Shown: positions 1 to 64,000 of the stretch, piece after piece
Numbering within the stretch: position 1 is the stretch's first letter
How the letters are laid out: every line of letters starts with the position of its first letter
Origin: a virus
Lineage: Duplodnaviria; Caudoviricetes
DNA length: 64,000 bases
Virus record (IMG/VR): IMGVR_UViG_3300031555_002371
Span: 32,001-96,000 of that record
Reading direction: 5' to 3' (one strand)
Program-made: the position numbers and the translations under genes
The notes under the pieces: generated by a model
Databases searched by the model: none
The model's input: only the letters and a program-made list of their open reading frames with translations
What the model was told of the DNA's origin: nothing

Positions 1-523
1 TGTAAAGGATGTGAGTCCTGACCAGATTGTAAAGAATATGGCTTCGTTTAGGTACATCGATAAAGATGGGTTTAAATGGGAAACCCCCAAGACCATTTTG
101 GATTGCACAGAAGCCAAACTTGAATACGATGAACTTATGGGAATTATCAATGAAAAGCGAAGAAAAATCAAACAGATTCTCGAAGACAACGGCGTTCCAG
201 CTCATGCAGCAACACAAGATGCAAACTTTGTATTACCTCGCGCAACCACAACAGAGTTTGTAATCGGCTTTACGCCCGAAGCCTTAATTCATTTCTGTCA
301 TAAACGACTTTGTACACGCGCACAAGAATTCATTAGAACACTCGCCATTTTAATGAAGAAAGAAGTTGCTAAGTATTCAGAGGAATTTGCAAAGGAGTTA
401 GTTCCTCAATGTAATCATCTTCTCTGGTGTCCCGAAGGCAAGAGGTGTTGTGGTACATATCCAACCAAGACTGAACTTAAAAATATCCTGGCAGAAGCCA
501 GAGAAACAACTAACAATGCGTAA
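1..523 (+). CDS. thyX: FAD-dependent thymidylate synthase ThyX (5' truncated by window)
   Basis: SFRY, QDANFVLPRATTTEF, HFCHKRLCTRAQEFIR and C-terminal C..CPEG..CG match ThyX; lies in the nucleotide metabolism cluster. Confidence 0.8.
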   Translation, partial: VKDVSPDQIVKNMASFRYIDKDGFKWETPKTILDCTEAKLEYDELMGIINEKRRKIKQILEDNGVPAHAATQDANFVLPRATTTEFVIGFTPEALIHFCHKRLCTRAQEFIRTLAILMKKEVAKYSEEFAKELVPQCNHLLWCPEGKRCCGTYPTKTELKNILAEARETTNNA

Positions 524-761
524 ATACGAAAACCATTGTGTTGGCTGCCCAAAGGATATGGGATGCCTCGGTAGAATTTGCCGATATGTAGATGTTCCGG
601 TTGACTATTGTGATAGTTGTAATGGCGAGGGAGCGAAATATCGAATAGATGGAGAAGATTATTGCGAAGAATGCGCAAAAGAATATTTAAAAGATATATT
701 TAACGATTTGACCATTATAGAGCAAGCAGAAGTATTAGACATCGACATTGAAAGGATTTGA
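516..761 (+). CDS. small Cys-rich hypothetical protein
   Basis: ATG at 516 overlaps the thyX end; several CxxC motifs. Confidence 0.65.
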   Translation: MRKYENHCVGCPKDMGCLGRICRYVDVPVDYCDSCNGEGAKYRIDGEDYCEECAKEYLKDIFNDLTIIEQAEVLDIDIERI

Positions 762-770
762 TGATTAAAT

Positions 771-1349
771 ATGAATGTAGTATTAATCGGTGCAAGTGCA
801 TCGGGTAAGTCAACATTACAAACAATGCTTATCAAAAGAGAGCCATGTTTTAAAAAGGTTGTTACATACACTACAAGACCGCCAAGAGATGGAGAAGTGA
901 ATGGCGTTGACTATCATTATATAACTAACGAGGAATTTGATAAATTAGTAAACGAGGGATTTTTTGCGGAACATAACTCATATCGTGAATGGTCGTATGG
1001 AACTCCCAAACACGAATTAATGAATGACAATGAAAATCATGTTATCGTACTGACTCCTGCAGGATATAGAGAATTAAAGAAAAACAACATTGAAACTCTA
1101 TCTATACTAATCGATGTTGATAGAAGGTCTCGTTTAATTAATAATCTCAAACGTGGGGATAATATTGAGGAAGCGTATCGTAGAAGTTTATCTGATGTGG
1201 GGCAATTCGATGGTGTGGCAAATGAGGTTGATTACATAATTGATAATTCTCAGTATAGATACAACGAAGAAGAAATGCTCGATATTCTATTAGATATCAT
1301 TACAAAGACAGACCCTCATTTTAGAAATCAACAGCTCACAGTTTTCTAA
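771..1349 (+). CDS. gmk: guanylate kinase-like protein
   Basis: P-loop GASASGKST; TTRPPRDGEVNGVDYHY and YGT signature. Confidence 0.9.
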   Translation: MNVVLIGASASGKSTLQTMLIKREPCFKKVVTYTTRPPRDGEVNGVDYHYITNEEFDKLVNEGFFAEHNSYREWSYGTPKHELMNDNENHVIVLTPAGYRELKKNNIETLSILIDVDRRSRLINNLKRGDNIEEAYRRSLSDVGQFDGVANEVDYIIDNSQYRYNEEEMLDILLDIITKTDPHFRNQQLTVF

Positions 1350-1360
1350 CGGAGGATGTT

Positions 1361-1798
1361 TTGAAGTATTTTAAGATTTATACAGCAGGCAAAATGGCTG
1401 GTCTCTCATATGAAGAACAGATGGGGTGGAGAAAAGAAATTGAGCATCTTATCAAACAGAAAACAGAGGCTAATATTACGTTTATCCATCCTCCGACTTA
1501 TTACAGATATGATAAAACTGAACATAAGAGTGAGAGAGAAGTCAAGGATTGGGATTTGAACCAGGTTAAAGATAGTGATATTGTTATTGTTAATTTGAGC
1601 GATATTGATGATAGTGTTGACACTTATTACAAACTTGGAGTTATTGATTCCATGAATTCTTTTGGTTATAGGCATATCTACGTGATTGGTGTTGGCAAAT
1701 CAAATGCTAACCATCCATTGATTAATTTAACATTATTAAGACAAGAGGATAATTTTGAAGATGCGGCAGAGTATGTCGTTAATTATTTACTCTTATAA
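1361..1798 (+). CDS. nucleoside 2-deoxyribosyltransferase-like protein
   Basis: IYTAGKM..WR, DLNQVKDSDIVIVNL; the usual catalytic GT..E segment is degenerate (DTYYKLG). Confidence 0.65.
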   Translation: MKYFKIYTAGKMAGLSYEEQMGWRKEIEHLIKQKTEANITFIHPPTYYRYDKTEHKSEREVKDWDLNQVKDSDIVIVNLSDIDDSVDTYYKLGVIDSMNSFGYRHIYVIGVGKSNANHPLINLTLLRQEDNFEDAAEYVVNYLLL

Positions 1799-1827
1799 CT
1801 AAATCTAAACAACAAAGGAGACTAATA

Positions 1828-4044
1828 ATGATAATTATTAAACGCGATTGCTCCGAGGTTGAATTCGATAAGTCAAAAATATACGATGCCATTATGAAGG
1901 CTATGACGTTCGGTAGTGGCGTTATCAAACCACACATAGCTCATGAAATTGCTGACGAAATCGAAACCGAGGCTGCATACATTGAAGATTTGAGCATTTA
2001 CATTGTTGAGTCGATGGTTTTTGAAAAGCTCATTGGTAAAGGCGAAACACTTACCGCAAAAGCATACGAAGGATATAGAAGTGTTCGTGAATTCCAGCGA
2101 GACGTAAAAAACTCAACGGATGACACGATTAAAGAATTACTTACTGGTAAAAGCGACTATTGGAACAATGAAAACTCTAACAAAAATGCAATGCTGGTAA
2201 CAACACAGCGAGATTACATTGCCGGTATTGAAAGCGAAGATGTTACTCGCCGTATGTATTTGCCGCCTGATATTGTACAGGCTCATGATGATGGCATCAT
2301 TCACTTCCATGATGCGGATTACTTCTTGCAGAAAGCATTGTATAATTGCTGTCTTATCAATCTTGAAGATATGCTTCAGAATGGTACAGTTATTAGCAAT
2401 ACCTTAATTGAGAAACCTCATAGTTTCTCTACTGCCTGCAACGTAGCAACACAGATTATTGCACAAGTTGCATCAAGTCAGTATGGCGGTCAAACAATTT
2501 CTCTTTCTCATCTCGCACCGTTTGTTGATGTAAGTAGAAATAACATCCGCAAAGAGGTAATTAAAGAACTCAAAGATGTTCTCAATCTTGCCGATAGCGA
2601 GGCGTTCACAGAAGCGGTTGAGAAAATCACAGAAAAAAGATTGAAAAAGGAAATCAATAGAGGCGTACAAACTATTCAATATCAAGTTGTAACGCTGCAA
2701 ACCACAAATGGGCAAGCTCCTTTTCTTTCAGTGTTTGCGTATCTTGGAGAAACTAAAGACACTCAAACCAAACAAGACCTTGCGTTAATTATCGAAGAAG
2801 TATTGCGACAGAGAATTCAGGGTGTCAAAAATGAGCAAGGAGTATGGGTAACTCCTGCTTTCCCTAAATTGCTTTATGTTCTTGAAGAAGATAATATGCG
2901 CGGCGGAAAGTATTGGTATCTAACAGAACTCGCAGCAAAGTGTACCGCAAAGCGTCTTGTTCCTGACTACATTTCTGAAAAGAAAATGCTCGAATATAAA
3001 ATTGACAAAAACGGCAATGGAAATTGCTATGCGTGTATGGGTTGCCGCAGTTTCCTTACGCCTTATGTAGACGAAAACGGAAATCCAAAATATTACGGCA
3101 GGTTCAATCAGGGCGTTGTTACTATCAATTTGGTTGACCTTGCACTTTCTTCAAAGGGTGATTTTGATGCCTTCTGGAAATTGCTTGAAGTAAGAACTGA
3201 GTTATGCCATAAAGCACTACAGATTAGGCACAACCGACTTGAGAATACCTTATCTGATGTTGCTCCAATCTTGTGGCAGCATGGAGCTATTGCAAGACTC
3301 AAAAAGGGTGAGAACATCAATAAACTCTTGCATGGTGGCTATTCAACAATTTCACTTGGATACGCTGGTCTTTATGAGTGTGTTAAGTATATGACTGGGC
3401 ATAGTCACACAGATGGGGATATTGGTGAAAAGTTTGGTCTTGAGGTTATGCAGGCTCTTAACGATAAGTGTAAGCAGTGGAAAGAAGCAGAATCTATTGA
3501 TTATAGCCTCTACGGAACACCAATCGAAACAACCACATATAAGTTTGCAAAGTGTCTCCAAAAGAGATTTGGAATTATCGAAGGCGTAACGGATAAAAAC
3601 TATATCACCAATTCGTATCACGTTCCTGTATTTGAAGAAATCAACGCATTTGATAAATTGGCTCTTGAAGCTAAATTCCAAAAATTGAGTCCCGGCGGCG
3701 CAATTAGTTACGTTGAAATTCCAAACCTTTCCGACAACCTTGATATTGTTCTTCAGATCATTGAGTTCATCTACAACAACATTATGTATGCAGAACTTAA
3801 TACTAAGAGTGATTATTGTACGGTATGTGGATACGATAAGGAAATTGAAATTGTAACAGATGCAGAAAGCGGTAACCTTTACTGGCGTTGCCCTAAGTGT
3901 GGTAATACTGACCAAAGCAAAATGAGCGTTACACGAAGAACTTGCGGTTATATTGGTACAAACTTTTGGAATCAAGGCAGAACTCAGGAAATCAAAGAAA
4001 GAGTCCTTCACATCGACGATAAAGAATGTGAGGAAACGCCTTAA
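1828..4044 (+). CDS. nrdD: anaerobic (class III) ribonucleotide reductase with ATP-cone
   Basis: IIKRD..EFDKSKI ATP-cone, IHFHDAD, NCCL, MGCRSFL, zinc site CTVC/CPKC, glycyl-radical motif RRTCGYI. Confidence 0.97.
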   Translation: MIIIKRDCSEVEFDKSKIYDAIMKAMTFGSGVIKPHIAHEIADEIETEAAYIEDLSIYIVESMVFEKLIGKGETLTAKAYEGYRSVREFQRDVKNSTDDTIKELLTGKSDYWNNENSNKNAMLVTTQRDYIAGIESEDVTRRMYLPPDIVQAHDDGIIHFHDADYFLQKALYNCCLINLEDMLQNGTVISNTLIEKPHSFSTACNVATQIIAQVASSQYGGQTISLSHLAPFVDVSRNNIRKEVIKELKDVLNLADSEAFTEAVEKITEKRLKKEINRGVQTIQYQVVTLQTTNGQAPFLSVFAYLGETKDTQTKQDLALIIEEVLRQRIQGVKNEQGVWVTPAFPKLLYVLEEDNMRGGKYWYLTELAAKCTAKRLVPDYISEKKMLEYKIDKNGNGNCYACMGCRSFLTPYVDENGNPKYYGRFNQGVVTINLVDLALSSKGDFDAFWKLLEVRTELCHKALQIRHNRLENTLSDVAPILWQHGAIARLKKGENINKLLHGGYSTISLGYAGLYECVKYMTGHSHTDGDIGEKFGLEVMQALNDKCKQWKEAESIDYSLYGTPIETTTYKFAKCLQKRFGIIEGVTDKNYITNSYHVPVFEEINAFDKLALEAKFQKLSPGGAISYVEIPNLSDNLDIVLQIIEFIYNNIMYAELNTKSDYCTVCGYDKEIEIVTDAESGNLYWRCPKCGNTDQSKMSVTRRTCGYIGTNFWNQGRTQEIKERVLHIDDKECEETP

Positions 4045-4550
4045 TGAGATATTCCATGATTAGAAAAATGGATGTGTCAAACGGACGGGGAGTTGGAATC
4101 TCCCTGTTCGTTCAGGGCTGTCATTTCCATTGCAAAGGCTGCTTTAATCCGGAGACATGGGATTTTAATGGCGGCAAAGAATGGACAGAAGAAACTGAAA
4201 AGTTATTCCTTAGTCTTGCCGACCATGAATATATTCAGCGAATATCTATTTTGGGCGGAGAGCCTTTGTGTGATGAAAATATAGAAACAGTTGTTTCTCT
4301 CATTAATAAAATAAGGGTTTCATTTCCAAATAAAATAATTTGGGTTTACTCAGGGTATACATGGGAAAACCTTGTTGCATTACAAAAATATAAGCTGATT
4401 CAGAATGCAGATGTTCTTGTAGATGGCAATTTCCAATTGGACAAACAAGATATATATAACGAACATATCGTATTCGCCGGAAGCACAAATCAGCGAATTA
4501 TTGATATTAAGAAGTCAATCGCTAACAATGCGTTATGCGAATGGAGGTGA
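4044..4550 (+). CDS. nrdG: class III RNR activase (radical SAM)
   Basis: GCHFHCKGCFN, LGGEP, GSTNQR; coupled to nrdD. Confidence 0.95.
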   Translation: MRYSMIRKMDVSNGRGVGISLFVQGCHFHCKGCFNPETWDFNGGKEWTEETEKLFLSLADHEYIQRISILGGEPLCDENIETVVSLINKIRVSFPNKIIWVYSGYTWENLVALQKYKLIQNADVLVDGNFQLDKQDIYNEHIVFAGSTNQRIIDIKKSIANNALCEWR

Positions 4551-4555
4551 ATACG

Positions 4556-5098
4556 TTGGATGGATGTATAGTTGTGAACTTATTTGGAGTACCATCAGCA
4601 GGGAAGTCTACTGGTGCCGCCTACATATTTAGTAAGTTGAAAATGGCTGGAATTAACGCAGAGTTAATCACAGAATTCGCCAAAGACAAAGCATGGGAAA
4701 ATAATGAAGAAGCATTTAAACCAGACAACCAATGTTATATGTTTGGCGAACAGTTTTATAAAATGAGTAGATGTAGAGATAAGGTAGAAGTTCTTGTTAC
4801 CGATAGCCCGCTACCGTTAAGCATTTTATATAATAGAAGTAAAATTCTCGGAAAAGCATTCCACGATACTGTTATGGATTGCTTTAACTCCTTTAACAAC
4901 GTGTCCTATTTGCTGTTAAGAGATAAACCATATAATCCAAAAGGTAGAATTCAGACTGAAGAAGAAAGTGACGCATTACAAAATCCTTTGTGTTCATTGC
5001 TTAACGAATACAATATAAACTACACGGAGTTAAAGGGGAATGTAAAAAATTACGATTCAATCGTAGATACGATTATTAAAATAGTCAAGGAGAACTAA
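4556..5098 (+). CDS. P-loop nucleotide kinase / AAA_28-like ATPase
   Basis: [25 protein letters not shown]; GGAGG SD before the TTG at 4556. Confidence 0.75.
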
Positions 5099-5100
5099 AT

Positions 5101-5532
5101 ATGGAGCAGATTAAAATTAAATATTTTTCAAAAGAGATTGACAAGATTTCCAAGATGGAAATTGGAGATTGGATTGATTTAAGAGCGGCAGAAGATGTAG
5201 AACTTGCCAAGGGTGAGTTTAAACTGATTAATCTCGGTGTCGGCATGATTCTTCCCAAGGGATACGAGGCTCATGTCGTTCCTCGCAGTAGTACATATAA
5301 AAATTTCGGCATTACTCAGGCAAATCATATGGGGGTTATTGATGAATCTTATTGTGGAGATAACGACCAGTGGAAGTTCCCTGCAAAGGCAGAGCGAGAT
5401 ACAGTTATTCATAAGAATGATAGAATTTGCCAATTCAGAATTGTTGAAAAACAACCAGACCTTGAATTCATTGAGGTTGACCGGCTTGATGGTAAAAATC
5501 GTGGTGGATTCGGAAGTACAGGAATTAATTAA
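5101..5532 (+). CDS. dut: trimeric dUTPase
   Basis: [29 protein letters not shown] motifs. Confidence 0.95.
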
Positions 5533-5584
5533 TCTATAAATAAATTATAGACATTAAATTGATGTCTATGGATATATTAAACGT

Positions 5585-5618
5585 AAAAGCAGTTTATTTT
5601 GTATAAACTGCTTTTATT
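5585..5618 (+). terminator. intrinsic terminator after dut
   Basis: hairpin AAAGCAGTTTAT/ATAAACTGCTTT followed by TATT. Confidence 0.6.
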
Positions 5619-5636
5619 AAAAAGGCGGTTATAATA

Positions 5637-5840
5637 ATGAGTAAATTAAATTTATTACCATGTCAAAAGTTGTGTTTGACCATTGAAGAAGCTGCGGCAT
5701 ACTCAATGTTGGGGGAAAATAGATTGAGAAAAATTATAGAAGAAGACAAGACTCTCGATTGGGTATTGTATGTTGGCTCTTGGATTAGAATAAAAAGACC
5801 TCAATTTGAACAATGGATTTCAGAACAAAATTATATATAA
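5637..5840 (+). CDS. xis: excisionase (Tn916 Xis / HTH_17-like)
   Basis: KLCLTIEEAAAYSMLGENRLR..IKRPQFEQWI; directly upstream of the integrase. Confidence 0.85.
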   Translation: MSKLNLLPCQKLCLTIEEAAAYSMLGENRLRKIIEEDKTLDWVLYVGSWIRIKRPQFEQWISEQNYI

Positions 5841-5869
5841 TAAAAAATAGTAATTTTTAGAAACAATGA

Positions 5870-5898
5870 TTGACATTAAAACTGCAATATAGTATAAT
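5870..5898 (+). promoter_or_regulatory. consensus sigmaA promoter for the integrase
   Basis: TTGACA (5870-5875), 17 bp spacer, TATAAT (5893-5898). Confidence 0.85.
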
Positions 5899-5943
5899 AT
5901 AGGTAACATACTTGTATTGCGGTTTTTTGAAAGGAAAATAAAA

Positions 5944-7212
5944 ATGGCAGAAAGACGCGATACAAAAAATCGTCTCTTAGGAAAAGGTGAATACCAAAAG
6001 AGCGATGGCAGATATATGTATAGATATGTTGATTCAAAGGGAAATGATAGGTTTGTTTATAGTTGGACGCTAACGCAAACCGATAGACCGCCCAAAGGGA
6101 AACGCTCTGATAAATGCTTGCGAGAATTAGAGAAAGAAATTGCCAAAGACTTGCAGGATGAGATAGATTCATTCAAAGCAAAAAAAATGACACTCAACGC
6201 TTTCTACGAGGATTATATTGAGCAGAAGCAGGAGCTAAAAACCTCAACGAGAACCAACTACAAGTATATGTATAAAAAGTATGTTTGGGACTCTATTGGT
6301 CGCAGGAAACTCTCGGAAATCAAATACAGCGACATCAAAAAATTCTACAATCACCTCATTCGTGAGGTTGGTTTCAAGCCGAATAGTATGGAAATAATTC
6401 ACACTATTTTGCATCCCATTTTCGCCACGGCAGTTAGAGACGGTTATATCCGTGTTAATCCTACCGATGGTGTAATGGCTGAAATCAAAAAGAGCAACGA
6501 TTGGGAGAAACCAAAAAGACACGCATTGTCAGTTCAGGAACAAGAAGCATTTGTTGAGTTCGCCAAGTCTCACAGTGTTTATAGCCACTGGCTGCCGTTG
6601 TTCACAGTTCTTCTTGGCACAGGCTGTAGAGTTGGAGAAATCGTTGGTTTGACTTGGGATGATTGTGATTTCAAGAACGGCATTATCAATATTAACCATA
6701 GCCTTATTTACAGACCAGATGAGTTCACCGGCAAGTCTGGGTTCTATATCTCAACTCCGAAAACAAAAGCAGGTGAGCGTGAGATACCGATGTTTGAGGC
6801 TGTGAGAAAAGCATTGCTTAATGAGCGTTTGAGACAGATGCAAGAGGGTTTTAATCAAACTGTCATTGATGGTTATTCTGGCTTTATCTTTTCTAACAGA
6901 TTTAATGGAGTGCTTTCCCCGCACAACATTAACAGAGCGATTGAACGAATTACACGAGATTACAATGTCGCAGAAAGTGAACTTGCGGAAAGGCAAAACA
7001 GAGAGCCTTTACTTCTACCGCATTTCTCGGTTCACAATTTGAGACACACCTTCTGTACTCGTATGTGTGAGAATGAATCCAACATCAAAGTCATTCAAGA
7101 GATTATGGGACATTCCGACATTTCAACGACGATGGATGTTTATAATGAGGCAACTCGTGATAAGAAGAAAGAGTCGTTTGCGGGTCTGGAGGGCAAAATG
7201 AAGATTTGCTAA
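5944..7212 (+). CDS. int: tyrosine integrase, Tn916-like with N-terminal arm-binding domain
   Basis: GEYQKSDGRYMYRY N-domain; TGCRVGE, PKTKAG, HNLRHTF, MGHSDISTTMDVY; SD GAAAGG before ATG 5944. Confidence 0.95.
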   Translation: MAERRDTKNRLLGKGEYQKSDGRYMYRYVDSKGNDRFVYSWTLTQTDRPPKGKRSDKCLRELEKEIAKDLQDEIDSFKAKKMTLNAFYEDYIEQKQELKTSTRTNYKYMYKKYVWDSIGRRKLSEIKYSDIKKFYNHLIREVGFKPNSMEIIHTILHPIFATAVRDGYIRVNPTDGVMAEIKKSNDWEKPKRHALSVQEQEAFVEFAKSHSVYSHWLPLFTVLLGTGCRVGEIVGLTWDDCDFKNGIININHSLIYRPDEFTGKSGFYISTPKTKAGEREIPMFEAVRKALLNERLRQMQEGFNQTVIDGYSGFIFSNRFNGVLSPHNINRAIERITRDYNVAESELAERQNREPLLLPHFSVHNLRHTFCTRMCENESNIKVIQEIMGHSDISTTMDVYNEATRDKKKESFAGLEGKMKIC

Positions 7213-7525
7213 ATTTACTAAAAAATTTGCAAAAATTGAAGCGTTCATTTTAAGAAGTTTTGCAAAGTTTTAAGAAGTAGGCGAATAAAAAAACAAAAGA
7301 GATTACTATATATTGTGTTTTGACGACAAAAATACCGCAATATATAGTATATTATTCAACGTAGAAAGCGATGTTCTTCTAATCCCCACAATGAAGCCGA
7401 CTGAGCTATAAGTTGCGAAAAAAGGTATTAAAACTCCTTAAAACCTCTTAAAACACCTTACATTTGATCATTTTATAAAATGAGATCATTGTTTTACTAA
7501 AAATTTACTAAAAATAACTAAACCG
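7211..7525. other. attP site with a core matching the 3' end of lysS
   Basis: 7370-7411 reads DVLLIPTMKPTEL* (LysS C-terminus is typically IRDVLLFPTMKP); flanked by TTTACTAAAAA repeats and opposed TTTTAAGAAG / CTTAAAA repeats. Confidence 0.75.
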
Positions 7526-7546
7526 CGATAAATACAAGTATGCCGT

Positions 7547-7579
7547 AAAAAAACAAGGATTACCAATCCTTGTTTTTTT
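7547..7579. terminator. bidirectional terminator downstream of the att core
   Basis: AAAAAACAAGGATT-ACC-AATCCTTGTTTTTTT. Confidence 0.75.
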
Positions 7580-7755
7580 ATATCAAAAAAAAAATACACA
7601 CTACTACAATATCATAATAGCACAAATTATGCACTCATATTTTTGAATGCAAAAAAATGTCGCTAACACATTAGTGACTATTGATGATAAATCCAGCCAG
7701 GAAACTTTTTATAATTGCATGAATGGCATTACAGTAGGCGCATAATTGAAAACGC

Positions 7756-7791
7756 AAAAAAAAATACCCCTGCTATGTGCAGGGGTATTTG
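7756..7791 (-). terminator. terminator of moron cassette 1
   Basis: ATACCCCTGC/GCAGGGGTAT hairpin with an A-tract that gives a U-tail on the minus strand. Confidence 0.8.
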
Positions 7792-7807
7792 TATGCCACT
7801 GATTGTT

Positions 7808-8836
7808 TTATATTTGTGGTACTCCGCAATCTTCGTCCACCGGAGTTTCGCTGATCGGCTCAGCCAAGGAGACATTTACATCTATTGTTACATTTGAATC
7901 GACATTCGTTTGACTTATGTTCGTATCAGAATCAGGGCAAACAAACTGTAAGATAAACCCAGCGACCATGACCAAGATTAGTACGATACAAACAAACATG
8001 ACAGTATTATCAGAAAAAAATTTCATATCTTCTTTGCCGCCAATTTTTGCTATAAAACGGAACATAGTTGTCATGAAGACAAGGCATACAAGACCAACAA
8101 GAGCGGAAATACTAAATAACCTATAAAAATTTGCCGAGTTAATGCTTTCAATAACCGAAGAAAAATAAAATAATCCTGTAACTATACTAAGAACAATTCC
8201 TGAGAATATACCTAATATAGTTACACTTGTCTCAGACATTCTGGATGTTACTCGATGCATTTGAGACTTTACGGCGTCTTCGACCTTGCTGTCAACGACC
8301 TTCTCTGTGATTTTTTGTACTGCATCAGCTGCTTTGCTTTCTGCTGATTTTTCCATTTTGCGCAAAGTGCTTCCTGATGTTTGAGCAGAACGAATATCGT
8401 AAAAATGGACAAACACGCGGTAATGTTCACTAATCTCTTGGATGTAATCAATAGTAAAATCAAGCACGGTCGGAAATGGATGACGTAGATTTTTTGTTTG
8501 ATAATATTCTTTGCATTGTTCACAAAACGAAGCGTAAGAACCTAAAGCATCAAATTCAAATGGTCTTTTGAATTGATGCGCTTCAAATTCTGAATCTTGG
8601 TAATACGATTTGATATACCGCGCTATTTTTTTAAGAACAAACGATCTGATCTTCGGATTGGTTTTTGCTTCTCTGACATTCAAGTTTGACGTATCTTCTG
8701 GTGACAAAGAATCGATATATTGTTTAGCTTTCTGTATATCAGTTTCGTCTAAAGAATCTTTTTTTGTCAATATGATTGAGCAAAATTCATCAATCAATTG
8801 TTCAATTCGATCATAGTTTTCTTCTTCACAATGCAT
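7808..8836 (-). CDS. membrane protein with 3 C-terminal TM helices; putative toxin partner of the Panacea-like gene
   Basis: coiled coil followed by VTILGIFSGIVLSIVTGLFYF and two more hydrophobic segments; 11-bp overlap with the upstream gene. Confidence 0.6.
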   Translation of the reverse strand: MHCEEENYDRIEQLIDEFCSIILTKKDSLDETDIQKAKQYIDSLSPEDTSNLNVREAKTNPKIRSFVLKKIARYIKSYYQDSEFEAHQFKRPFEFDALGSYASFCEQCKEYYQTKNLRHPFPTVLDFTIDYIQEISEHYRVFVHFYDIRSAQTSGSTLRKMEKSAESKAADAVQKITEKVVDSKVEDAVKSQMHRVTSRMSETSVTILGIFSGIVLSIVTGLFYFSSVIESINSANFYRLFSISALVGLVCLVFMTTMFRFIAKIGGKEDMKFFSDNTVMFVCIVLILVMVAGFILQFVCPDSDTNISQTNVDSNVTIDVNVSLAEPISETPVDEDCGVPQI

Positions 8837-9563
8837 CTTTATTTTTTCTCCAAGCTACTTTGTCGTTAAACAAGTATTTTATCAAGGAAGATGTTGGTTT
8901 GTCCATAATGTCGGAAAAATCTGCGCGTTTTAATTCTTTAACCCTTTTAAGGCATACCTCTTTATTAGCACCCGCGACTCCACGGCTATCAACAATTGGG
9001 TTAATGCATTCTCCGAGGTCATTGGGAGTATACGCACCAAAGGTTTTGAACACAGAGTCAATCATATCCGTAACGCCTAAATCAAGACCAGAGATATCCT
9101 CGTAGTCTTTTGGGATTACTACATTCAAATCAAATGGGCTGGCAATAGAACCATCAGGTATGCTTTTTCTGTTGTCATCATATTTACAACGGGTATATAT
9201 TTCGCTGTCATTAAATCTGTCCATTATCTCTTGAATTGCCGTGCCGCAATCATCATATTTATATATCGTTTCTTTGAATGCTATGCAGTCGCGCCCGGCA
9301 TACGCGAAAGCAACTATCGAAAGTAATTTTCCTAATTTTGTTCTGGTGCAAGAATACCTTTTACCTGTTCTATAAAATAATTGGACAAGATAATTCGTTG
9401 CTTTTGTTAAATTAATCTCTAATTCTTTCATTCTATAATGCGAAAGGCTTCTTTGGGCAGAAATGCCTTCTATATTTACCTCCATTGAAATTTCAATACT
9501 TCCATTATTTAATGGCTTGATTTTAATACAATTTATTCTACCATTATAGTCAAATTTTGTCAA
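8826..9563 (-). CDS. divergent Panacea (DUF4065/SocA-like) antitoxin
   Basis: ATNYLV..TRTKLGKLL..FKETIYKYDDCGTAIQEI..IDSVFKTFGAYTPNDL parallels the Panacea pattern. Confidence 0.55.
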   Translation of the reverse strand: MTKFDYNGRINCIKIKPLNNGSIEISMEVNIEGISAQRSLSHYRMKELEINLTKATNYLVQLFYRTGKRYSCTRTKLGKLLSIVAFAYAGRDCIAFKETIYKYDDCGTAIQEIMDRFNDSEIYTRCKYDDNRKSIPDGSIASPFDLNVVIPKDYEDISGLDLGVTDMIDSVFKTFGAYTPNDLGECINPIVDSRGVAGANKEVCLKRVKELKRADFSDIMDKPTSSLIKYLFNDKVAWRKNKDAL

Positions 9564-10171
9564 CTTTTCTACCGCCCTTTTTATAATAAATTTGTAAAAA
9601 TATTGTGAATTCTTGTTTTATTAGTTGATTTTTCTTCGCCAAATACATATAATGTCTATTTATTGCCTTTATATAGGTAGATAATATTATATCACCCTAA
9701 AACTAAAAGTTTTGCCGAATCGACGCAACCAATAAAAAGGTAGAAAATATTCGTTTGACATTTTCCCATCCGATTATCCAAAGTTCGAGTATTTTGTGAA
9801 TTTAAGATATGTATTTATAAATATGACGATTTAGACTTTCCCTTTTAAGAACGCTTGTATTCAAAAGTTTGAGCAGTCATAGATAATAAAATCGCTTAGC
9901 GTTCAATCCTAATATAGTGTTTATATTGTATCATTAAATATAACATTAGAAAGTATTACCTTTTCGAAAAATATCTGACCATTAAGGAATAGAACTACCT
10001 CTTTGACAACTCCTATGTCTTTGCTGCCGTTCTTGAGGTCGTTTTCGTACTTTTCGACCATCTTTTTAGTTATGTGTCCCATGCGAAACAAGGAATTACC
10101 AAGAACATCACGAACCCTGCCGGATCACTTAACCGCTATAACGTATAAATATCAAATCGTACTATAATGGC

Positions 10172-10203
10172 AAAAAAAATACCCCTGCATAGCAGGGGTA
10201 TTT
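10172..10203 (-). terminator. terminator of moron cassette 2
   Basis: same ATACCCCTGC/GCAGGGGTAT stem as 7756-7791. Confidence 0.8.
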
Positions 10204-10270
10204 ACATTAGCTTTTGCGCGGTTAGTATGGTTTACCGACGTGTTGGAAATATTATTGTTCTTATCAATTT

Positions 10271-10826
10271 TCACATAACATAGAACATGGGAGTGCATCC
10301 GCCTATAAAAGGAAGCTCATCTCTCTTCATAAAAGAACTAAATTCCTCAAAACCACACCTTTTATAAAAATTTACGGCTTTAGGAACTGCGTATAGACAT
10401 ATATGCGTAGCTCCAACGCTGTTTATAGAAATAGAATTTATATATTCAATCATGGCCAAAAATAACGCCTGACTAAGAGTATTATACCTCGTAGAATCTT
10501 TGTCATATAGAAGGCTTCTATAATCTTCATCTATTGCAAAGTAATCTATTTCTATAGACGGTATACTTGTGTTATATGTTCTACCATTCAATTCTTCAAC
10601 AACCGCTATACCGTTACAGCAAATTGCACAAACTCCTATAAGTCTGTTGTTTTCTTCGTCGACAAATAAATATGTTACATCTTTTTTTTGATGTTAAACA
10701 TTCATTCTGAACAAAATCACTAATGGCGGGATATTCACAATTGAATTTTTTTAGGATTTCAGCGTCGTTGTCATTTACTCGGTGAAAAGATATTTGGTAT
10801 TCTTCTCCATACTTGTGTGTTATCAT
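10271..10826 (-). pseudogene. GNAT acetyltransferase (toxin-like), frameshifted at an A8 run
   Basis: Removing one base from the run at 10682-10689 joins ORFs 10614-10826 and 10271-10591; motifs FNCEYPAISDFV, IEIDYFAID, LYAVPKAVNFYKRCGF. Confidence 0.75.
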
Positions 10827-10984
10827 TGTTTCTCTTCAATGATTCCAATCTTTTTAACTATTTTGTTTGTCAATTCTCTGTTTTTTTCAATAGTTTTTTC
10901 ATTCTTCTTTTGCTCTTTGAAGAGTTGAGTTCTTTCCTTAGAAACTAAGAAGACGCGATCGCATTTTGCTGTTAATACTGCCAT
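10823..10984 (-). CDS. small basic protein, putative antitoxin
   Basis: AAGGAG SD, 53 aa, ATGA overlap with the GNAT gene. Confidence 0.6.
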   Translation of the reverse strand: MAVLTAKCDRVFLVSKERTQLFKEQKKNEKTIEKNRELTNKIVKKIGIIEEKQ

Positions 10985-11095
10985 TTTTTTTCTCCTTCTT
11001 TCTTTCATTTTTTGTCGCCCCTTATTTTTTTGTTTTTTACATTATACTATTAAGAGTGCGAACAATTTGTCGAAAAATATCCTATCACCATTTGT

Positions 11096-11124
11096 ATTAT
11101 ATCATTTTGTTTTACAAATTGCAA
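11096..11124 (-). promoter_or_regulatory. sigmaA promoter (extended -10) for the GNAT cassette
   Basis: TTGCAA, 17 bp spacer, TGnTATAAT on the minus strand. Confidence 0.65.
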
Positions 11125-11314
11125 CATTTTATTTCAAAAAATAAATCTTTTTGCAAATCTGACAGAATTCTGACAGTTCATGCCGCCTCTTATGATCAAT
11201 GCCCCATACTATGCCTATTGATACTCTCATTCTATCGACAAATATAGTCTTAAAAATAACACCTTTATATTTCAAAGTTTATCTATAGTTTTCAAATACT
11301 CCTGCTACTGAGAC

Positions 11315-12313
11315 TTATACCGTTGTGCTAATTTTGTAAGTGCCAAGCGGCACGGGCTTATTGTTGATAAAGTCCATGCCGTTCAGCACGATACAATCCT
11401 CGTACACATCTACAAGATAGCCTTGGCTTTCATCATACCGAACAACAAGTTCACCATTAACTACATCTCTTGGAGAACTCGATGAAGGAACATGAACAGA
11501 CTTGAAGCCGTCCGATGTTGAATAGTTGGCAGTAGTATCTAATTCTTGGCACTCAAACTTCGTATGTGAATGCCCATGAAAAATGATTGTGTTTTTGTAT
11601 TGGCTTAACAGGCTTTTGAACTCCGACAATCGATTCCAATTTTCGAAAATTGGAACCGTTTTGTAAGCGCCAACAGGGTTTCCACTACTGATGTACGGAT
11701 GAACAAACACAAAACACCTTTTATTTTTATTTGCCTCAAGTGTTGTGCCTAACCATTGGAATGCTTCATCACTCATTGGCTTGCTTCCTTTTGATTGCCC
11801 TACAAAGATAAACACATCATTTCCTTGCGAAACGGTGTAATATAGATCCCTGCCTGTGTAAGTTTTCAATTCGGTTAAGTTGTTTGTGATATCTACAACA
11901 TAGCTTTCGTGGTTTCCGCAACATCCGTGAACAGGAATAGTATGCTTGTCACATATTTCCTTGAAGTGAGCAAACTGGGCAGGCTGTAGGTTAACTTTGT
12001 CACCATCGTCATAAAGGCCTGTTTGCGTAATATCTCCACAGTGAGCGCAAAAAACACAATCGTTGTTTTCGAAGAAGGAAAGAGCCTTGTCAAACTTCCC
12101 TTCAGGATCCCAAGTAACCCAAGATTCTCCCTTTTTGTAGAAGTGTATATCGCTTACTAACCCAAAAGAGTATAACTTCGCACTAACTACAGGCGTTAGT
12201 CGACCGAGAGGGATTGTACAAACTTTAGCTCCACTACTGTCGTATACACCTATCCTTACCGCACCTTTAGGAGCTGTGTTTTCAGGGATAAAGTGCTTGT
12301 ATCTATACGCCAT
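11315..12313 (-). CDS. calcineurin-like metallophosphoesterase at the end of the tail operon
   Basis: SDIHF, CGDIT, GNHE, FVHP, HGHSH motifs. Confidence 0.85.
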   Translation of the reverse strand: MAYRYKHFIPENTAPKGAVRIGVYDSSGAKVCTIPLGRLTPVVSAKLYSFGLVSDIHFYKKGESWVTWDPEGKFDKALSFFENNDCVFCAHCGDITQTGLYDDGDKVNLQPAQFAHFKEICDKHTIPVHGCCGNHESYVVDITNNLTELKTYTGRDLYYTVSQGNDVFIFVGQSKGSKPMSDEAFQWLGTTLEANKNKRCFVFVHPYISSGNPVGAYKTVPIFENWNRLSEFKSLLSQYKNTIIFHGHSHTKFECQELDTTANYSTSDGFKSVHVPSSSSPRDVVNGELVVRYDESQGYLVDVYEDCIVLNGMDFINNKPVPLGTYKISTTV

Positions 12314-12323
12314 TTACATCACC

Positions 12324-15300
12324 TCACCACATAATGGTTTCATAGGCTGTTCCCGCTACGATAACATCTGTGGTAACTGCCCACTCTTGTGTTGTACCAC
12401 TAAGTGCCAATGAATGGTCATCTTCGGGCATAATAGTATAACCGCCCATAGATTCGTCATACTCTCCAGTTTCAAGATTCGTCGTATTATAATCGCTCTC
12501 TAACCATTGTTCCCACGTCATACCTTCCTCGAATTGGTATGTCGTACCTTCAATAGTAAACTGACTCAAATTGCTGGAAATCTGTTCGTCGATGGTCAGA
12601 ATTGTGTCATCTGTAATGCTTCCGCAAGAGAAACGTAAATAACCTTCACTTACAGGAACGGATGAAGAGATGCCAATGACATCAAATCGCCATACACCAT
12701 TTTCAAGTTGTATCCAAGAATATCCTAAAGACGGGTCTCCAAATACAGCTTGTTTAACAAGTTGCTTGTCCGTATTATAAAAAGCAATCGCGTTAGCATT
12801 CGAATTACTGCTCAATGAAATATTCTTAAGATAGACATAAGTCATATTCTCATAACGAATAAAACCAGAACAATAAGCAGTACTTTCAGCCTGTTCAACA
12901 CCTGATGACTTTATTCTGAATCCGGCTTTATAGCCATCTTCACTGTTAGTGCCAACATAATCACTTCCACTCTCGTTAACTGAAAGCGGGATCAAGTTGG
13001 TATATGAAGTTGTTATGTTTTGATTTATGGCCACAATAGATTCGTCGGTAATTCGTGAGCTGCCGATACGAATGTAAGCAACATTTGAAAGATTCGTAAA
13101 GAGTGAACAATTGGTCAACGATGAAGCATATACACCATTGCCTTTGTATGTTCCATCTGTAACGAACAATTGATACAATGAAGTTCCTTTATTACTACCG
13201 TTAACAGAAATTGGTTGCTTATTACTGTCATAGCAGGTAATATTGGAGTTGTTTTCATTGTTAATACCAATATCTTTAATGCAAATATCATCAGTTGCCG
13301 TGCATGGAATAAAGCCTGTACATTCGTAATTTGCCAATGCACTCTCGCCACCGCCTGACAGAGAAAGCCTGTATCCTGTCTTCCAACCCTTGCCGCCGTT
13401 GAAATGATTGCCGCTTGAATCTGTAGAAATCGGAATTTGGTTGACCATCGCAGCAGCTTTCTCTGCAACAGCAGTAATAACAAGAACCCCCGTTAATTTA
13501 GGAATGTTAATCTCATTACTGTCAACATACAGATTAGTAACATCTACTCCACCCATTAGAACTTCTACACTCTGTAACTCATAACCATCATCCGCATAGA
13601 CAAAGGCGTGATAGTCTTGTGTAACAACTGCAGGGTTGTGGCTGATAGTACAATTTGTTAGGCGGTAAGTGGCAGCATAAGAATCAGCAACATCGTCAAC
13701 TTCAAGGCCGCCAACAGGTGAGAAGCTGCCATCACTATGCTCAAACCTAAGTGTATATGTTCCATCTGGAAGATCACCACGTAAAGTTATTACATTGTTG
13801 TCTTCGATATAACCAGATATATCACCCTCAACCACATCTGCTTTAATATCTAAGCCACTACCTTGAGGCACACCATTCACAAAGAGATACACCAGACCGT
13901 CTGTATGAACTCCTAAAGTCAGTCCGCTTTTATCTGCTTTATCAGAAACCATCTGATTAACAAGCCCGGCAACTTCATTTAATTTAGTGGTAACCGCCTT
14001 GTTTTGAACAGGATTTGTAGAACTAGCACTCAATACAGAATCGACAGTTGTCTTATTTGCACCAGCTGCAATACCATTAAGTTTTGTCACCATATCCTTA
14101 GACATTGCACCATTCTTAGAAGTAGTAGCAGTATCAGTATCTTTCAGAATTTTCTGCCATGCATTATAAGTAAATGTACCAGCCGTTCCACCAGAGTTAA
14201 CACTTTGATACCATTCATTACCCTTGTGGTCAATAATCTTTCTTAATCTATAAACCCAAGTTTTACTTGTTTCGTTATCAATTGTAGTTGACAGCGGTGA
14301 ATATACTTGCATCATAAACGCCATTGTTGTAGGGCAATTTGTCATAGTTGCCACATCTGCATTTTTAGAACAATAGAAGTTACCTACCTTCAGATAAGTA
14401 GTAGTATTTATGTCTGCATTCGCAGGAATCGATGTTCCATAAGGAATCATCGAACAGAATACTCTTTGAAAAGCATTGCCGCTTACATCTTTTGTTTTAG
14501 CATCAAGAATAGCAGTTGCTTGTGCCGCAGAAACAGGTTTATTTATATCAGAAGTGTTATCTACGTTCCCTAATCCAACTTGCGATTTCGTAACACCGTG
14601 AGGATTAGACTTGTTGCTTGTATGAGTATCAAATTCTGTCTTAGACGCTCTACTTGTATCGGTAGGATGTTTATGGTCGCTTCTCGCTACTGTACTTGCA
14701 GAGCCAACCGAAGCAGACCCATCCATGACAGGAGCCGTTGTTGAATAAGATACATGAGTGCCATGAGACGAAGCAGCCTTGCCATCTAAGGCAGATTGAA
14801 GACCAGATACATCCGAAATAGCATGAGTATGAGAATCCAATTCATCTTGCAACGCATCAATTAAGGATTTAATGGCAACACCCTGAGCTGCGCTCAAAGG
14901 TTTATTGGTAACGTTTGTTGTAAGGTTGTTTATAATATCAGACACATTAACCTTGCTTGTCGTAATGCCATCAATTAAGTTCTTGTTATTTTTAATGTAG
15001 GCGACAACTTCGCTCATTTGGTCAAGAGTAGTGTCATCACTGTTAGCAAGAGCGTTCAGACGGGTAGTTAAGCCGGCGATTAAATCACGAATATCATTAT
15101 GAGTAGAATTGGATGTGTTATGGGTGCTAATACTTGTATTTACCGAAGAAGTAGATGCAAGATCAGATGTTTTTGTATCGGTATAAGATTTAGCAGTTTC
15201 TAAAGTTTTATTAGCCTCATCATTGGCGATTTGCCTAATAGGTCGTACTTGGTCTTCCGCAGTAAAATCACGACCATTATCATACATTTTGAGTATAAGA

Positions 15301-15755
15301 TTGCCAACATCCTGTACTACAGATTGATTCATCTCATCAATTTCGGTTTCGGTGTAATAACGGTCATCATGTGTATGAGTTGCGTTTGCTTTATTTACAA
15401 GAAGAGTGTCAATAATATTTGTAGTATAATAATCTTCTGCGTTTGGGAAAAGCACATTACCTTGCTGCCATTGATTGTCTGCCGTTACAATTAAAGCATA
15501 AACACAACTTCCATCGGTTTGCGTAAATACGCATCCTTCACCGTTCAAAGTGGTTGCCAAATTATACAGTATACCATTTTCATCTATTGCTTGTACGACG
15601 CGACCTGCATTGACCGCATCAATGATTTCTTGAAAAGCTGTTTCATATGAAATGGCAACGAATACCTTTGCTTCTGTTTTGGTTGCAAATAGTTTTTTTA
15701 ATTTGTTTAAGAAATCTCTTAAACTTCTTAAACCCGCATATTCTTTTTGTTCCAT
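12324..15755 (-). CDS. large tail fibre / receptor-binding protein
   Basis: HTHDDRYYTE, NPHGVTKSQVGLGNVDNTSD, pyocin-knob-like segment, repeated beta domains. Confidence 0.85.
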   Translation of the reverse strand: MEQKEYAGLRSLRDFLNKLKKLFATKTEAKVFVAISYETAFQEIIDAVNAGRVVQAIDENGILYNLATTLNGEGCVFTQTDGSCVYALIVTADNQWQQGNVLFPNAEDYYTTNIIDTLLVNKANATHTHDDRYYTETEIDEMNQSVVQDVGNLILKMYDNGRDFTAEDQVRPIRQIANDEANKTLETAKSYTDTKTSDLASTSSVNTSISTHNTSNSTHNDIRDLIAGLTTRLNALANSDDTTLDQMSEVVAYIKNNKNLIDGITTSKVNVSDIINNLTTNVTNKPLSAAQGVAIKSLIDALQDELDSHTHAISDVSGLQSALDGKAASSHGTHVSYSTTAPVMDGSASVGSASTVARSDHKHPTDTSRASKTEFDTHTSNKSNPHGVTKSQVGLGNVDNTSDINKPVSAAQATAILDAKTKDVSGNAFQRVFCSMIPYGTSIPANADINTTTYLKVGNFYCSKNADVATMTNCPTTMAFMMQVYSPLSTTIDNETSKTWVYRLRKIIDHKGNEWYQSVNSGGTAGTFTYNAWQKILKDTDTATTSKNGAMSKDMVTKLNGIAAGANKTTVDSVLSASSTNPVQNKAVTTKLNEVAGLVNQMVSDKADKSGLTLGVHTDGLVYLFVNGVPQGSGLDIKADVVEGDISGYIEDNNVITLRGDLPDGTYTLRFEHSDGSFSPVGGLEVDDVADSYAATYRLTNCTISHNPAVVTQDYHAFVYADDGYELQSVEVLMGGVDVTNLYVDSNEINIPKLTGVLVITAVAEKAAAMVNQIPISTDSSGNHFNGGKGWKTGYRLSLSGGGESALANYECTGFIPCTATDDICIKDIGINNENNSNITCYDSNKQPISVNGSNKGTSLYQLFVTDGTYKGNGVYASSLTNCSLFTNLSNVAYIRIGSSRITDESIVAINQNITTSYTNLIPLSVNESGSDYVGTNSEDGYKAGFRIKSSGVEQAESTAYCSGFIRYENMTYVYLKNISLSSNSNANAIAFYNTDKQLVKQAVFGDPSLGYSWIQLENGVWRFDVIGISSSVPVSEGYLRFSCGSITDDTILTIDEQISSNLSQFTIEGTTYQFEEGMTWEQWLESDYNTTNLETGEYDESMGGYTIMPEDDHSLALSGTTQEWAVTTDVIVAGTAYETIMW

Positions 15756-15789
15756 TTTAATCTCTCCTTTCTACATTTGATATCGTCCC

Positions 15790-16173
15790 TTACCACGACA
15801 GAACTTGATACTGCCATCCGCTCATTATCGCATCTCTCGAATAGACTTCGGTAGAGCTTGTCGAAGGATATACTGCAACAGAATCACTATAATTAGGATG
15901 AATCACTCCATATTGGGGGCTTACAACATAATTGTCAGTGTTATAAGAACTTGTTACCCACGCGCCCCAAGTCATCCCTTGATCGGCTTGGTAACTTGTA
16001 CCGTCAATGGTAAAGGAAATAAGACCGGTACCACCAAAGGTTGCCGTGCCTACAATGCGCTCGCCTTTGGCATTATAGGCGATCACACCCTCCGCGAGTG
16101 TCTCTGGTGTAACTGTGGAATCTGTTAAATCAACAAGAGTATCTCCGTCATAAATAACCTTATTGACTGCCAT
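15790..16173 (-). CDS. small tail fibre-associated protein
   Basis: NKVIYDGDTLVDLTD N-terminus; C-terminal domain shared with neighbours. Confidence 0.7.
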   Translation of the reverse strand: MAVNKVIYDGDTLVDLTDSTVTPETLAEGVIAYNAKGERIVGTATFGGTGLISFTIDGTSYQADQGMTWGAWVTSSYNTDNYVVSPQYGVIHPNYSDSVAVYPSTSSTEVYSRDAIMSGWQYQVLSW

Positions 16174-16185
16174 TTACATCACCTC

Positions 16186-17010
16186 TTAATACGAAAGAAC
16201 TTGGTACTGTCCTCCGCTAATTATCACGTCTGACGATGTAACTACGCTACCATTTTGCGAAGGATATACTGCAGTAGAAGTTGAACCATAAGGCTGAATT
16301 ACTCTGTCGATTGGGTCTACCGCATAATTGTCAGTGTTATAGCTGCTATCAACCCACGCCCCCCAAGTCATTCCTTGATTGGCTTGATAGCTTTTACTGT
16401 CAATGGAGAAGGAAATCAGAGTGCCACCACCGCCGCCGATCGTTACCGTCTTGCCCCCTGCGGAATTGTTGGTTTCCACATAGGGAATCGAAGAAACCGT
16501 TACCTCTGACAGATAGTTATATCCCGAATCAGGAAGAACGGTCTGTTGCGTTGCCGACGGCGTAATAGTTTTGGATTGCGCTTTAACACCTTCTGTTCCC
16601 GACATAGTACCTTCTACACCGAGAATCGTTACACCATCGCGGATGTTAGCAGGAATCAGCTTCGCCTGTTCTGTCGAGTCAATCTGTACTGTGCCAGAGC
16701 CATCGTGATAGCCCTGCGGCACGGTGTATTTTCCTGATTTAGACGAAATCGTTCCGCTGACAGCACCTTTGTTTGGCATTGTGCCTGTAACCATGACGCC
16801 TCTGACATAAGCTGTTTGACCTGCAATGATTTCGTCCTGCGCAGCATTGGCTTCACTTGTATCAGCATCGTAAGGACAAGTTCCTTCAATAAGTTCGCCG
16901 TCTTTACCGTGCGCCGTTGCGCCTATAAGAAGCTTGTCTTTTGTAACAGTGTCATTCGTTAAGTCAATAAGTGTTTCGCCTGCGTAAATAACTTTTGAAA
17001 TTTTTGCCAT
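16186..17010 (-). CDS. tail fibre-associated protein
   Basis: SKVIYAGETLIDLTND, TVPQGYHDGSG; shared C-terminal domain. Confidence 0.75.
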   Translation of the reverse strand: MAKISKVIYAGETLIDLTNDTVTKDKLLIGATAHGKDGELIEGTCPYDADTSEANAAQDEIIAGQTAYVRGVMVTGTMPNKGAVSGTISSKSGKYTVPQGYHDGSGTVQIDSTEQAKLIPANIRDGVTILGVEGTMSGTEGVKAQSKTITPSATQQTVLPDSGYNYLSEVTVSSIPYVETNNSAGGKTVTIGGGGGTLISFSIDSKSYQANQGMTWGAWVDSSYNTDNYAVDPIDRVIQPYGSTSTAVYPSQNGSVVTSSDVIISGGQYQVLSY

Positions 17011-17026
17011 AATTTTACCTCTTTCT

Positions 17027-17410
17027 TTATCCTATATTGACGGTCTTTCCGCCTTCGTTATTAGATACCTCGCTATAAGGTATTTCTTTTACAAATAGGT
17101 CTTGCTCCATAATTGCCTGCGCTGTTGGTAGCTGCTGTTTTTGGGTGGATGGAGTTACTTCGTAGTTTCCCGAATATACTTTGAGTTCGGCAAGAACACG
17201 CTGTACGATCAGTGCTATATCAGCTTCTGTCAGCGTGTACGAGCCATTACCGCCACCGCCGCCGTTAGCGAGAATACTTGCAAGAACTTCGTCTAAACGC
17301 TTGCCAGTATCATCAACTTGCACATCTCGTGCATTGACAAGTGGGAATTCTCCGTTATTCTTCGGCTTGATGCCGCTAATCAGTTCAATAGAACCATTGT
17401 ACTCTGCCAT
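17027..17410 (-). CDS. tail-associated hypothetical protein
   Basis: ORF in the tail module; IPYSEVSNNEGGKTVNIG resembles a segment of the next gene. Confidence 0.65.
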   Translation of the reverse strand: MAEYNGSIELISGIKPKNNGEFPLVNARDVQVDDTGKRLDEVLASILANGGGGGNGSYTLTEADIALIVQRVLAELKVYSGNYEVTPSTQKQQLPTAQAIMEQDLFVKEIPYSEVSNNEGGKTVNIG

Positions 17411-17422
17411 ATTTCACCCCAC

Positions 17423-18076
17423 TTACGAAACAGTTATGGTTGTAGAACCAAGGCTTGCATTATCGGAACGATAAATATAGTATGATTCACTATATCCGCT
17501 ACCATTGGTAATATTGATTGTATTTACAAGAGTGAAACCGCCACCGAAACCGCCAACATTAAACGAACACGCTCCCATCCTTGAAGGAATTGCGTACCAA
17601 ATATATTCTCCCGAATTAGCAGTTACAGTAAATGTTTGTTCTTTTGAACTTGCCAAAGCCGAAGACATTGCTTCTGTCGTGAATTCGATCGCCGTTCCCC
17701 AATATGCCCTATTCAAGAATGTCACGCTCGTAGTCTTGATGGTGGCAGTTCCTTTTTCATCTTCAGCAGTTAATGTCCAAGTTTTATCGTTTTTGATATT
17801 CAGGTTAGTTAATGTTATACTGCCGGTAGTACCAGCGGTTTGAATGACATTTCCGTCAATTTTTACACTTGACGCTGGTTTATTAAGCGACCAGTCCAGT
17901 GTGACCGATGTGATATTGGAACCAATTTCTGCACTCGTAATACTGCTGCTGAAGCTATTGATCTCTATTGGGATGTATAGGGCTTCTGCAAGTCTGTCCT
18001 CTATCTTTTGAATCAGTGAGTCATAGACATAATCCAAAGATTCAACTGTTACCAATTTATTTTTAATATCTGCCAT
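17423..18076 (-). CDS. Ig-like tail-associated protein
   Basis: Thr/Ser-rich beta protein with SD. Confidence 0.65.
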   Translation of the reverse strand: MADIKNKLVTVESLDYVYDSLIQKIEDRLAEALYIPIEINSFSSSITSAEIGSNITSVTLDWSLNKPASSVKIDGNVIQTAGTTGSITLTNLNIKNDKTWTLTAEDEKGTATIKTTSVTFLNRAYWGTAIEFTTEAMSSALASSKEQTFTVTANSGEYIWYAIPSRMGACSFNVGGFGGGFTLVNTINITNGSGYSESYYIYRSDNASLGSTTITVS

Positions 18077-18127
18077 AGCAAGCTCCTTTCTTAAGTATTT
18101 TAAGTGTTTTGCTTCCGCAAATATAAT

Positions 18128-18155
18128 AGAGTAGGGAGGATTTCTCCCTACTCTA
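18128..18155 (-). terminator. hairpin terminator
   Basis: AGAGTAGGGAG/CTCCCTACTCT. Confidence 0.6.
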
Positions 18156-18165
18156 TAAAGTTATA

Positions 18166-19323
18166 TTAAGAAGCAAACATGGCGTCAATTTCTGCGGTAG
18201 TAATCTCTACATAAGTTACGGACTTCAAGTTGTCAACGTCTGTTCTTAAATCAGTAACTTCTCCATCAGCGAGTGCGGTTACTGCGCTCTGTGCGTCAGT
18301 ACCGGCTTTCTTCGCATCGGCAATAGCATTTGCGGTAGCTCCACCTTCAGCAAGGGATGCTTCAAGCTTGTCGATATCGCCTGCGTTGGTTGCAATACCA
18401 GAAAGGTCAACGTCACCAATCGCATCGTTTGTATACTGCTTAGCGGCTTCGAGAGCGGCATCTGCCTTTGCCTGCGCGTTAGCGTCAGCGTTATCAGCTT
18501 TGTCAAGAGAAGCCTGTACTGCGGTAGACAGTTTCTCTTTGGTTACATTGCCGTTTGCAATTTTCTCGGTTGTAACGGCATTAGCGGCAAGCTCAGTCGC
18601 AGTAATAGAACCAGCGACAACGGTTGCGCTAATTTCTCTTGTAGCGGAATCAACGACAAGCTGAATCTGAGTAGCGTTTGCCTGTGCCTTGTAAATATCG
18701 ACAAGAGTGCCAACGTTTACATAGATAACATCGTTTGTTGCATTTGCAAGAACGAGCTTGATATAAGTACCTGCTGTCTGACCTTCAGGGTTAACTACAA
18801 CTTCACCGGACTCAACTACCATGTCCTTAGGAATGTCGATGACTCCAATTTTAGCTTCGCCCTGATAAATTGTATAAGACTTAGCCGCACCTTCAGACGT
18901 GGTGTCGGTCGCAATAGAAATAGCCGCAGCAGTACCACCTGCAGATACGGAACGTCTAACCTCGTTGATGGCATCTACGATGTTATCCTTGTCAGTTGTT
19001 TCAAGGCCTTCAAGAGCGCCAATTTCGCCCTGAACCTCATCCTTTGCATCCTTAACGGCTTTCTTAACGCTGCCCTCGGTAGCCTCGTCGCCGTTCAACG
19101 TCTCAATTGCTTCCTTATTGGTCTTTACCTGACCATCAGCAAGTTCCTTAACCTTTGTTTCCGCAGTACCGGCAGCGTCATAATTCTCTGCAAGACTGTC
19201 ACTGTAATCCTTTGCATCCTGAAGGGTCTTAGCATCACCATTGTTGATCTCTGTTCTGATGTTCTCAACCAGTCTCTCAACGCCTTCTGTACCTAAAAAT
19301 TTCTTTTCGATAAGTTCTGCCAT
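18166..19323 (-). CDS. tail fibre-like structural protein
   Basis: coiled-coil repeats, IDIPKDMVVESG, AVTTEKIA. Confidence 0.7.
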   Translation of the reverse strand: MAELIEKKFLGTEGVERLVENIRTEINNGDAKTLQDAKDYSDSLAENYDAAGTAETKVKELADGQVKTNKEAIETLNGDEATEGSVKKAVKDAKDEVQGEIGALEGLETTDKDNIVDAINEVRRSVSAGGTAAAISIATDTTSEGAAKSYTIYQGEAKIGVIDIPKDMVVESGEVVVNPEGQTAGTYIKLVLANATNDVIYVNVGTLVDIYKAQANATQIQLVVDSATREISATVVAGSITATELAANAVTTEKIANGNVTKEKLSTAVQASLDKADNADANAQAKADAALEAAKQYTNDAIGDVDLSGIATNAGDIDKLEASLAEGGATANAIADAKKAGTDAQSAVTALADGEVTDLRTDVDNLKSVTYVEITTAEIDAMFAS

Positions 19324-19356
19324 AATAAAAGTCTCCTTTTTAATAAAATAATTGTT

Positions 19357-19827
19357 TTATCTTTGAAATAACGCATCAATATCTTCTGCGGTCATTTCCA
19401 CTGTTTTATCAGCTACAATAACATACTGTAATGTAGCTTCGTCCCATATAGATATCGCTTTATTTGCTTTATCTACATATAGGGTTTTCACTGAACCCAA
19501 TTTAGGCAATTCTGTGCCAATAAAAATTATTTCTTTGGGTGGGGTAGTAATTTGAATCCAACCAGATTCTTGATATGACCAGAATACCGCCGTATCAATT
19601 ACAAAATAATAAGAACCAGTCACAGGAGCAAGTAAAGACTTCCTTGTCTGCTCTGTTTCCAGTTCGATAATCTGATTATAAAAAACACGTTTGTCGCCAT
19701 AATCAAGGGCGATTCGATGCTTATCTTGAACAAAAATAAGTTGCCCGTTCTTTATCGTAAGCTCGGACAAACGACTTCCCACCGTGGCACAAACTGACAG
19801 AATCGGATAGGTGATTGTATCTGTCAC
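19357..19827 (-). CDS. tail-associated hypothetical protein
   Basis: GGAGG SD, IKNGQLIF motif. Confidence 0.65.
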   Translation of the reverse strand: MTDTITYPILSVCATVGSRLSELTIKNGQLIFVQDKHRIALDYGDKRVFYNQIIELETEQTRKSLLAPVTGSYYFVIDTAVFWSYQESGWIQITTPPKEIIFIGTELPKLGSVKTLYVDKANKAISIWDEATLQYVIVADKTVEMTAEDIDALFQR

Positions 19828-19849
19828 GTGCCTACCTCCTCTAAATTAA

Positions 19850-21226
19850 TTAGAATTCAACAACTGCCAATGCGGAAGTTATCTGTTCGTCGGTGTAGGT
19901 TTTTGAAGTATCAATTGCTTCTTGTTTTGCCGTAGCGATAGCTGTTGCACTTGCCGTACCGCCAGAACCAACTGCGGTATCAATATAGGATTTAATGGTT
20001 GTATCAGTAGGAATACCGCCAATTCTTTCCTCTAACGCATCAGAGGCGTTCTGTGCTGCCGCGTCAAGAATTTCTTCCTTTGCGGTAGCGATTTTAGCAT
20101 CAACCTCAGAACCGCTAACTTTACTATTGATATTTTCTTCAAGCGTTTGACGGTAAGTGTCCTCTTCTGTTTTGGTATAAGCATCTGTGATACCGTAACC
20201 AGCAAGAGTTTTGGCTTTATTTGCTTTTTCCTCAAACTTGCCATCAAGACCGAGAGCATCTACAATGCCTTGTGCTTCCTCTTTTGCGGCAGCAAGCAAT
20301 TCTGCCTGAGTTTTGTCATAGGTATCGAGCTGTGCTTTATTAGTATGTTCATGTGCTTTTGCAATCGCATCATTCAGAGATGCAATCTGAATGCCAGCAC
20401 CCTTGATTACCTTACCAGTAACAGAGTCAAATACAACGATTTCACCAATAGTTGTAGTATCGGCAGTAGAAGTAACTGCGCCGTCAATATTGCTCTGAAG
20501 AACCATAAAGTCCGCATCAGATGCAGTATCAGCGTTGTAGTCCCTTACAACAAGAATTAAGTCGCCAACTTCGCATTCCACGCCAGCATATGTGCCATCT
20601 TCGGCTACGCGATAGCTTCTGCCAGCCTTATATTCTGTAGGAATAGGATTGGTCGAATCAACAATGTCTGGGATAGAAGATTCTTTTAACTGCGCAAATA
20701 AACTTTCAACATAAGGTTTAAGTGCCACTTCATCTTCTCCAACCTTAACAACTCCGGAGAATACAGGATTGCTAATAGGCGCTTTTTCGTCAAGGGCAGC
20801 TTCAAGCTCATCTACTTTATCGGATATGGTCTGAATATTCGTAGTAACATCCCAGAACACATTCTTCCATGCGCTTCCAGTCCAAATAGAACCAGTAGTC
20901 CCACAAATATAAAGAATACCTTGCTCCTGACCGGATTCGGGTAATACGTCAACAACCAATACGTATTGCTTCAAATCGGCTGCCGAGATTGCACCAACTT
21001 CTTCTAAAACATAGCCGGACTCAGATGGCTGAAGAATATATTCATGATACTTGCCATCTTCGAGCTTTGCTTTAATAGTCTGACCTTCATATGCAATCGC
21101 AGAAGCGGCATAAGTTTCAGCTTCTGCAAGAGTGCTATGGATTTCCGATGCATCAAGAGGTAAAGCCTGTCCTCTTGACATAGCCTTTACCCATACAAGT
21201 AAATTCTTACTTTCAATTGCAGACAT
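19850..21226 (-). CDS. tail fibre-like structural protein
   Basis: KAKTLAGYGITDAYTK phage fibre motif. Confidence 0.75.
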   Translation of the reverse strand: MSAIESKNLLVWVKAMSRGQALPLDASEIHSTLAEAETYAASAIAYEGQTIKAKLEDGKYHEYILQPSESGYVLEEVGAISAADLKQYVLVVDVLPESGQEQGILYICGTTGSIWTGSAWKNVFWDVTTNIQTISDKVDELEAALDEKAPISNPVFSGVVKVGEDEVALKPYVESLFAQLKESSIPDIVDSTNPIPTEYKAGRSYRVAEDGTYAGVECEVGDLILVVRDYNADTASDADFMVLQSNIDGAVTSTADTTTIGEIVVFDSVTGKVIKGAGIQIASLNDAIAKAHEHTNKAQLDTYDKTQAELLAAAKEEAQGIVDALGLDGKFEEKANKAKTLAGYGITDAYTKTEEDTYRQTLEENINSKVSGSEVDAKIATAKEEILDAAAQNASDALEERIGGIPTDTTIKSYIDTAVGSGGTASATAIATAKQEAIDTSKTYTDEQITSALAVVEF

Positions 21227-21243
21227 AGTATTTTACCTCCTTT

Positions 21244-22227
21244 TTAAATTGTTACCTTGAATGTCATGGTTGCCGCTGCGGGAACTGCCATAGCATAGGT
21301 GTACACCTTATAAGATGTTTTGCCATTTTCTCCGCCACGTGCGTCAGCAACATCAAGTGTTGTCTTGGTAAAGTTGCTCGCCATACCACCATCATTTGCT
21401 TCAACATAAGTAACATTGTTAATGTCGCGCAATGTAGCAGGGTATGCAATAACAATATATTGCTGTCCAACATCAACTGTAATGTTAAAAGAGTATCCCT
21501 GTGTGGGTGCAAGTTTCTTATTTGTCAATGCACGAACAACATCAGATGTCAATGTAGGAATACTACCAACGCCTGTTCCATAGAACAGATTTCTCTTGCC
21601 TGTAATGTTATAATCAGAAGAAGTCATAGTGTCTCCTGCGAACCAGTTCTCAGTGGATTCTGCTCCGAGGTTATTCTTCTTTACAGGTGCATCACCATAT
21701 GTGGCTGATGCGCTAAATGTAATAGTTTCATCACCAACAACAATTGCTTCGCCTTCGTATGTAAGCGGTGAAGTCGTGCCATTTGCAACCTGTGTAGAAC
21801 CTTTTAAAATAGAGATTGCAGATAAATCTCCCGCATCATTCTGAGTAAAGGTTGCTTTGAGCTTTGGTGTAACCGATGTACCAGCTTCAACATTACCGGA
21901 TGCCTGTCCACCATTGTTAGAAATTGTTAATGTGGGCTTTGTATAAGTAGCGGGAATAGCTTTCTGTGTAATTAGCGCAACAAGATCGTCAAAAGTTGTG
22001 TTAGTGGGAACGGTATCGCCATCCTCCAACGCTCCAAGTGATACACCATTCAATGTATGTGCCTTTTGCGTTCTCGGTGTGTTGATAACTGTGTTCTTGT
22101 TTTTATCAACCCAACCAATCTCGCCATTGTCCATAAAAATCACGTCAAATTCGTCGATTTTTCCAGAATCTTTGGCTGTCTGAATGTTTTCCTTGCTACC
22201 AAAAGCGTGTTTTGATAAATTCGACAT
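21244..22227 (-). CDS. Ig-like tail-associated protein
   Basis: Thr-rich beta protein in the tail module. Confidence 0.65.
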   Translation of the reverse strand: MSNLSKHAFGSKENIQTAKDSGKIDEFDVIFMDNGEIGWVDKNKNTVINTPRTQKAHTLNGVSLGALEDGDTVPTNTTFDDLVALITQKAIPATYTKPTLTISNNGGQASGNVEAGTSVTPKLKATFTQNDAGDLSAISILKGSTQVANGTTSPLTYEGEAIVVGDETITFSASATYGDAPVKKNNLGAESTENWFAGDTMTSSDYNITGKRNLFYGTGVGSIPTLTSDVVRALTNKKLAPTQGYSFNITVDVGQQYIVIAYPATLRDINNVTYVEANDGGMASNFTKTTLDVADARGGENGKTSYKVYTYAMAVPAAATMTFKVTI

Positions 22228-22279
22228 AGTTTTGTCCTCCTGTTATGAATTTATGATGTAATAATTACATTCAAGAAAA

Positions 22280-22759
22280 TTAAAACTCGATAACTTCAAA
22301 TCCATCTCCGTCAGATGGGGTAATTATTCCATCATTGGGCGAGTCGGTTGTTCCATCATCGGGATTATCAGAGGGTATATCAAGATGTTGATAACAAGGA
22401 TTGACTGCATTAATGGATATATTTGTTTCTCCACTATGCAAAATATGTTGCTTTCCTTTGTTCAACACCAAATGTATAGTTATGTCTCCTGCGAATTTTG
22501 TAAGCTCGCTATCGACAGGCAAATAAAAACATAACATACGATTTTGATATAATTCATTAGATAACAATAATTTTTCTGAATGAATAGTATTACCTTTGTC
22601 AATATATTTTAGCGTTGTTGTAAAATCGGATAACTTCAAATCGTTATATTTTTGTGGAATGAGGAATCTGAATTTATCAACTAATTTCTCGCCTTGGAAT
22701 AAAGTTTTCACAACAGTTTTTGATAAACTTTTATCGCCATTCATAAGTATCGTGTACAT
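22280..22759 (-). CDS. BppU-like N-terminal baseplate domain protein
   Basis: LFQGEKLVDKFRFLIP..LPVDSELTKFAGDI. Confidence 0.55.
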   Translation of the reverse strand: MYTILMNGDKSLSKTVVKTLFQGEKLVDKFRFLIPQKYNDLKLSDFTTTLKYIDKGNTIHSEKLLLSNELYQNRMLCFYLPVDSELTKFAGDITIHLVLNKGKQHILHSGETNISINAVNPCYQHLDIPSDNPDDGTTDSPNDGIITPSDGDGFEVIEF

Positions 22760-22780
22760 GAAAAACCTCCTTCCATATTA

Positions 22781-23236
22781 TTAAGATTGTGTACTTAAAT
22801 AAGTTATTACCTCTTCAACCGTTGCAACCTCAATTGTTGTTGGTATGGATGGAGAATCATTTCCAGTATCTCCACCAGGATTTCCACCATGATTTCCGTC
22901 AGAACCACCGCTTTCATTATCGGCTGCAAAAGGGTCTTTGATTGCTAATAAACTAATCTCAAATGTTTTTGCAATTTTACTCGCATTTGTACCCTGCAAA
23001 GCTAAAGTAAATTCACCCGCTTTGATTTCTTTTGGTAGAAAAACAGCGTTTTCACTATCAAGTGTTTGATTATATGGATTTCCATTTTGTTTAAATTGTG
23101 CAAATGAAGTTAAGCTAATCCAATCACCAGATAAATCAAAAACGAAACGGATGAAGTTTTGCGTACCTACAACAAAACGTTTTTGATTGGTTGCAATTTT
23201 TAATTTCTGACCAATTACATCAACATATATATCCAT
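22781..23236 (-). CDS. baseplate-like hypothetical protein
   Basis: VVGTQNFIRFVFDLSGDW pattern, position in the tail module. Confidence 0.5.
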   Translation of the reverse strand: MDIYVDVIGQKLKIATNQKRFVVGTQNFIRFVFDLSGDWISLTSFAQFKQNGNPYNQTLDSENAVFLPKEIKAGEFTLALQGTNASKIAKTFEISLLAIKDPFAADNESGGSDGNHGGNPGGDTGNDSPSIPTTIEVATVEEVITYLSTQS

Positions 23237-23269
23237 TTTATCTCTCCTAACTACAATATAATATTAACT

Positions 23270-23821
23270 TCATTCATTTGCTTTTTTTACATATTCTGCA
23301 GTACCGACATATCTATGTTCGACATCACGAGGCGGTCGTTTCGGCAATGCGCGAAGTTCATTCATAAGACCTAAGACGAATGAGTTTCCATGTTCTTTCT
23401 CGTAAATAGCATATCGTTTTTCGAGACATTCCATAGAGTAATCATCTATCCACTCCTGTTCGTACACAAATTTGTGATGCTGTAGGGTAATAAATGATTT
23501 AATGTCCTCTTTGTCAGATTCGATTAACATTTCAATAGAATCTTCTATCTTCTTAAACCTATTATCCGCATCGGCAAACCCTTTATCAACAACTGCCTTT
23601 TCTTCATAGAACTTATTCAAATCTTTGATTTCTTCTTCAATCCTATCATGTTCTTTCTTTTCCTCTAATGCCTTATTTGTCGATTTGCGAACTTTTGCTT
23701 TTATCCAATCAACAAAAGTAATTCCTTCTTTGATTGCCAAAATGAAAATTAGTGCAAATACCAAAAATTCCGCAAAAGAGTATTTAGAAAGAAAGTCTCC
23801 GATTGATATAATATCTTTCAT
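23270..23821 (-). CDS. holin-like single-TM membrane protein
   Basis: N-terminal TM, coiled coil, YAIYEKEHGNSFV. Confidence 0.5.
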   Translation of the reverse strand: MKDIISIGDFLSKYSFAEFLVFALIFILAIKEGITFVDWIKAKVRKSTNKALEEKKEHDRIEEEIKDLNKFYEEKAVVDKGFADADNRFKKIEDSIEMLIESDKEDIKSFITLQHHKFVYEQEWIDDYSMECLEKRYAIYEKEHGNSFVLGLMNELRALPKRPPRDVEHRYVGTAEYVKKANE

Positions 23822-23873
23822 AGGTAATCCTCCGTTGTTGGCGTGAGTGATTTACCTAAATCACCTAACGCTT

Positions 23874-24248
23874 TTATTTTTCTTCAATAAAGGCGAAAAG
23901 GGAAGTCATACCTTCAGTAGAGATTTTAATATCTTCCAACTCATCAAAAGTGATTGAGAGGGAAGGCTTGTCTACTTCTGTGGATTCAAGTTCAACGATT
24001 GCTTTGTGGCAATCACCACGCCATTCTTCTTTTATTTTAATACCCGTCTCTGTTTCAATGAATTTTCCCTTATCATCTTTTTCGCCATACTTTTCTATAA
24101 TTTCTTGCAATTTCTCTTTATAAAACTTTTCGTCAGTTTCAGTTGCAGAGAGGAATTTCAAGAATTTGTAAGCAAGTTTTCCAGCAATCTTTTCTTTGTA
24201 AAGCATTGCAACGGTCATTCTTGCTTTAATAATTTCAAATAATTTCAT
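23874..24248 (-). CDS. hypothetical protein (DUF1617-like)
   Basis: IIEKYGEKDDKGKF motif; follows the tail spike gene. Confidence 0.55.
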   Translation of the reverse strand: MKLFEIIKARMTVAMLYKEKIAGKLAYKFLKFLSATETDEKFYKEKLQEIIEKYGEKDDKGKFIETETGIKIKEEWRGDCHKAIVELESTEVDKPSLSITFDELEDIKISTEGMTSLFAFIEEK

Positions 24249-24263
24249 TTCTTTATCTCTCCT

Positions 24264-27200
24264 TTATTGATTCAATAAATTTAAAAGTTGTTCTCTTAAT
24301 TCTTTGTTTTTTTGTTCGAGCGCTTCGACTTTTTCTTCCAAGGTTGCAGATCGTGCTTTGAGTTTTTGAATTTGCCAAGTATTTAGTGCTATAAATTCAT
24401 TATACCGCAATCCACTCCACTCTTGTTCTGTTCCTCTCCCAAAGGTACAAATTGCTCCAAACTCTTTTTCGTCTACGCCACCAGTAATTAGCGCATTCTG
24501 CACATCCTGCGTGATATATCCTGTATGATATCTGCCAGAATGACCATTGTTATATTTAAAGCGCTTGGGAATTAAATTGTCAAAAACAACATTATATCTA
24601 TCATCAAACTGCTCTATCGAATTTTTGAGGTTAGCGTCAGACCCAACAATGAAATCGTTATTCGGATCTACCCAAACGCCAGACATGATAGCTATACAGC
24701 CATTATCGTTCTCGTTAATAACTACACCCACTGACGAACCATCGTACCATGTGAATTCAAAACCGCCACCATCATAGACAGCTATATTCTTAGAAATATC
24801 ATCACCAGTATCGCCGCCTTCAAAGAACCACAAAGCGCCGTTCCAAAGTCTTGCGGTATAATGATCGGAAGTCGTTCTAACATCGCTACCTTCAATCAAA
24901 CTTCCGGATATTGTTCCCGTGATTTGTGCAGCATTCGCATACAGCGAGCCATCATCAAGGACGGCGAACATACTGGAACCAAGATTGCTATTGGATGATG
25001 CTCCGGCATAAAAACGCACGTATGAATAACTCACACCTTCTGTGTTTAAAAGCGATTTTTTTTTATACTGTAAAAGTTGGGAAGTGTTCCCGCTGTATAA
25101 ACCACAGCAACCATTGGTATTGGTTGATTTTAACGATGTCCCATCTATTGCCCATCCGCCGATTTTTCCTTTGTCAAACTCACAATCAAGACCTTCTACA
25201 AAGTCCGCCGTTATTTTTCCCTCAATAATAGCCACAACACCTGTTGGTGTTTGATAACCACTATCGTTTTCAAGGTCAGATACCTTTTCTGGAATACCAA
25301 ATGTAATTTTGTCAGCACTAATATCTATAGTAGAACCCTCACTGTCGGTTGCCTGCATACTAATTGATGCAGTGTTACCATTCACAGAAGTAGTCAATTT
25401 TAGTTTGGCAATCGCGCCGTCAGCATAGGCTTTAGCTTCCTGTTCTATATTGCTCATTGCACTATTAAGAGCTTCTTTTGTACTATAGGTTGCACTAATA
25501 TTGTTTTGAAAATAGGAAAGCGTTTCGTTAACATCGCTTATTACTTTACGTTCTACTTCGTTAATTGCTTTGCTAACAACATCTTTGGTTTCATAATTCG
25601 CCTCAAGAGTTTCACGTAATTCAACAACTGCGCCGTCAGCATAAGATTTGGCATTTAGTTCTACTTGGCTAATCGCTTCGCTAAGAGACTCATTTGTGCT
25701 ATAATCCGCCTCAATAGTTTCACGTAAACTTGAAACCGCTTTGTCAGCGTAGACTTCGGCGCTACGTTGTATTTCGTTAATTGCTTTGCTAACAACATCT
25801 TTGGTTTCATAATTCGCCTCAAGAGTGTCACGTAAACTTGAAACCGCGCCGTCAGCATAAGCTTTGGTTTCTCGTTCTACTTCGTTAATTGCAGAACTAA
25901 GATTCGTAACATCTGAAAGCCCAATTTGGAGTTTATTATTGGTTATTTTTAACCCGCCGATTTCACCAGATGTTGCTACAACCTCGCCGGTGATATACAA
26001 TCCATCTTTTGAAACTCGAAGAACATCTTCGTTGTTTACTTGAATAGATAAGATGTTATCCGTTGTATTTGGGTTTAACATAAATGTTGTCACATCATTA
26101 GTGACTATAAGCCCATTTTTGTTGAATTGGAGAGTTGCTCCAGAATTATAAATTCCTAATTGCTCGCCCAAAATAATTTTACCAATAAGTGTTTCGCCAT
26201 TAATGCCATAAGCATATGTAAGTTCATTGGTGAGCGGGTCAATATAGTAATGGCTACCAACCGCAGTTTTAACCGTTATCCAATTATCATTTGTTATTGC
26301 GATTGTGGAGTTTATAATCTTTAATTGTTCATCCCCATATGTACCAGAAAGCGGCATATACTTACGGAACAACATACCATGTTCGTCGAATACATAGTCT
26401 TGATTGTCGGCACTATTTATAATCTTTAATGCTGTTAATGCAAGCCCATTTGTAGTCCAATCATCCAACTGTTTTCTACTATTATTACCTTGCTGTGCTT
26501 GATGTGCAACATTATCATAAGAAGATACAATGGATTTTAAATTTCCAATCACATCATCTATATCATCAATATCTGTTCCATCCTCTCTGACATCAGAAAA
26601 TGTTACAGATAAATCATCAAGATTATCAAAATCTATGCTAAATGAAAGCAAACGAACATCATAAACCGATTCATCACATTGAACATGGATAAAATTGCCC
26701 AATTCAAATTTATCGGTTAATCCATCAAACTCTTTCATTACCAAGAGATTTTTCAACGTTGATGTCAACGAATGTTGAAGATTTGCAGACTTGTATAATT
26801 CTTTTTTTGCAACCTCTATGAAATCCATTGCTCTATTAAACAATTCTGCATTGTCTAATCCATCGGAAATGTAGTTTGAATTTGAATACGTGTCTTCTCG
26901 ACGATACGCAATAAACATTAGCCACAAATCAGTTCCAAGGTATTTTTCAAAGTTTAAAGCATCTTGAATTTGACCTCTGAATGTATTTATTTCACTTTGA
27001 ACACTACCAATAAGGGCAATTTCTGACTCTCTTAAAGAAATTTCTTCCTGAATATAACTATGCTTATTTCTATATGGGAGGTATAAGTTATCATATAAAT
27101 TATCATCAGAACTACTCCAAGTTTCTCTATTCGCAGCACTTCGTTCGATTAAGATGTTTAAACAAGCCTCGCAGCTCTTATAAAACGCATTAAGTCTTGC

Positions 27201-28775
27201 GAGAGAATATTTCTTTAATTCGCTCTTGAACTGCTCGTCTCCCATATCAAATAGTGTGACAATATCGATAGCATAATCAGTTGTATTAGACAATGATTTA
27301 TCTAACATTTGAGAAACATAATCTTCATAGTTTTCTACAATATTTACTAATATAACTGAACTACTGGCTGTATCTTTTTCATCATAATAATTTGTTACAA
27401 CAAAACTGCCTCTCCAAGTTTGGTCGGAATAAGAGCTACTAATAATTTTAACTTGATAACGATAATCAACTTGGGCTTTTGCCATAGCAAGAACAGCGCT
27501 ATCAACTGTTGACGAGGAAGCCGATGTTAATGAGTATACTGCAACCGGAGATATTCTCGTGGCTGTTAATCTTGATGCTTGTTCCAAAGCCGATGTTTCC
27601 ATTGTTTCCGCAGATGGCATAAGGCTGCTTTGTAATAACAACTTGAAATCGATTGTATTATAATATTCATTCATCAGAGCAGGGAAACCTACTATTGATG
27701 TTTTTAAATTACTCAAATCTGATTTATATGTCTTATATTTTGAAACCAGAGAGTTGTACGATGTTGTAAGGGTTGAACTCGGCATAACTGTATGAGAATT
27801 TTGATAATATTCAAACAATTCATCATAAGATTCGATTTTTTCAACAAGTTTGTTCGGCATATCTTTTTTCATAAAAGATGGGATATGCCATAAGTAGCCA
27901 CTACCATTTGGGTTGCAGTTTATAATTGTTGCATCCATCAAATCGTCGCCACTCTCTAATTTGAAACAATTTTTAACCGAATCTTCATTTGTTTCAAAAG
28001 ATACTTCATCTGTAAGATTATGCGTTGAAACAAAAATATTAGTATCATCACCATAGCCATTTACAACATCTTCACTACCACATTCTTCACAAACATCTTT
28101 AAACTCTCCACGCTTTTTACAAATCAAACAATAGCTGTTTAAATCATAAACAGTGATAGTCCTATTTGGTTTCCCGTTTTCATCAGAATGAATTGCATAA
28201 TCAAAATAACATCCAATTTCTTCTGCTATTTCTGACAACGCTTCATAAACTGTACTACCGTTAAAAGAGAATATTCTTTGAATATTTCTTAAACTTATAG
28301 GGACAGATTTAATACTATAATGCGGAGTTTTGTTTAACACTCTATTAAGCAAAGAACAAGATTCATCCGTAGAATCATAAAATACGGTTGGAGAATAATC
28401 ATCTCTTTTAATATCAATTTCTGTATTAATTTCAATTCCGTATATTTTCGTTTGCGCTAATTCGGCTTGAGCGAGAGATTTCGCCGTTATATTCTTTATA
28501 CAAACATTGCCATCACCAGTCTGCACATGAATTTCAAACCACAAATCAAATTCTTTTACCCATAGCAATTTGAAGTCTACAATCTTATCCCATATTTCCA
28601 ACCTTTTACCATTATTGGTTTTATAAACGGAGAACTCCATAGTCCACATAGAATTGAATTCTGCGTTTACCTTTAAATGATGGGCTGGTAAAGTTCCAAG
28701 TTTTGTACCATCTTTTTTTGCCAATACTAATGTAAGAGGTTTGGGGTTGTGTTGCGAATCCAAATTCAAATTCAT
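24264..28775 (-). CDS. tail hub/spike (Tal-like) with C-terminal intramolecular chaperone (peptidase S74-like)
   Basis: follows Dit; C-terminal SDANLKNSI..HTGYITQDV..LRYNEFIA. Confidence 0.85.
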   Translation of the reverse strand: MNLNLDSQHNPKPLTLVLAKKDGTKLGTLPAHHLKVNAEFNSMWTMEFSVYKTNNGKRLEIWDKIVDFKLLWVKEFDLWFEIHVQTGDGNVCIKNITAKSLAQAELAQTKIYGIEINTEIDIKRDDYSPTVFYDSTDESCSLLNRVLNKTPHYSIKSVPISLRNIQRIFSFNGSTVYEALSEIAEEIGCYFDYAIHSDENGKPNRTITVYDLNSYCLICKKRGEFKDVCEECGSEDVVNGYGDDTNIFVSTHNLTDEVSFETNEDSVKNCFKLESGDDLMDATIINCNPNGSGYLWHIPSFMKKDMPNKLVEKIESYDELFEYYQNSHTVMPSSTLTTSYNSLVSKYKTYKSDLSNLKTSIVGFPALMNEYYNTIDFKLLLQSSLMPSAETMETSALEQASRLTATRISPVAVYSLTSASSSTVDSAVLAMAKAQVDYRYQVKIISSSYSDQTWRGSFVVTNYYDEKDTASSSVILVNIVENYEDYVSQMLDKSLSNTTDYAIDIVTLFDMGDEQFKSELKKYSLARLNAFYKSCEACLNILIERSAANRETWSSSDDNLYDNLYLPYRNKHSYIQEEISLRESEIALIGSVQSEINTFRGQIQDALNFEKYLGTDLWLMFIAYRREDTYSNSNYISDGLDNAELFNRAMDFIEVAKKELYKSANLQHSLTSTLKNLLVMKEFDGLTDKFELGNFIHVQCDESVYDVRLLSFSIDFDNLDDLSVTFSDVREDGTDIDDIDDVIGNLKSIVSSYDNVAHQAQQGNNSRKQLDDWTTNGLALTALKIINSADNQDYVFDEHGMLFRKYMPLSGTYGDEQLKIINSTIAITNDNWITVKTAVGSHYYIDPLTNELTYAYGINGETLIGKIILGEQLGIYNSGATLQFNKNGLIVTNDVTTFMLNPNTTDNILSIQVNNEDVLRVSKDGLYITGEVVATSGEIGGLKITNNKLQIGLSDVTNLSSAINEVERETKAYADGAVSSLRDTLEANYETKDVVSKAINEIQRSAEVYADKAVSSLRETIEADYSTNESLSEAISQVELNAKSYADGAVVELRETLEANYETKDVVSKAINEVERKVISDVNETLSYFQNNISATYSTKEALNSAMSNIEQEAKAYADGAIAKLKLTTSVNGNTASISMQATDSEGSTIDISADKITFGIPEKVSDLENDSGYQTPTGVVAIIEGKITADFVEGLDCEFDKGKIGGWAIDGTSLKSTNTNGCCGLYSGNTSQLLQYKKKSLLNTEGVSYSYVRFYAGASSNSNLGSSMFAVLDDGSLYANAAQITGTISGSLIEGSDVRTTSDHYTARLWNGALWFFEGGDTGDDISKNIAVYDGGGFEFTWYDGSSVGVVINENDNGCIAIMSGVWVDPNNDFIVGSDANLKNSIEQFDDRYNVVFDNLIPKRFKYNNGHSGRYHTGYITQDVQNALITGGVDEKEFGAICTFGRGTEQEWSGLRYNEFIALNTWQIQKLKARSATLEEKVEALEQKNKELREQLLNLLNQ
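25420..25890 (-). repeat. 36-aa (108-bp) tandem coding repeat in the tail spike gene
   Basis: ~50-bp identical blocks at 25561 and 25777 (216 bp apart); unit KAYADGAVSSLRDTLEANYETKDVVSKAINE. Confidence 0.85.
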
Positions 28776-28790
28776 AATATCACCTCCGCT

Positions 28791-29609
28791 TTAAAATGTT
28801 TCTTTGATAATTGGTGTATATATAATTGTCACCACACATGGCAAGGAAAAATTAAAATTATTCACTCTATTTTTAAGCGTATTCGTTAATTGTGGGAACA
28901 CATAATTAAATCTATCCCAAATATTGTTGGAAGAAGTCGAGGTAATCATAAGAATGTTTCCATCTATTGTGATTTCTTCTCCTTCTACGCAGTTTTGGAT
29001 AATAGTTTTTCTATCTAATGTGGAATTATAAATCTCCAAATTTCCTGTGCCGTTGCAAACGATATGTAATTTTGGGTAGATATCACCAATATCATCAGAC
29101 ACATCTTTTACCATAAAGTTTTTTGCCGTTGTCGTTCTTGTTACTGTAAATGAAAACTTCTCATCCGCTCCATAAGCGTAAGGTTTATCCGTTTCCATTG
29201 TCAACCGTAAACCGCAAACACGTTCGCCAACTTTAATTTTTTCTATATTAAAGCTTGCATTATAATAAAATGTATCTATATCATCATCGTCATATAGAAC
29301 TCGAAATTTGTGAAAGGTTCCTCTATTAAGCCAACGCATAATATCACGGCATTCATCAGATGTAAAATATATATCACCATCAAATGTTGCATCTGGGTCT
29401 TTACATATATCAAATGTTGCCGTAATGCATTCATCATATTGAATTCCAGAGAGGGAATTAGCTCTGCCAAAATTTCGCGTAATTTTATTAAATGTGATGG
29501 AAGAACCGGCACTGGCAAATACCGCTCCTGACGAACCATCAAAATCACAAACAATGCAATTATAATCGCTCAACGATTGTCCATCGTATTCAAAGTCTTT
29601 TGCGTACAT
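28791..29609 (-). CDS. distal tail protein (Dit)
   Basis: DFEYDGQSLSDY, ETDKPYAY; directly after the tape measure gene. Confidence 0.8.
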   Translation of the reverse strand: MYAKDFEYDGQSLSDYNCIVCDFDGSSGAVFASAGSSITFNKITRNFGRANSLSGIQYDECITATFDICKDPDATFDGDIYFTSDECRDIMRWLNRGTFHKFRVLYDDDDIDTFYYNASFNIEKIKVGERVCGLRLTMETDKPYAYGADEKFSFTVTRTTTAKNFMVKDVSDDIGDIYPKLHIVCNGTGNLEIYNSTLDRKTIIQNCVEGEEITIDGNILMITSTSSNNIWDRFNYVFPQLTNTLKNRVNNFNFSLPCVVTIIYTPIIKETF

Positions 29610-29665
29610 ACCAATACCTCCTTTCGCAATACGCAAAGAGAGATGACCGAAGCCATCTCTCTAAA

Positions 29666-32600
29666 TTATTTAGTCCATTGGTATTTATATTTATCAAGCG
29701 GACTTCCACCGTTTATTCTACCAATAGTCATTGCCTGAATCATTTTTTCAAACTTTCCATCTTTTTGAAGTTTAGTTACAAAATCATTGTAATCCTCAAC
29801 TTTCTCAATAGGAATAGTTATCTCGAAATGATTTTCAACATTTGTTTCACCATAGTTTGTAAGAATCTGCGCCAACTTCTCCCCAAAATTAGGAATATTA
29901 TTTCCGTAAGACATCGGAGCGAAAGAAGAATACAAAGGATTTCCAAAACTAACATTATCGGACGCTAATTGCGCGAGAATATCTCTTAACGCAATAAAGT
30001 TTTGAGTATCTTCGGAGTCAAGCACCATTTCAGGCTTGGTCTTTGTACCGTCCATCCATGCAAGACCCGTAAAATCTGCAAGACCACCTTCATTATAAGA
30101 ATTTAACTTATTAAAAAAAGCAGTGGTCATCTCTGAACGTTTATTTTTGTCTGCAAAGTTTACCCATCCACCATCTGTGGAGACAACATAAACAACACCA
30201 TCAAGTCCTGCGAGTGTTTTGGCAGGTGGCTTTGTACCACCAAATAGGTCGTTTAGTTTTCTTTCCGTTGTATCAGATACGGTATTATCTTCGGAATCAT
30301 ATGTTGCAACTTTAAAAGTTTGACCGTCAATTTTGACTTCACAATCATCCCATCCAACACTTGCATCGTTTAATCCAGATACAGAATAGTCTTGCGAGTT
30401 TAAAGTGCCAGTACGTTTTAAGGTACTCTCAAATTTTGGAATATTAATTCCGCCAGGGTTTGATGGAACTTTTGATTCAGTTGTGCCACTTCCACTCGGA
30501 GTGCTACCACTATCAGAACTACCAGTAGAATTGCTTTCATTTCCAGCGTTGACAAGTGCCTCAAGAGCAGAAACAATTATAGATAATGTGTTTTCAATTG
30601 TTGTAACACCAGAGCTTATCGTGTCATTATTTGTACTATAGTCTGAAACAACAGTTTTACACTCATCAACAACCGTCCAAATTGCATCCATCTTATCGGA
30701 CAAAGTAGTATCAACACTCCCCACGGCGGCTTCAAGAGTTTCCTTAATGTCTGACGCATTAGTATTGATAGCAGTAATGGAATCCTTAATTAATGTGCCT
30801 ACATTATCTAATCTGCGATTAAGAATTGACTCATAATCGTCATAAAGATTATCAAGCAACTTCTTTTGGTCTGCAATAAACTGGTCATATTCAGTTTTCT
30901 GAAGTTCTTCTTGTGCTTCCTCCAAATCGACCTTTAACTTTTGAATTTGTGCTTTTGCTTCTTCAGAAGTATCATTTTCATAGGCTATAATTTGCTTTTG
31001 CAAAGTGCCTATTTCTTCGGTGATATCAGAAACTTTATTTCGATAATCATATAAATCCTTGGTAGCATCAAGAGCGTCCTTGTATTTATTAATAAGATTG
31101 TCAAGGGCATCAAGTTCTGCTTCGATACCTTCTTTAACCAAATCAATCATTGCTTGTTTTTCATCCTCTGCGGCAAGCACAGATTCACGCTGCAATTCAA
31201 GCAATTCTTCTTTTCGGTCAATTAAAGTTTGATTTGCTGGATCGTTTGCCAAGTCAGACTCAATTTTTGCAAGTTCATCCGCATATCGCTGAGCTTGTTC
31301 CATATAAACATTATAGTTTACACCATGTAAGCCCATGGCGGCATTACCATATTCGGTTAGCTTGCCATTATCATCAACCATATCCCTGTTATCCAAGAGG
31401 TTAAGCAAGAATTCCGATTCATCGGTTATCTTTTTGATTTCTTCTTGAACATCATCGAACTTTTTCCATTCGAGGTCTCGAATTTTATCTTTCACATTGG
31501 AGAGGGAATTAGCGAGAGCAACCATTTGGGCAATCTGCGCCTCGGTTGCGCCATTAGCCGCGAGAGTTGCTCCATATTCGGCTATGAGTTCATCTACGAG
31601 GCGATCAACTTCATCAGCAGCAATCGCAATTTTACCGCTTGAGAAGTCAAACAAGTTTGCATAATCTTTATTGAGTTTGATTAATTCATTATAAGTTTCT
31701 ACGGAAACAGAGCCGGTATTATTGTACTCGTCGGTTGCGGATTTGAGTTTGCCAATAGTGTTTTGATATGAATTAATTACTTTAGTTAGCGTATCAATGC
31801 CGCTCGTTGATTCTTCAATTTGCTTATTCAACTCATTGTAATATGTTGGGAACTGTGTCGCCATCATATTGTCAATCAAAGTCTGGACATTGTCGCTTGT
31901 TGCCGTTCCGTCAAGCAATAACTGTTTAATATCTTCATTTGCAGCAAGATTATCAATCAACTTTTGTTGATATGCCAAATAAGAATCAACAGAGTCAACA
32001 ACCATTCCACTGATGTCAAGGTTCAATCTTTCCTCAGTGATTGCCCGATTAGCCATAGAAGCGGTTGCTTCATCCAATGTATCAATGATAGCGGAATATT
32101 CTTTTCTATTTTTGACGAGCTTATTATAAACAGCGTTATCATAATGATTAAAGTTGGCATCCGACTCCATTGCTTCGATACATTTTGTTAGTATATCGTA
32201 ATATTCTTGAGCAGTACCAGTATCAAATTCTATGCTGGTTAAAGTTGTTACGAAATTAGAATCCCATTCAGCACTCGCGCCTTCAATAGAATTAATTATT
32301 TTAGCCGCTTCTTCATCCCAGCCATCAACGGTTAACTCTATTCCTCCCCAACTTGAAGCCCATGATGCCCAACCAGAATCTTCGACGTCTCTTACATATG
32401 CATTGTTATAACTTTTTTTAGCCTCTGAATATGCAGCAACAAAGTCTGATTGTTGAGTTTTAACTTCTTCAAGTTGAAGTTGTTTTAATTTAAGTATTTG
32501 GTCATCAAGTTTACCATTTACCAAATCTAAGCCATCAACTTCTCCGCTAACAAGACTATTGATTTCTTTCTGAATATCTCGAATTTCAATTCTTGTATCA

Positions 32601-33358
32601 GCATCAATAAATTCTTGACTTGCTAACTCTTGATATTTTTTAATTAACTGGTCAATTTGTTCTTGTTCTGCTTCATGTTCTTTTGTTATTTCTATTGCCG
32701 CTTCAGCTGCTTCTTTGGATTTTTCGGAAGCATCTACTGCGGCGGTTGATAACTTATTAAATGCTGCGACAACACCAATTATTGCCGCTATTGCTAATAG
32801 CCAAGGATTTGCTGCAAGCGCTGCGGTAAGCCCTTTGACTGCACCCTTGGCAACTACGGTCGCAGATGTAAAGAGTCCAGTTGCGGCAGTAGCACTGGTT
32901 GTTGCTGCGGTAGAGGCAGCTTTTGCCACGGCTTCTTCTGCTTGGGCTTTGGATAACCCTTTATGCATAAGTATCTCGATTTGCTGTTCTTTAGCAAGCG
33001 AAGTTGTTGCTAAAAGCTGCGCCAAAACTGACGCTGACAGGTTGGAGGTTGCAACAGCGGCGGCGATTTGTTCAGCAGTCAGTCCACTGGTTGCAAGAGA
33101 TTCAGCCGTAATCGAATTTGCAAGATTAGTTTTTGTAAGTGCCGCATACAAATCCGCACTCGACATAGTATTCGTTGAAGCGATTAATGTAGCTCTATCT
33201 ACGGATAAACCTTTTTCTTTTAAAATCTGTATCTGTTCGGCGGCAGTTAATTTTGTTTTGGCAAGTGCGGCAACTGTATCTGCAGTAGACATTTTGGCAG
33301 TTGCCACACGAACTGCATCAATGCTTGTAGCTCCTTGTAACCCCAAAATACGTATTTG
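29666..33358 (-). CDS. tape measure protein, exon 3
   Basis: Ala-rich then coiled coil; SYNEGGLADFTGLAWMDGTKTKPEMVL; no SD before the ATG at 33361, whose G fits the intron omega-G. Confidence 0.85.
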   Translation of the reverse strand, partial: QIRILGLQGATSIDAVRVATAKMSTADTVAALAKTKLTAAEQIQILKEKGLSVDRATLIASTNTMSSADLYAALTKTNLANSITAESLATSGLTAEQIAAAVATSNLSASVLAQLLATTSLAKEQQIEILMHKGLSKAQAEEAVAKAASTAATTSATAATGLFTSATVVAKGAVKGLTAALAANPWLLAIAAIIGVVAAFNKLSTAAVDASEKSKEAAEAAIEITKEHEAEQEQIDQLIKKYQELASQEFIDADTRIEIRDIQKEINSLVSGEVDGLDLVNGKLDDQILKLKQLQLEEVKTQQSDFVAAYSEAKKSYNNAYVRDVEDSGWASWASSWGGIELTVDGWDEEAAKIINSIEGASAEWDSNFVTTLTSIEFDTGTAQEYYDILTKCIEAMESDANFNHYDNAVYNKLVKNRKEYSAIIDTLDEATASMANRAITEERLNLDISGMVVDSVDSYLAYQQKLIDNLAANEDIKQLLLDGTATSDNVQTLIDNMMATQFPTYYNELNKQIEESTSGIDTLTKVINSYQNTIGKLKSATDEYNNTGSVSVETYNELIKLNKDYANLFDFSSGKIAIAADEVDRLVDELIAEYGATLAANGATEAQIAQMVALANSLSNVKDKIRDLEWKKFDDVQEEIKKITDESEFLLNLLDNRDMVDDNGKLTEYGNAAMGLHGVNYNVYMEQAQRYADELAKIESDLANDPANQTLIDRKEELLELQRESVLAAEDEKQAMIDLVKEGIEAELDALDNLINKYKDALDATKDLYDYRNKVSDITEEIGTLQKQIIAYENDTSEEAKAQIQKLKVDLEEAQEELQKTEYDQFIADQKKLLDNLYDDYESILNRRLDNVGTLIKDSITAINTNASDIKETLEAAVGSVDTTLSDKMDAIWTVVDECKTVVSDYSTNNDTISSGVTTIENTLSIIVSALEALVNAGNESNSTGSSDSGSTPSGSGTTESKVPSNPGGINIPKFESTLKRTGTLNSQDYSVSGLNDASVGWDDCEVKIDGQTFKVATYDSEDNTVSDTTERKLNDLFGGTKPPAKTLAGLDGVVYVVSTDGGWVNFADKNKRSEMTTAFFNKLNSYNEGGLADFTGLAWMDGTKTKPEMVLDSEDTQNFIALRDILAQLASDNVSFGNPLYSSFAPMSYGNNIPNFGEKLAQILTNYGETNVENHFEITIPIEKVEDYNDFVTKLQKDGKFEKMIQAMTIGRINGGSPLDKYKYQWTK

Positions 33359-33402
33359 CATAAATATATTACAAGGAATTAAGAATAAATCAGAAAAACC
33401 GC

Positions 33403-33431
33403 TTGAAAAACCTCTCGTTTTATGTTATAAT
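33403..33431 (+). promoter_or_regulatory. sigmaA promoter of the intron cargo gene
   Basis: TTGAAA, 17 bp spacer, TGnTATAAT; SD GAAAGGTGGTG follows. Confidence 0.8.
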
Positions 33432-33461
33432 AATATCACCATATGAAAGGTGGTGTCATTA

Positions 33462-33782
33462 ATGAGTGAATATTCAAAGATAATTGGCGAAAGGGAAATG
33501 GTTTGCCCTTATTGCGGACATAATAAATCGAATATACACCAATGTGTAGAAGATAACAATATTTTTGGAGAATGCCAAGGGTGCGGAAGAATGACATTTA
33601 ACGAATTTAATACTTCATCGAATGTAAATAAACCAATTGTTAGATGCCCTTATTGTAATTCTGGAAATACGAGAAAAATTACAAAAGCATCAAAAATCGG
33701 TGGTATTGCACTATTTGGTATTTTTGCTGTTGGCAAATCTACAAAAGAGTGGCATTGTAATGATTGTAAAAGTGATTTCTGA
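33462..33782 (+). CDS. double zinc-ribbon protein with a hydrophobic segment (intron cargo)
   Basis: CPYC..CQGC and CPYC..IGGIALFGIFAVG..CNDC; own SD, promoter and terminator. Confidence 0.85.
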   Translation: MSEYSKIIGEREMVCPYCGHNKSNIHQCVEDNNIFGECQGCGRMTFNEFNTSSNVNKPIVRCPYCNSGNTRKITKASKIGGIALFGIFAVGKSTKEWHCNDCKSDF

Positions 33783-33788
33783 TTATTG

Positions 33789-33821
33789 TGCGCATTGTCT
33801 TTTTAGGCAGTGCGCTTTTTT
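33789..33821 (+). terminator. terminator of the cargo gene
   Basis: GCGCATTGTC/GGCAGTGCGC followed by a T-tract. Confidence 0.8.
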
Positions 33822-34248
33822 GTACATTGGAACATACATTAATAGTAAATAAAATATGGCTTTCATTTACTACAAGGAATGGTGTTCTCTGAACGTTCTT
33901 ATCATAAAAATTCTTATCCCGACATTGCTTGCACAATTGCTACTATCGGATTATACAATTAAACCTTTCGGCTGATAAGTGCGCTGCTCGTTACCAATTG
34001 TATATCTGTCCGGCATTATTTTTTAGCCGTAGAAAACTTACTCCCATGTACTAATGGTTTGACTTATTTACCTTGTTTTTCGGCTACTTCAAATAGAGAA
34101 GTGTAGTAAGTATTATGGTTTCAAGCAATTTCTCCTTTTGTTATTTTAGAACTTTCATCCTATGGAATTATTTTTATCGCCATTATGATAAATCTTCTCC
34201 CATAGTAGACCAAACACATTTTGGGATGTGTTATAACTTTTTAGGTTA

Positions 34249-34821
34249 ATCGAGGTTCTTTACAAACGCATAAATTCCAACGCCTGCGATTGCTATGTTC
34301 AACATCCCAAACGTATCAATAATCCAATTCAATACGTTTAACAATGTTGTCCCAGTATCAATTAAACCGCCAAGCATATCATCGTCAAGAATTGTTTGAG
34401 ATAAATCTTGCCATGCAGCTTTAAATTGATTGACTTTTGCTTCAAGACTTTCAAGCCATTTCTCATGCTCTGATAAGGCTGAGCCTTTGGAGTTTTCAGA
34501 AGTATCTAATACACTTCTTGCTACATCAAAGTTGGTCATCAAAGACGAGAACACGTTGCCCTGTCTTTTACCAGCCAGTAATTCTTGAATACTTGCTCGC
34601 TGAATATCAGATAAGTTTTCCCATTTTTCTGAAAGCTCATCTAAAATATCATATGTTGATTTGAATGTGTTTTCATCAAGCATGATATCAACACCGGACA
34701 AGGCGAGAATTTCTTCTCTTAATATAGCCGTTGATTCAGCCATACCGTCTATTTCGAGTCCTGCGGCTTCAAGTTCTGTTTTAGCCGCACGAATTCTCAT
34801 GCTTATGGTTTTAAACGCTGT
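34249..34821 (-). CDS. tape measure protein, exon 2
   Basis: TAFKTISMRIRAAKTEL..FKSTYDIL..AGKRQGNV..SLEAKVNQFKAAWQ continues the core of exon 1. Confidence 0.9.
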
Positions 34822-36088
34822 CAGTCTGTTACTTTCGGTTTTCACCTACTGACCATACAATAATATATGGCGGTTAGTCATTTCTGGCTAACTCTGCAAT
34901 TTCATTTTCAGATTATAGTTGCAGCTCGGACTGTATCTTCTCACAATAACGAAACTCATTATGTTGCCATAAAGAGTATTACAGTCTCTAAGGATTCTTT
35001 ATAGATGTTGATTTATAGATATGTCAAATGATTAGGCATTAACTCTATCTATCTTGATATGGTAAAATGATATTTTCATTTAATTCTAATTTGTTATGTT
35101 TTATATGATAATTAAAGGAATGATAATTGGGAAGTATTCCTTTTGATTTGATGTATCGTTTTATCAATCTCTTACATAAATATGGGCGGTTATATATATC
35201 ATCTTCCCACAAATATAATATCTCGACATTATAATTATTTTTTATGTAAGTATGTTTTGCTTTGTCTTTTGGAATTCTTTTCTGTTGGATTGAATTAATA
35301 TTGCCAGTATATTTTAGTGGATTGCTATGCCAAAAATCTCCCATAACTTCAATAATTAAATTAGACTCAAATAAATAATTATCTACACAGTAATATTTAT
35401 AAGACTTCTCATTAATATATCCAACATTCATTTTTTCCAACATATCATTAACACTTTTTTGCGGTTTGGTGTTTGTACTAATAGAACCGATTTCTAAAAT
35501 TTTTGTTGCACGAATTCTCGATTTTTCTTTCCATGAATCTTGTTGAGACCAAACATTTGAATACCAATCTCTACGACATTTATCCGAGCAAAATAAACGT
35601 TGACCATTTTTAGTTTTATACTTTTTAACGATAATTTCTTTCCCACAACATTCACAACTGGCTTTTTCTCTCGTATATCTCGAATTCTTTTCTCCTGTTT
35701 GAAGTTTTTGCCACTCCTTTTGACAATAGGTAGAGCATAAGGTTTGTGTTGAACGTTTGCTAACCTCAAACTCCTTGTTACAAATTAAACATTTTCTTGT
35801 TTCGTGCGTTTCTTTATGTTGAAATTCTTTTTGACACTTGCCACTACAATAATGATGTTTTGCGCGATTATATTGTGTCCTTGTTTGCGTTATTATTTTC
35901 CCACAATTCTCGCACTCAACAAATAATAAATGTGTACATTCTTTTGCTATATAAACATCTCCTTTTTCTTATAAAAAACACGTCCTTCCTAATTGACGTG
36001 TTACAACATCTATAAAGTCTTTCCTCGGTCTTGACCATCTCTGGCTTTTAACCGATATAGTTATTTTTAAAGTCGGCAGTATTCGTTT
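34822..36088 (-). mobile_element. group I intron 1 (IA-like) with homing endonuclease
   Basis: P1 AGTCGGT/GCCGACT with U.G wobble; P6 extension CTTTATAGATGTTG/CAACATCTATAAAG encloses the ORF; P7 GAGACTGT/ACAGTCC; omega-G at 34822; splicing restores QDADSVG|TAFKTISMR. Confidence 0.92.
35045..35950 (-). CDS. intron-encoded homing endonuclease: 3 Cys4 zinc fingers plus Vsr/EDxHD-like nuclease, ATA start
   Basis: Frame open from an ATA 8 nt after AAGGAG; CENC..CSGKC, CLIC..CSTYC, CECC..CSDKC; IEVMGDFWH..ILYLWEDDI. Confidence 0.8.
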   Translation of the reverse strand: MAKECTHLLFVECENCGKIITQTRTQYNRAKHHYCSGKCQKEFQHKETHETRKCLICNKEFEVSKRSTQTLCSTYCQKEWQKLQTGEKNSRYTREKASCECCGKEIIVKKYKTKNGQRLFCSDKCRRDWYSNVWSQQDSWKEKSRIRATKILEIGSISTNTKPQKSVNDMLEKMNVGYINEKSYKYYCVDNYLFESNLIIEVMGDFWHSNPLKYTGNINSIQQKRIPKDKAKHTYIKNNYNVEILYLWEDDIYNRPYLCKRLIKRYIKSKGILPNYHSFNYHIKHNKLELNENIILPYQDR

Positions 36089-37693
36089 ACCGACTGAATC
36101 TGCATCTTGCACTACGGTATTTGCCGCAGTAATAAGAGCAATAGATTCATCAAGCGTATTATTTGCAGCGGCTAATGAAGAAGCAGACCTTTGGAGTGCT
36201 TCACCAATACTGCCTGACGAAATAGCAAAGTTATTACCTACTGCATTAAACTTATCAACAATTGTTATTGCATCATCAGCTTCAATCTTAAACGCAGCCA
36301 TTGTGGATATAATGCTTTGTGTTGCGGCATCAATATTTTCTATTTCATCACCAACAACAGAATAAATGTTGGCGACCTCTGCCAGCGATTCAGATTCCGA
36401 AAAACTAAAACCTAAACGAGCAAAATCTGCTGTTGACTTAACCAATTCAGAAATAGTTGTTCCAAGTTTTTGAGCTTTTTTCCCGGCATTATCAAGAAAT
36501 TTATCATATGTTTCATCAGTTTCGTCCGTAACCTTTTTTAATTCGGTCATGGCAGTATTAACATTATAAACATTTTGAAACATCTGTTTAAAAGCATTTA
36601 CAATTTGATAAATTGCGGTTGAAACACCAACATATCTCCAAATACTCTTAAATGCTGCGGTTAATTGAGTACCAAATGACTTACCAGTCTTTCCCGCAAG
36701 CTGAGCCTGAACTTTAATGTCTCTAAATTCTTGCTCAATAGTATCTAATTTGATTTTTGAATCTTCACACGAACCATCAAGCTCTGATAACCTTTTGCGA
36801 AGTTTTTCAATGTCCGCACCAAAATCATTTGTAGCCTTTGTGTTTTTTTGCAACCAAGATGAAATCTGGTTATCTAATGAGTTGATTTGGGATAGACTTA
36901 CAAAACTTTTTGTTTCAGATGTAATGGTCGCAAGTGTATTTCTAACCCTTTGCAAAACATTATTGTATTCAGTATAACTCGTAACCAACGAGGTAGGGTC
37001 TGTTGCGCCTTTCATAGCGGTTTGTAATTTTTCAAGCTTCGCTAAATCATCTTTTACAAGAGATAACTTCTTGTGTTCTCCTGCTCCAAGTTTTTCGTAT
37101 TGCGCGGCGACTTTTGCAATCGAAGCCTCGATGCCACCATTTTTAAGTTGTGCTTTAATTTGATTTACTAACGCTTGTGAATCTGTTGCAACTGTAGAAA
37201 GAGAGTTTTTTACTCTTGCTAAAACATCGTTATACTTTGTATAACTTGTAACCAAGGTTGTTGAATCTGTGGCGTTGCTCATGGCGGCTTGTAATCTTCC
37301 AAGCTCCGCTAAATCTTTCTCTATAAGAGATAACTTACCGTGTCCTGTTGTGCCAAGTTTTTCGTATTGCGCAGTAACTTTGGCAATTGATGATTCAATA
37401 CCACCATTATTAAGCTGCGTATTAATTCGATTTACTAACGCTTGTGAAAAAGACTGCCCAGCAGTTTTTCCTGCGTTTTGCATCTGACTATCAACATTAG
37501 CCATCTTTATACCATCAAGACTGATAGTAAATCTATGGTTATCTAATGATGCCTGAATTTGAGACGGGAGACCACTCGTATCGAGTCTAATCTTTCTCAA
37601 AACAAGCGTGTTATCTCTTGATATTTTTTGAAGTTGGGAGGGTATTTTGGAAGCATCTAATTCCGCTAATATTCTTGCTCTAAAATCAGACAT
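36089..37693 (-). CDS. tape measure protein, exon 1
   Basis: VNTAMTELKKVTD, STADFARLGF, VDKFNAVGNNFAISS, TP901-type tape measure core. Confidence 0.92.
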
Positions 37694-37745
37694 TATTTTT
37701 TAACCTCCATATATTATTTAAGTGCATAAAACACATCGATTTAAT

Positions 37746-37778
37746 AAAACAGCACCGCACAGTTAAGGCGGTGCTTTT
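37746..37778 (-). terminator. terminator-like hairpin between recombinase and tape measure
   Basis: AGCACCGC/GCGGTGCT with a U-rich tail on the minus strand. Confidence 0.6.
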
Positions 37779-37786
37779 CGTTATTC

Positions 37787-38845
37787 TTATAAATCTTCGA
37801 GAGTTGTGGATTCAACCTTTTTAATTCCATCTGCTCCAAAATATTTCTCTAACTGCGAATCACCGGAACGGTCATCATAGATTCTTAACATATCACTCGA
37901 TGTCCAACCTTGAATTGTTTGTACAAGATTCTCAGGCAAGTTCTGTTCAAGTAAGTATGTGGTATATGCATGACGCAAGCTATGGAAATAAAAAGGTCTT
38001 CCAAGCAAATTGGTAAATGTTCTCGCCATTGAATTCATCAATGGAACTTCGATATGTTCATCAACCCATTTGCCATCTTTAAATTTAGGGAATAACCAAT
38101 CACTTGTAATCCCAAGTCGCTCCCTTTCTTTTAACCAGTAGTCAAGATAGGGTTTAAACGGTTTTGCAAGTGTATAAACATCAAGCAATTTTCCGCGTTG
38201 ACCGCGACCTTTTGTTACCATTTTTTCAGGTGTCTTATATAAAGCACCATCACAAATTAAATTTTCATCGTCGAAATAAGACGCTTTAAATCTTGTCAAT
38301 TCAGTTTTTCTTTTGCCACTATACATGGCAAGTGCAAGCACACAGGCTTTCATATAATCCTTATCTTCAATGAGCTTGTCCAACAAAGGCTGTAAATCTT
38401 CCATTTGGAACACGGTTTTTACTCTCACCGCTTCATCTGCAGGAGATTCGATTTTGCGAACAATCGGCTTATATCCATCATATTCATCATCTAAAATATT
38501 CTCAATGTAGTTACTTAAAGACGAGATAGTAGCCTTAACCGTTCTAATTCGTTTTGGACTCCATTGCCAAACATTAATAGCATGGCTTTGAAACTTAGTG
38601 ATTTCACGCTTAGTTAAATCGACAAAAAACTTATTCTTATTGAACTCCAAATTCCAGCACCAAAAGATATGTAAATTGGCACGGTATTGTTTAATTGTTC
38701 CTTTCGACCTATCAATAGATTCAAGATATTCAATAAAATCATTTTCTAATTGAATATTATCTTGATTGACTTCTTTCATCTTTTCTGTGGAAGTAATTTC
38801 ATTGTAGACAGTCGTTCTACCATCTTTAATGTTACCCAAAATCAT
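37787..38845 (-). CDS. XerC/D-like tyrosine recombinase in the tail module
   Basis: SGKRKTEL, TKGRG, FHSLRHAY, QGWTSSDMLRIY. Confidence 0.9.
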   Translation of the reverse strand: MILGNIKDGRTTVYNEITSTEKMKEVNQDNIQLENDFIEYLESIDRSKGTIKQYRANLHIFWCWNLEFNKNKFFVDLTKREITKFQSHAINVWQWSPKRIRTVKATISSLSNYIENILDDEYDGYKPIVRKIESPADEAVRVKTVFQMEDLQPLLDKLIEDKDYMKACVLALAMYSGKRKTELTRFKASYFDDENLICDGALYKTPEKMVTKGRGQRGKLLDVYTLAKPFKPYLDYWLKERERLGITSDWLFPKFKDGKWVDEHIEVPLMNSMARTFTNLLGRPFYFHSLRHAYTTYLLEQNLPENLVQTIQGWTSSDMLRIYDDRSGDSQLEKYFGADGIKKVESTTLEDL

Positions 38846-38853
38846 TACCTCCT

Positions 38854-39294
38854 TTATATTTTTTTGAAGAATTTTCTAAAAGTACGATTTAGAGTTTTCT
38901 CCATTTTCTTCTCTGATGCTTCCCAAAAACCTTTTTTACCAAGCGTAGGTCTTAAATATCCAACGCTACTTTTTGTTATACCTGAATTTGCGAGCTTCAA
39001 AACATCTAACATATTTGGGTTTTTGCCAGTTGTATACTGATGAGATGTATCAAGATATGCTTCAAAAGACACAGTATTGGCTGTAACTATTGGTGCAGTG
39101 GTACTCGGAGTATCACCAAGCGCACCGGTACGCTCATACGATTTTGGTTTGCCTTTAGTGTAGAATTTATATGTTTCTCCATACATATCTGCCAACATTT
39201 GTTCGGATGCCACGTTCATAGACTTCTGTATTTCCTTCATAAGCATGGCATTTAATTCGTCCATGTTTTTTGCTACTTTTTTCATGGCATCCAC
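38854..39294 (-). CDS. neck/tail completion-like hypothetical protein
   Basis: PKSYERTGAL motif, position. Confidence 0.5.
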   Translation of the reverse strand: MDAMKKVAKNMDELNAMLMKEIQKSMNVASEQMLADMYGETYKFYTKGKPKSYERTGALGDTPSTTAPIVTANTVSFEAYLDTSHQYTTGKNPNMLDVLKLANSGITKSSVGYLRPTLGKKGFWEASEKKMEKTLNRTFRKFFKKI

Positions 39295-39299
39295 ACCTA

Positions 39300-39836
39300 T
39301 TAAGCATTGGTCACATTCGCATTAGCCTGACCAAACAATTTCATAATTGTTCCCATATCTAAATTCGCACCATTCATTTTTCCAAAAAGAGAAGTAATTT
39401 TCTCAATGTTTTCCGGAGTAAGTGCGCTATTCATATTATCGACTACCTGCATAATAACCTTTTTGATAAGTTCGACTGCTCCAAATACCGAGGTTTTCTT
39501 CTGCTCAACAATCTTCATTGCTTCGCCATACGCTGTTGCAAATGTAAGAGAGTATTCGTTGGTTTTCAAAGATTCATTAAAGCAATGAATAAACTGTTTA
39601 TCGGCAACAATACTTTCCATTTCAAGAGCATCAACTACATTATGGGGAATGTCTGCATCAAACTTACTCTCTTTTACGCACTCATTATAAAAAACTCTCA
39701 TTGCATTGAGCAAACCGATATGTGGGGTATATTCTCCGTTAGTGTCAAAATATTCGAGTGCAATATCGTTTACGGCAGATACGAAACCCACAATGCTCAA
39801 ATTGGTGTCAATAACCATTGTATTATTCTGTTCCAT
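39300..39836 (-). CDS. hypothetical protein (possible tail assembly chaperone)
   Basis: ORF with SD between the major tail gene and tape measure. Confidence 0.5.
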   Translation of the reverse strand: MEQNNTMVIDTNLSIVGFVSAVNDIALEYFDTNGEYTPHIGLLNAMRVFYNECVKESKFDADIPHNVVDALEMESIVADKQFIHCFNESLKTNEYSLTFATAYGEAMKIVEQKKTSVFGAVELIKKVIMQVVDNMNSALTPENIEKITSLFGKMNGANLDMGTIMKLFGQANANVTNA

Positions 39837-39864
39837 TCTTGTATTAACTCCTTTAAGTTCTTGT

Positions 39865-40386
39865 TTATTTAATTAAATTATTTCTGGACAAAAAACAATC
39901 CAAATCATATGTATATCTTGTCCTCTTTTTCTTTTGTGGTATTGTAAAAAAAGGAATCTTATGTTCCTCAAGGTCTTTTAGTGTAAAACTCTTTTTTGGC
40001 AAAAGAGTCATCACCTTGTTCATATCTTTTATATTAAGAAAAATTGTTTTTTCTAATTCTCTAAATTCAATGAGCAACCCACACGTTATCCCGTCGTATT
40101 TATCCCATTCATTTAGGCTGGTTATTTGATGTGTGTGTATTACTCCTTTATCATCCTTGTTTCGTTCAAAAGATATGGATTTACCGGCAACAGTTTTAGC
40201 TTCTATCGCATATAAGATATGTCTTTTAGAATCCCATAATAAAAAATCAAAAGGATTCTTTGCGGAAAAACGAAGGTTGTTGCTTCCACCAAATGATTGT
40301 GCTGGGTCAGATAACCTATGTAATAGTGCATAATCTGGGACAGACTTTGATAACTGTGATTCAAAAATCTTGCCTATTCCTTGTAT
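39865..40386 (-). CDS. RecU-like Holliday junction resolvase
   Basis: GKIFE, NPFDF, AIEAKT, IHTHQI; start probably the ATA at 40386. Confidence 0.75.
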   Translation of the reverse strand: MQGIGKIFESQLSKSVPDYALLHRLSDPAQSFGGSNNLRFSAKNPFDFLLWDSKRHILYAIEAKTVAGKSISFERNKDDKGVIHTHQITSLNEWDKYDGITCGLLIEFRELEKTIFLNIKDMNKVMTLLPKKSFTLKDLEEHKIPFFTIPQKKKRTRYTYDLDCFLSRNNLIK

Positions 40387-40402
40387 AACAACCACCACCG
40401 TT

Positions 40403-40630
40403 TTATTTTGGTCTATTCTCAATCCATTTCTTATACACAAAATTTGTTTCGCTTTTTAGATACCAGCAAGTTAATTTGCCTGGCTCTCCTTCTTTTTCCC
40501 AAATAAACTTTGGCTGGCAGCCGTGTTTTGCATAGAAAATCTGTTGTTTAATGAAATCAATAGGGACAAGATTTTCTCTGCCGTAGCACTCAAATGCCTC
40601 CTCTAACGATTCAAAATCAATAGTTTTCAT
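40403..40630 (-). CDS. small hypothetical protein
   Basis: QQIFYAKHGCQP..VYKKW; start uncertain. Confidence 0.55.
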   Translation of the reverse strand: MKTIDFESLEEAFECYGRENLVPIDFIKQQIFYAKHGCQPKFIWEKEGEPGKLTCWYLKSETNFVYKKWIENRPK

Positions 40631-40745
40631 TTCTTTTTTCTCCATTCTTGCGAAAAAAATAGGAGACGAACACTTGATTGCATAGTATATTTGCTTCAAG
40701 AGAACGCCTCCTCGTCTATTTCTCATAACTACTATACAAGCTGTA

Positions 40746-41009
40746 TTATTCTGCGTCTTTAACAGTTTCGTCCGTTTCTTCTACGGGGTTTTCGTCAACA
40801 GTTGTTTTCTTAAAATTTCTCTTTTTATGAGAAATAACTACTTCTTCTTCAATTTCAATATTCTCAACAATTGTGTATTTGCCATCTTCATGCTTTACAA
40901 ATACAGTTTTCGCATCTTTATTAATAGATGGAAATTGGATTTCAATATTATCAAATCTTACAACCGTTACAGCCTTATTGTTGAGAATAACAGGACACTC
41001 TTTTGTCAT
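40746..41009 (-). CDS. hypothetical protein
   Basis: AAGGAG SD, 87 aa. Confidence 0.6.
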   Translation of the reverse strand: MTKECPVILNNKAVTVVRFDNIEIQFPSINKDAKTVFVKHEDGKYTIVENIEIEEEVVISHKKRNFKKTTVDENPVEETDETVKDAE

Positions 41010-41072
41010 AGCAATTCTCCTTTAATAAGAATCAGCGGGAGTTTCTTACTCCCGCCAATTAACAGCTATAAA

Positions 41073-41822
41073 TTACTCTGCAGCTTCGGTATCTTCCATG
41101 ATATCCATAACGTCGCCATTCTTATCTGCAAGCAGATTGAATGTAAGAGTTACAGAAGTAGGGTCGCCCTCAGAGCTGAAAGAAAGCTCAAAGTTTCTCT
41201 CAACAGAAGCCTTGTACGCAGTGATGATGTAAGGGGTCAAAACGCCTTCCTCATCCTTTTCAACAGTGTTCATAGTAATGAAATAATCCTTGGGAACTCT
41301 CTTGTTGTTGAAAGAAACACGCTTAACACCAGCAGTACGGTTAACAATATAACCAATTTCATACTCTGCTCCGGAAGTAATGGCGGAAGTCTCAGTAGGT
41401 GTGAACACACCACTTGCAAAAGTACCCGCAATCAATGCAGTTTCATCACCGAAAGAACCAGCAGGATAAACGAAAACAGTACCGGTCTTAACGTTTCCGG
41501 AAGTTGTTTCAATCTTGATAGTAGAATCGTCAGCAGTTACCTTCTTATGTACTGCCTGGATACCAGTGGACTCAATAGTACCATCAGAGAACAAAGAATA
41601 GAACTTGAACGGAATAACCTGTGCCTCGATAGTCATAGTGCCTTCAAGGGGGTTATGGAAAGCGATAGCTCTCTGACCTTTTGCCATGGCATAAACACTA
41701 TCGCCACTCAATCCAGCAGTTGTAGTATTAGCTGTATCGAAAAACAGGAAAGGTGCGAGTGTTTTCAAAACACGAATATCAACGTCGCAAACCTGTCTAT
41801 TAGCCTTATTTAATTCTGGCAT
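41073..41822 (-). CDS. major tail (tube) protein
   Basis: ANRQVCDV, VYAMAKG, FELSFSSEGDPTSVTLTF; followed by the hairpin 41035-41056. Confidence 0.8.
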   Translation of the reverse strand: MPELNKANRQVCDVDIRVLKTLAPFLFFDTANTTTAGLSGDSVYAMAKGQRAIAFHNPLEGTMTIEAQVIPFKFYSLFSDGTIESTGIQAVHKKVTADDSTIKIETTSGNVKTGTVFVYPAGSFGDETALIAGTFASGVFTPTETSAITSGAEYEIGYIVNRTAGVKRVSFNNKRVPKDYFITMNTVEKDEEGVLTPYIITAYKASVERNFELSFSSEGDPTSVTLTFNLLADKNGDVMDIMEDTEAAE

Positions 41823-41854
41823 AATTATTTCCTCCTAAATTATTTATAATTGAT

Positions 41855-42655
41855 TTATTTTTTATCATAAGTATTTTTATACCATAGGGCGGCATCGAAA
41901 GTTTTCTTTTCATCGCCCCAAGCAGAAACACGAGCGGCATCAATGTCGTAAAATGCATTTGCTTGCAAACGATTAAAAGAGTCAAGCAACTGAAAAACAG
42001 TATAATCCCATATGTTAATCAAATTAATTGATGGATGTCTGCTTGCAACAGAAGATATAATATTTGGTATCGACAAATTTATATCATTCTTTGCGGCTGC
42101 TCGTTTTTCTTTTTGCCCTTTAAGTATCTTTAAATAATTCTTTTTTGCTTTTTCATTCTTGAATTTTAAGTTATCGAGCGGCTCATCTTCTGGTTCGTTT
42201 ATACCTAAAATCTGCTGAATAATATTAAGAATTTGCAAAAAAGAATTTTCTTTGACTACCCCACAAATATCTTTGGGATTAATCTTTTCGATATCCTCAA
42301 CATCGTTTTTTAACAAAACAAAAAAGCCTTCCGTGAAAATCACTTTTTCAAGGAAGAAGAAATTAAATATATCAAGATAGATATTTCTGGCTTTTTCATC
42401 TTGTAAAATGACCGAATACATTGTCATCTCGTCTTTGGTATCTTCATCAAGCGACTCCCACATAGTGTTGTCGGTTGATATACTACCATAATATTTATCG
42501 GGTGTCATTTTCAAAAACACCTGAAAGAAATTAAATTTTTCAAATGACATATCTGCCAATGTATTCGCAATCTCTCGCAATGTTGGCTTCCTTAATGTCC
42601 CGACAGACAGCTTAATCGGGGAAGGACTTAGTTGCGTTCCGTAGTCTAAACGCAT
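41855..42655 (-). CDS. tail assembly/neck protein
   Basis: KPTLREI, INIWDYTVFQLLDSFNRL; position. Confidence 0.55.
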   Translation of the reverse strand: MRLDYGTQLSPSPIKLSVGTLRKPTLREIANTLADMSFEKFNFFQVFLKMTPDKYYGSISTDNTMWESLDEDTKDEMTMYSVILQDEKARNIYLDIFNFFFLEKVIFTEGFFVLLKNDVEDIEKINPKDICGVVKENSFLQILNIIQQILGINEPEDEPLDNLKFKNEKAKKNYLKILKGQKEKRAAAKNDINLSIPNIISSVASRHPSINLINIWDYTVFQLLDSFNRLQANAFYDIDAARVSAWGDEKKTFDAALWYKNTYDKK

Positions 42656-43143
42656 TATCTAAAAGAGGGTACATCAAAGTAAAGAATGCACCCATAGAAT
42701 CTATTGGCATTATAAATATCAACGCTGTCTAATTTCAATTTACCAATGCCGAAGCTATTCGCCACTTCTTCATCGTTGATTAATGTATCTTCTACCATTT
42801 GAGAAAGAATATCAATTCTGTCTCCGTAATAACCCTCTTTGAAATAGTTCTCTAAAATATCTCTGGAACAAATTAAATACATTACTACTCGGCAACTTTT
42901 AATTTGCTCCTGCAAAGAGGGAATTGCTACATCATAAAAGATGAATGTTTTGGCTTCTGTAATCGTGTCATCTATAAATAAATGTGATTTCACATATTGT
43001 TTAAAATTCGTCCGAATTTCTGAATTACTCATTCCGGTTGTATCACCCAAAAGCATTTCTCGTATGTTTTCATTTTTGTAAAGGGCTGTGGTGATTTCAC
43101 TTTTGAATTTTCCACGCTCAATTAAAGTCTTTTTTCTTGCCAT
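42655..43143 (-). CDS. tail terminator-like protein
   Basis: RIDILSQMVE..FGIGKL; position. Confidence 0.55.
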   Translation of the reverse strand: MARKKTLIERGKFKSEITTALYKNENIREMLLGDTTGMSNSEIRTNFKQYVKSHLFIDDTITEAKTFIFYDVAIPSLQEQIKSCRVVMYLICSRDILENYFKEGYYGDRIDILSQMVEDTLINDEEVANSFGIGKLKLDSVDIYNANRFYGCILYFDVPSFR

Positions 43144-43154
43144 AATTTACCCCT

Positions 43155-44234
43155 TTATATAAATGCTTTTATTGTGATGGTAATAGACTTGGTTTCATAG
43201 CCGTCACCACTTAACAATAGCTCAAATGAATTATTGACCAATTTGGCATTATCGACAGAAATCATGATTGAGTTGTCAACATACTCAACAATCAACTGGT
43301 CTGCAAAATCACAATTGATTTCCCATGTTGGAGCAATTGTATTAATTTTGTTCCCGCTATCATCATAAAAACACGCTGTAAATACACTGGCTTCTATTCC
43401 GTCAAAGATTTCAAGGCTTTCATACTCAATATCTGATGATAAAAGAACGCTTTTATCTTGTGTTTCCTCTGCAATAATTCCATCACATAACCAATATCCA
43501 TGTCCATCTATTAAGTAATATCCATCACCAGAATGTTGTTCATCCTGGGAAGCTATAAACTCAAAAAACCCATTGCCTTGATAATCGTATAGCACCGAGT
43601 CGGCTCGTGTTAATTCATATGTAGCTACAGGCTTTGATGTATCTTTAACAACATTTTCATCAAAACTCTTTTCATAAACACCACATCTCTTATCAATAAT
43701 AAAACGCTTGCCACTATCGAGCGACAAACATTCTATATCGTCTGGCGTATATACCATGAGTTGGTCACTCCTTAAAGAGTAATTTGTATTACTTGTTTCG
43801 CCATTATTATATTGAGAAGCGGATTGCAGCCTGCACCATCTTTGAATAATCTTTCCTGCTTCATTTACCCATGTTAATTGATAATTGCATAAATATAAGA
43901 TGGCTTTTTCGTACATATGGTTATCATCTACAAAGCCGACAATTAACCAATATCTATTTTTGTATTTAACATACATTCCTGCGCGGCAAGTGCCAATAGG
44001 TACTAACATACGACGTTGAGTTGAATTCAACTGTGTGTCCTGTACGCTACCTTGAATAATTGCTCTGGTTGGAACGCATTGTGATAGGTCATAATTGCAT
44101 AATTCTACATCACATCCCAAACTTGAATACAAGGCTTCGAGAAATGCGTCAGAAGCACAATTGTTAAAATCTTCGCTTTCAAAACCGCTAACATAATCGT
44201 GATTTGAATTCAAAAGATACCATTCTTTTGCCAT
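43155..44234 (-). CDS. head closure-like protein with C-terminal Ig-like domain
   Basis: AGMYVKYKNRYWLI..LCNYQLTW; position after the adaptor. Confidence 0.6.
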   Translation of the reverse strand: MAKEWYLLNSNHDYVSGFESEDFNNCASDAFLEALYSSLGCDVELCNYDLSQCVPTRAIIQGSVQDTQLNSTQRRMLVPIGTCRAGMYVKYKNRYWLIVGFVDDNHMYEKAILYLCNYQLTWVNEAGKIIQRWCRLQSASQYNNGETSNTNYSLRSDQLMVYTPDDIECLSLDSGKRFIIDKRCGVYEKSFDENVVKDTSKPVATYELTRADSVLYDYQGNGFFEFIASQDEQHSGDGYYLIDGHGYWLCDGIIAEETQDKSVLLSSDIEYESLEIFDGIEASVFTACFYDDSGNKINTIAPTWEINCDFADQLIVEYVDNSIMISVDNAKLVNNSFELLLSGDGYETKSITITIKAFI

Positions 44235-44248
44235 ACCAAATCACCACC

Positions 44249-44638
44249 TTATGAATATGCCGTAGGTTTTTGATTGTCGGTCATTCCAGAAGATTTTTCT
44301 ACATAATAATCCAACTCGGTTTTTGCCGCTGTCTTTGTATGACCAGCTCCATCTATCGAAATATCTTTACCAACAATAGAAACCTGTTTATTTACCTTTG
44401 ACAACTCCCGTTCTTGATATGATTGTCTCATGTACGATGCAAGAGTATCAATTACGTACATATCAAGAACACAGTCAAATTCCAATGTTATAACATCAAA
44501 AGTTAATGGGTCAAGCTCTATTGAATATCTCGCAATAGCTCTTTTTAACCAAATCAATTCGAGTTCTTCTGGGAGAACTACGCGGTCACGGAATGATGAT
44601 TCAAAACACTCGAACACTTCTTTTGCTGTTGTGTTCAT
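44249..44638 (-). CDS. head-tail adaptor-like protein
   Basis: size and position after the capsid genes. Confidence 0.55.
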   Translation of the reverse strand: MNTTAKEVFECFESSFRDRVVLPEELELIWLKRAIARYSIELDPLTFDVITLEFDCVLDMYVIDTLASYMRQSYQERELSKVNKQVSIVGKDISIDGAGHTKTAAKTELDYYVEKSSGMTDNQKPTAYS

Positions 44639-44653
44639 TGCTTTTTACCGCCT

Positions 44654-45148
44654 TTATTGCACTCTATACCCAGTATATTCTTCCACAAATCGAATCTTGG
44701 AATAGTCATTGATTTTAAGACGTTTAATCGCCTGAATCAATGCATATTTCTCGGCTCTTGTATAGAAGTTTTCCTTGCAAGCCTTTTCAAAGGACGCCTG
44801 TGTCTTTGAGTCAAAAACCTCTTTTACCTTTGCATCTGAGAAAATATTCTGCTTGATCTCTCCATTCTCACTCTCAAAATCAAGATAAACACGTGTTGCG
44901 GTGTCATCAATGTAGAGAGTCGCATGGCTACCATCACCATTTAATCCGCAAAATAATTTGTTTCCATTTTGCACTTGTGAAATAATCTCGTTACGAGACA
45001 ATCTTGTTGTTCCTTCGGGGGTGATGGTAACGTCTCCTACGGATTCAATTCTTGTAAAACCCGTACTCCAACCAGCAATGCTTCGAACCGTTACCTTTGC
45101 GTCAAGATTCAATTCCTGCACATCCTGTGCTGTGTTTTTTTCTGCCAT
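44654..45148 (-). CDS. hypothetical head-module protein
   Basis: GAGGT SD; ORF after the major capsid gene. Confidence 0.6.
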   Translation of the reverse strand: MAEKNTAQDVQELNLDAKVTVRSIAGWSTGFTRIESVGDVTITPEGTTRLSRNEIISQVQNGNKLFCGLNGDGSHATLYIDDTATRVYLDFESENGEIKQNIFSDAKVKEVFDSKTQASFEKACKENFYTRAEKYALIQAIKRLKINDYSKIRFVEEYTGYRVQ

Positions 45149-45184
45149 TTTCAATACCTCATTTCAACTATTTTTAATATGATA

Positions 45185-45373
45185 TCAACTAAAATCATGT
45201 TTTACTTTGTTATATGAAACGATAATTTCGTCTAATTTCTCTGACTTCTTAAATACCCAATATCTTTTGCCACTCAATGAGTTAATTCTTGATGCATAAC
45301 ATTTAATACCAAAAGCCGAGATATAATGGAACAGCTTTAATGAATAGCAATAGAAATTATCTTTTCCTTCCAT
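45185..45373 (-). CDS. DUF5659-like small protein
   Basis: FYCYSLKL..RYWVFKKSEKL. Confidence 0.6.
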   Translation of the reverse strand: MEGKDNFYCYSLKLFHYISAFGIKCYASRINSLSGKRYWVFKKSEKLDEIIVSYNKVKHDFS

Positions 45374-45399
45374 AATTATCTCCCTATGTTATATAGAAA

Positions 45400-45432
45400 A
45401 AGTAGGGTATAGCAAGATACCATACCCTACTT
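45400..45432 (-). terminator. terminator after the major capsid gene
   Basis: AAGTAGGGTAT/ATACCCTACTT with U-tail. Confidence 0.75.
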
Positions 45433-45447
45433 AAATCTATTTATGTA

Positions 45448-46551
45448 TTACTCCAAGCCACCAACATTGGTATCGTAAAGAATACCAATCTTGTGTTCCT
45501 GACCCTTTGCAACGTCGCAACCGATTTCGATGTCGAAACGAGTAAGAATCTTACCAGTCTTAACATCGTTACCAGTCATAGAGGTAAGACCACCACGACT
45601 GTAAGTAGCGATAGGAGACTTCACGCCAGCAGGGATAACAAAACCAAGACCAGCGGGAAGCAGAGTCTTGAAGTTAGAACCATCTGCATTAGTCTCGTAG
45701 AGGTTATAGGGGTTCTCCATTTCAGCAAGGATTGCACCATTGTACATAGACAATGCGCCAGTCTGTGCAATCTCATTCATAGCCTTCTCGGAAATACCGG
45801 TAATAGTGTTGCCGTTTACAGAACCAACATAACCAGCCCAAGGGGTGAACTGTGAAATCAATGCATAGTCACCGATAACAGTGGGGCGACCATTTCTACG
45901 AACATTAGTAAGCACAGCATCAACGCCAGCCTTTGTCAAGCCACCACCCTCGAATGTGTACTTAACACCAGTAGCAGCTTGAATAGCCTTGTAAACACGG
46001 TTTACAATAGCGAGTTTTGCACGATTGAGGATGTCAGTCTTAACATGAGCAATACCCTCATTTTCCTTGCTCATATCACCAAGGGCAACTCTACGGTAGT
46101 CAACTGCATAACCACCAGAAACGGTGAATGTAGAAACAGGGTAGGTTTCCTTAACAATAGCAGGGAATACAACGTCGCCGCCAGCAGCCTGTTCACGAGA
46201 ACGCTCGCCAACTTCATTGTAAATCTCACGCTCGATAGTTTCATCGTAACCAACGTGCTGGTAAGAACCGAAGATACCAAGCAACTTCAATTCCTCCATA
46301 ACGGGTGCTTCAAGAACGAAACGTCTTAAAGTGTTAAGCTCGGTAATAGCAACAACATCACCATTCTCTGCACGTGCGCCGAGGTTAGTGATATATTTAA
46401 CCGCTTCGTCAGCTTTCTTACCGAATCTGGAAAGTTCCTCGCCGTTTACCATAGCGGCGAAAATTTCAACAACAGGGGAAGTTCTTGTGAACTTGCCGTT
46501 GAATACATCAGCATCTTTACGAATGTTATTTAATTCAAAACTTGTATTCAT
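45448..46551 (-). CDS. major capsid protein
   Basis: 367 aa, after scaffold and decoration genes, strong terminator. Confidence 0.8.
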   Translation of the reverse strand: MNTSFELNNIRKDADVFNGKFTRTSPVVEIFAAMVNGEELSRFGKKADEAVKYITNLGARAENGDVVAITELNTLRRFVLEAPVMEELKLLGIFGSYQHVGYDETIEREIYNEVGERSREQAAGGDVVFPAIVKETYPVSTFTVSGGYAVDYRRVALGDMSKENEGIAHVKTDILNRAKLAIVNRVYKAIQAATGVKYTFEGGGLTKAGVDAVLTNVRRNGRPTVIGDYALISQFTPWAGYVGSVNGNTITGISEKAMNEIAQTGALSMYNGAILAEMENPYNLYETNADGSNFKTLLPAGLGFVIPAGVKSPIATYSRGGLTSMTGNDVKTGKILTRFDIEIGCDVAKGQEHKIGILYDTNVGGLE

Positions 46552-46576
46552 AATTCTTATTCTTCCTTTCTAAAAA

Positions 46577-46981
46577 TTAGGCTACAACAACTTTAGCCTT
46601 GATTGCCTTTTCGGTGAGACGGGTGTCAACGTCTGTAACAACGAGATGAACACCAGCAGCCTCGCCGGTTGTCAACGCGCCATCCTCTGCGGGAACAAGA
46701 ACTGTGCCAACAGTAGCAGCCTCAATGCCACCGGTAATGTGCTTGCCATCAATAACGAGCTTCTGTCCTTCCCAAGCCTTAAGCGCATAACCATTAAGAT
46801 ACTCGCCAGCGGGAATTACAACATCTTCTCTATATGCGTTGTCACCTGTAACGGTGTTAGCAACGAGATAAACAATATCATCAACTGTGATGAAGGAATA
46901 ATTCTTTACATCCTTCTCAGCCTTTAAAACGGGATTAACCTTTGCAACTTCAATCATCCCTAAACTTTCGATTTTGATCAT
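46577..46981 (-). CDS. head decoration protein (putative)
   Basis: small beta-rich ORF between scaffold and major capsid. Confidence 0.6.
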   Translation of the reverse strand: MIKIESLGMIEVAKVNPVLKAEKDVKNYSFITVDDIVYLVANTVTGDNAYREDVVIPAGEYLNGYALKAWEGQKLVIDGKHITGGIEAATVGTVLVPAEDGALTTGEAAGVHLVVTDVDTRLTEKAIKAKVVVA

Positions 46982-47005
46982 AATTTAAATCTTCCTTTCT
47001 ATAAA

Positions 47006-48211
47006 TTAAAAAATATTTGTATCTTCTGCTTCGGGAGCATCAACGCTTACCTCTGCGAAAATATCTTCAACGCTTGCATTTGCTGCGTTCTGTTCTGAAA
47101 CAACCGCATCTGCCTCGCTCTTTGCCTTCTTGCCGATGCCCTCATAAATTTTGCTTACAATAGAATTAATCTCGGAAGCAATGGGGTCAGCATTGAATGC
47201 ATCAATTTCAGCCTGCGCATATGCCTTTTCCTCATCAGAGAAATCAGCGATAGCCGCATTAAGCTCGCCTACACGTTTTTCAGCCTGTGCTTTACCAAGT
47301 TCCACACGGAGAACTTTCATTTCCTCGTAGAGAGCATCAAGCTTCTGATAAGCCTCGTCTCTCTCTTTTTGACAAGCATCGAGAGCTGCCTGAATCTTTT
47401 CGACATCTGCGATAGCTTCATTCTTTTCGGCTTCAATAGCCTCTACCTTTGCATTAGCCTCGCTTACTTTCTTATCACACTCATCTTTGCACTGATTGAT
47501 TTCTGCTGTTCGAGCGGAAACTTCCTCAACAGTCTTTTCGATGAGATTCTTAATTTCAAGTTCGTTCATTGAGACTGTTTCCTCCTTATTATCATTATTT
47601 TTTTCATTTAATTCGAGAATTGTCGCCATAGGGTCAGCGGGTTTTACGCCGATAAGGGCGAATCCTGAATGTTCAAATACTGTGGGAATTCTGCCGATAT
47701 CTTTGTAACCATATTTATACACAATGCCATCATTGTCGTTTGTTTTTAAAATCTCTATACTGCCACTTGGCAACATCCCGTTTGCTATGTCATTTTCGAG
47801 CTTTTCGCAGAAATTATGGTAGCAACAACCATCAATTGTTCCAACGCCGATACAAGCCGTAATTGTAGTTCCATCGGGCAAAGTCACATCGTCGATGTAA
47901 CCACTATCAAATGTGCCGATTACGACTGCGTTTTCAAAAATAGGAAGCCCATCAACAATTCCTGTTTCGCCGTGACCGCATAACTCTGTTCTTTCTTCGT
48001 CAAGAAACTCACATCTCAAACTCATACCTTTGATACTCGGTAATGCGTTTTCACAATATTCTCGTATCCATGTAATACCGTTTTCGTTGTATTGAGTTCC
48101 TACTTCATTTTCTTCGTCTATACAATCATCCGGAAAAATCTGATACAATAACATTTTGAATTTCCGTCTGCCGTTTTTGGTTTTCTTTTTAGAAAGTTCA
48201 AATATTTTCAC
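47006..48211 (-). CDS. prohead protease/scaffold
   Basis: NENG, CGHG, GSIEI, ALIGVKPA followed by an acidic coiled coil. Confidence 0.7.
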   Translation of the reverse strand: MKIFELSKKKTKNGRRKFKMLLYQIFPDDCIDEENEVGTQYNENGITWIREYCENALPSIKGMSLRCEFLDEERTELCGHGETGIVDGLPIFENAVVIGTFDSGYIDDVTLPDGTTITACIGVGTIDGCCYHNFCEKLENDIANGMLPSGSIEILKTNDNDGIVYKYGYKDIGRIPTVFEHSGFALIGVKPADPMATILELNEKNNDNKEETVSMNELEIKNLIEKTVEEVSARTAEINQCKDECDKKVSEANAKVEAIEAEKNEAIADVEKIQAALDACQKERDEAYQKLDALYEEMKVLRVELGKAQAEKRVGELNAAIADFSDEEKAYAQAEIDAFNADPIASEINSIVSKIYEGIGKKAKSEADAVVSEQNAANASVEDIFAEVSVDAPEAEDTNIF

Positions 48212-48249
48212 TTCATATTCACCGCCTTTCCTTATAGCGTTTGTATATT

Positions 48250-48274
48250 AAAAAGGCTACGAAAGCGTAGCCTT
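48250..48274 (-). terminator. terminator after the endolysin
   Basis: AAGGCTACG/CGTAGCCTT with U-tail. Confidence 0.75.
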
Positions 48275-48290
48275 AATAACCATATAAGTA

Positions 48291-49337
48291 TTAAACTTTC
48301 GTCAAATACTTCTTATCAACATTGCCTGTTACCGCTCCAACTTTTAGTGTTGAAACTGTAATTTTATTTCCGTCAACTCCACGAACATACAACGTCGAAT
48401 TATACACCCAAGACTGAAATTTAATTGTTTTTCCATACATAGGTGCATCCTTTTGTATTTTAACTTTATCGCCTTTTTCAAAAATGATTTCGGTTACAAC
48501 GGGTGTTTTCGTTGGAATTTTAATCTTTTGACCGACATTAATAATGTTCGGGTTGGCAATATTGTTATACTTTGCAAGTTCTTGATAGGTTGTTCCAAAT
48601 TTCTTTGCAATAATAGAGAGAGTATCTCCATTCCTAACAATATAAATAGTGTCTGTTGTGGGTTCTTTCTTTTCTTCGGCTAATAATGCCGCGACATCAT
48701 TTCTAACATTATCCATTGTGTATCCGTACTTCTTAAACCAGGAATAAATATCTCCATGATTTCCGCCGAGCTTCAATTTATAACTATCTGCATGGCACAG
48801 AATTGTAGGTACACTAACTCCGTTATACAATACCGTACCCAATGGGTCGATATTGAACAACTTACAAATATATGCGGTAAATTCACAGGCTTCTTTATAT
48901 GCTTTTAAGAAATAATCTTTATCGTCATATCCGTCATCGCAAATTTCAAATTGAAGCCAAAAATCATTTGTCCGTATGGTTTGACCGTTCTTCTTAATAT
49001 AACCATTACAAGAACCGAGTGTGCCTGCGCCGCATCCCCAAGGTTGTCGTTCCCATTCTCCGGCTTGGATTGTAGCAATCGAACCATCCGCTAACTTGCC
49101 AATCCATGCATTTAATCCTGCCTCATGACTAATATGATTCCAGTCATTGCCGTACTTATTTTTTCCGATTAAGGATATTAATTTATCATAATCTTCATCG
49201 CCATCATAAGGTTGTACATATCTTTTGAGATTGGGGTTTCCAGCGCCGGTATCATGCCAAAGAATTCCAATAGGTTTACCCATACGTGCGCCTTTATACC
49301 ATGTACTATGTGTTTGGAAGCATTTAATTAAATTCAT
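48291..49337 (-). CDS. N-acetylmuramoyl-L-alanine amidase with LysM (endolysin)
   Basis: ILWHDTG, QFEICDD, ILCHAD..NHGD; LysM YIVRNGDTLSIIAKKF..NPNIINVGQKIKIP. Confidence 0.9.
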   Translation of the reverse strand: MNLIKCFQTHSTWYKGARMGKPIGILWHDTGAGNPNLKRYVQPYDGDEDYDKLISLIGKNKYGNDWNHISHEAGLNAWIGKLADGSIATIQAGEWERQPWGCGAGTLGSCNGYIKKNGQTIRTNDFWLQFEICDDGYDDKDYFLKAYKEACEFTAYICKLFNIDPLGTVLYNGVSVPTILCHADSYKLKLGGNHGDIYSWFKKYGYTMDNVRNDVAALLAEEKKEPTTDTIYIVRNGDTLSIIAKKFGTTYQELAKYNNIANPNIINVGQKIKIPTKTPVVTEIIFEKGDKVKIQKDAPMYGKTIKFQSWVYNSTLYVRGVDGNKITVSTLKVGAVTGNVDKKYLTKV

Positions 49338-49405
49338 TTAATCACCCTATTCGTCAAAAAAAAGAGCTGTTTTATAACGACTCTTTGGTTTCTATATAAT
49401 ATCTA

Positions 49406-51058
49406 TTATTTTGTTGATGGTTTTGGATTGTTATTACTATTGTTCGATTTGCTTTGTAAGGTGTTTGGATTTTTACTATCATCATCTGTCGGTCTACCGG
49501 CTTTCTTCTTGTCGCCAGATGAGTTAAATGATGTAGCATGAATCGGATATTTATTTTCAATATCATCTTGAATTTCCTGGTCAAGCAATGCAAAAAATAC
49601 ATCTGGGGAAATACCACACGCACTCGCCCATAAAGATAAAGAACCTTTTCCTTGCAAATATAAATCTTTTGCAAAAGTAACCATTGAATCTCTATTTGCA
49701 TATGTAGTTTTAAGGTATTTACACTCAACCCAATTCTGCGTATCTTTGATGATATTAGCTCCGATACACTTATTTATCTCGGACTCAATCTGTTCGACCC
49801 ATTGAAAGAGTTGAGCGGAAACAAGTTCCAAGTTATTTGTTTGCGCAGAGTAACTTCCAGAGCCAGTTCCAGATAACAAACTCGAAGCAATACCCATGCC
49901 CATAGCAATCTTATCATCAAGATTTGATTCGTACTTTTCATCAAAAATATCAGTATTACTTGCATTGATAGTATCAAGTTTTGTTCCTGCGGCAACCGAG
50001 AAGAACGAAAGTCCGCCGCGATTATTTTTAGACATTACTGCACCCTTAACAGTGTCGTGCTGATGTTGCTGTTGAGCCTTTGTTAATGCACAACTACCCT
50101 TATCTTTCCCCTCTGGGAAAGTCTGATAAATAATTTTATTGTTGATTTCATCAAGTACATTTCTCTTGGTACTTGTGAAATAATCGCTATATAAAATATC
50201 GCTAATTGCAGCTAATACAAGAGGTCTACCATACTGCTCGCTACGAGAACTACGGATTTTATGTACAATAGTATTGTTATTATTAAGAACAATCCAATTG
50301 CCATTTTCGCTGGTTGCGTTGTTTTGCTGTTTGGTATATGCATCTCGAATTTCTTTGGGATATTTACGTAATTTCTTCTCGGCTGTTTCACCAGATGCAA
50401 CAGTAAAATAGTCGAGGTTAAAAGCGATAACATAAGAATTGTTTTTAATTCCAACAATTCTTGTGTAATCAGTGGGTAAAGAAATGATACTTGCATTGAT
50501 GCCTAATTCATTGATTTCAACAATACTATTGACATCATAATCACTCAAAATCTTTTGCAATGTTTGAGGTCTGCCGGTGCTTTCAAAATAATAAAAGGCA
50601 ACGCCCTCAATCATAGCTCTCCATAAAGCATCTCGAATAATTTCTTTGTCTTTAATCATTCGGAGAGTAGATGTAATCAACTCTTTATTGCGCTGTCTTT
50701 TCTTTTCACTTCTACCATGTGTAACAATAACCTTGTCAAGTGTTGGCATTGCTGCCATATAATCTACGGTATTTGTATATACACCGTTTGTTCCATATAA
50801 AATCAAAGAAATCTCACGAAGAATTGCATTATTACCAATGGGGTCTCTTACTAAATTGGCAAGTTCTTCGGGTTTATATAAATCAAAAATATTAAGTCCA
50901 AAGTAATAATTTGAATTGGCAACCATGCTATTCATGGAGCAAAATTCTCTGGCAACATCTTGATTTGATTGAGTTACACTATTCGTTTCCGCTACTTTAT
51001 TTTTAGGAGGACGCCCTCTTTTTTTTGGAGTAGTGGAAACAGATACTTCTTCTGCCAT
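49406..51058 (-). CDS. portal protein
   Basis: 550 aa directly after the terminase; acidic tail with AGRP. Confidence 0.8.
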   Translation of the reverse strand: MAEEVSVSTTPKKRGRPPKNKVAETNSVTQSNQDVAREFCSMNSMVANSNYYFGLNIFDLYKPEELANLVRDPIGNNAILREISLILYGTNGVYTNTVDYMAAMPTLDKVIVTHGRSEKKRQRNKELITSTLRMIKDKEIIRDALWRAMIEGVAFYYFESTGRPQTLQKILSDYDVNSIVEINELGINASIISLPTDYTRIVGIKNNSYVIAFNLDYFTVASGETAEKKLRKYPKEIRDAYTKQQNNATSENGNWIVLNNNNTIVHKIRSSRSEQYGRPLVLAAISDILYSDYFTSTKRNVLDEINNKIIYQTFPEGKDKGSCALTKAQQQHQHDTVKGAVMSKNNRGGLSFFSVAAGTKLDTINASNTDIFDEKYESNLDDKIAMGMGIASSLLSGTGSGSYSAQTNNLELVSAQLFQWVEQIESEINKCIGANIIKDTQNWVECKYLKTTYANRDSMVTFAKDLYLQGKGSLSLWASACGISPDVFFALLDQEIQDDIENKYPIHATSFNSSGDKKKAGRPTDDDSKNPNTLQSKSNNSNNNPKPSTK

Positions 51059-51074
51059 ATCGCATCCTCCTTTC

Positions 51075-52919
51075 TTAGTTTATAAATGTTCCATATTCAT
51101 AATTTTCATTTTGTGATACTAAATCTTTTTCTAATTGAGAAGCAAACCAAGAACCATAAGAAATAGAAGTGTATCTATCCTTTCGGTTATTACCTTGTTC
51201 TGAAATAACGATAACTCCTGTTTGTGGTTTCTTTTCATAGAGAAGGGAAGTTGTCTCACTAATTAATGCCTGTGTTTCAAGGAAAGGTGATTCATAAAAG
51301 ATTTGTACTTCTGAATCAGGGGAAGAAATATACTCCTTGATATTCGGTAAAATTTCTTCTCTTGCTTGTTCAAAAGGAACAAGCAAATCAATCTTTTTAC
51401 CCTCTAACACGCGTCTGAAATCTAACGCGATGTCACTATTAAGTTTTTGTACCGCATTAATAGTGTAGATACAAGGCGTTGCTCCTTCAATTCTTATTCT
51501 ATTTGCAATAGCATCATCGTTCATACAAGTCAAAGGTGAGTATTCAATACCCCTTGTCTCATCATACATAACATTTGCAAGTAAATCGTAAATCGCAATA
51601 CCCGCATTTCGTGTATCCAAAACAATGAAATCTGCTCCAAAATCTTCAAACAATTGTCGAATACGAATTGCCTGTTTTGTGGTATCTCCACCTTGAACAG
51701 ATTCAATATAAGACACGATTCGTCTATATCCATTATCAATTTTGATATCCTCGGATGCCTCTCTACTATAAGTTGTGCATTCCGGCAACAACCTAATGCA
51801 AGAGAAAATAGAGTTGTCGTTTTTCTTGTTCTCAATAAACGCCATATCGCAAGAAACAATTCTTACTTCATTTTGCTGTTTATTAATATCATAAGGGTTC
51901 TTTTTGCCCATTTTAAAATCGATGATTGTTCGTGGATAAAAAGCTCGTTTTGTTCGCTGATTTTGCTGAAGCATACTATATGTAAAAAATGCGTGTTCAT
52001 TTTCTCGAACACGCTCATTTAAGAACTCTATTCTCCATGTTAATGGGTCTTGCTTTTTCTTCTCTGTTTGGAAGTACCTCATAGTTTTTATTTTGTGTTT
52101 GATGGCAATAGATTCATCAAACGCAAGCAAACAAGAGGCTTGACCTTTTAGCATTTCATCATATGCTTGGTCAACAATATCCCACATCCAATGTCCATTA
52201 TCAAGCCAGCTTGAAGAAATATAAATATCAACCGTTTCTTCTTCCAACTCGGAAATATTAGCATAATAGTCATCCTTCATATAGGGTGTTTGTCTAATAA
52301 TCTGGAAGGGGGAGAGAATACTATCATCGACAGATTTCTTAATCTGTCTAAATTCTTCTCTTACGATAACATTTGAACGGTATCCACGTCCATTCTCGCT
52401 GGCGGGAACAACTGTAATCGTGCTATGGTTTCTAAAATACACAATTACTTCGTTTTGGTTATCTTTTACTTTATGAATTTCTTTTCGTAGAGCAGGGGAG
52501 AGATTCATCAATTCTTTCTGAATTTTCTCAGATACCAAAAGTTTCGATTGCCCCTTGGTAGCGCTCGAAAGGACGATTAATGAATTGGGATATAAAATAC
52601 ATCTACAACACGCATATAGCGCAATGATAAATGATTTTGCAGAGGCACGACTTGCAATTACAACAATAAACTGATTAATGCCCATGAGGTACAACATAAT
52701 TATCTGATACCAATGCAATGTAATTCCCAGATAATCTATTGCAAATCGATGTAAGTTTCTGCGGAAAAAAGTGACCCACTGAATAAAGTGGTCTACATTT
52801 TTGGGTGTTCCTAAAAATGAGGTTGGCGAAAACTTTTTATGTAACTCGCTCTGCCTATCGTCGGCATTGCGGTTTTTGTAATATTTATGAGTAGTATTAC
52901 TCGTCGTCCGCAAAGCCAT
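51075..52919 (-). CDS. terminase large subunit
   Basis: Walker A ASRASAKS, RGYRSNVIVREEF, YISS, nuclease SCDMA and KDRYTS. Confidence 0.92.
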   Translation of the reverse strand: MALRTTSNTTHKYYKNRNADDRQSELHKKFSPTSFLGTPKNVDHFIQWVTFFRRNLHRFAIDYLGITLHWYQIIMLYLMGINQFIVVIASRASAKSFIIALYACCRCILYPNSLIVLSSATKGQSKLLVSEKIQKELMNLSPALRKEIHKVKDNQNEVIVYFRNHSTITVVPASENGRGYRSNVIVREEFRQIKKSVDDSILSPFQIIRQTPYMKDDYYANISELEEETVDIYISSSWLDNGHWMWDIVDQAYDEMLKGQASCLLAFDESIAIKHKIKTMRYFQTEKKKQDPLTWRIEFLNERVRENEHAFFTYSMLQQNQRTKRAFYPRTIIDFKMGKKNPYDINKQQNEVRIVSCDMAFIENKKNDNSIFSCIRLLPECTTYSREASEDIKIDNGYRRIVSYIESVQGGDTTKQAIRIRQLFEDFGADFIVLDTRNAGIAIYDLLANVMYDETRGIEYSPLTCMNDDAIANRIRIEGATPCIYTINAVQKLNSDIALDFRRVLEGKKIDLLVPFEQAREEILPNIKEYISSPDSEVQIFYESPFLETQALISETTSLLYEKKPQTGVIVISEQGNNRKDRYTSISYGSWFASQLEKDLVSQNENYEYGTFIN

Positions 52920-53805
52920 CAGTTTCTTCCTCATCTTTTACAAAGAATTCCTCATCTCTGTCTTTTGTTCCCTGCATGAGGTTTCGTAAAGGTCTTAACA
53001 AGAATCTTGTGATATAATCTCCAATATTATCGTGATCTTTATATAAACTCCGATTCTTGTAATACTCAGCAGGAGTATATTTTTCTATGGTTTCTGCATT
53101 AACACCAATTGTAAAATCTTCCATTGTATTTGTATCTTTAACAGTTTTAAAACCTGCTTGCTTAAAAGATTTAATATATGATTCTGTTAACTTTTTGTAA
53201 TCATCCACTCGACTCTCACGAATAGCTTTTAATTGTTGCATTTTTGTGTAACAAAGGTCTGTAATAAATATCTCTGCGTTACTATCGCACTGAGGGTTAG
53301 AATTTGAAAGCAAACGATAGTGACTATTTAAAACATCATAATCCGCTGGATCAAGTCCGACACCCCACTTTTCAATATCTTTTGGGTCTATTGAATTAGA
53401 ATCATCATCTTCCTCTTTAACAACATGTTTTGGAGTTATTTTGTTATCAAAGAAATCAAATCCTTCTTTAATGGTTGTATCAAAAGTTTTTCCTTTGCAC
53501 TGCACCATATTAAGTTTTCTAAAATACTTACCAATCAATGTATTGTCATCATCACAAGAATTAAACATATCATCGTTATAATACAAGTCATAAGCCATAC
53601 ACAGACGTTTAAATGCTTTTTTGCTACTTTGATATTCGTCTCTATATATCTTGAATTCTTGCTCGAAACAGTTTTTACACGTTGGCAAATGTCCTGTTCC
53701 GGCATACAATCTGCTATAACTCTTGTAAAACTGAGACGAAAGTAATGCATCGCTACACTGATAGCAAATACACAAATCGTTATTATCTTTTGGCATACTT
53801 GCCAC
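52897..53805 (-). CDS. zinc-finger protein, putative terminase small subunit
   Basis: CYQC..FYKS..PTCKNC, IEKWG; overlaps terL. Confidence 0.65.
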   Translation of the reverse strand: MASMPKDNNDLCICYQCSDALLSSQFYKSYSRLYAGTGHLPTCKNCFEQEFKIYRDEYQSSKKAFKRLCMAYDLYYNDDMFNSCDDDNTLIGKYFRKLNMVQCKGKTFDTTIKEGFDFFDNKITPKHVVKEEDDDSNSIDPKDIEKWGVGLDPADYDVLNSHYRLLSNSNPQCDSNAEIFITDLCYTKMQQLKAIRESRVDDYKKLTESYIKSFKQAGFKTVKDTNTMEDFTIGVNAETIEKYTPAEYYKNRSLYKDHDNIGDYITRFLLRPLRNLMQGTKDRDEEFFVKDEEETDGFADDE

Positions 53806-53815
53806 CTTCTTTCAA

Positions 53816-54073
53816 CTAATTTATTTTGTAGCAACTATTGTAGAGCGCATCCTTAGATAATACGCTCTTTTTATAAGCTATCACATTCATCAAATTTATC
53901 CGGCTCAACAATGTGAGATAAATCATGTTTAAATGAAAAATCACAACATCATAAAAGATTACTCCTTTAGGAAAACGGCTTTTCAAAATGATAGCAAAAT
54001 AAAACCAATTCCCATTCAACCAATTAGAGTCGTTTGGGAATTTTCTTTTGATAAATTCAATTATATTGTTCAT
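53816..54073 (-). pseudogene. degenerate hypothetical gene
   Basis: plausible N-terminus (WLNGNWFYFAIILKSRFP) followed by a non-protein-like tail. Confidence 0.3.
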
Positions 54074-54085
54074 ATAACCCCTATG

Positions 54086-54161
54086 TGGTTGCGGAGGTGG
54101 GATTTGAACCCACGTCCTCCAGGCTTATGAGACCGGCAAGCTACCGCTGCTCTACTCCGCA
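54086..54161 (-). tRNA. tRNA-Met(CAT), initiator-like with an irregular anticodon stem
   Basis: TGCGGAG/CTCCGCA acceptor, CTCATAA loop, TTCAAAT T-loop, CCA. Confidence 0.8.
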
Positions 54162-54247
54162 ATATAAAAGCCCTGCCATAGCTAATCTACGACAGGGCGG
54201 ATTTTATTTAAAAATTCATCCAAAATAGTTTTGATGTTATATAAATA

Positions 54248-54727
54248 TTATAAAGTTTTATCATTTCTGATGCAAAAGCAACAATCGTTGCAACAGTCTC
54301 CACAACCGCTATTCTCAATGGTTACTTCATCAGAATCTACAAAATGTAATTCATAACATTTTTTATCTTGATACTGCATCATAACCGACGCATGAGCATC
54401 GCTATCAAATAAATATACATCCGCTTCGTTATATGCATAACCAGCAGAATGAGTTTCGTCGCCTTTATTCCATGCGGGAGCGATATCCAATACCATGTCA
54501 GAATCAATTGTTACATAATATTCGCGGTCATATCTATTATAATCTTTGTTCTGCAAATGAATGCTTCCAAGTTGGATATCATCATAAAACGAGAGTTTTC
54601 TGAATAGTTCAAATGCTTGCTCGTAAGATAAAACGCAGCAAACTACGCATCCAAGGTCGGCTATATCATACATCAAATCACCCAATTTTTCATAATCGGG
54701 CGTATTAATAATATTAATTGCTTTCAT
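54248..54727 (-). CDS. hypothetical protein
   Basis: GAGGT SD, Cys-rich C-terminus. Confidence 0.65.
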   Translation of the reverse strand: MKAINIINTPDYEKLGDLMYDIADLGCVVCCVLSYEQAFELFRKLSFYDDIQLGSIHLQNKDYNRYDREYYVTIDSDMVLDIAPAWNKGDETHSAGYAYNEADVYLFDSDAHASVMMQYQDKKCYELHFVDSDEVTIENSGCGDCCNDCCFCIRNDKTL

Positions 54728-54736
54728 TGAACTACC

Positions 54737-55030
54737 TCACTTTTCATTAACGGCGTCTCTAACCGCTTTGCTTACTCTACATTTAACAGATTTTACAGGT
54801 GGATAAGTTACGGTTTCACCAGTCTTTAAATCTTTTCCCTCTCGCTCGGCACGTTCAATAATCTCGAAACTCATAAAATTCTTCAATACGAGTTTGTCGC
54901 CTCGAACCAATAAATCAATAATTTCTTCGATACAAGCATCAACAACTTGTTCGCAAGTTTCAATGGAGATATTATTGGTTTTGGCGGATATGTTTCTTAC
55001 TAATTTGGTTTTCCCAATAGTTTCTCCCAT
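54737..55030 (-). CDS. hup: HU-family DNA-binding protein
   Basis: KTKLVRNISAK..GDKLVLKNFMSF..RAEREGKDLKTGE..SKAVRDAVN. Confidence 0.85.
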   Translation of the reverse strand: MGETIGKTKLVRNISAKTNNISIETCEQVVDACIEEIIDLLVRGDKLVLKNFMSFEIIERAEREGKDLKTGETVTYPPVKSVKCRVSKAVRDAVNEK

Positions 55031-55051
55031 TCTTTATCTCCTTTTCTTTCT

Positions 55052-56020
55052 TTAATTCAAGACAATAATTTTTGATTTATCTTGAATTAGGTTGCCATTA
55101 TCGTCTTGGCAAATAATCGCAAATCCAGACTTTTGAGGTTTGGAAAGGCGACCATCCATATAATCCATTTTCTTTACATCAGCAAAAGCACCTTGTTCAA
55201 AAAGGCGGATAAAACCTTTTGTTGTATCTCCAACGGCGTGTGTATGAGCCATGCACACACAATCAAATTCGTCATGAATAATGTCTTGTAAATAATCTTT
55301 GGCTTTCTCTGCGGTTGCTAACGTGCCAGAGCGATAAGCTAACGGATGAACAAAATATGTTTTTCCGATTTTGCATTTCCAATCATCGACATATTCAATC
55401 TCTACATCTTCAAAAACATTACACAAAGGTTCATACCAAACCTTGGATTTGCTACGCTTATCATAGTGATGAAAACCATCGACAAAGATCAATTCAAGGG
55501 ATGTGTCGGGCAATAATTCCAAGATATCGGAATCTAAATTTTTTGCAAAATATGTAGCAAATCGTTTATCATGATTTCCATAATTGCATACAACCTTTTT
55601 AGGATGTATATATTCTATGAGGTCAATTAAATATTGTCTTCCTTGAATCATTTCTTCCATTGGTGAGATTCTATACTGCTTGCTAAATTTAGAAAGAGCT
55701 TGACAATCTACAACGTCACCATTGATTTGTAATATGTCAATCTTATTTCTATATTCGCTTAAAATCTTATAATCAAGTTGAAAAGGAATATGTAAATCAG
55801 AAATCGATAAGATAGTCGTTGCTACTCCGTTTGATTTCTCGGATTCAATAATCTCGATTAGGCGTTTCATTCCATAAAGTCTTTTGCGAACTTCCGATTC
55901 ATTAAAGCAGTTGCCCTCACCAAAAAGATATTCACTTAATTCTTCATACGGAGTATTGTCAGTCTTGTAAATTAATTTGTTTTCAACTAACGCTTTGACG
56001 TCTCTATATGTAATTTCTAT
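55052..56020 (-). CDS. calcineurin-like metallophosphoesterase, ATA start
   Basis: SDLHIP, NGDVVD, GNHD, AHTH; frame extends 50 codons upstream to an ATA 8 nt after AAGGAG. Confidence 0.85.
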   Translation of the reverse strand: MEITYRDVKALVENKLIYKTDNTPYEELSEYLFGEGNCFNESEVRKRLYGMKRLIEIIESEKSNGVATTILSISDLHIPFQLDYKILSEYRNKIDILQINGDVVDCQALSKFSKQYRISPMEEMIQGRQYLIDLIEYIHPKKVVCNYGNHDKRFATYFAKNLDSDILELLPDTSLELIFVDGFHHYDKRSKSKVWYEPLCNVFEDVEIEYVDDWKCKIGKTYFVHPLAYRSGTLATAEKAKDYLQDIIHDEFDCVCMAHTHAVGDTTKGFIRLFEQGAFADVKKMDYMDGRLSKPQKSGFAIICQDDNGNLIQDKSKIIVLN

Positions 56021-56046
56021 CTTTCTCGCTCCTTTTCTTTTTGGCT

Positions 56047-56682
56047 TTATAAAATATCATCTAACGTACAGTCTTCACCGACAATATGAGTAGTTACGCC
56101 GAGCTTCTTTGCCTCTGCCGGGTAGAAGTACCATTCTTTTCTATAATTTTCGAGATACTGTTCTCTCGTGATATTGGTTCTTGAAATAATATACTGCTGA
56201 GTGTGCTGTTCCATCTGACCTGTTTCAAATTCAACTCTATCTTTAAGTTTGCTCATAGAGTCCCAAGCCATAGAATTACCGTCATGGCAAAGATATGTGG
56301 CACTTGGCATACTATATCTGCGCTCTCCGGCAATATAAATCAAAAATCCCATGCTATATGCAATTCCCAGATTCACGGTATATATAGGTGTCGTAGATGT
56401 AAGAATCGCATCAATAAGTCCATAACCATCAGTAACATTACCCCCTGGCGAGTTGATGTAAATAATAATCGGTTTTCGCTCATTAATGGGGATACCCTTA
56501 TCAAGACGGTTATATCTCAAAATGTGATATACAGCCCCATCGATAATACTCTCATCGATTTCTGTATTGATGTATAATCTTCTATTTTTAACATCTTCCA
56601 TTTCAAATTTGTCTTCATAACAATAAGAAAACACCTCTTTAATTTCAGATGTTCTTTTATTTTTAATTTTCTTGTCTTCCAT
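56047..56682 (-). CDS. clpP: ClpP-family protease
   Basis: YINSPGG, AYSMG (Ser), YLCHD (His), AEAKKLG. Confidence 0.88.
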   Translation of the reverse strand: MEDKKIKNKRTSEIKEVFSYCYEDKFEMEDVKNRRLYINTEIDESIIDGAVYHILRYNRLDKGIPINERKPIIIYINSPGGNVTDGYGLIDAILTSTTPIYTVNLGIAYSMGFLIYIAGERRYSMPSATYLCHDGNSMAWDSMSKLKDRVEFETGQMEQHTQQYIISRTNITREQYLENYRKEWYFYPAEAKKLGVTTHIVGEDCTLDDIL

Positions 56683-56694
56683 TTCTCTTTCTCC

Positions 56695-58137
56695 TTAAAG
56701 ATTGATAATTAAACCTCGATATGCGCTTACAACTTTATATGTTTTATCATTCTTTGAGATAGCATTAGAAAGTTGTTTAACAAGGCAATGTTTGCTCTTA
56801 TCAGAGCCGTGAACAAGAACAATTTTATTCGTGTTTAAAGAACTACCATATTTCACAAGGTCTGCATTACTTGCATGACTACTAAATGTAGATAAGGTAA
56901 TGCAATCCGCTCTATTTGAAATTTTCTCTTTGTTAATAGAGATAAATTTATGCTCTCGATAATTTTTGATTCGATAAGACAAATATGATGGGTTGTCTCC
57001 TGTATATCCAGAAAAAATAATTGTACTATTTACATCTTTGAGGTATCGTTTGAGATAACTTACAATTCGACCATTAGTACAGAATCCAGAAGATGAAATA
57101 ATAATCTTTGGGATAGGATTTGCAACGACCCCCGTAGATTCGGTTTTGTCGGATACAAACTTGACATTTTCCCACGAACATACTTCTTGCCATTTTTTCA
57201 AATCAGCTTTTGTGAGCAAACTTGAATAAAGATTGCTAATATCACAACTTAATTTAGAATCAACAAAAATAGGGGTGACAAAATCTTTATCACCACCAAA
57301 AATATCAAAAATAGTAGTCAGTAATTCTTGTGTTCTACTAAAACTAAAACAGGGTAAAATTACAGTTCCTTTTCTTTCAAGCGTTGTTTCAATAGCGCAT
57401 TTCAAACGAGAGATGTCAAACTCTCTGGTTTTCTTTGATATTCTTGATGAATCTCCATATGTTGACTCCATAATAACCACATCGTTAAACATCGATGGGA
57501 TTTCAGTATTAGGAACATAATGATTTTCGGTTTTTAACGAACCGATGTCTGATGTATAAAGAACACGCTTCTTTTGATTTCCGTCGGATAAGATTAATTG
57601 TATTTGTGCAGCTCCAACACAATGAGAGTTGTTAAGCAACTGAAAACTCAAATTGTTATTCAACTTAAAAACCTTGTTATATTCTCTATATGTATCAATT
57701 AGCCTAAAAGTTTCATACACATCATCTTCGTCGTATAATGGCTGATAATCACGTTTATAACGCTTTGATAAAACCCTTGCTTCATCTTGAACAATTGCGC
57801 ATGAATTCAACAATAGAGGCTTCATAATTTTTGCAGTATTTTCGGTTGCAATAATTCTACCTCTAAAGCCATGTTTTACAAGTCTTGGCAAAAGACCGCA
57901 ATGGTCAATATGTGGATGGGCAACAAATACATAATCGATTTCAGAAGGTTTGAACTTAAATTTCTCCGTGTTTATTTTATATGAGTCCAAATAATCATTA
58001 CTCTGCGATTGATGCAATCCACACTCTAATAAACACTGTGTGTCACCATATCTTATTAAATACTGTGAGCCGGTAACATCTTCCGATGCCTTTCCAATAA
58101 AATGAATTCCATTAGTTTTTAATTTTTTCTTCGCCAT
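56695..58137 (-). CDS. metallo-beta-lactamase / beta-CASP ribonuclease
   Basis: VTGS, HPHIDHCG, YTSDIG, MESTYG, RTQELL, FSSHA, VLVHG. Confidence 0.9.
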   Translation of the reverse strand: MAKKKLKTNGIHFIGKASEDVTGSQYLIRYGDTQCLLECGLHQSQSNDYLDSYKINTEKFKFKPSEIDYVFVAHPHIDHCGLLPRLVKHGFRGRIIATENTAKIMKPLLLNSCAIVQDEARVLSKRYKRDYQPLYDEDDVYETFRLIDTYREYNKVFKLNNNLSFQLLNNSHCVGAAQIQLILSDGNQKKRVLYTSDIGSLKTENHYVPNTEIPSMFNDVVIMESTYGDSSRISKKTREFDISRLKCAIETTLERKGTVILPCFSFSRTQELLTTIFDIFGGDKDFVTPIFVDSKLSCDISNLYSSLLTKADLKKWQEVCSWENVKFVSDKTESTGVVANPIPKIIISSSGFCTNGRIVSYLKRYLKDVNSTIIFSGYTGDNPSYLSYRIKNYREHKFISINKEKISNRADCITLSTFSSHASNADLVKYGSSLNTNKIVLVHGSDKSKHCLVKQLSNAISKNDKTYKVVSAYRGLIINL

Positions 58138-58315
58138 ATGAACCTCGCACTAAATTATGAGCTATATCAGCATATTCATCCATGATGTATCTCCTGTGCT
58201 TGGTTTTGGTGTAACTGACAAGAGAACCATTTTTATCGATTACGCCTCTTTCAGTTGATGTCAAAATTTTTTCTTTAAGAAGTAAATCCATTTCTTCTCT
58301 TGTAATCTCTTTCAA
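58112..58315 (-). CDS. small hypothetical protein
   Basis: AAGGATGG SD, overlaps the next gene. Confidence 0.6.
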   Translation of the reverse strand: MKEITREEMDLLLKEKILTSTERGVIDKNGSLVSYTKTKHRRYIMDEYADIAHNLVRGSYGEEKIKN

Positions 58316-58393
58316 ATGGTTTATACCATCCTTTGCTTTTAAATTAACGACCCGACTGGTTGTGCATCGTTGAGAGGCGTGTCGGGTTCTGTT

Positions 58394-58468
58394 TGGAGCT
58401 GGCGATAGGAGTCGAACCTACAACCTGCTGATTACAAGTCAGCTGCTCTGCCATTGAGCCACGCCAGC
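58394..58468 (-). tRNA. tRNA-Thr(TGT)
   Basis: cloverleaf, GCTGA-CTTGTAA-TCAGC, CCA. Confidence 0.95.
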
Positions 58469-58529
58469 ATATAACATTCGCTATAACCCGAATGTTTACC
58501 TCGTGAGAGGGTTTGCTTTTCGCAATGAT

Positions 58530-58606
58530 TGGTGATGGCAACGGGAATTGAACCCATATTACGACCTTGAAAGGGTCGTGTCCTATACCGTTTAGACGAT
58601 GCCACC
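58530..58606 (-). tRNA. tRNA-Glu(TTC)
   Basis: CGACC-CTTTCAA-GGTCG, CCA. Confidence 0.92.
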
Positions 58607-58609
58607 ATT

Positions 58610-58685
58610 TGGCTCTCTGTGTAGGCATCGAACCTACTACCCACTGGTTAACAGCCAGTTGCTCTACCGATTGAGCTAACAGAGA
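58610..58685 (-). tRNA. tRNA-Asn(GTT)
   Basis: ACTGG-CTGTTAA-CCAGT, CCA. Confidence 0.95.
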
Positions 58686-58868
58686 ATATAGAGATATGCG
58701 AACATATCTTATAATGCTTTTCTTTCAGATTTCTCCTATTCGAGAATTGGTTCAACACTAACCATTTTTGCCAAACCCTACGCTATCACTTCCTCGACCA
58801 AGCAATAGTCATCATCGGTTGACAACATCTCATGTATGTTGTCTTGTCGGCATACCGACCCTGGCTGT

Positions 58869-58943
58869 TGGCGACTCATAAGGGAATCGAACCCATATCT
58901 TCGGAGAGACAGTCCGATGTAATAGCCTTTATACCAATGAGCC
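58869..58943 (-). tRNA. tRNA-Asp(GTC)
   Basis: TCGGA-CTGTCTC-TCCGA, CCA. Confidence 0.9.
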
Positions 58944-58952
58944 ATATATTTG

Positions 58953-59039
58953 TGGTGGGTAGGGTAGGATTTGAACCTACGAAGCCGTAAGGCAACGGTT
59001 TTACAGACCGCCCGCTTTGAACCACTTGCATACCTACCC
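58953..59039 (-). tRNA. tRNA-Tyr(GTA)
   Basis: GCGGT-CTGTAAA-ACCGT, long variable arm, CCA. Confidence 0.95.
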
Positions 59040-59043
59040 GTAA

Positions 59044-59498
59044 ATTAACCGCTATATAGAAAACTAAAACATCATATCAATCCAACCAATTTATCTGTTA
59101 AACGCATAAGCGTGTTATAAAAAGAAAATCATTGTTGAAAAAACTATTCTTTTTTTTCAAAATCATTAAAAATTTTAATTAAATCAGAAAACGATGGTTG
59201 CAACGATGGTTGATATAGAGAATTGATGTATTGTGGTAATAGTGGTTGTTGGATAGCTTGATGTTAGAAGAATGCACTTGCTTTTCGCTGAACGAACCTT
59301 TTTTTTGAATATTTGACACCCCATAATCAAATCATATCATCTAAACTTACTATTAGTAGAATTTATGTATCAGCATTAAATGTAAAACATTTACGAGAAG
59401 ATATTAAGCATACCTTTGGCTATGCAGCATTACACTTCATCTGCACACGAAGCGATTGAAATCAACAATCTGTTTCAGTTCTCTATATAGCGGTTAAT
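59044..59498 (-). ncRNA. putative ~455-nt structured RNA closed by a 28-bp helix
   Basis: Terminal inverted repeats 59044-59071 and 59471-59498; both mismatches become G.U only on the minus strand; several internal hairpins; no ORF. Confidence 0.6.
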
Positions 59499-59580
59499 CG
59501 TGGAAATTGAGGAATCAATGTTTATTTCTTCAAAACCAATTGAACGTAGAAGGATGATTCCTCATAGCCACATAATATTT

Positions 59581-60213
59581 TTAATTTTTAGATACTTTCC
59601 ATTTTTCAATCGCATCCTCAAGGTTGTCGCCAATGTCGAGTTCGGTTTCGTACTCAACCATTGTTTCAAGCTGCATAACATCAATCTTGGTCGATGTATC
59701 ATCAAGTTCTTTACGAAGGCGATTTGCGATTGCCTTAACTTTATTTCTGTCGAAATCAATTGTAGTTACTTCTTTGATGTCGTAACAATATACGGTCTGA
59801 TTACCCTCACCGTTAAACTTGGTAGCCTTACCAGTTGTAATGGTTTCGGACGCCTTAATGTTAGCCATAGCGACTAATCTATTAAGAAGCATTCTCTTAC
59901 GATTATTAACTGCAATCATGCCATCAAAATCATGACCATTTGCGGTTTTTGCCTTGTTGATAGCAATAGTCAACTTCTCGGACTCATCCTGAAGATAACA
60001 AGCAAAATCAATAAGCTCTCCAACATTGGATGCACAATCGGTCATCTTTGGCTTTACGATTGTTTCATCCTCTGCTTCGGCAAATGCTTTCTTACGCATA
60101 TGCTCCTGTGTAACAATGGTGATGTTAGCGGGATAGCCAAGAATCACAATGATTTCATCAGATAACTTTTTCAAATAATTCTGCACTTCAAAACTTTTCT
60201 TTAATGTAATCAC
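59581..60213 (-). CDS. 210-aa helical/coiled-coil hypothetical protein upstream of the structured RNA
   Basis: AAGGAG SD, GTG start, amphipathic helices. Confidence 0.8.
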   Translation of the reverse strand: MITLKKSFEVQNYLKKLSDEIIVILGYPANITIVTQEHMRKKAFAEAEDETIVKPKMTDCASNVGELIDFACYLQDESEKLTIAINKAKTANGHDFDGMIAVNNRKRMLLNRLVAMANIKASETITTGKATKFNGEGNQTVYCYDIKEVTTIDFDRNKVKAIANRLRKELDDTSTKIDVMQLETMVEYETELDIGDNLEDAIEKWKVSKN

Positions 60214-60449
60214 AACTATTTACTCCTTTTGTTTTAATTAAACTATTTATTTAAACTTTTCAATGAGATTTGCGGCTGGCACAGCAGTTGCCATGCCAGC
60301 GCACCACAAAGAAAAGAGAAAGATAAAGAAATGAAAGCAGAGGGTATATATCCCTCTATTATACGAAAAAACAGGTTTTTCAGATTCAGTTTTAAGCCTC
60401 GAAAGTTTCGGGGCTAAGAGGGGGTAAAATAAAATTCATCTAAAAATTG

Positions 60450-61313
60450 TTAAACGGAATTTTTATTTTTCTTTCGCTCTCTATCATATGCCTTTACAAA
60501 TTCTCGTTGACAACTCACACATCTACAAGTACGATTGTTCTTGGAGTCCACTTGAAATTCATAACCACAATCTACGCATTTGATGGTTTTTATTTCTTGC
60601 GGAGAATATTGTGTGCAGGAAGAACAGTATTTCTTCGTACCATTTTTGTTGCCCTTGGTTAAGATATCGCATTCGCTGCAACGAATATAATTTTCTCCTT
60701 TGTATTTTAGATACTCATATCCAAGCTCACGGAAGTCATAAACTTGAAATACTTTTTCGCTCTCGTCATCGACAAATGTAACTCGACAACTTAAATTATC
60801 ATTTCGTTTTGGCAATTCCAATAGACCCAGTTTGCGCAATTTTCCAATCTTAATGTCGCGGTCTTGTAAGTTGCAAGTAATGCGAGCCAAAGTGAAAATC
60901 TCTTTGTCGCCAACGTTAACCCATCCGTTGTTTTGTGCATTTTTAATATTTCCAAGTTTAGCAAGACACAAGAATGTGAAAATCAATCGTTCAAGAACTT
61001 TATTGTGGATACCCGTTATGGTATCAAGCTCAGATTGAGTAATCCATACACCGTCTATTTGGTATAATGTGTATTTCCCAGCGTTGCTCGCTATACGTTC
61101 AATATTGGCATCCCAATCGAGTTTATTGTTTTCGTAGTGTGGATAGTTTTTCTCCATAAAATCAATTAGCAGGGAAGTTATTTTCTTCTTTCGATATCCA
61201 AGGTGATGATAATAATATTTTGCCAGAATCGAAAGTGTGGAAAACGGCTTTCCTACAATCTGCCCATTGTTAATACAATTTTCGGCAAATTCTTTTTCGT
61301 TAAGAATAATCAT
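60450..61313 (-). CDS. hypothetical protein with C-terminal zinc fingers
   Basis: CSEC..CSSC, CVDC..CVSC; overlaps the RNA polymerase gene. Confidence 0.75.
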   Translation of the reverse strand: MIILNEKEFAENCINNGQIVGKPFSTLSILAKYYYHHLGYRKKKITSLLIDFMEKNYPHYENNKLDWDANIERIASNAGKYTLYQIDGVWITQSELDTITGIHNKVLERLIFTFLCLAKLGNIKNAQNNGWVNVGDKEIFTLARITCNLQDRDIKIGKLRKLGLLELPKRNDNLSCRVTFVDDESEKVFQVYDFRELGYEYLKYKGENYIRCSECDILTKGNKNGTKKYCSSCTQYSPQEIKTIKCVDCGYEFQVDSKNNRTCRCVSCQREFVKAYDRERKKNKNSV

Positions 61314-64000
61314 CAATCTCACCTCCTAATGTTTTGGTTTTCATAACGAAGTCGATTCCGCAATATTGGAAATCGCCAACATCGTCTGTCTGCTCCGGGA
61401 ACTGAATCTGCCCGCCAGAGTTCCTAAGTAAATTTTTTATAATAACATTCCCACTAACATCCCACGCAAACTGTTTGGAATTCTCAGTGTGATAAAGCAT
61501 ATCAATAACAATATTACATAATTCATCTTCGTTGGAACAAATTTTTTCGCATTCGCTTTTGAACCACTTGGAACAAACATCTCTTTCCATCCAGAGGTCA
61601 TAAATATCTACCTTTTGGTTCTCACTTTTCTTTTTGAATAGTTCTAACTTCTGAAGGTATTCCTTGTATATTGCATAAACCTTGTTAAAGTCGTGTTTAC
61701 TATATTCCGCGTCACTTTTCAATATAGAGCAATCAAAAGTAGGCTGCTCACACTTCTTTGACAAATACCCTTTAAATGTCTGCTCAAACAACCAGCATAT
61801 TCTATTGACGATACAGGCATTTGTTCCAACAGGTTTGAGTTTATAATAATAATCCAAATACTCAATCATTTCTTCGGTCTTATCCTGATATGCTTCAAGC
61901 TCTTGAATTGTGTAAATACCGTATTCCCAGAATCTTCTGGCTACACCTTGATTGTTGCTTTTTTGGTAGAGATTATTTTGAGTTTTAAGGCTTGGATACA
62001 CATAAGTCATAAAATACGGCTTATTAGCAGCCACAATAGACTTATTAAATTCTTTTCTTTTGATTGCATCCTCGTCATCGGTGTCCTTGATTTTATTGTC
62101 TCGATAACTATACCAATAGCTTGGCATTGATTTTGCGATAACGCCTTTCGCTCTATCAATTGTGTTTTGCTGATAAAGCTGTCCGCACATAATGCGATAA
62201 CCAAGTGTCTCATATTCTATTGTCCCAGGTTCAAATCCTGCTTGAACCTCAAACATTCCGGTGATATGATTTGTTACTGTTCCGATATCGTCGTTAAATG
62301 CAAGTTTGTTTGCTTGTATGATATCATCTTCGCTTGGAATTTTCTTATCCGCTTTTCGCTGTACACACATAATTGTTTTCAGGTTTTGTGTATTATGTAA
62401 AATAACGGGGTTGTCGGTACACATATTTGTATCACCGTCTTTATCAGCTCCGTTCATAGCGTCACAAGCAGTATCAAAAGCATTGAAAATAAGAGCGGTG
62501 GTGATATACTGATACCAATAGCGAGTGTCCTCGTTATTTGCAAGCCTCATTCTGCGGATATTGTTATGACACGTCATTGGCGCACGAAAACAAGCAATTT
62601 CTTCGGCGGATCGGTCAATCCAATATTTGTGATATACCTCTCCCGCTTTTAGCAATCCTGTGATTTCAAGTCCGAACATACTCTGTGCCAATGCATAAGG
62701 GTCTCCGCTAATCATTGCAAAATTTGCATTGATACGAATTGCGCCCCTCTCACCCATTTCAATACGCTTACGAATCATATTCCAGATTTTGTGACGAATG
62801 TGCGGGTCATTAATCATACGCTTATCTGCCATGAGAGCTTTTACGCAGTAATCTATATTATCGCCAAAGGCGTTTTTTTCGTTTAAGCCGAAACCAGCAA
62901 GAAACACAATACTCTTGCGGTAGTCCATACCCAGAATATCCTTAATCTCATCAATGGTCGGTTGGCAAAGTTCGTATAGTTCTTCGTCAGTAAAATGATA
63001 ACTCTGTAAAAATTGGTAATTGGTGTCTCTAACACCCTCTAATTTGTTAGGTGTAGTTTTGGGTGTGGAGAACTGATAATGATTTTCTTGGCAATTACGA
63101 TAAAAGTCCTCCCAGCTATCATAGCTATCCCAGAGCTTCAACATTGATACAGTAAGAATAACTTCAGCGTTTCTTATATCCCTCTTGTCGCCCCACGCAT
63201 CTGTTATCTCATAAGTCCCTGCGACCTTTTCCGCAAACTCCAAAAAGTCAAATGTATATACCATCCCCTTAGTCCATGCATATCGTGTATTCATACCGGC
63301 AATAGTATGTTCGCCATCACCAGTTAAATACTCATTAACCTTTCTGGAATAAGAGGGGAGCATTAAGCCGTAGCCATCAGAGTCATTGTGTTCGATTTCA
63401 AAATCGTTTTCATAACTCATAATCGGCTCATCACTATTTTCATCATTGAGAAGAATGATATCTTCTTTAAAGCGGGTAATGCAATCATTCACAACAATAA
63501 TACCGTTTGGCTCTGGTATAGGGACGGAACCAGAGCAGATAAGTGCTTGGTATGCTTCGAGTTTGGCTGGTACAAGCTCTTTTTCTATATTACGCCCATT
63601 ATCAAGTCGCTTTTTTAACTCAGGATATATTTCTTCGTTTACGTAAACAATCGTGGAGTTTTTAATGCCGCCATTTGTGCCGAGAAATCTACGATATCGG
63701 ATAATGCAACTCTTTCCATCAATTTGACCGAAGTTGATTGAGAACCCGTCATTTGCTCTATCATAATCGGCGTTGTTCTCCATGATTACACAAACATAAT
63801 CTTTTTGGAACTGCAGATTATACAAATTATCGTAATACTTGTTAATCAGCATTTTTGTTTCTCTTGTTTTTGGTTTTTTCTTTGTGTCTCTAATCTTTCT
63901 CTGAATACATCTTACAGCATCATTGATGTCGTTCTGGTTATTGATTTCATCAATGAAGCGTAAACATTGGCTGTCGTTCAATGCCACTATGCAATCCGGG
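61300..64000 (-). CDS. YonO-like single-subunit (two-barrel) RNA polymerase, 5' truncated
   Basis: DGYGL, WTKGM, FRAP, MNGADKDGD (DxDGD metal motif), QNTIDRAKG; frame open to the window edge. Confidence 0.85.
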   Translation of the reverse strand, partial: PDCIVALNDSQCLRFIDEINNQNDINDAVRCIQRKIRDTKKKPKTRETKMLINKYYDNLYNLQFQKDYVCVIMENNADYDRANDGFSINFGQIDGKSCIIRYRRFLGTNGGIKNSTIVYVNEEIYPELKKRLDNGRNIEKELVPAKLEAYQALICSGSVPIPEPNGIIVVNDCITRFKEDIILLNDENSDEPIMSYENDFEIEHNDSDGYGLMLPSYSRKVNEYLTGDGEHTIAGMNTRYAWTKGMVYTFDFLEFAEKVAGTYEITDAWGDKRDIRNAEVILTVSMLKLWDSYDSWEDFYRNCQENHYQFSTPKTTPNKLEGVRDTNYQFLQSYHFTDEELYELCQPTIDEIKDILGMDYRKSIVFLAGFGLNEKNAFGDNIDYCVKALMADKRMINDPHIRHKIWNMIRKRIEMGERGAIRINANFAMISGDPYALAQSMFGLEITGLLKAGEVYHKYWIDRSAEEIACFRAPMTCHNNIRRMRLANNEDTRYWYQYITTALIFNAFDTACDAMNGADKDGDTNMCTDNPVILHNTQNLKTIMCVQRKADKKIPSEDDIIQANKLAFNDDIGTVTNHITGMFEVQAGFEPGTIEYETLGYRIMCGQLYQQNTIDRAKGVIAKSMPSYWYSYRDNKIKDTDDEDAIKRKEFNKSIVAANKPYFMTYVYPSLKTQNNLYQKSNNQGVARRFWEYGIYTIQELEAYQDKTEEMIEYLDYYYKLKPVGTNACIVNRICWLFEQTFKGYLSKKCEQPTFDCSILKSDAEYSKHDFNKVYAIYKEYLQKLELFKKKSENQKVDIYDLWMERDVCSKWFKSECEKICSNEDELCNIVIDMLYHTENSKQFAWDVSGNVIIKNLLRNSGGQIQFPEQTDDVGDFQYCGIDFVMKTKTLGGEIDDYS

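Follow-up and report, generated by a model that had tools for sequence, protein, structure and literature searches.

The tape measure gene of the phage analysed here is interrupted on the minus strand by an element that we consider very probably a group I ribozyme. Using a long P10 helix it would splice the tape measure pre-mRNA, and its 3′ part carries a gene in antisense orientation that would be transcribed independently. The ribozyme core and its pairing with both exons were assessed by comparison with related phages and prophages, and the splicing and the expression of the enclosed gene are predicted from these comparisons.

Results

Interruption of the tape measure gene

All coordinates refer to the window, the whole stretch of 64,000 nt that was analysed (IMGVR_UViG_3300031555_002371, 32,001 to 96,000), which is part of a phage genome of 156 kb with an estimated completeness of 100%. 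Within the tape measure gene the predicted 5′ splice site separates 34249 from 34248, and the predicted 3′ splice site 33359 from 33358 (Table 1). Distant tape measure proteins that are not split align colinearly with the pieces on either side, exons 2 and 3, and an intron-less allele was found in a relative (L005), where the junction at the predicted site reads KDFE/QLKILG, compared with KNLD/QIRILG predicted in the window. The gene is uninterrupted at the same site also in L012, L013, L031, L043 and L049. The earlier note had expected standard annotation to present two genes, and this is what the databases hold, as calls of the downstream piece begin with MQIR.. or with spurious upstream codons. 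In most database homologues of the downstream piece the called start is M-Q-[IL]-[RK].

The same gene appears to contain a further intron upstream, intron 1. The homologue of exon 2 in one relative (L001:4543-5115; exon 2 was aligned in alignment A3) is contiguous with exon 1, the boundary lying at 4542/4543, and the Pfam domain PhageMin_Tail is split across the gap in the window, the upstream ORF matching domain positions 2-136 and the ORF that ends at 34246 matching 136-200.

Table 1. Features of the interrupted tape measure gene, in window coordinates.
Feature	Position	Strand	Remarks
Tape measure exon 3	29666..33358	-	1230 codons, begins CAA AUA CGU (QIR)
Predicted group I intron 2	33359..34248	-	890 nt; terminal G is 33359
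Predicted sigma-70-type promoter	33403..33431	+	TTGAAA-17-TATAAT, TG extension, 11/12 positions
Antisense cargo gene	33462..33782	+	106 aa; N-terminal zinc ribbon and conserved C-terminal zinc ribbon
Predicted intrinsic terminator	33790..33815	+	11 pairs, then T run; the only terminator-like site of the region
Catalytic core	33829..33889	-	Order: P7 5′ strand, P3 3′ strand, P8 hairpin, J8/7, P7 3′ strand
P3 5′ strand, P4, extended P5 domain (P5, P5a-d), P6/6a/6b	33909..34137	-	Covariation in every helix
P2 and P2a hairpin	34160..34205	-	8 and 4 pairs; both-side changes in 8/12
Internal guide	34208..34225	-	GUC (34210-34208) with exon 2 GAU; U.G wobble at splice site; preceding 15 nt with exon 3 (P10)
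Predicted exon-anchoring helix	34253..34258	-	Exon 2 GAACCU with AAGUUC 34149-34154; encloses P1 and P2
Tape measure exon 2	34249..34821	-	~191 codons, ends ..FVKNLD
Intron 1 of the same gene	34822..36088	-	Sense-strand endonuclease-like ORFs; context

Architecture and covariation of the RNA core

The sequences and positions given in the earlier note for the intron proved exact. These are P3 (AAGGAG with TTCCTT), P4 (TGCTTG, 34122-34127, with CGAGCA, 33985-33990), P7 (GAGAACA, 33883-33889, with TGTTCC, 33829-33834), P8 (GTAGTAAAT with ATTTACTAT), the guide (34225-34208) and the splice sites (GAT/TAA and ATG/CAA). In the RNA, A 33888 of the P7 5′ strand GAGAACA is bulged, the P7 3′ strand being UGUUCC, and the 3′ strand of P3 (33874-33878) directly abuts P8 (33873 onward). 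The last three nucleotides of exon 2, GAU, form the exon side of P1, which has only 3 bp. The exon-anchoring helix was predicted by RNAalifold and shows a G:C to A:U covariation (4 versus 6 sequences) at a synonymous Lys codon position; in the window it contains one C-A mismatch.

We scored 87 proposed pairs in an alignment of 10 diverged homologues (A4) against controls with slid partners and against shuffles. In this alignment 97.1% of the pairs were retained, versus 35-45% with slid partners, and both-side changes were seen in 38 pairs, versus 1-9 in the slid controls and none of 500 shuffles. The helices follow the order P3-[P4-P6]-P7-P3′-P8-P7′ with the P3/P7 pseudoknot; all of them are 97-100% paired and contain compensated changes, and in P8 both sides have changed in 6 pairs. 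The G-C pair of P7 (G 33887, C 33830) is invariant and lies beside the bulged A or C, forming the predicted guanosine-binding site, while the closing pair of P7 is split evenly between G:C and A:U (5 sequences each), and one homologue (L028) has two compensated changes. The U.G of P1 is invariant in 10/10 sequences, and the pair next to it is AU in 7, CG in 2 and GC in 1, so that exon GAU, GCU and GGU are matched by guide GUC, GGC and GCC, respectively. Comparative evidence from these alignments thus supports a group I intron.

The general database model did not recover it. The Infernal check proposed in the earlier note gave 11.4 bits for RF00028 against a cut-off of 50 (E ~5), in a partial match (model positions 60-145) that spans 33886-34127 at permissive E-values. 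At gathering thresholds Rfam reported only tRNAs and one abiF RNA in the window and no RF00028 in 12 related loci; the model had no match in the divergent member L041 and none in the whole 156-kb genome, in which the intron core is single-copy. As RF00028 stays below its threshold, group I membership rests on the manually drawn architecture and on covariation, with no support from Rfam. A blastn search of the region against 50,697 GenBank phages returned a single weak match, which lay in exon sequence, and nothing related to the intron.

A core that Rfam misses would fit a relic that no longer splices, in a defective genome resembling a prophage whose tape measure is either broken or produced as two proteins. 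The same could be argued from the ATG at 33361, where exon 3 of the window could in principle start, and from the pair L046 with L011, in which 11.5 kb including an IS66 element lie between the exons. However, the core is 67-85% identical among relatives while the synonymous sites of the cargo gene are saturated, and compensatory changes affect all helices, including the pairing of P1 and P10 with the exons, which requires that selection for pairing is still active. Taken with the estimated completeness of the genome and with relatives that have no start codon at exon 3 at all, this makes a relic very improbable.

The 3′ splice site and P10

The predicted intron ends in G directly before the first in-frame codon of exon 3 in 11/11 introns. 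The triplet preceding exon 3 is ATG in 4 of them, TTG in 2, ACG in 2, and GTG, TAG and AGG in one each, a mixture that leaves no general start codon for the downstream piece, and no ribosome binding site was found before exon 3 in the relatives with TAG, AGG or ACG. In the window exon 3 starts just past an ATG that overlaps the intron end; its independent translation is possible in this phage, but no Shine-Dalgarno sequence precedes that ATG.

These data bear on an explanation that needs no intron, in which this phage group would naturally encode its tape measure in two genes separated by a moron, and the conserved RNA would be some other structured element, for instance one that regulates the downstream gene in cis. 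The database start calls described above and the conservation of the arrangement across many phages would suit such a pair of genes. Yet in order and topology the RNA corresponds to a group I core, its U.G falling precisely on the end of exon 2 and its G precisely on the start of exon 3; its guide pairs with both exon ends, and L005 and the distant tape measure proteins read straight through. We therefore rejected the two-gene tape measure, which is highly improbable given the relatives with TAG, AGG or ACG before exon 3 and the intron-less allele.

Across the family the predicted P10 between guide and exon 3 is unusually long, comprises ~10-21 bp and is built from four unrelated sequences, each complementary to its own exon 3. 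In the window the P10 duplex has a predicted energy of -17 to -19 kcal/mol, and the best partner of the guide within 5.9 kb downstream is the start of exon 3; the cognate P10 was the top-scoring downstream partner in 7/9 loci. Duplexes of guide and exon 3 reached -13 to -29 kcal/mol for cognate combinations, versus -2 to -10 between most clades, with a few cells up to -14. The pairing follows synonymous codon choice in the exon (GAC CUC GGA versus GAU CUA GGC). The guide can also form a local hairpin that would compete with P10.

The earlier note had the cargo looped out by a helix of AATGTA with TATATT. This helix (-4.6 kcal/mol) was no better than non-cognate controls and is not retained in our model. 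Near the 3′ splice site we found neither a conserved P9.0 nor a conserved closing helix, and in pairing of the sequence after P7 with the 3′ end cognate combinations had no advantage over non-cognate ones.

The antisense zinc-ribbon gene

As the earlier note had proposed, the intron contains an antisense gene with a promoter and a terminator of its own. Both signals were found in the sequence, the promoter being near-consensus, and an AGGTGG ribosome binding site precedes the ATG at 33462. Both promoter hexamers are conserved in L001 (TTGACA) and L007 (TTGGCA), and hairpins equivalent to the terminator were found in L024 and L047. On the intron RNA the terminator hairpin may double as the hairpin in the P9 position.

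The gene has dN/dS values of 0.24-0.47, with dS >1, and on this comparative measure is under purifying selection. Its C-terminal domain contains invariant residues, the segment CPYC..IALFGIFAVGK..WHCNDC being nearly invariant, and its zinc ribbon encloses a short hydrophobic stretch of ~13 aa. The segment contains the pattern CxxC-hydrophobic-HxCxxC, by which a LITAF-like zinc ribbon may be considered; there was no match to Pfam PF10601, and an Atlas lead at 0.85 only. The AlphaFold2 model has a mean pLDDT of 71, with values <50 in the hydrophobic stretch, and Foldseek against the PDB returned only generic Rpb9/TFIIS-like zinc ribbons (E 0.09 or worse). PHROGs gave only a weak match to 'zinc-finger domain protein', PADLOC gave no matches, so that the superinfection exclusion or defence role suggested in the earlier note has no direct support, and the source names of homologues were uninformative on function. 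A profile search with the C-terminal domain collected 2561 clusters, and the domain occurs in prophages also outside introns, beside HTH repressors and upstream of tape measure genes. One possible role, offered tentatively, is that of a prophage-expressed accessory protein that associates with the membrane.

Alternatively, the intron may splice while the zinc-ribbon gene serves its maintenance, mobility or regulation rather than acting as a moron; in one version the antisense transcript or its protein controls splicing and thereby the timing of tape measure synthesis. The position of the gene would suit such a role, as in all ten further members with an examined 3′ end it adjoins the 3′ splice site in antisense orientation, irrespective of additional cargo. 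Its promoter lies within ~60-100 nt of the splice site, and its mRNA would be antisense to the last third of the intron RNA. Nevertheless, no nuclease or maturase motif was found in the protein, which matches zinc-ribbon families only and none of the homing endonuclease types (LAGLIDADG, GIY-YIG, HNH, His-Cys or PD-(D/E)xK), in agreement with the earlier note that the P9 region holds no endonuclease, and the domain is spread over more than 2500 protein clusters and at prophage positions outside introns. We regard an intron-serving gene as unlikely.

Proposed mechanism

In the mechanism that we favour, a splicing intron with a separately transcribed cargo, the first ~420 nt would fold as the ribozyme, with P1, P2, the helices P3-P8 and a hairpin at the place of P9. 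The end of exon 2, GAU, would pair with guide GUC to place the U.G wobble at the splice site, and the second helix (exon positions -10 to -5 with 34149-34154) would help to anchor the exon. After attack of guanosine at the 5′ splice site, P10 (~17 pairs between guide 34225-34211 and exon 3 positions +1 to +19) would draw in the remote 3′ splice site, G 33359 at the intron end would enter the G-binding site in P7, and the exons would be joined in phase 0 to encode ..KNLD-QIRILG.. in a predicted tape measure protein of ~1956 aa. The remaining 3′ 470 nt would have no part in the ribozyme and hold the antisense gene with its host-type promoter, ribosome binding site and terminator. Because the gene is antisense and has its own signals, it could be made independently of late tail-gene transcription and could not be translated from the pre-mRNA. 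As the predicted cargo promoter is strong, convergent transcription from it could interfere with the pre-mRNA. In the larger members of the family the long P10 would let the ribozyme reach a 3′ splice site up to ~10 kb away.

A probable intron family with a cargo bay

In Clostridia, more than 30 loci of phages and prophages have this core of ~450 nt, always directly after one and the same codon of the tape measure gene. Among 37 matched stretches the core motif was found only ~300 nt past a homologue of tape measure exon 2 in 35; the remaining 2 have too little upstream flank for an exon 2 call. Between the core and the zinc-ribbon gene the relatives have 0 to ~10 kb of additional DNA, a cargo bay, and three of them (L056, L057 and L096) are members of 4-5 kb. 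The bay holds a PBECR3 nuclease, an HTH protein, an antirepressor and two skipping-rope RNAs in L056, a PemK/MazF-like toxin in L015, a YbjQ-domain protein in L057 and an IS66 transposase in L046. The features expected of relatives in the earlier note, namely a conserved core, variable cargo and a covarying P10, were thus all found, with one amendment: it is the bay that varies, while the zinc-ribbon gene itself is resident in the members with an examined 3′ end. The phage encodes tyrosine recombinases and the core is present in bacterial chromosomes, so a temperate lifestyle is likely.

On balance we lean slightly towards reading this lineage, fixed at one tape measure codon in Clostridia phages, as a gene-carrying platform. 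It would consist of a 5′ ribozyme, a resident 3′ antisense zinc-ribbon gene and a bay for kilobases of accessory modules (MazF-like and PBECR3 toxin-like genes, a repressor/antirepressor pair, skipping-rope RNAs and IS66), all of which would be spliced out with a 10-21-bp P10 that co-evolves with the exon.

Discussion

Phage morons are accessory genes with their own promoter and terminator in late operons, for example superinfection exclusion genes of the Ltp type, and Ltp of phage TP-J34 targets the tape measure protein. The zinc-ribbon gene resembles morons as a self-contained predicted transcription unit in a virion gene cluster, whose family is found also at other prophage positions. Unlike them, it lies inside a coding sequence, where the ribozyme is predicted to make it harmless.

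Group I introns are known in phage genes, structural genes among them: in T4 td, nrdB and sunY, the SPO1 DNA polymerase gene, the LL-H and Moonbeam terminase genes, and capsid and tail genes of Cluster J mycobacteriophages (PMC3706429, PMC4299906, PMC3984707). The element described here is like them in interrupting an essential gene in frame, in its U.G at the 5′ splice site, terminal G and P3-P8 core, and in having intron-less alleles, its splicing being predicted. Known phage introns, however, either lack an ORF or have, in a peripheral loop, a homing endonuclease gene on the sense strand, whereas the ORF in the window is antisense, encodes no endonuclease, has its own promoter and terminator and is sited after the core. 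P10 also differs, with a few bp in known phage introns against ~10-21 bp here, and the element misses the RF00028 threshold.

IStrons combine a group I intron with an IS200/605 element, as in CdISt1 and the IStrons of Bacillus cereus (PMC4227781). They share with the present family a 5′ ribozyme, foreign DNA placed 3′ past P9 and a variable cargo size; with the cargo downstream of P9, the 3′ splice site lies far from the core in both. The cargo of IStrons is an IS element with forward-strand ORFs, and their ribozyme is IA2-like with P7.1/P7.2 (PMC4227781). In the window intron, by contrast, P3′ abuts P8, the cargo comprises the antisense zinc-ribbon gene and, in the family, assorted accessory genes, and insertion is confined to one site in one gene family. 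No transposase was found in 33359-34248, and the IS66 element of a relative belongs to a family other than IS200/605.

A group I intron around kilobases of unrelated functional genes is known from the giant mitochondrial introns of corallimorpharians and hexacorals, e.g., ND5-717 (PMC6545197), and the larger members of the present family would be alike in this respect. The ND5-717 type differs in being organellar, in its conserved mitochondrial sense-strand cargo and in its unconventional processing (back-splicing). To our knowledge, neither phages nor bacteria have so far yielded gene-enclosing group I introns of this kind. Protein genes that run antisense to the ribozyme are found in group I introns of nuclear rDNA that encode homing endonucleases, e.g., at position L2066 (PMC9548176). 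Those introns are eukaryotic and encode His-Cys box homing endonucleases for mobility, whereas the present one is from a phage and holds a non-nuclease gene with a bacterial promoter and terminator.

The accessory genes of phages are usually considered intergenic. In the present family a ribozyme seems to turn the interior of an essential virion gene into a safe harbour for genes with transcription of their own. Such elements escape both gene callers and Rfam, and the tape measure genes of many gut Clostridia phages are consequently annotated as fragments. Should the 4-5 kb and 11.5 kb members undergo cis-splicing, no group I intron known outside organelles would come near them in size, and the long covarying P10 suggests how a ribozyme could select a 3′ splice site kilobases away, which is relevant to ribozyme engineering. 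The resident zinc-ribbon domain represents a large uncharacterised family of more than 2500 clusters. Candidate cultivable lysogens are Ruminococcus sp. YE282 (predicted intron of ~0.9 kb), [Clostridium] asparagiforme DSM 15981 (~1.1 kb), Enterocloster lavalensis KCTC 15153 (~1.7 kb) and Lacrimispora sp. HJ-01 (~3.9 kb). If the proposed reading is true, it would reveal a previously unrecognised way for phages to place morons in essential coding sequence, and with it a new route of moron acquisition and a role of group I introns beyond the carriage of homing endonucleases.

Division of the tape measure gene and its relatives

The tape measure gene comprises three pieces, separated by gaps of 1267 nt and 890 nt, since the Pfam match is divided over the first two ORFs (listed in the table of window features) and the second and third ORFs align colinearly with distant unsplit tape measure proteins (P0026, P0028, P0029 and P0038). 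At the start of the 890-nt gap a TAA immediately follows ..FVKNLD, and at its end an ATG, before which no Shine-Dalgarno sequence was found, immediately precedes CAA AUA CGU. The source record (IMG/VR) is 156 kb long, with a completeness estimate of complete, and the window corresponds to its bases 32001-96000. As the phage encodes tyrosine recombinases and the RNA element of intron 2 is present in Clostridia chromosomes too, it is probably temperate, and its hosts are probably Lachnospiraceae-like.

Homologues of the third piece mostly start with M-Q-[IL]-[RK]-I-L-G-L-Q-G-A-T-S, and the first impression that M-Q-[IL]-[RK] is a genuine gene start was overturned by the fetched loci of relatives. 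The related locus L001 has an 885-nt gap between exons 2 and 3 with an antisense zinc-ribbon gene inside, and L007 has an equivalent gap in which the triplet before exon 3 is TAG. The gap is absent from L005, whose uninterrupted reading ..IKDFE-QLKILGLQGATS.. matches the junction KNLD-QIRILG proposed in the earlier note; L012, L013, L031, L043 and L049 have no interruption at this point either. Between phages, the first ~450 nt of the gap share 67-85% identity, versus only 30-76% for the flanking protein pieces. A 40-nt motif conserved in the core, used as a query, matched 28 stretches on viral contigs and 9 stretches (8 contigs) in bacterial genomes, which include Ruminococcus sp. YE282, Lacrimispora sp. 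HJ-01, Enterocloster lavalensis, [Clostridium] asparagiforme, a Clostridium species and Lachnospiraceae. For 35 of the 37 stretches, a tape measure exon 2 homologue ends ~300 nt ahead of the motif; the upstream flank is too short to judge in the remaining two. On the Clostridia MAG contig JAFTFU010000002.1 the motif occurs in two stretches (L088 and L093), each after an exon 2 homologue, which may represent separate elements or the same site matched two times.

Features of the window (positions in the window)
Feature	Position	Strand	Remark
Tape measure ORF, first	35969-37693	-	Pfam PhageMin_Tail positions 2-136
Tape measure ORF, second	34246-34845	-	Pfam PhageMin_Tail positions 136-200
Tape measure ORF, third	29666-33361	-	Colinear with unsplit tape measure proteins
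Intron 1	34822-36088	-	
Endonuclease-like coding sequence of intron 1	35494-35769 and 35045-35443		Two frames
Intron 2	33359-34248	-	890 nt
Guide-region hairpin	34208-34235	-	ACACAU..AUGUGU
P10 guide	34225-34211	-	Pairs with exon 3 +1 to +19
AAGUUC of extra helix	34149-34154	-	Pairs with exon 2 -10 to -5
RF00028 match	33886-34127	-	P4-P6/J6/7 part only; 11.4 bits, E about 5
Promoter TTGAAA-17-TATAAT with TG extension	33403-33431	+	11/12 matches
Zinc-ribbon ORF	33462-33782	+	106 codons; AGGTGG upstream
Terminator-like site	33790-33815	+	Only one of the region
tRNA gene	54089-54161		
abiF RNA motif (RF03085)	58350-58386	-	42.4 bits; directly beside tRNA gene cluster
tRNA gene cluster	58397-59039		

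A probable group I ribozyme core

The coordinates and motifs previously assigned to the intron were each exact. Rfam gave no group I match on the window at gathering threshold; under permissive settings part of RF00028 was placed in agreement with the proposed P4 and P7, although this match is non-significant. Ten diverged cores were aligned and folded with RNAalifold without a prior model, P7 being put in by hand as a pseudoknot, and the output contained P1, P2, P3, P4, an extended P5 domain, P6/6a/6b and P8. For the 87 proposed pairs, 97.1% of cells hold a standard pair, versus 35-45% when partners are slid by 1-3 columns, and 38 pairs show changes on both sides, a number reached by 0/500 shuffles, versus 1-9 in the slid controls. 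The defining features of a group I intron are present in the element: the helices follow the order P3-[P4-P6]-P7-P3'-P8-P7', P1 has an invariant U.G at the 5' splice site next to a covarying pair (exon GAU, GCU and GGU with guide GUC, GGC and GCC, respectively), P7 has an invariant G-C pair beside a bulged A or C, and 11/11 introns end in G. Five sequences close P7 with G:C and the other five with A:U, and L028 carries two compensated changes.

An additional helix, absent from the earlier model, involves exon 2 and switches between G:C and A:U at a synonymous Lys codon position; it may make up for P1 having a very short (3-bp) exon part. The AATGTA/TATATT helix proposed to close off the cargo was unsupported, as cognate pairings did not outscore non-cognate ones. 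On the intron RNA, the terminator hairpin of the antisense gene lies at the P9 position and may double as P9.

P10 pairing and the 3' splice site

In the window, P10 has ~17 pairs with one two-base bulge (-17 to -19 kcal/mol), and no site in the 5.9 kb downstream pairs better with the guide than the exon 3 start. The expected covariation of P10 was found in relatives, where four unrelated guide sequences are each complementary to their own exon 3: CCCAAAA with UUUUGGG, UACUUCCUAC with GUAGGAAGUA, UUGCCUAGAU.. with ..AUCUAGGCAA, and UUCCGAGG with CCUCGGAA. Cognate duplexes have energies of -13 to -29 kcal/mol, versus -2 to -10 for most combinations of clades, with a few cells reaching -14; in L057, 21 contiguous base pairs span 4.7 kb. 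The guide also tracks the synonymous codon choice of exon 3. As the triplet directly before exon 3, four loci have ATG, two TTG and one GTG, and the remaining four carry TAG, AGG or ACG; a ribosome binding site is absent there from all of them. The P10 matches, these triplets and the absent ribosome binding sites together rule out a general two-gene tape measure and show that, in every locus, the 3' splice site is in phase 0.

The guide region can also form a local hairpin, whose loop and 3' arm are P10 bases. Every clade has an equivalent hairpin, suggestive of a P1/P10 conformational switch.

The antisense zinc-ribbon gene and its variable surroundings

Both the promoter and the terminator claimed for the antisense ORF were located. 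The ORF is shown to be a real gene by its pairwise dN/dS of 0.24-0.47 (with synonymous sites saturated), the retention of both promoter hexamers in L001 and L007, and 50 near-invariant C-terminal residues (CPYC..K.I..SK.G..ALFGIF..GK..K.WHCN.CKSDF); the N-terminal zinc ribbon is variable. It adjoins the 3' splice site in all ten other family members with an examined 3' end, and in further loci its C-terminal domain was detected shortly downstream of the core. A profile search found 2561 clusters with this domain, which is invariably C-terminal in small proteins. Some of the genes lie elsewhere in prophages (e.g., beside an HTH repressor near an integrase gene), and others are antisense and upstream of tape measure genes. 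Two more antisense paralogues map ~2 kb ahead of exon 2, either preceding the tape measure gene or at its start, in L051 (2614-3319) and also in L095 and L106, so the family is not confined to the intron. PADLOC gave no matches for the gene, PHROG matches and source names for its protein were uninformative, and a structure model of moderate quality resembled generic zinc ribbons only. With CxxC, a hydrophobic stretch and then HxCxxC, the protein resembles the LITAF-like zinc ribbons that dip into membranes, which we take as a lead only.

The anticipated conserved core with variable cargo was borne out, as the length of DNA separating the core from the zinc-ribbon gene differs widely among relatives.

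Intron 2 and its putative counterparts in relatives: length, and content between the core and the 3' splice site
Intron	Length	Content
Window	890 nt	Zinc-ribbon gene alone
L001, L007, L028	about 830-890 nt	Zinc-ribbon gene alone
L051	1.1 kb	No additional ORF found
L054	1.7 kb	Longer zinc-ribbon protein, 219 aa
L015	1.8 kb	PemK/MazF-like toxin gene
L096 (Lacrimispora)	about 3.9 kb	
L056	4.2 kb	PBECR3 nuclease, HTH protein, Bro-N/KilAC antirepressor, two skipping-rope RNAs
L057	4.7 kb	YbjQ-domain protein and unknown ORFs
L046 with L011 (one contig, IMGVR_UViG_2547132519_000001)	about 11.5 kb	Tail-collar protein, IS66 transposase

In L046/L011 the 5' core and a matching exon 3 (P10 of -21.5 kcal/mol) are ~11.5 kb apart, and this stretch could be a giant intron or a decaying prophage. 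The tandem skipping-rope RNAs of L056 (6652-6838; RF02924, 77 and 60 bits) lie beside the nuclease gene and the HTH/antirepressor pair.

Other insertions in the tape measure gene

Intron 1 is absent from L001, where exons 1 and 2 adjoin without a gap; its endonuclease-like sequence may be frameshifted or represent two ORFs. L005 has a different insertion, 1.67 kb long (2231-3897), midway through exon 2. Five tape measure homologues have unrelated inserts a few codons away from the exon 2/exon 3 site, after ..KNVG or ..KGIG (position ~5500-5600 in L048, L050, L052 and L055; 2469 in L030), for which Rfam provided no name. Intervening sequences thus seem to cluster in this part of the gene, an apparent hot spot.

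Comparison with known systems and proposed mechanism

Group I introns are known to interrupt phage genes, those for capsid, tail and terminase proteins among them, and are ORF-less or encode sense-strand homing endonucleases (PMC3706429, PMC4299906, PMC3984707), whereas the cargo here is an antisense zinc-ribbon gene. IStrons likewise carry DNA downstream of P9, but theirs is an IS200/605 element with forward-strand ORFs on an IA2 ribozyme with P7.1/P7.2 (PMC4227781). Antisense homing endonuclease genes reside in nuclear rDNA group I introns (PMC9548176), and giant multi-gene group I introns are found in cnidarian mitochondria (PMC6545197). A full-text literature search, whose incomplete coverage makes this absence of evidence only, retrieved no account of a group I intron, in phages or bacteria, that bears an antisense non-endonuclease gene with its own promoter or a bay of varying accessory genes.

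The observation made in the earlier note is confirmed, and its interpretation as a cargo-carrying group I intron is supported by the sequence comparisons, which show that the RNA has a ribozyme fold, establish both splice sites as well as P1 and P10, and reveal an antisense gene that is constrained and self-contained. Late transcription would produce the pre-mRNA, from which the intron would excise itself, and the long P10 would enable the core to capture a 3' splice site possibly kilobases away. The antisense orientation would preclude translation of the cargo from the pre-mRNA and allow its independent expression by the host RNA polymerase. More speculatively, the cargo protein might act at the membrane, for example in superinfection exclusion.

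Follow-up and report, generated by a model that had tools for sequence, protein, structure and literature searches.

The locus lies in a window of 64,000 nt, the whole stretch of DNA that was analysed, which represents bases 32001–96000 of a viral record 156,001 bp in length. In minus-strand order, the features are a gene for a YonO-type RNA polymerase, one for a 290-aa zinc-ribbon protein, a 210-aa gene, an RNA element, five tRNAs (Tyr, Asp, Asn, Glu and Thr, in that order 3′ of the RNA), a beta-CASP RNase-like gene and a gene for a ClpP-like protease. YonJ, YonG and HU-like genes in relatives identify the phages as SPbeta-like. The features that surround the RNA element are as follows.

61300–63999, minus strand: YonO-type single-subunit RNA polymerase (PF05183)
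60270–60330, minus strand: conserved pyrimidine-rich leader with a 14–18-bp hairpin, 5′ of the 210-aa gene, found only in an SPbeta-like phage subgroup
59581–60213, minus strand: gene of the 210-aa partner protein (helical, with a long beta-hairpin, acidic, predicted homodimer)
59508–59564, minus strand: spacer hairpin between the 210-aa gene and the RNA, its loop beginning with the conserved AUCCUUCUA, found only in close phage relatives
58953–59039, minus strand: tRNA-Tyr, the first of the five tRNAs (ARAGORN and Rfam), 4 nt from the closing helix of the RNA

The stem of the spacer hairpin, described in the original prediction as a further hairpin linking the RNA to the 210-aa gene, is present as a 10-bp inverted repeat (59508–59517 and 59555–59564), and the hairpin was also found with altered stem letters in the homologous loci L004 and L006. 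The same pyrimidine-rich leader appeared when the window, L004, L006, L007 and L008 were folded, and the hairpin stems of these loci vary in sequence and covary. Upstream of the module, no genes were common to the bacterial and phage loci; a zinc-ribbon tail was common only to the two phage upstream proteins, and the 212-aa upstream gene of L084 was rejected as a paralogue.

Linkage of the RNA to the protein gene

Homologues of the 210-aa protein were collected from 69 viral contigs, and relatives were found in 112 bacterial-genome loci, of which the best 80 were kept. A stem of at least 24 bp, spanning 380–522 nt, starts 10–190 nt after the gene in 62 of the 65 viral loci with enough DNA (L064, L066 and L070 are without it), and such a stem starts 5–40 nt past the stop codon in 73 of 77 bacterial loci, nearly all of them with the pseudoknot motif PK1 described below. 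The gap between gene and RNA is usually 5–20 nt, while the phage spacer measures 83–190 nt. After the gene of P0140, a distant homologue of the protein that neighbours a MobA relaxase, comes an ordinary gene and no RNA, and the protein can therefore work without it.

A covariance model of the PK1 region, termed R1, matched one copy per genome in the 156-kb phage genome and in two bacterial genomes. Among sampled genomes R1, which misses RNA subtype B as well as L037, L043 and L084, matched 3 of the 151 drawn from the family and 9 of the 41 from the genus Faecalibacterium. The protein profile matched the same nine Faecalibacterium genomes and none of the other 32, with the RNA match ~50 nt downstream, and this identical distribution indicates that the RNA and the protein form one accessory unit. 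The protein–ncRNA module that had been supposed at this locus is thus borne out by more than 130 loci in which the RNA follows the gene, together with the exact co-occurrence in Faecalibacterium. The hosts are gut and rumen Clostridia, chiefly Oscillospiraceae and Faecalibacterium, and include F. prausnitzii ATCC 27768 and one complete Oscillospiraceae genome; the module is found in chromosomes, integrative elements and SPbeta-like phages. In F. prausnitzii ATCC 27768 it occupies ~66.9–67.9 kb of NZ_PXUP01000012.1 and is locus L110, whose gene spans 2986–3639 and whose RNA spans 3647–4028. One small integrated element, located beside rplM–rpsI, carries an integrase, an excisionase, two HTH genes and a version of the RNA 354 nt long; a 3.7-kb block with the module is ~93% alike across Faecalibacterium species.

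The association with tRNA genes is of a different extent. In the window the RNA ends 4 nt before tRNA-Tyr (which ends at 59039), as had been stated from the sequence. A tRNA-Tyr gene lies 4–9 nt after the 3′ arm of the closing helix in the window, L015, L019, L021, L024, L025 and L084, and its place is taken by tRNA-Thr in L023 and tRNA-Arg in L072; these nine loci correspond to 8 of the 41 non-redundant viral loci, including the window, plus L084. In 25 of the 41 non-redundant viral loci, the stretch of the locus that follows the RNA yielded no tRNA, and the same applies to the integrated bacterial copy L088. Given this scarcity of tRNAs at the RNA 3′ end, linkage to the protein gene is what holds generally, and linkage to tRNAs is a local use. 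Release of the RNA by tRNA processing, as proposed in the original prediction, accordingly suits the phage lineage of the window but does not carry over to most viral loci or to L088.

Closing handle, pseudoknot core and variable body

The RNA is 455 nt long in the window and ~350–530 nt across the family. When the regions downstream of the protein homologues were aligned and examined for covariation, a conserved, covarying structure was found, with the following parts in the window.

59471–59498, minus strand: 5′ strand of the closing helix P1
59450–59465, minus strand: 5′ strand of P2 (UUCAAUC core), which extends the handle past an internal loop (RNAalifold)
59422–59453, minus strand: PK1, a conserved H-type pseudoknot (S1, 59453–59448 with 59439–59434; S2, 59446–59441 with 59427–59422)
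59398–59421, minus strand: possible second pseudoknot (AGC/GCU and AAGGUAU/AUAUCUU), from a by-eye reading of phage versions
59196–59474, minus strand: stretch under separate metatranscriptome contigs in two studies, possibly a stable species
59190–59275, minus strand: G-poor, C/A-rich tract, closed by two tandem CAACCAUCGUU words at 59190–59212
59077–59096, minus strand: conserved AAAUUGG junction strand and 3′ strand of P2 (GGUUGGA), paired by RNAalifold
59044–59071, minus strand: 3′ strand of P1, ending 4 nt before tRNA-Tyr

The P1 arms are 28 nt each, 93% complementary and 399 nt apart, in agreement with the 28-bp pairing of 59498–59471 with 59071–59044 noted earlier, and reading of the sequence confirmed that its two mismatches are both G.U on the minus strand. 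Within the window the arm pattern occurs only at the two P1 sites (0 expected in shuffles), and these sites are also its only occurrences in the whole 156-kb genome. P1 is ~27–31 bp long in the family, and its arms vary widely yet stay complementary (AUUAACCGCUAUAUAGAG in the window, UUCGGCUGCCUCGUUCAG in L032 and CACCGGCUAUUUUGGGUG in Faecalibacterium). Among 28 aligned elements, 27 consecutive P1 pairs each occur with several Watson–Crick types, and covariation was detected in 21 of 28 P1 pairs in a second alignment.

The P1 stems of 88 non-redundant elements were scored by a procedure that favoured neither strand. They comprised 2177 Watson–Crick, 203 G.U, 53 A.C and 43 other pairs, G.U being read on the strand of the gene; G.U outnumbered A.C in 72 elements and A.C outnumbered G.U in 9. 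Because a repeat maintained as duplex DNA would give no strand bias between G.U and A.C, the approximately fourfold excess of G.U on the gene's strand argues for selection on RNA and not on DNA, which supports what had been surmised from the two mismatches of the window. The whole element also folds better than shuffles (z of −4.9 and −3.8 on the two strands), but these values were set aside because a long stem would produce them by itself.

Helix P2 (UUCAAUC/GGUUGGA in the window) covaries, with compensatory changes to UUUCAACC/GGUUGAAA in L029 and to CAAAACC/GGUUUUG in L032, and together with P1 it makes up a handle of ~45 bp. AATTG is invariant in alignment A2, and the near-invariant AAAUUGG strand is set at the junction by P2.

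The most conserved part of the RNA is PK1, whose 12 pairs are formed by CGCUUCA with UGAAGU (S1) and by the loop GUGCAG with the downstream CUGCAU (S2). In alignment A5, with 60 distinct sequences, the PK1 strands paired in 95.6% of cells versus 86.7% in shuffles, and the covariation score was 0.259 versus 0.097, a value reached by 0 of 500 shuffles; in slid controls the paired fraction collapsed to 25–39% in every case. Two-sided changes were observed in all 6 of the S2 pairs, the S1 pair 15–32 occurred as GC 40, CG 18 and UA 2 times, and in L084 S2 is completely swapped (UCCUAA/UUAGGA). The pseudoknot that had been raised as a possibility, between the loop TGTGCAG and CTGCATA, is therefore real, and the RNA displays compensatory changes above controls, the generic criterion for a conserved structured RNA. 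For the candidate second pseudoknot, analogues were recognised by eye in L032 (GGUG/CACC and UUCAAGUA/UACUUGAA), L029, L048, L050 and L060; it is missing from bacterial versions of the RNA.

The handle and the PK1 core close a body of 250–350 nt that is too variable to align, and global alignments of whole RNAs contained no conserved interior helix. The small hairpins listed in the original prediction (TAAATGT/ACATTTA, TTGAAAAAA/TTTTTTCAA and ACGC/GCGT) are seen when the RNA of the window is folded by itself, but relatives do not conserve them, and the unalignable interior marks them as local. The G-poor tract with its repeated words met a similar fate. It is pronounced in the window, where the lowest 60-nt stretch has 1 G, below all control segments of the locus, and where AACGATGGTTG (on the minus strand, CAACCATCGTT) occurs twice at 59190–59212 as the sole direct repeat in the RNA (2 × 11 nt); in the family it is merely a tendency (mean minimum of 0.09 versus 0.147 in controls), and it was rejected as a family hallmark because in only 41% of elements is the tract more extreme than in 95% of controls. 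The tract of many relatives terminates in a related motif, AUCGUUUCGCCAA, located at RNA position ~270–320, which is the counterpart of the doubled CAACCAUCGUU. A scan of the viral contigs for the 21-nt repeat word picked up nothing but a tandem repeat in coding sequence of L177, unrelated to the word. The interval 59100–59190 has an A+T content of 85%. Close relatives among the Faecalibacterium copies (375–387 nt) differ by lengths that are not multiples of 3, which argues against a coding function. A second RNA subtype (B), found in L061–L081, keeps the handle and has a different 5′ core consisting of a pair of hairpins that covary, one of them with an AGCGAUR loop. Taken as a whole, the comparison of loci establishes a conserved, non-coding and elaborately folded RNA that forms a single-copy accessory module with one protein gene.

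Partner protein and traces of expression

The 210-aa protein had been called an orphan, which proved wrong: a profile search placed it in a family of 926 clusters at 50% identity. The family matched no fitting Pfam, NCBIfam or PADLOC family and no PHROG function, a sequence search of the PDB with the 210-aa protein returned nothing usable, and tblastn of the protein against 50,697 GenBank phage records gave no match; blastn of the region against GenBank phages found tRNA matches only. The AlphaFold (AF2) model, with a pLDDT of 96.8, consists of five helices and a long beta-hairpin that has the conserved KFNGEGNQ motif at its tip, and the fold contains no nuclease, membrane or other recognisable domain and no toxin fold. 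The best match among solved folds was 3kdq_A (Z of 10.7, rmsd of 3.7 Å over 146 aligned residues, Foldseek probability of 0.93), a Corynebacterium diphtheriae protein of unknown function that shares just 12% identity with the 210-aa protein. Searches of structure atlases led to unnamed superfamilies, with DUF6847 and DUF7873 as distant relatives; like 3kdq, these have neither a known function nor a reported RNA partner. The family is acidic, with a median pI of 5.3 and a net charge of ~−6.

Modelling supports a homodimer. The homodimer score was 0.55 compared with 0.00 for the best control, a mark attained by 20 of 30 proteins with structures solved as same-chain pairs and by 1 of 23 with single-chain structures, and three runs agreed in at least 95% of contacts with a partner pLDDT of at least 85. 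Many conserved residues lie in the predicted dimer interface.

Contigs of four sequencing runs were mapped onto the region; these are assemblies, from which strand and level are absent. In X2, a bovine-gut metatranscriptome, record 15 is represented by a contig at 59196–59474 that is separate from the contig of the gene. Record 23 of X3, a second metatranscriptome study, likewise has a separate contig, 59199–59460, and the Illumina adapter letters at 59199 indicate that many fragments stop there. The DNA-like run X1 has one contig (58639–59778), which extends across both end points of these RNA contigs and is collinear with the window. These contigs give a weak hint of a discrete stable RNA over RNA positions 25–303. 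Neither X2 nor X3 has a contig over 59044–59195, and the handle arms are absent from the RNA contigs; since the uncovered stretch is highly A+T-rich (85%) and the data are assemblies, the gap says nothing firm about the mature 3′ end. Contig depth was 61 and 124 on the RNA and 6.6 and 9.0 on the gene, one figure per contig, which cannot rank the parts.

Known RNAs, rival readings and a proposed role

A cmscan of 58300–60500 against all 4227 families of Rfam 15 found nothing in the element (59044–59498) at E ≤ 10, a scan at gathering thresholds was likewise empty there, and nothing from Rfam was found at E ≤ 0.1 in the homologous loci L110, L088, L164 and L077, so that the earlier failure to match this RNA to GOLLD or ROOL holds. 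ROOL, GOLLD, OLE, HEARO and raiA were rejected for want of a covariance-model match, and tmRNA was rejected because ARAGORN reports only tRNAs in the window and there was no Rfam tmRNA match. The closing helix, the pseudoknots, the phage and tRNA neighbourhood and the length of ~400 nt would all suit a diverged member of a known family (tmRNA, RNase P RNA, 6S, ROOL, GOLLD, OLE or HEARO) that the models miss, but in view of the empty searches of the element and of the four further loci we find such a derivation scarcely credible. A retron msr–msd was also rejected, there being no RT domain among the neighbours (the 210-aa gene, the 290-aa zinc-ribbon protein and the tRNAs). We found no published description of the RNA or the protein; the RNA, or fragments of it, may sit among the thousands of unnamed candidates in bulk catalogues (PMC10690425, PMC8040213). 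Neither RNA nor protein is in any of the searched libraries, and the RNA looks like a previously uncatalogued class.

ROOL and GOLLD resemble the module RNA in being large and structured, with pseudoknots, and in occurring in phages of gut and rumen Firmicutes, often beside tRNA genes. Unlike them, the module RNA keeps to a single protein family and is also found in bacterial chromosomes without tRNAs; no obligatory partner gene is known for ROOL or GOLLD. Both form RNA-only assemblies (PMC12286853). As in the present module, each of the OLE/Oap, HEARO/omega RNA–IscB and TnpB omega RNA pairs shows genetic linkage between a large structured RNA and one specific protein gene. The omega RNA pairs are also carried by mobile elements, omega RNAs join a conserved scaffold to a variable part as the module RNA does, and the TnpB RNA originates at the 3′ end of the transcript that encodes the protein, which is the probable source of the module RNA. 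The module protein differs from the OLE, HEARO and TnpB partners in having no nuclease, membrane or other recognisable domain.

The reading that we favour, and regard as fairly probable, is that this is an uncatalogued large RNA that is processed from the 3′ UTR of the gene and works with the ~210-aa partner protein. The RNA would be transcribed as a 3′ extension of the mRNA of the 210-aa gene, a co-transcription suggested by the usual gap of 5–20 nt, and would then be excised from the transcript at the handle. A long helix closing the ends and a downstream tRNA are classic excision signals in polycistronic transcripts. In the phage of the window, RNase P acting at the 5′ end of tRNA-Tyr, 4 nt downstream, would set the precursor 3′ end just behind the handle, and the 5′ side would be trimmed by an endonuclease at or near the handle. 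The RNase III stems of rRNA and phage T7 and the tRNA-linked RNAs of T4 share with the module an end-to-end long helix and a tRNA directly downstream; in contrast to those systems, the module helix carries many G.U pairs, most members have no adjacent tRNA, and processing is here inferred. The excised RNA would accumulate as a stable species and act jointly with the acidic dimeric protein, either as a ribonucleoprotein in which the pseudoknot–handle core would be what the protein recognises or as an RNA whose activity is set by the protein. What the loci establish is genetic linkage; direct binding of protein and RNA is a plausible assumption that calls for caution because the protein is acidic, which is unusual for an RNA-coating protein.

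The placement of the RNA could also mean that it is a purely cis-acting 3′ UTR that stabilises the mRNA upstream of it or sets its timing, by blocking exonucleases or through autoregulation by RNase III, and has no function of its own. The start of the RNA 5–20 nt past the stop codon in most loci leaves no room for a promoter, and a helix of 27–31 bp is a plausible substrate of RNase III, to judge from the established specificity of this enzyme. On the other hand, 350–530 nt with a conserved pseudoknot core far exceed the needs of known stabilisers, the phage spacer of 83–190 nt parts the gene from the RNA and has a conserved hairpin of its own, and complementarity between the RNA interior and the ribosome-binding region of the gene was no better than in shuffles (median z of −0.06). 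The separation of the RNA-library contigs from the contig of the gene points weakly the same way, and overall we consider a solely cis-acting role unlikely. If the pair were instead toxin–antitoxin-like, or served in defence or counter-defence, with the RNA neutralising or licensing the protein, its strict co-inheritance and patchy, island-like distribution would be explained. The exact co-occurrence of RNA and protein, their accessory distribution (3/151 family and 9/41 genus genomes) and their occurrence in phages are in keeping with this, and so is a copy in an integrative element, next to a DUF3990 gene with matches to PADLOC candidate systems. A type III (ToxIN-like) system was nevertheless rejected: the RNA lies downstream of the gene whereas type III antitoxins lie upstream, its direct repeat is just 2 × 11 nt, far from an array of tandem repeats, and there was no PADLOC match. 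As the protein has no PADLOC family and neither a nuclease nor another toxin fold, and as its distant homologue does without the RNA, we hold a toxin–antitoxin or defence pair of any type to be quite unlikely.

A further question is whether the element acts as DNA, that is, as a replication origin with iterons and an A+T-rich stretch, as a single-strand origin or promoter, as a segment that inverts, or as a miniature transposon bounded by terminal inverted repeats. Long inverted repeats, short words ~9–12 nt apart and the 85% A+T of 59100–59190 are features that such an element might have, some copies follow cro-like genes or lie beside a relaxase, both frequent sites of origins, and folded single-stranded DNA would tolerate G.T as well. 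The excess of G.U over A.C on one strand (203 to 53) and a covarying pseudoknot, which would be meaningless in duplex DNA, stand against these points. MITE or transposon ends, the case in which the terminal repeats would have had copies elsewhere, were rejected: the 156-kb genome has no further copy, two bacterial genomes have one each, and a single copy with the same gene alongside is not the pattern of a MITE. An inverton was rejected because the gene lay on the PK1 side in each of the more than 130 loci examined, so that no inversion was seen, and because the X1 contig is collinear with the window. A DNA-level role is thus very improbable. We mention, as a speculation to which we give little weight, that the module may be an RNA-centred mobile-element system comparable to HEARO/omega RNA before IscB was understood, in which the core would be a scaffold recognised by the protein and the fast-evolving, partly unstructured body a programmable or multivalent component, such as a guide, decoy or assembly platform, in conflicts among phages, integrative elements and Clostridial hosts; a search for a guide–target relation of the RNA found none.

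Large structured bacterial RNAs of unknown function are rare, and several of them, such as OLE, the ROOL and GOLLD cages and the omega RNAs, have led to new biology. The RNA described here comes with more than 130 examples from phages, integrative elements and chromosomes, a pseudoknot proven by covariation and an exact genetic partner, and its presence in the cultured and medically relevant F. prausnitzii ATCC 27768 makes its function directly testable. As an RNA that heads phage tRNA arrays, it also bears on the role of phage tRNA clusters and the RNAs that accompany them.

A second RNA subtype and internal motifs

Comparison of the ~455-nt structured RNA (window 59044-59498, minus strand) with related viral loci showed that loci L061-L081 carry a second subtype, in which the handle (closing helix P1 plus P2) and the partner protein (210 aa in the window) are the same and the 5′ core is different. 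This core consists of a hairpin (CAGU-ACAUA-ACUG) followed by a second hairpin with the loop AGCGAUR, and when L061-L081 were compared by eye, both stems showed compensatory changes. The second subtype was not detected in these loci by R1, a covariance model built on the PK1 pseudoknot region of the RNA.

A 12-nt word, CAACCATCGTTG, occurs twice in the window, at 59190-59212. The same word was found as a tandem array of ~10 copies in a viral contig that is otherwise unrelated (L177:4300-4425). There, a 98-aa ORF on the opposite strand contains the array, which is adjacent to a tRNA gene. One further element was found within the RNA:

59313-59340, plus strand (opposite to the RNA): putative near-consensus sigma-70 promoter

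Its sequence (TTGACA, 16 nt, TATCAT) matches the consensus at 11 of 12 positions, and it is directed back into the 210-aa gene.

The tRNA cluster and the gene behind it

58350-58386 and 58710-58820, minus strand: two small Rfam motifs (abiF RNA, drum RNA) within the tRNA cluster
56695-58137, minus strand: beta-CASP/metallo-beta-lactamase RNase-like gene (RNase J/CPSF type), 480 aa

The Rfam match to abiF RNA scored above threshold (42.4 vs. 37 bits), and that to drum RNA just under it (39 vs. 43 bits). The beta-CASP gene immediately follows the cluster. Its product is a candidate for processing the RNA-tRNA transcript.

Upstream region and phage type

61300-63999, minus strand: large gene, YonO-like single-subunit RNA polymerase
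60270-60330, minus strand: pyrimidine-rich leader and hairpin, upstream of the 210-aa gene

The large upstream gene matches PF05183 (RdRP family) and PHROGs of unknown function. It encodes a YonO-like single-subunit RNA polymerase and thereby identifies the phage as SPbeta-like. The leader, UUCUUUAUCUUUCUCUUUUCUUUGUG, is conserved upstream of the 210-aa gene in the window and in four other phage loci (L004, L006, L007, and L008). A 14-18-bp hairpin comes directly after it, with a stem sequence that varies from phage to phage. Leader and hairpin together may represent a promoter or leader element of the SPbeta-like subgroup.
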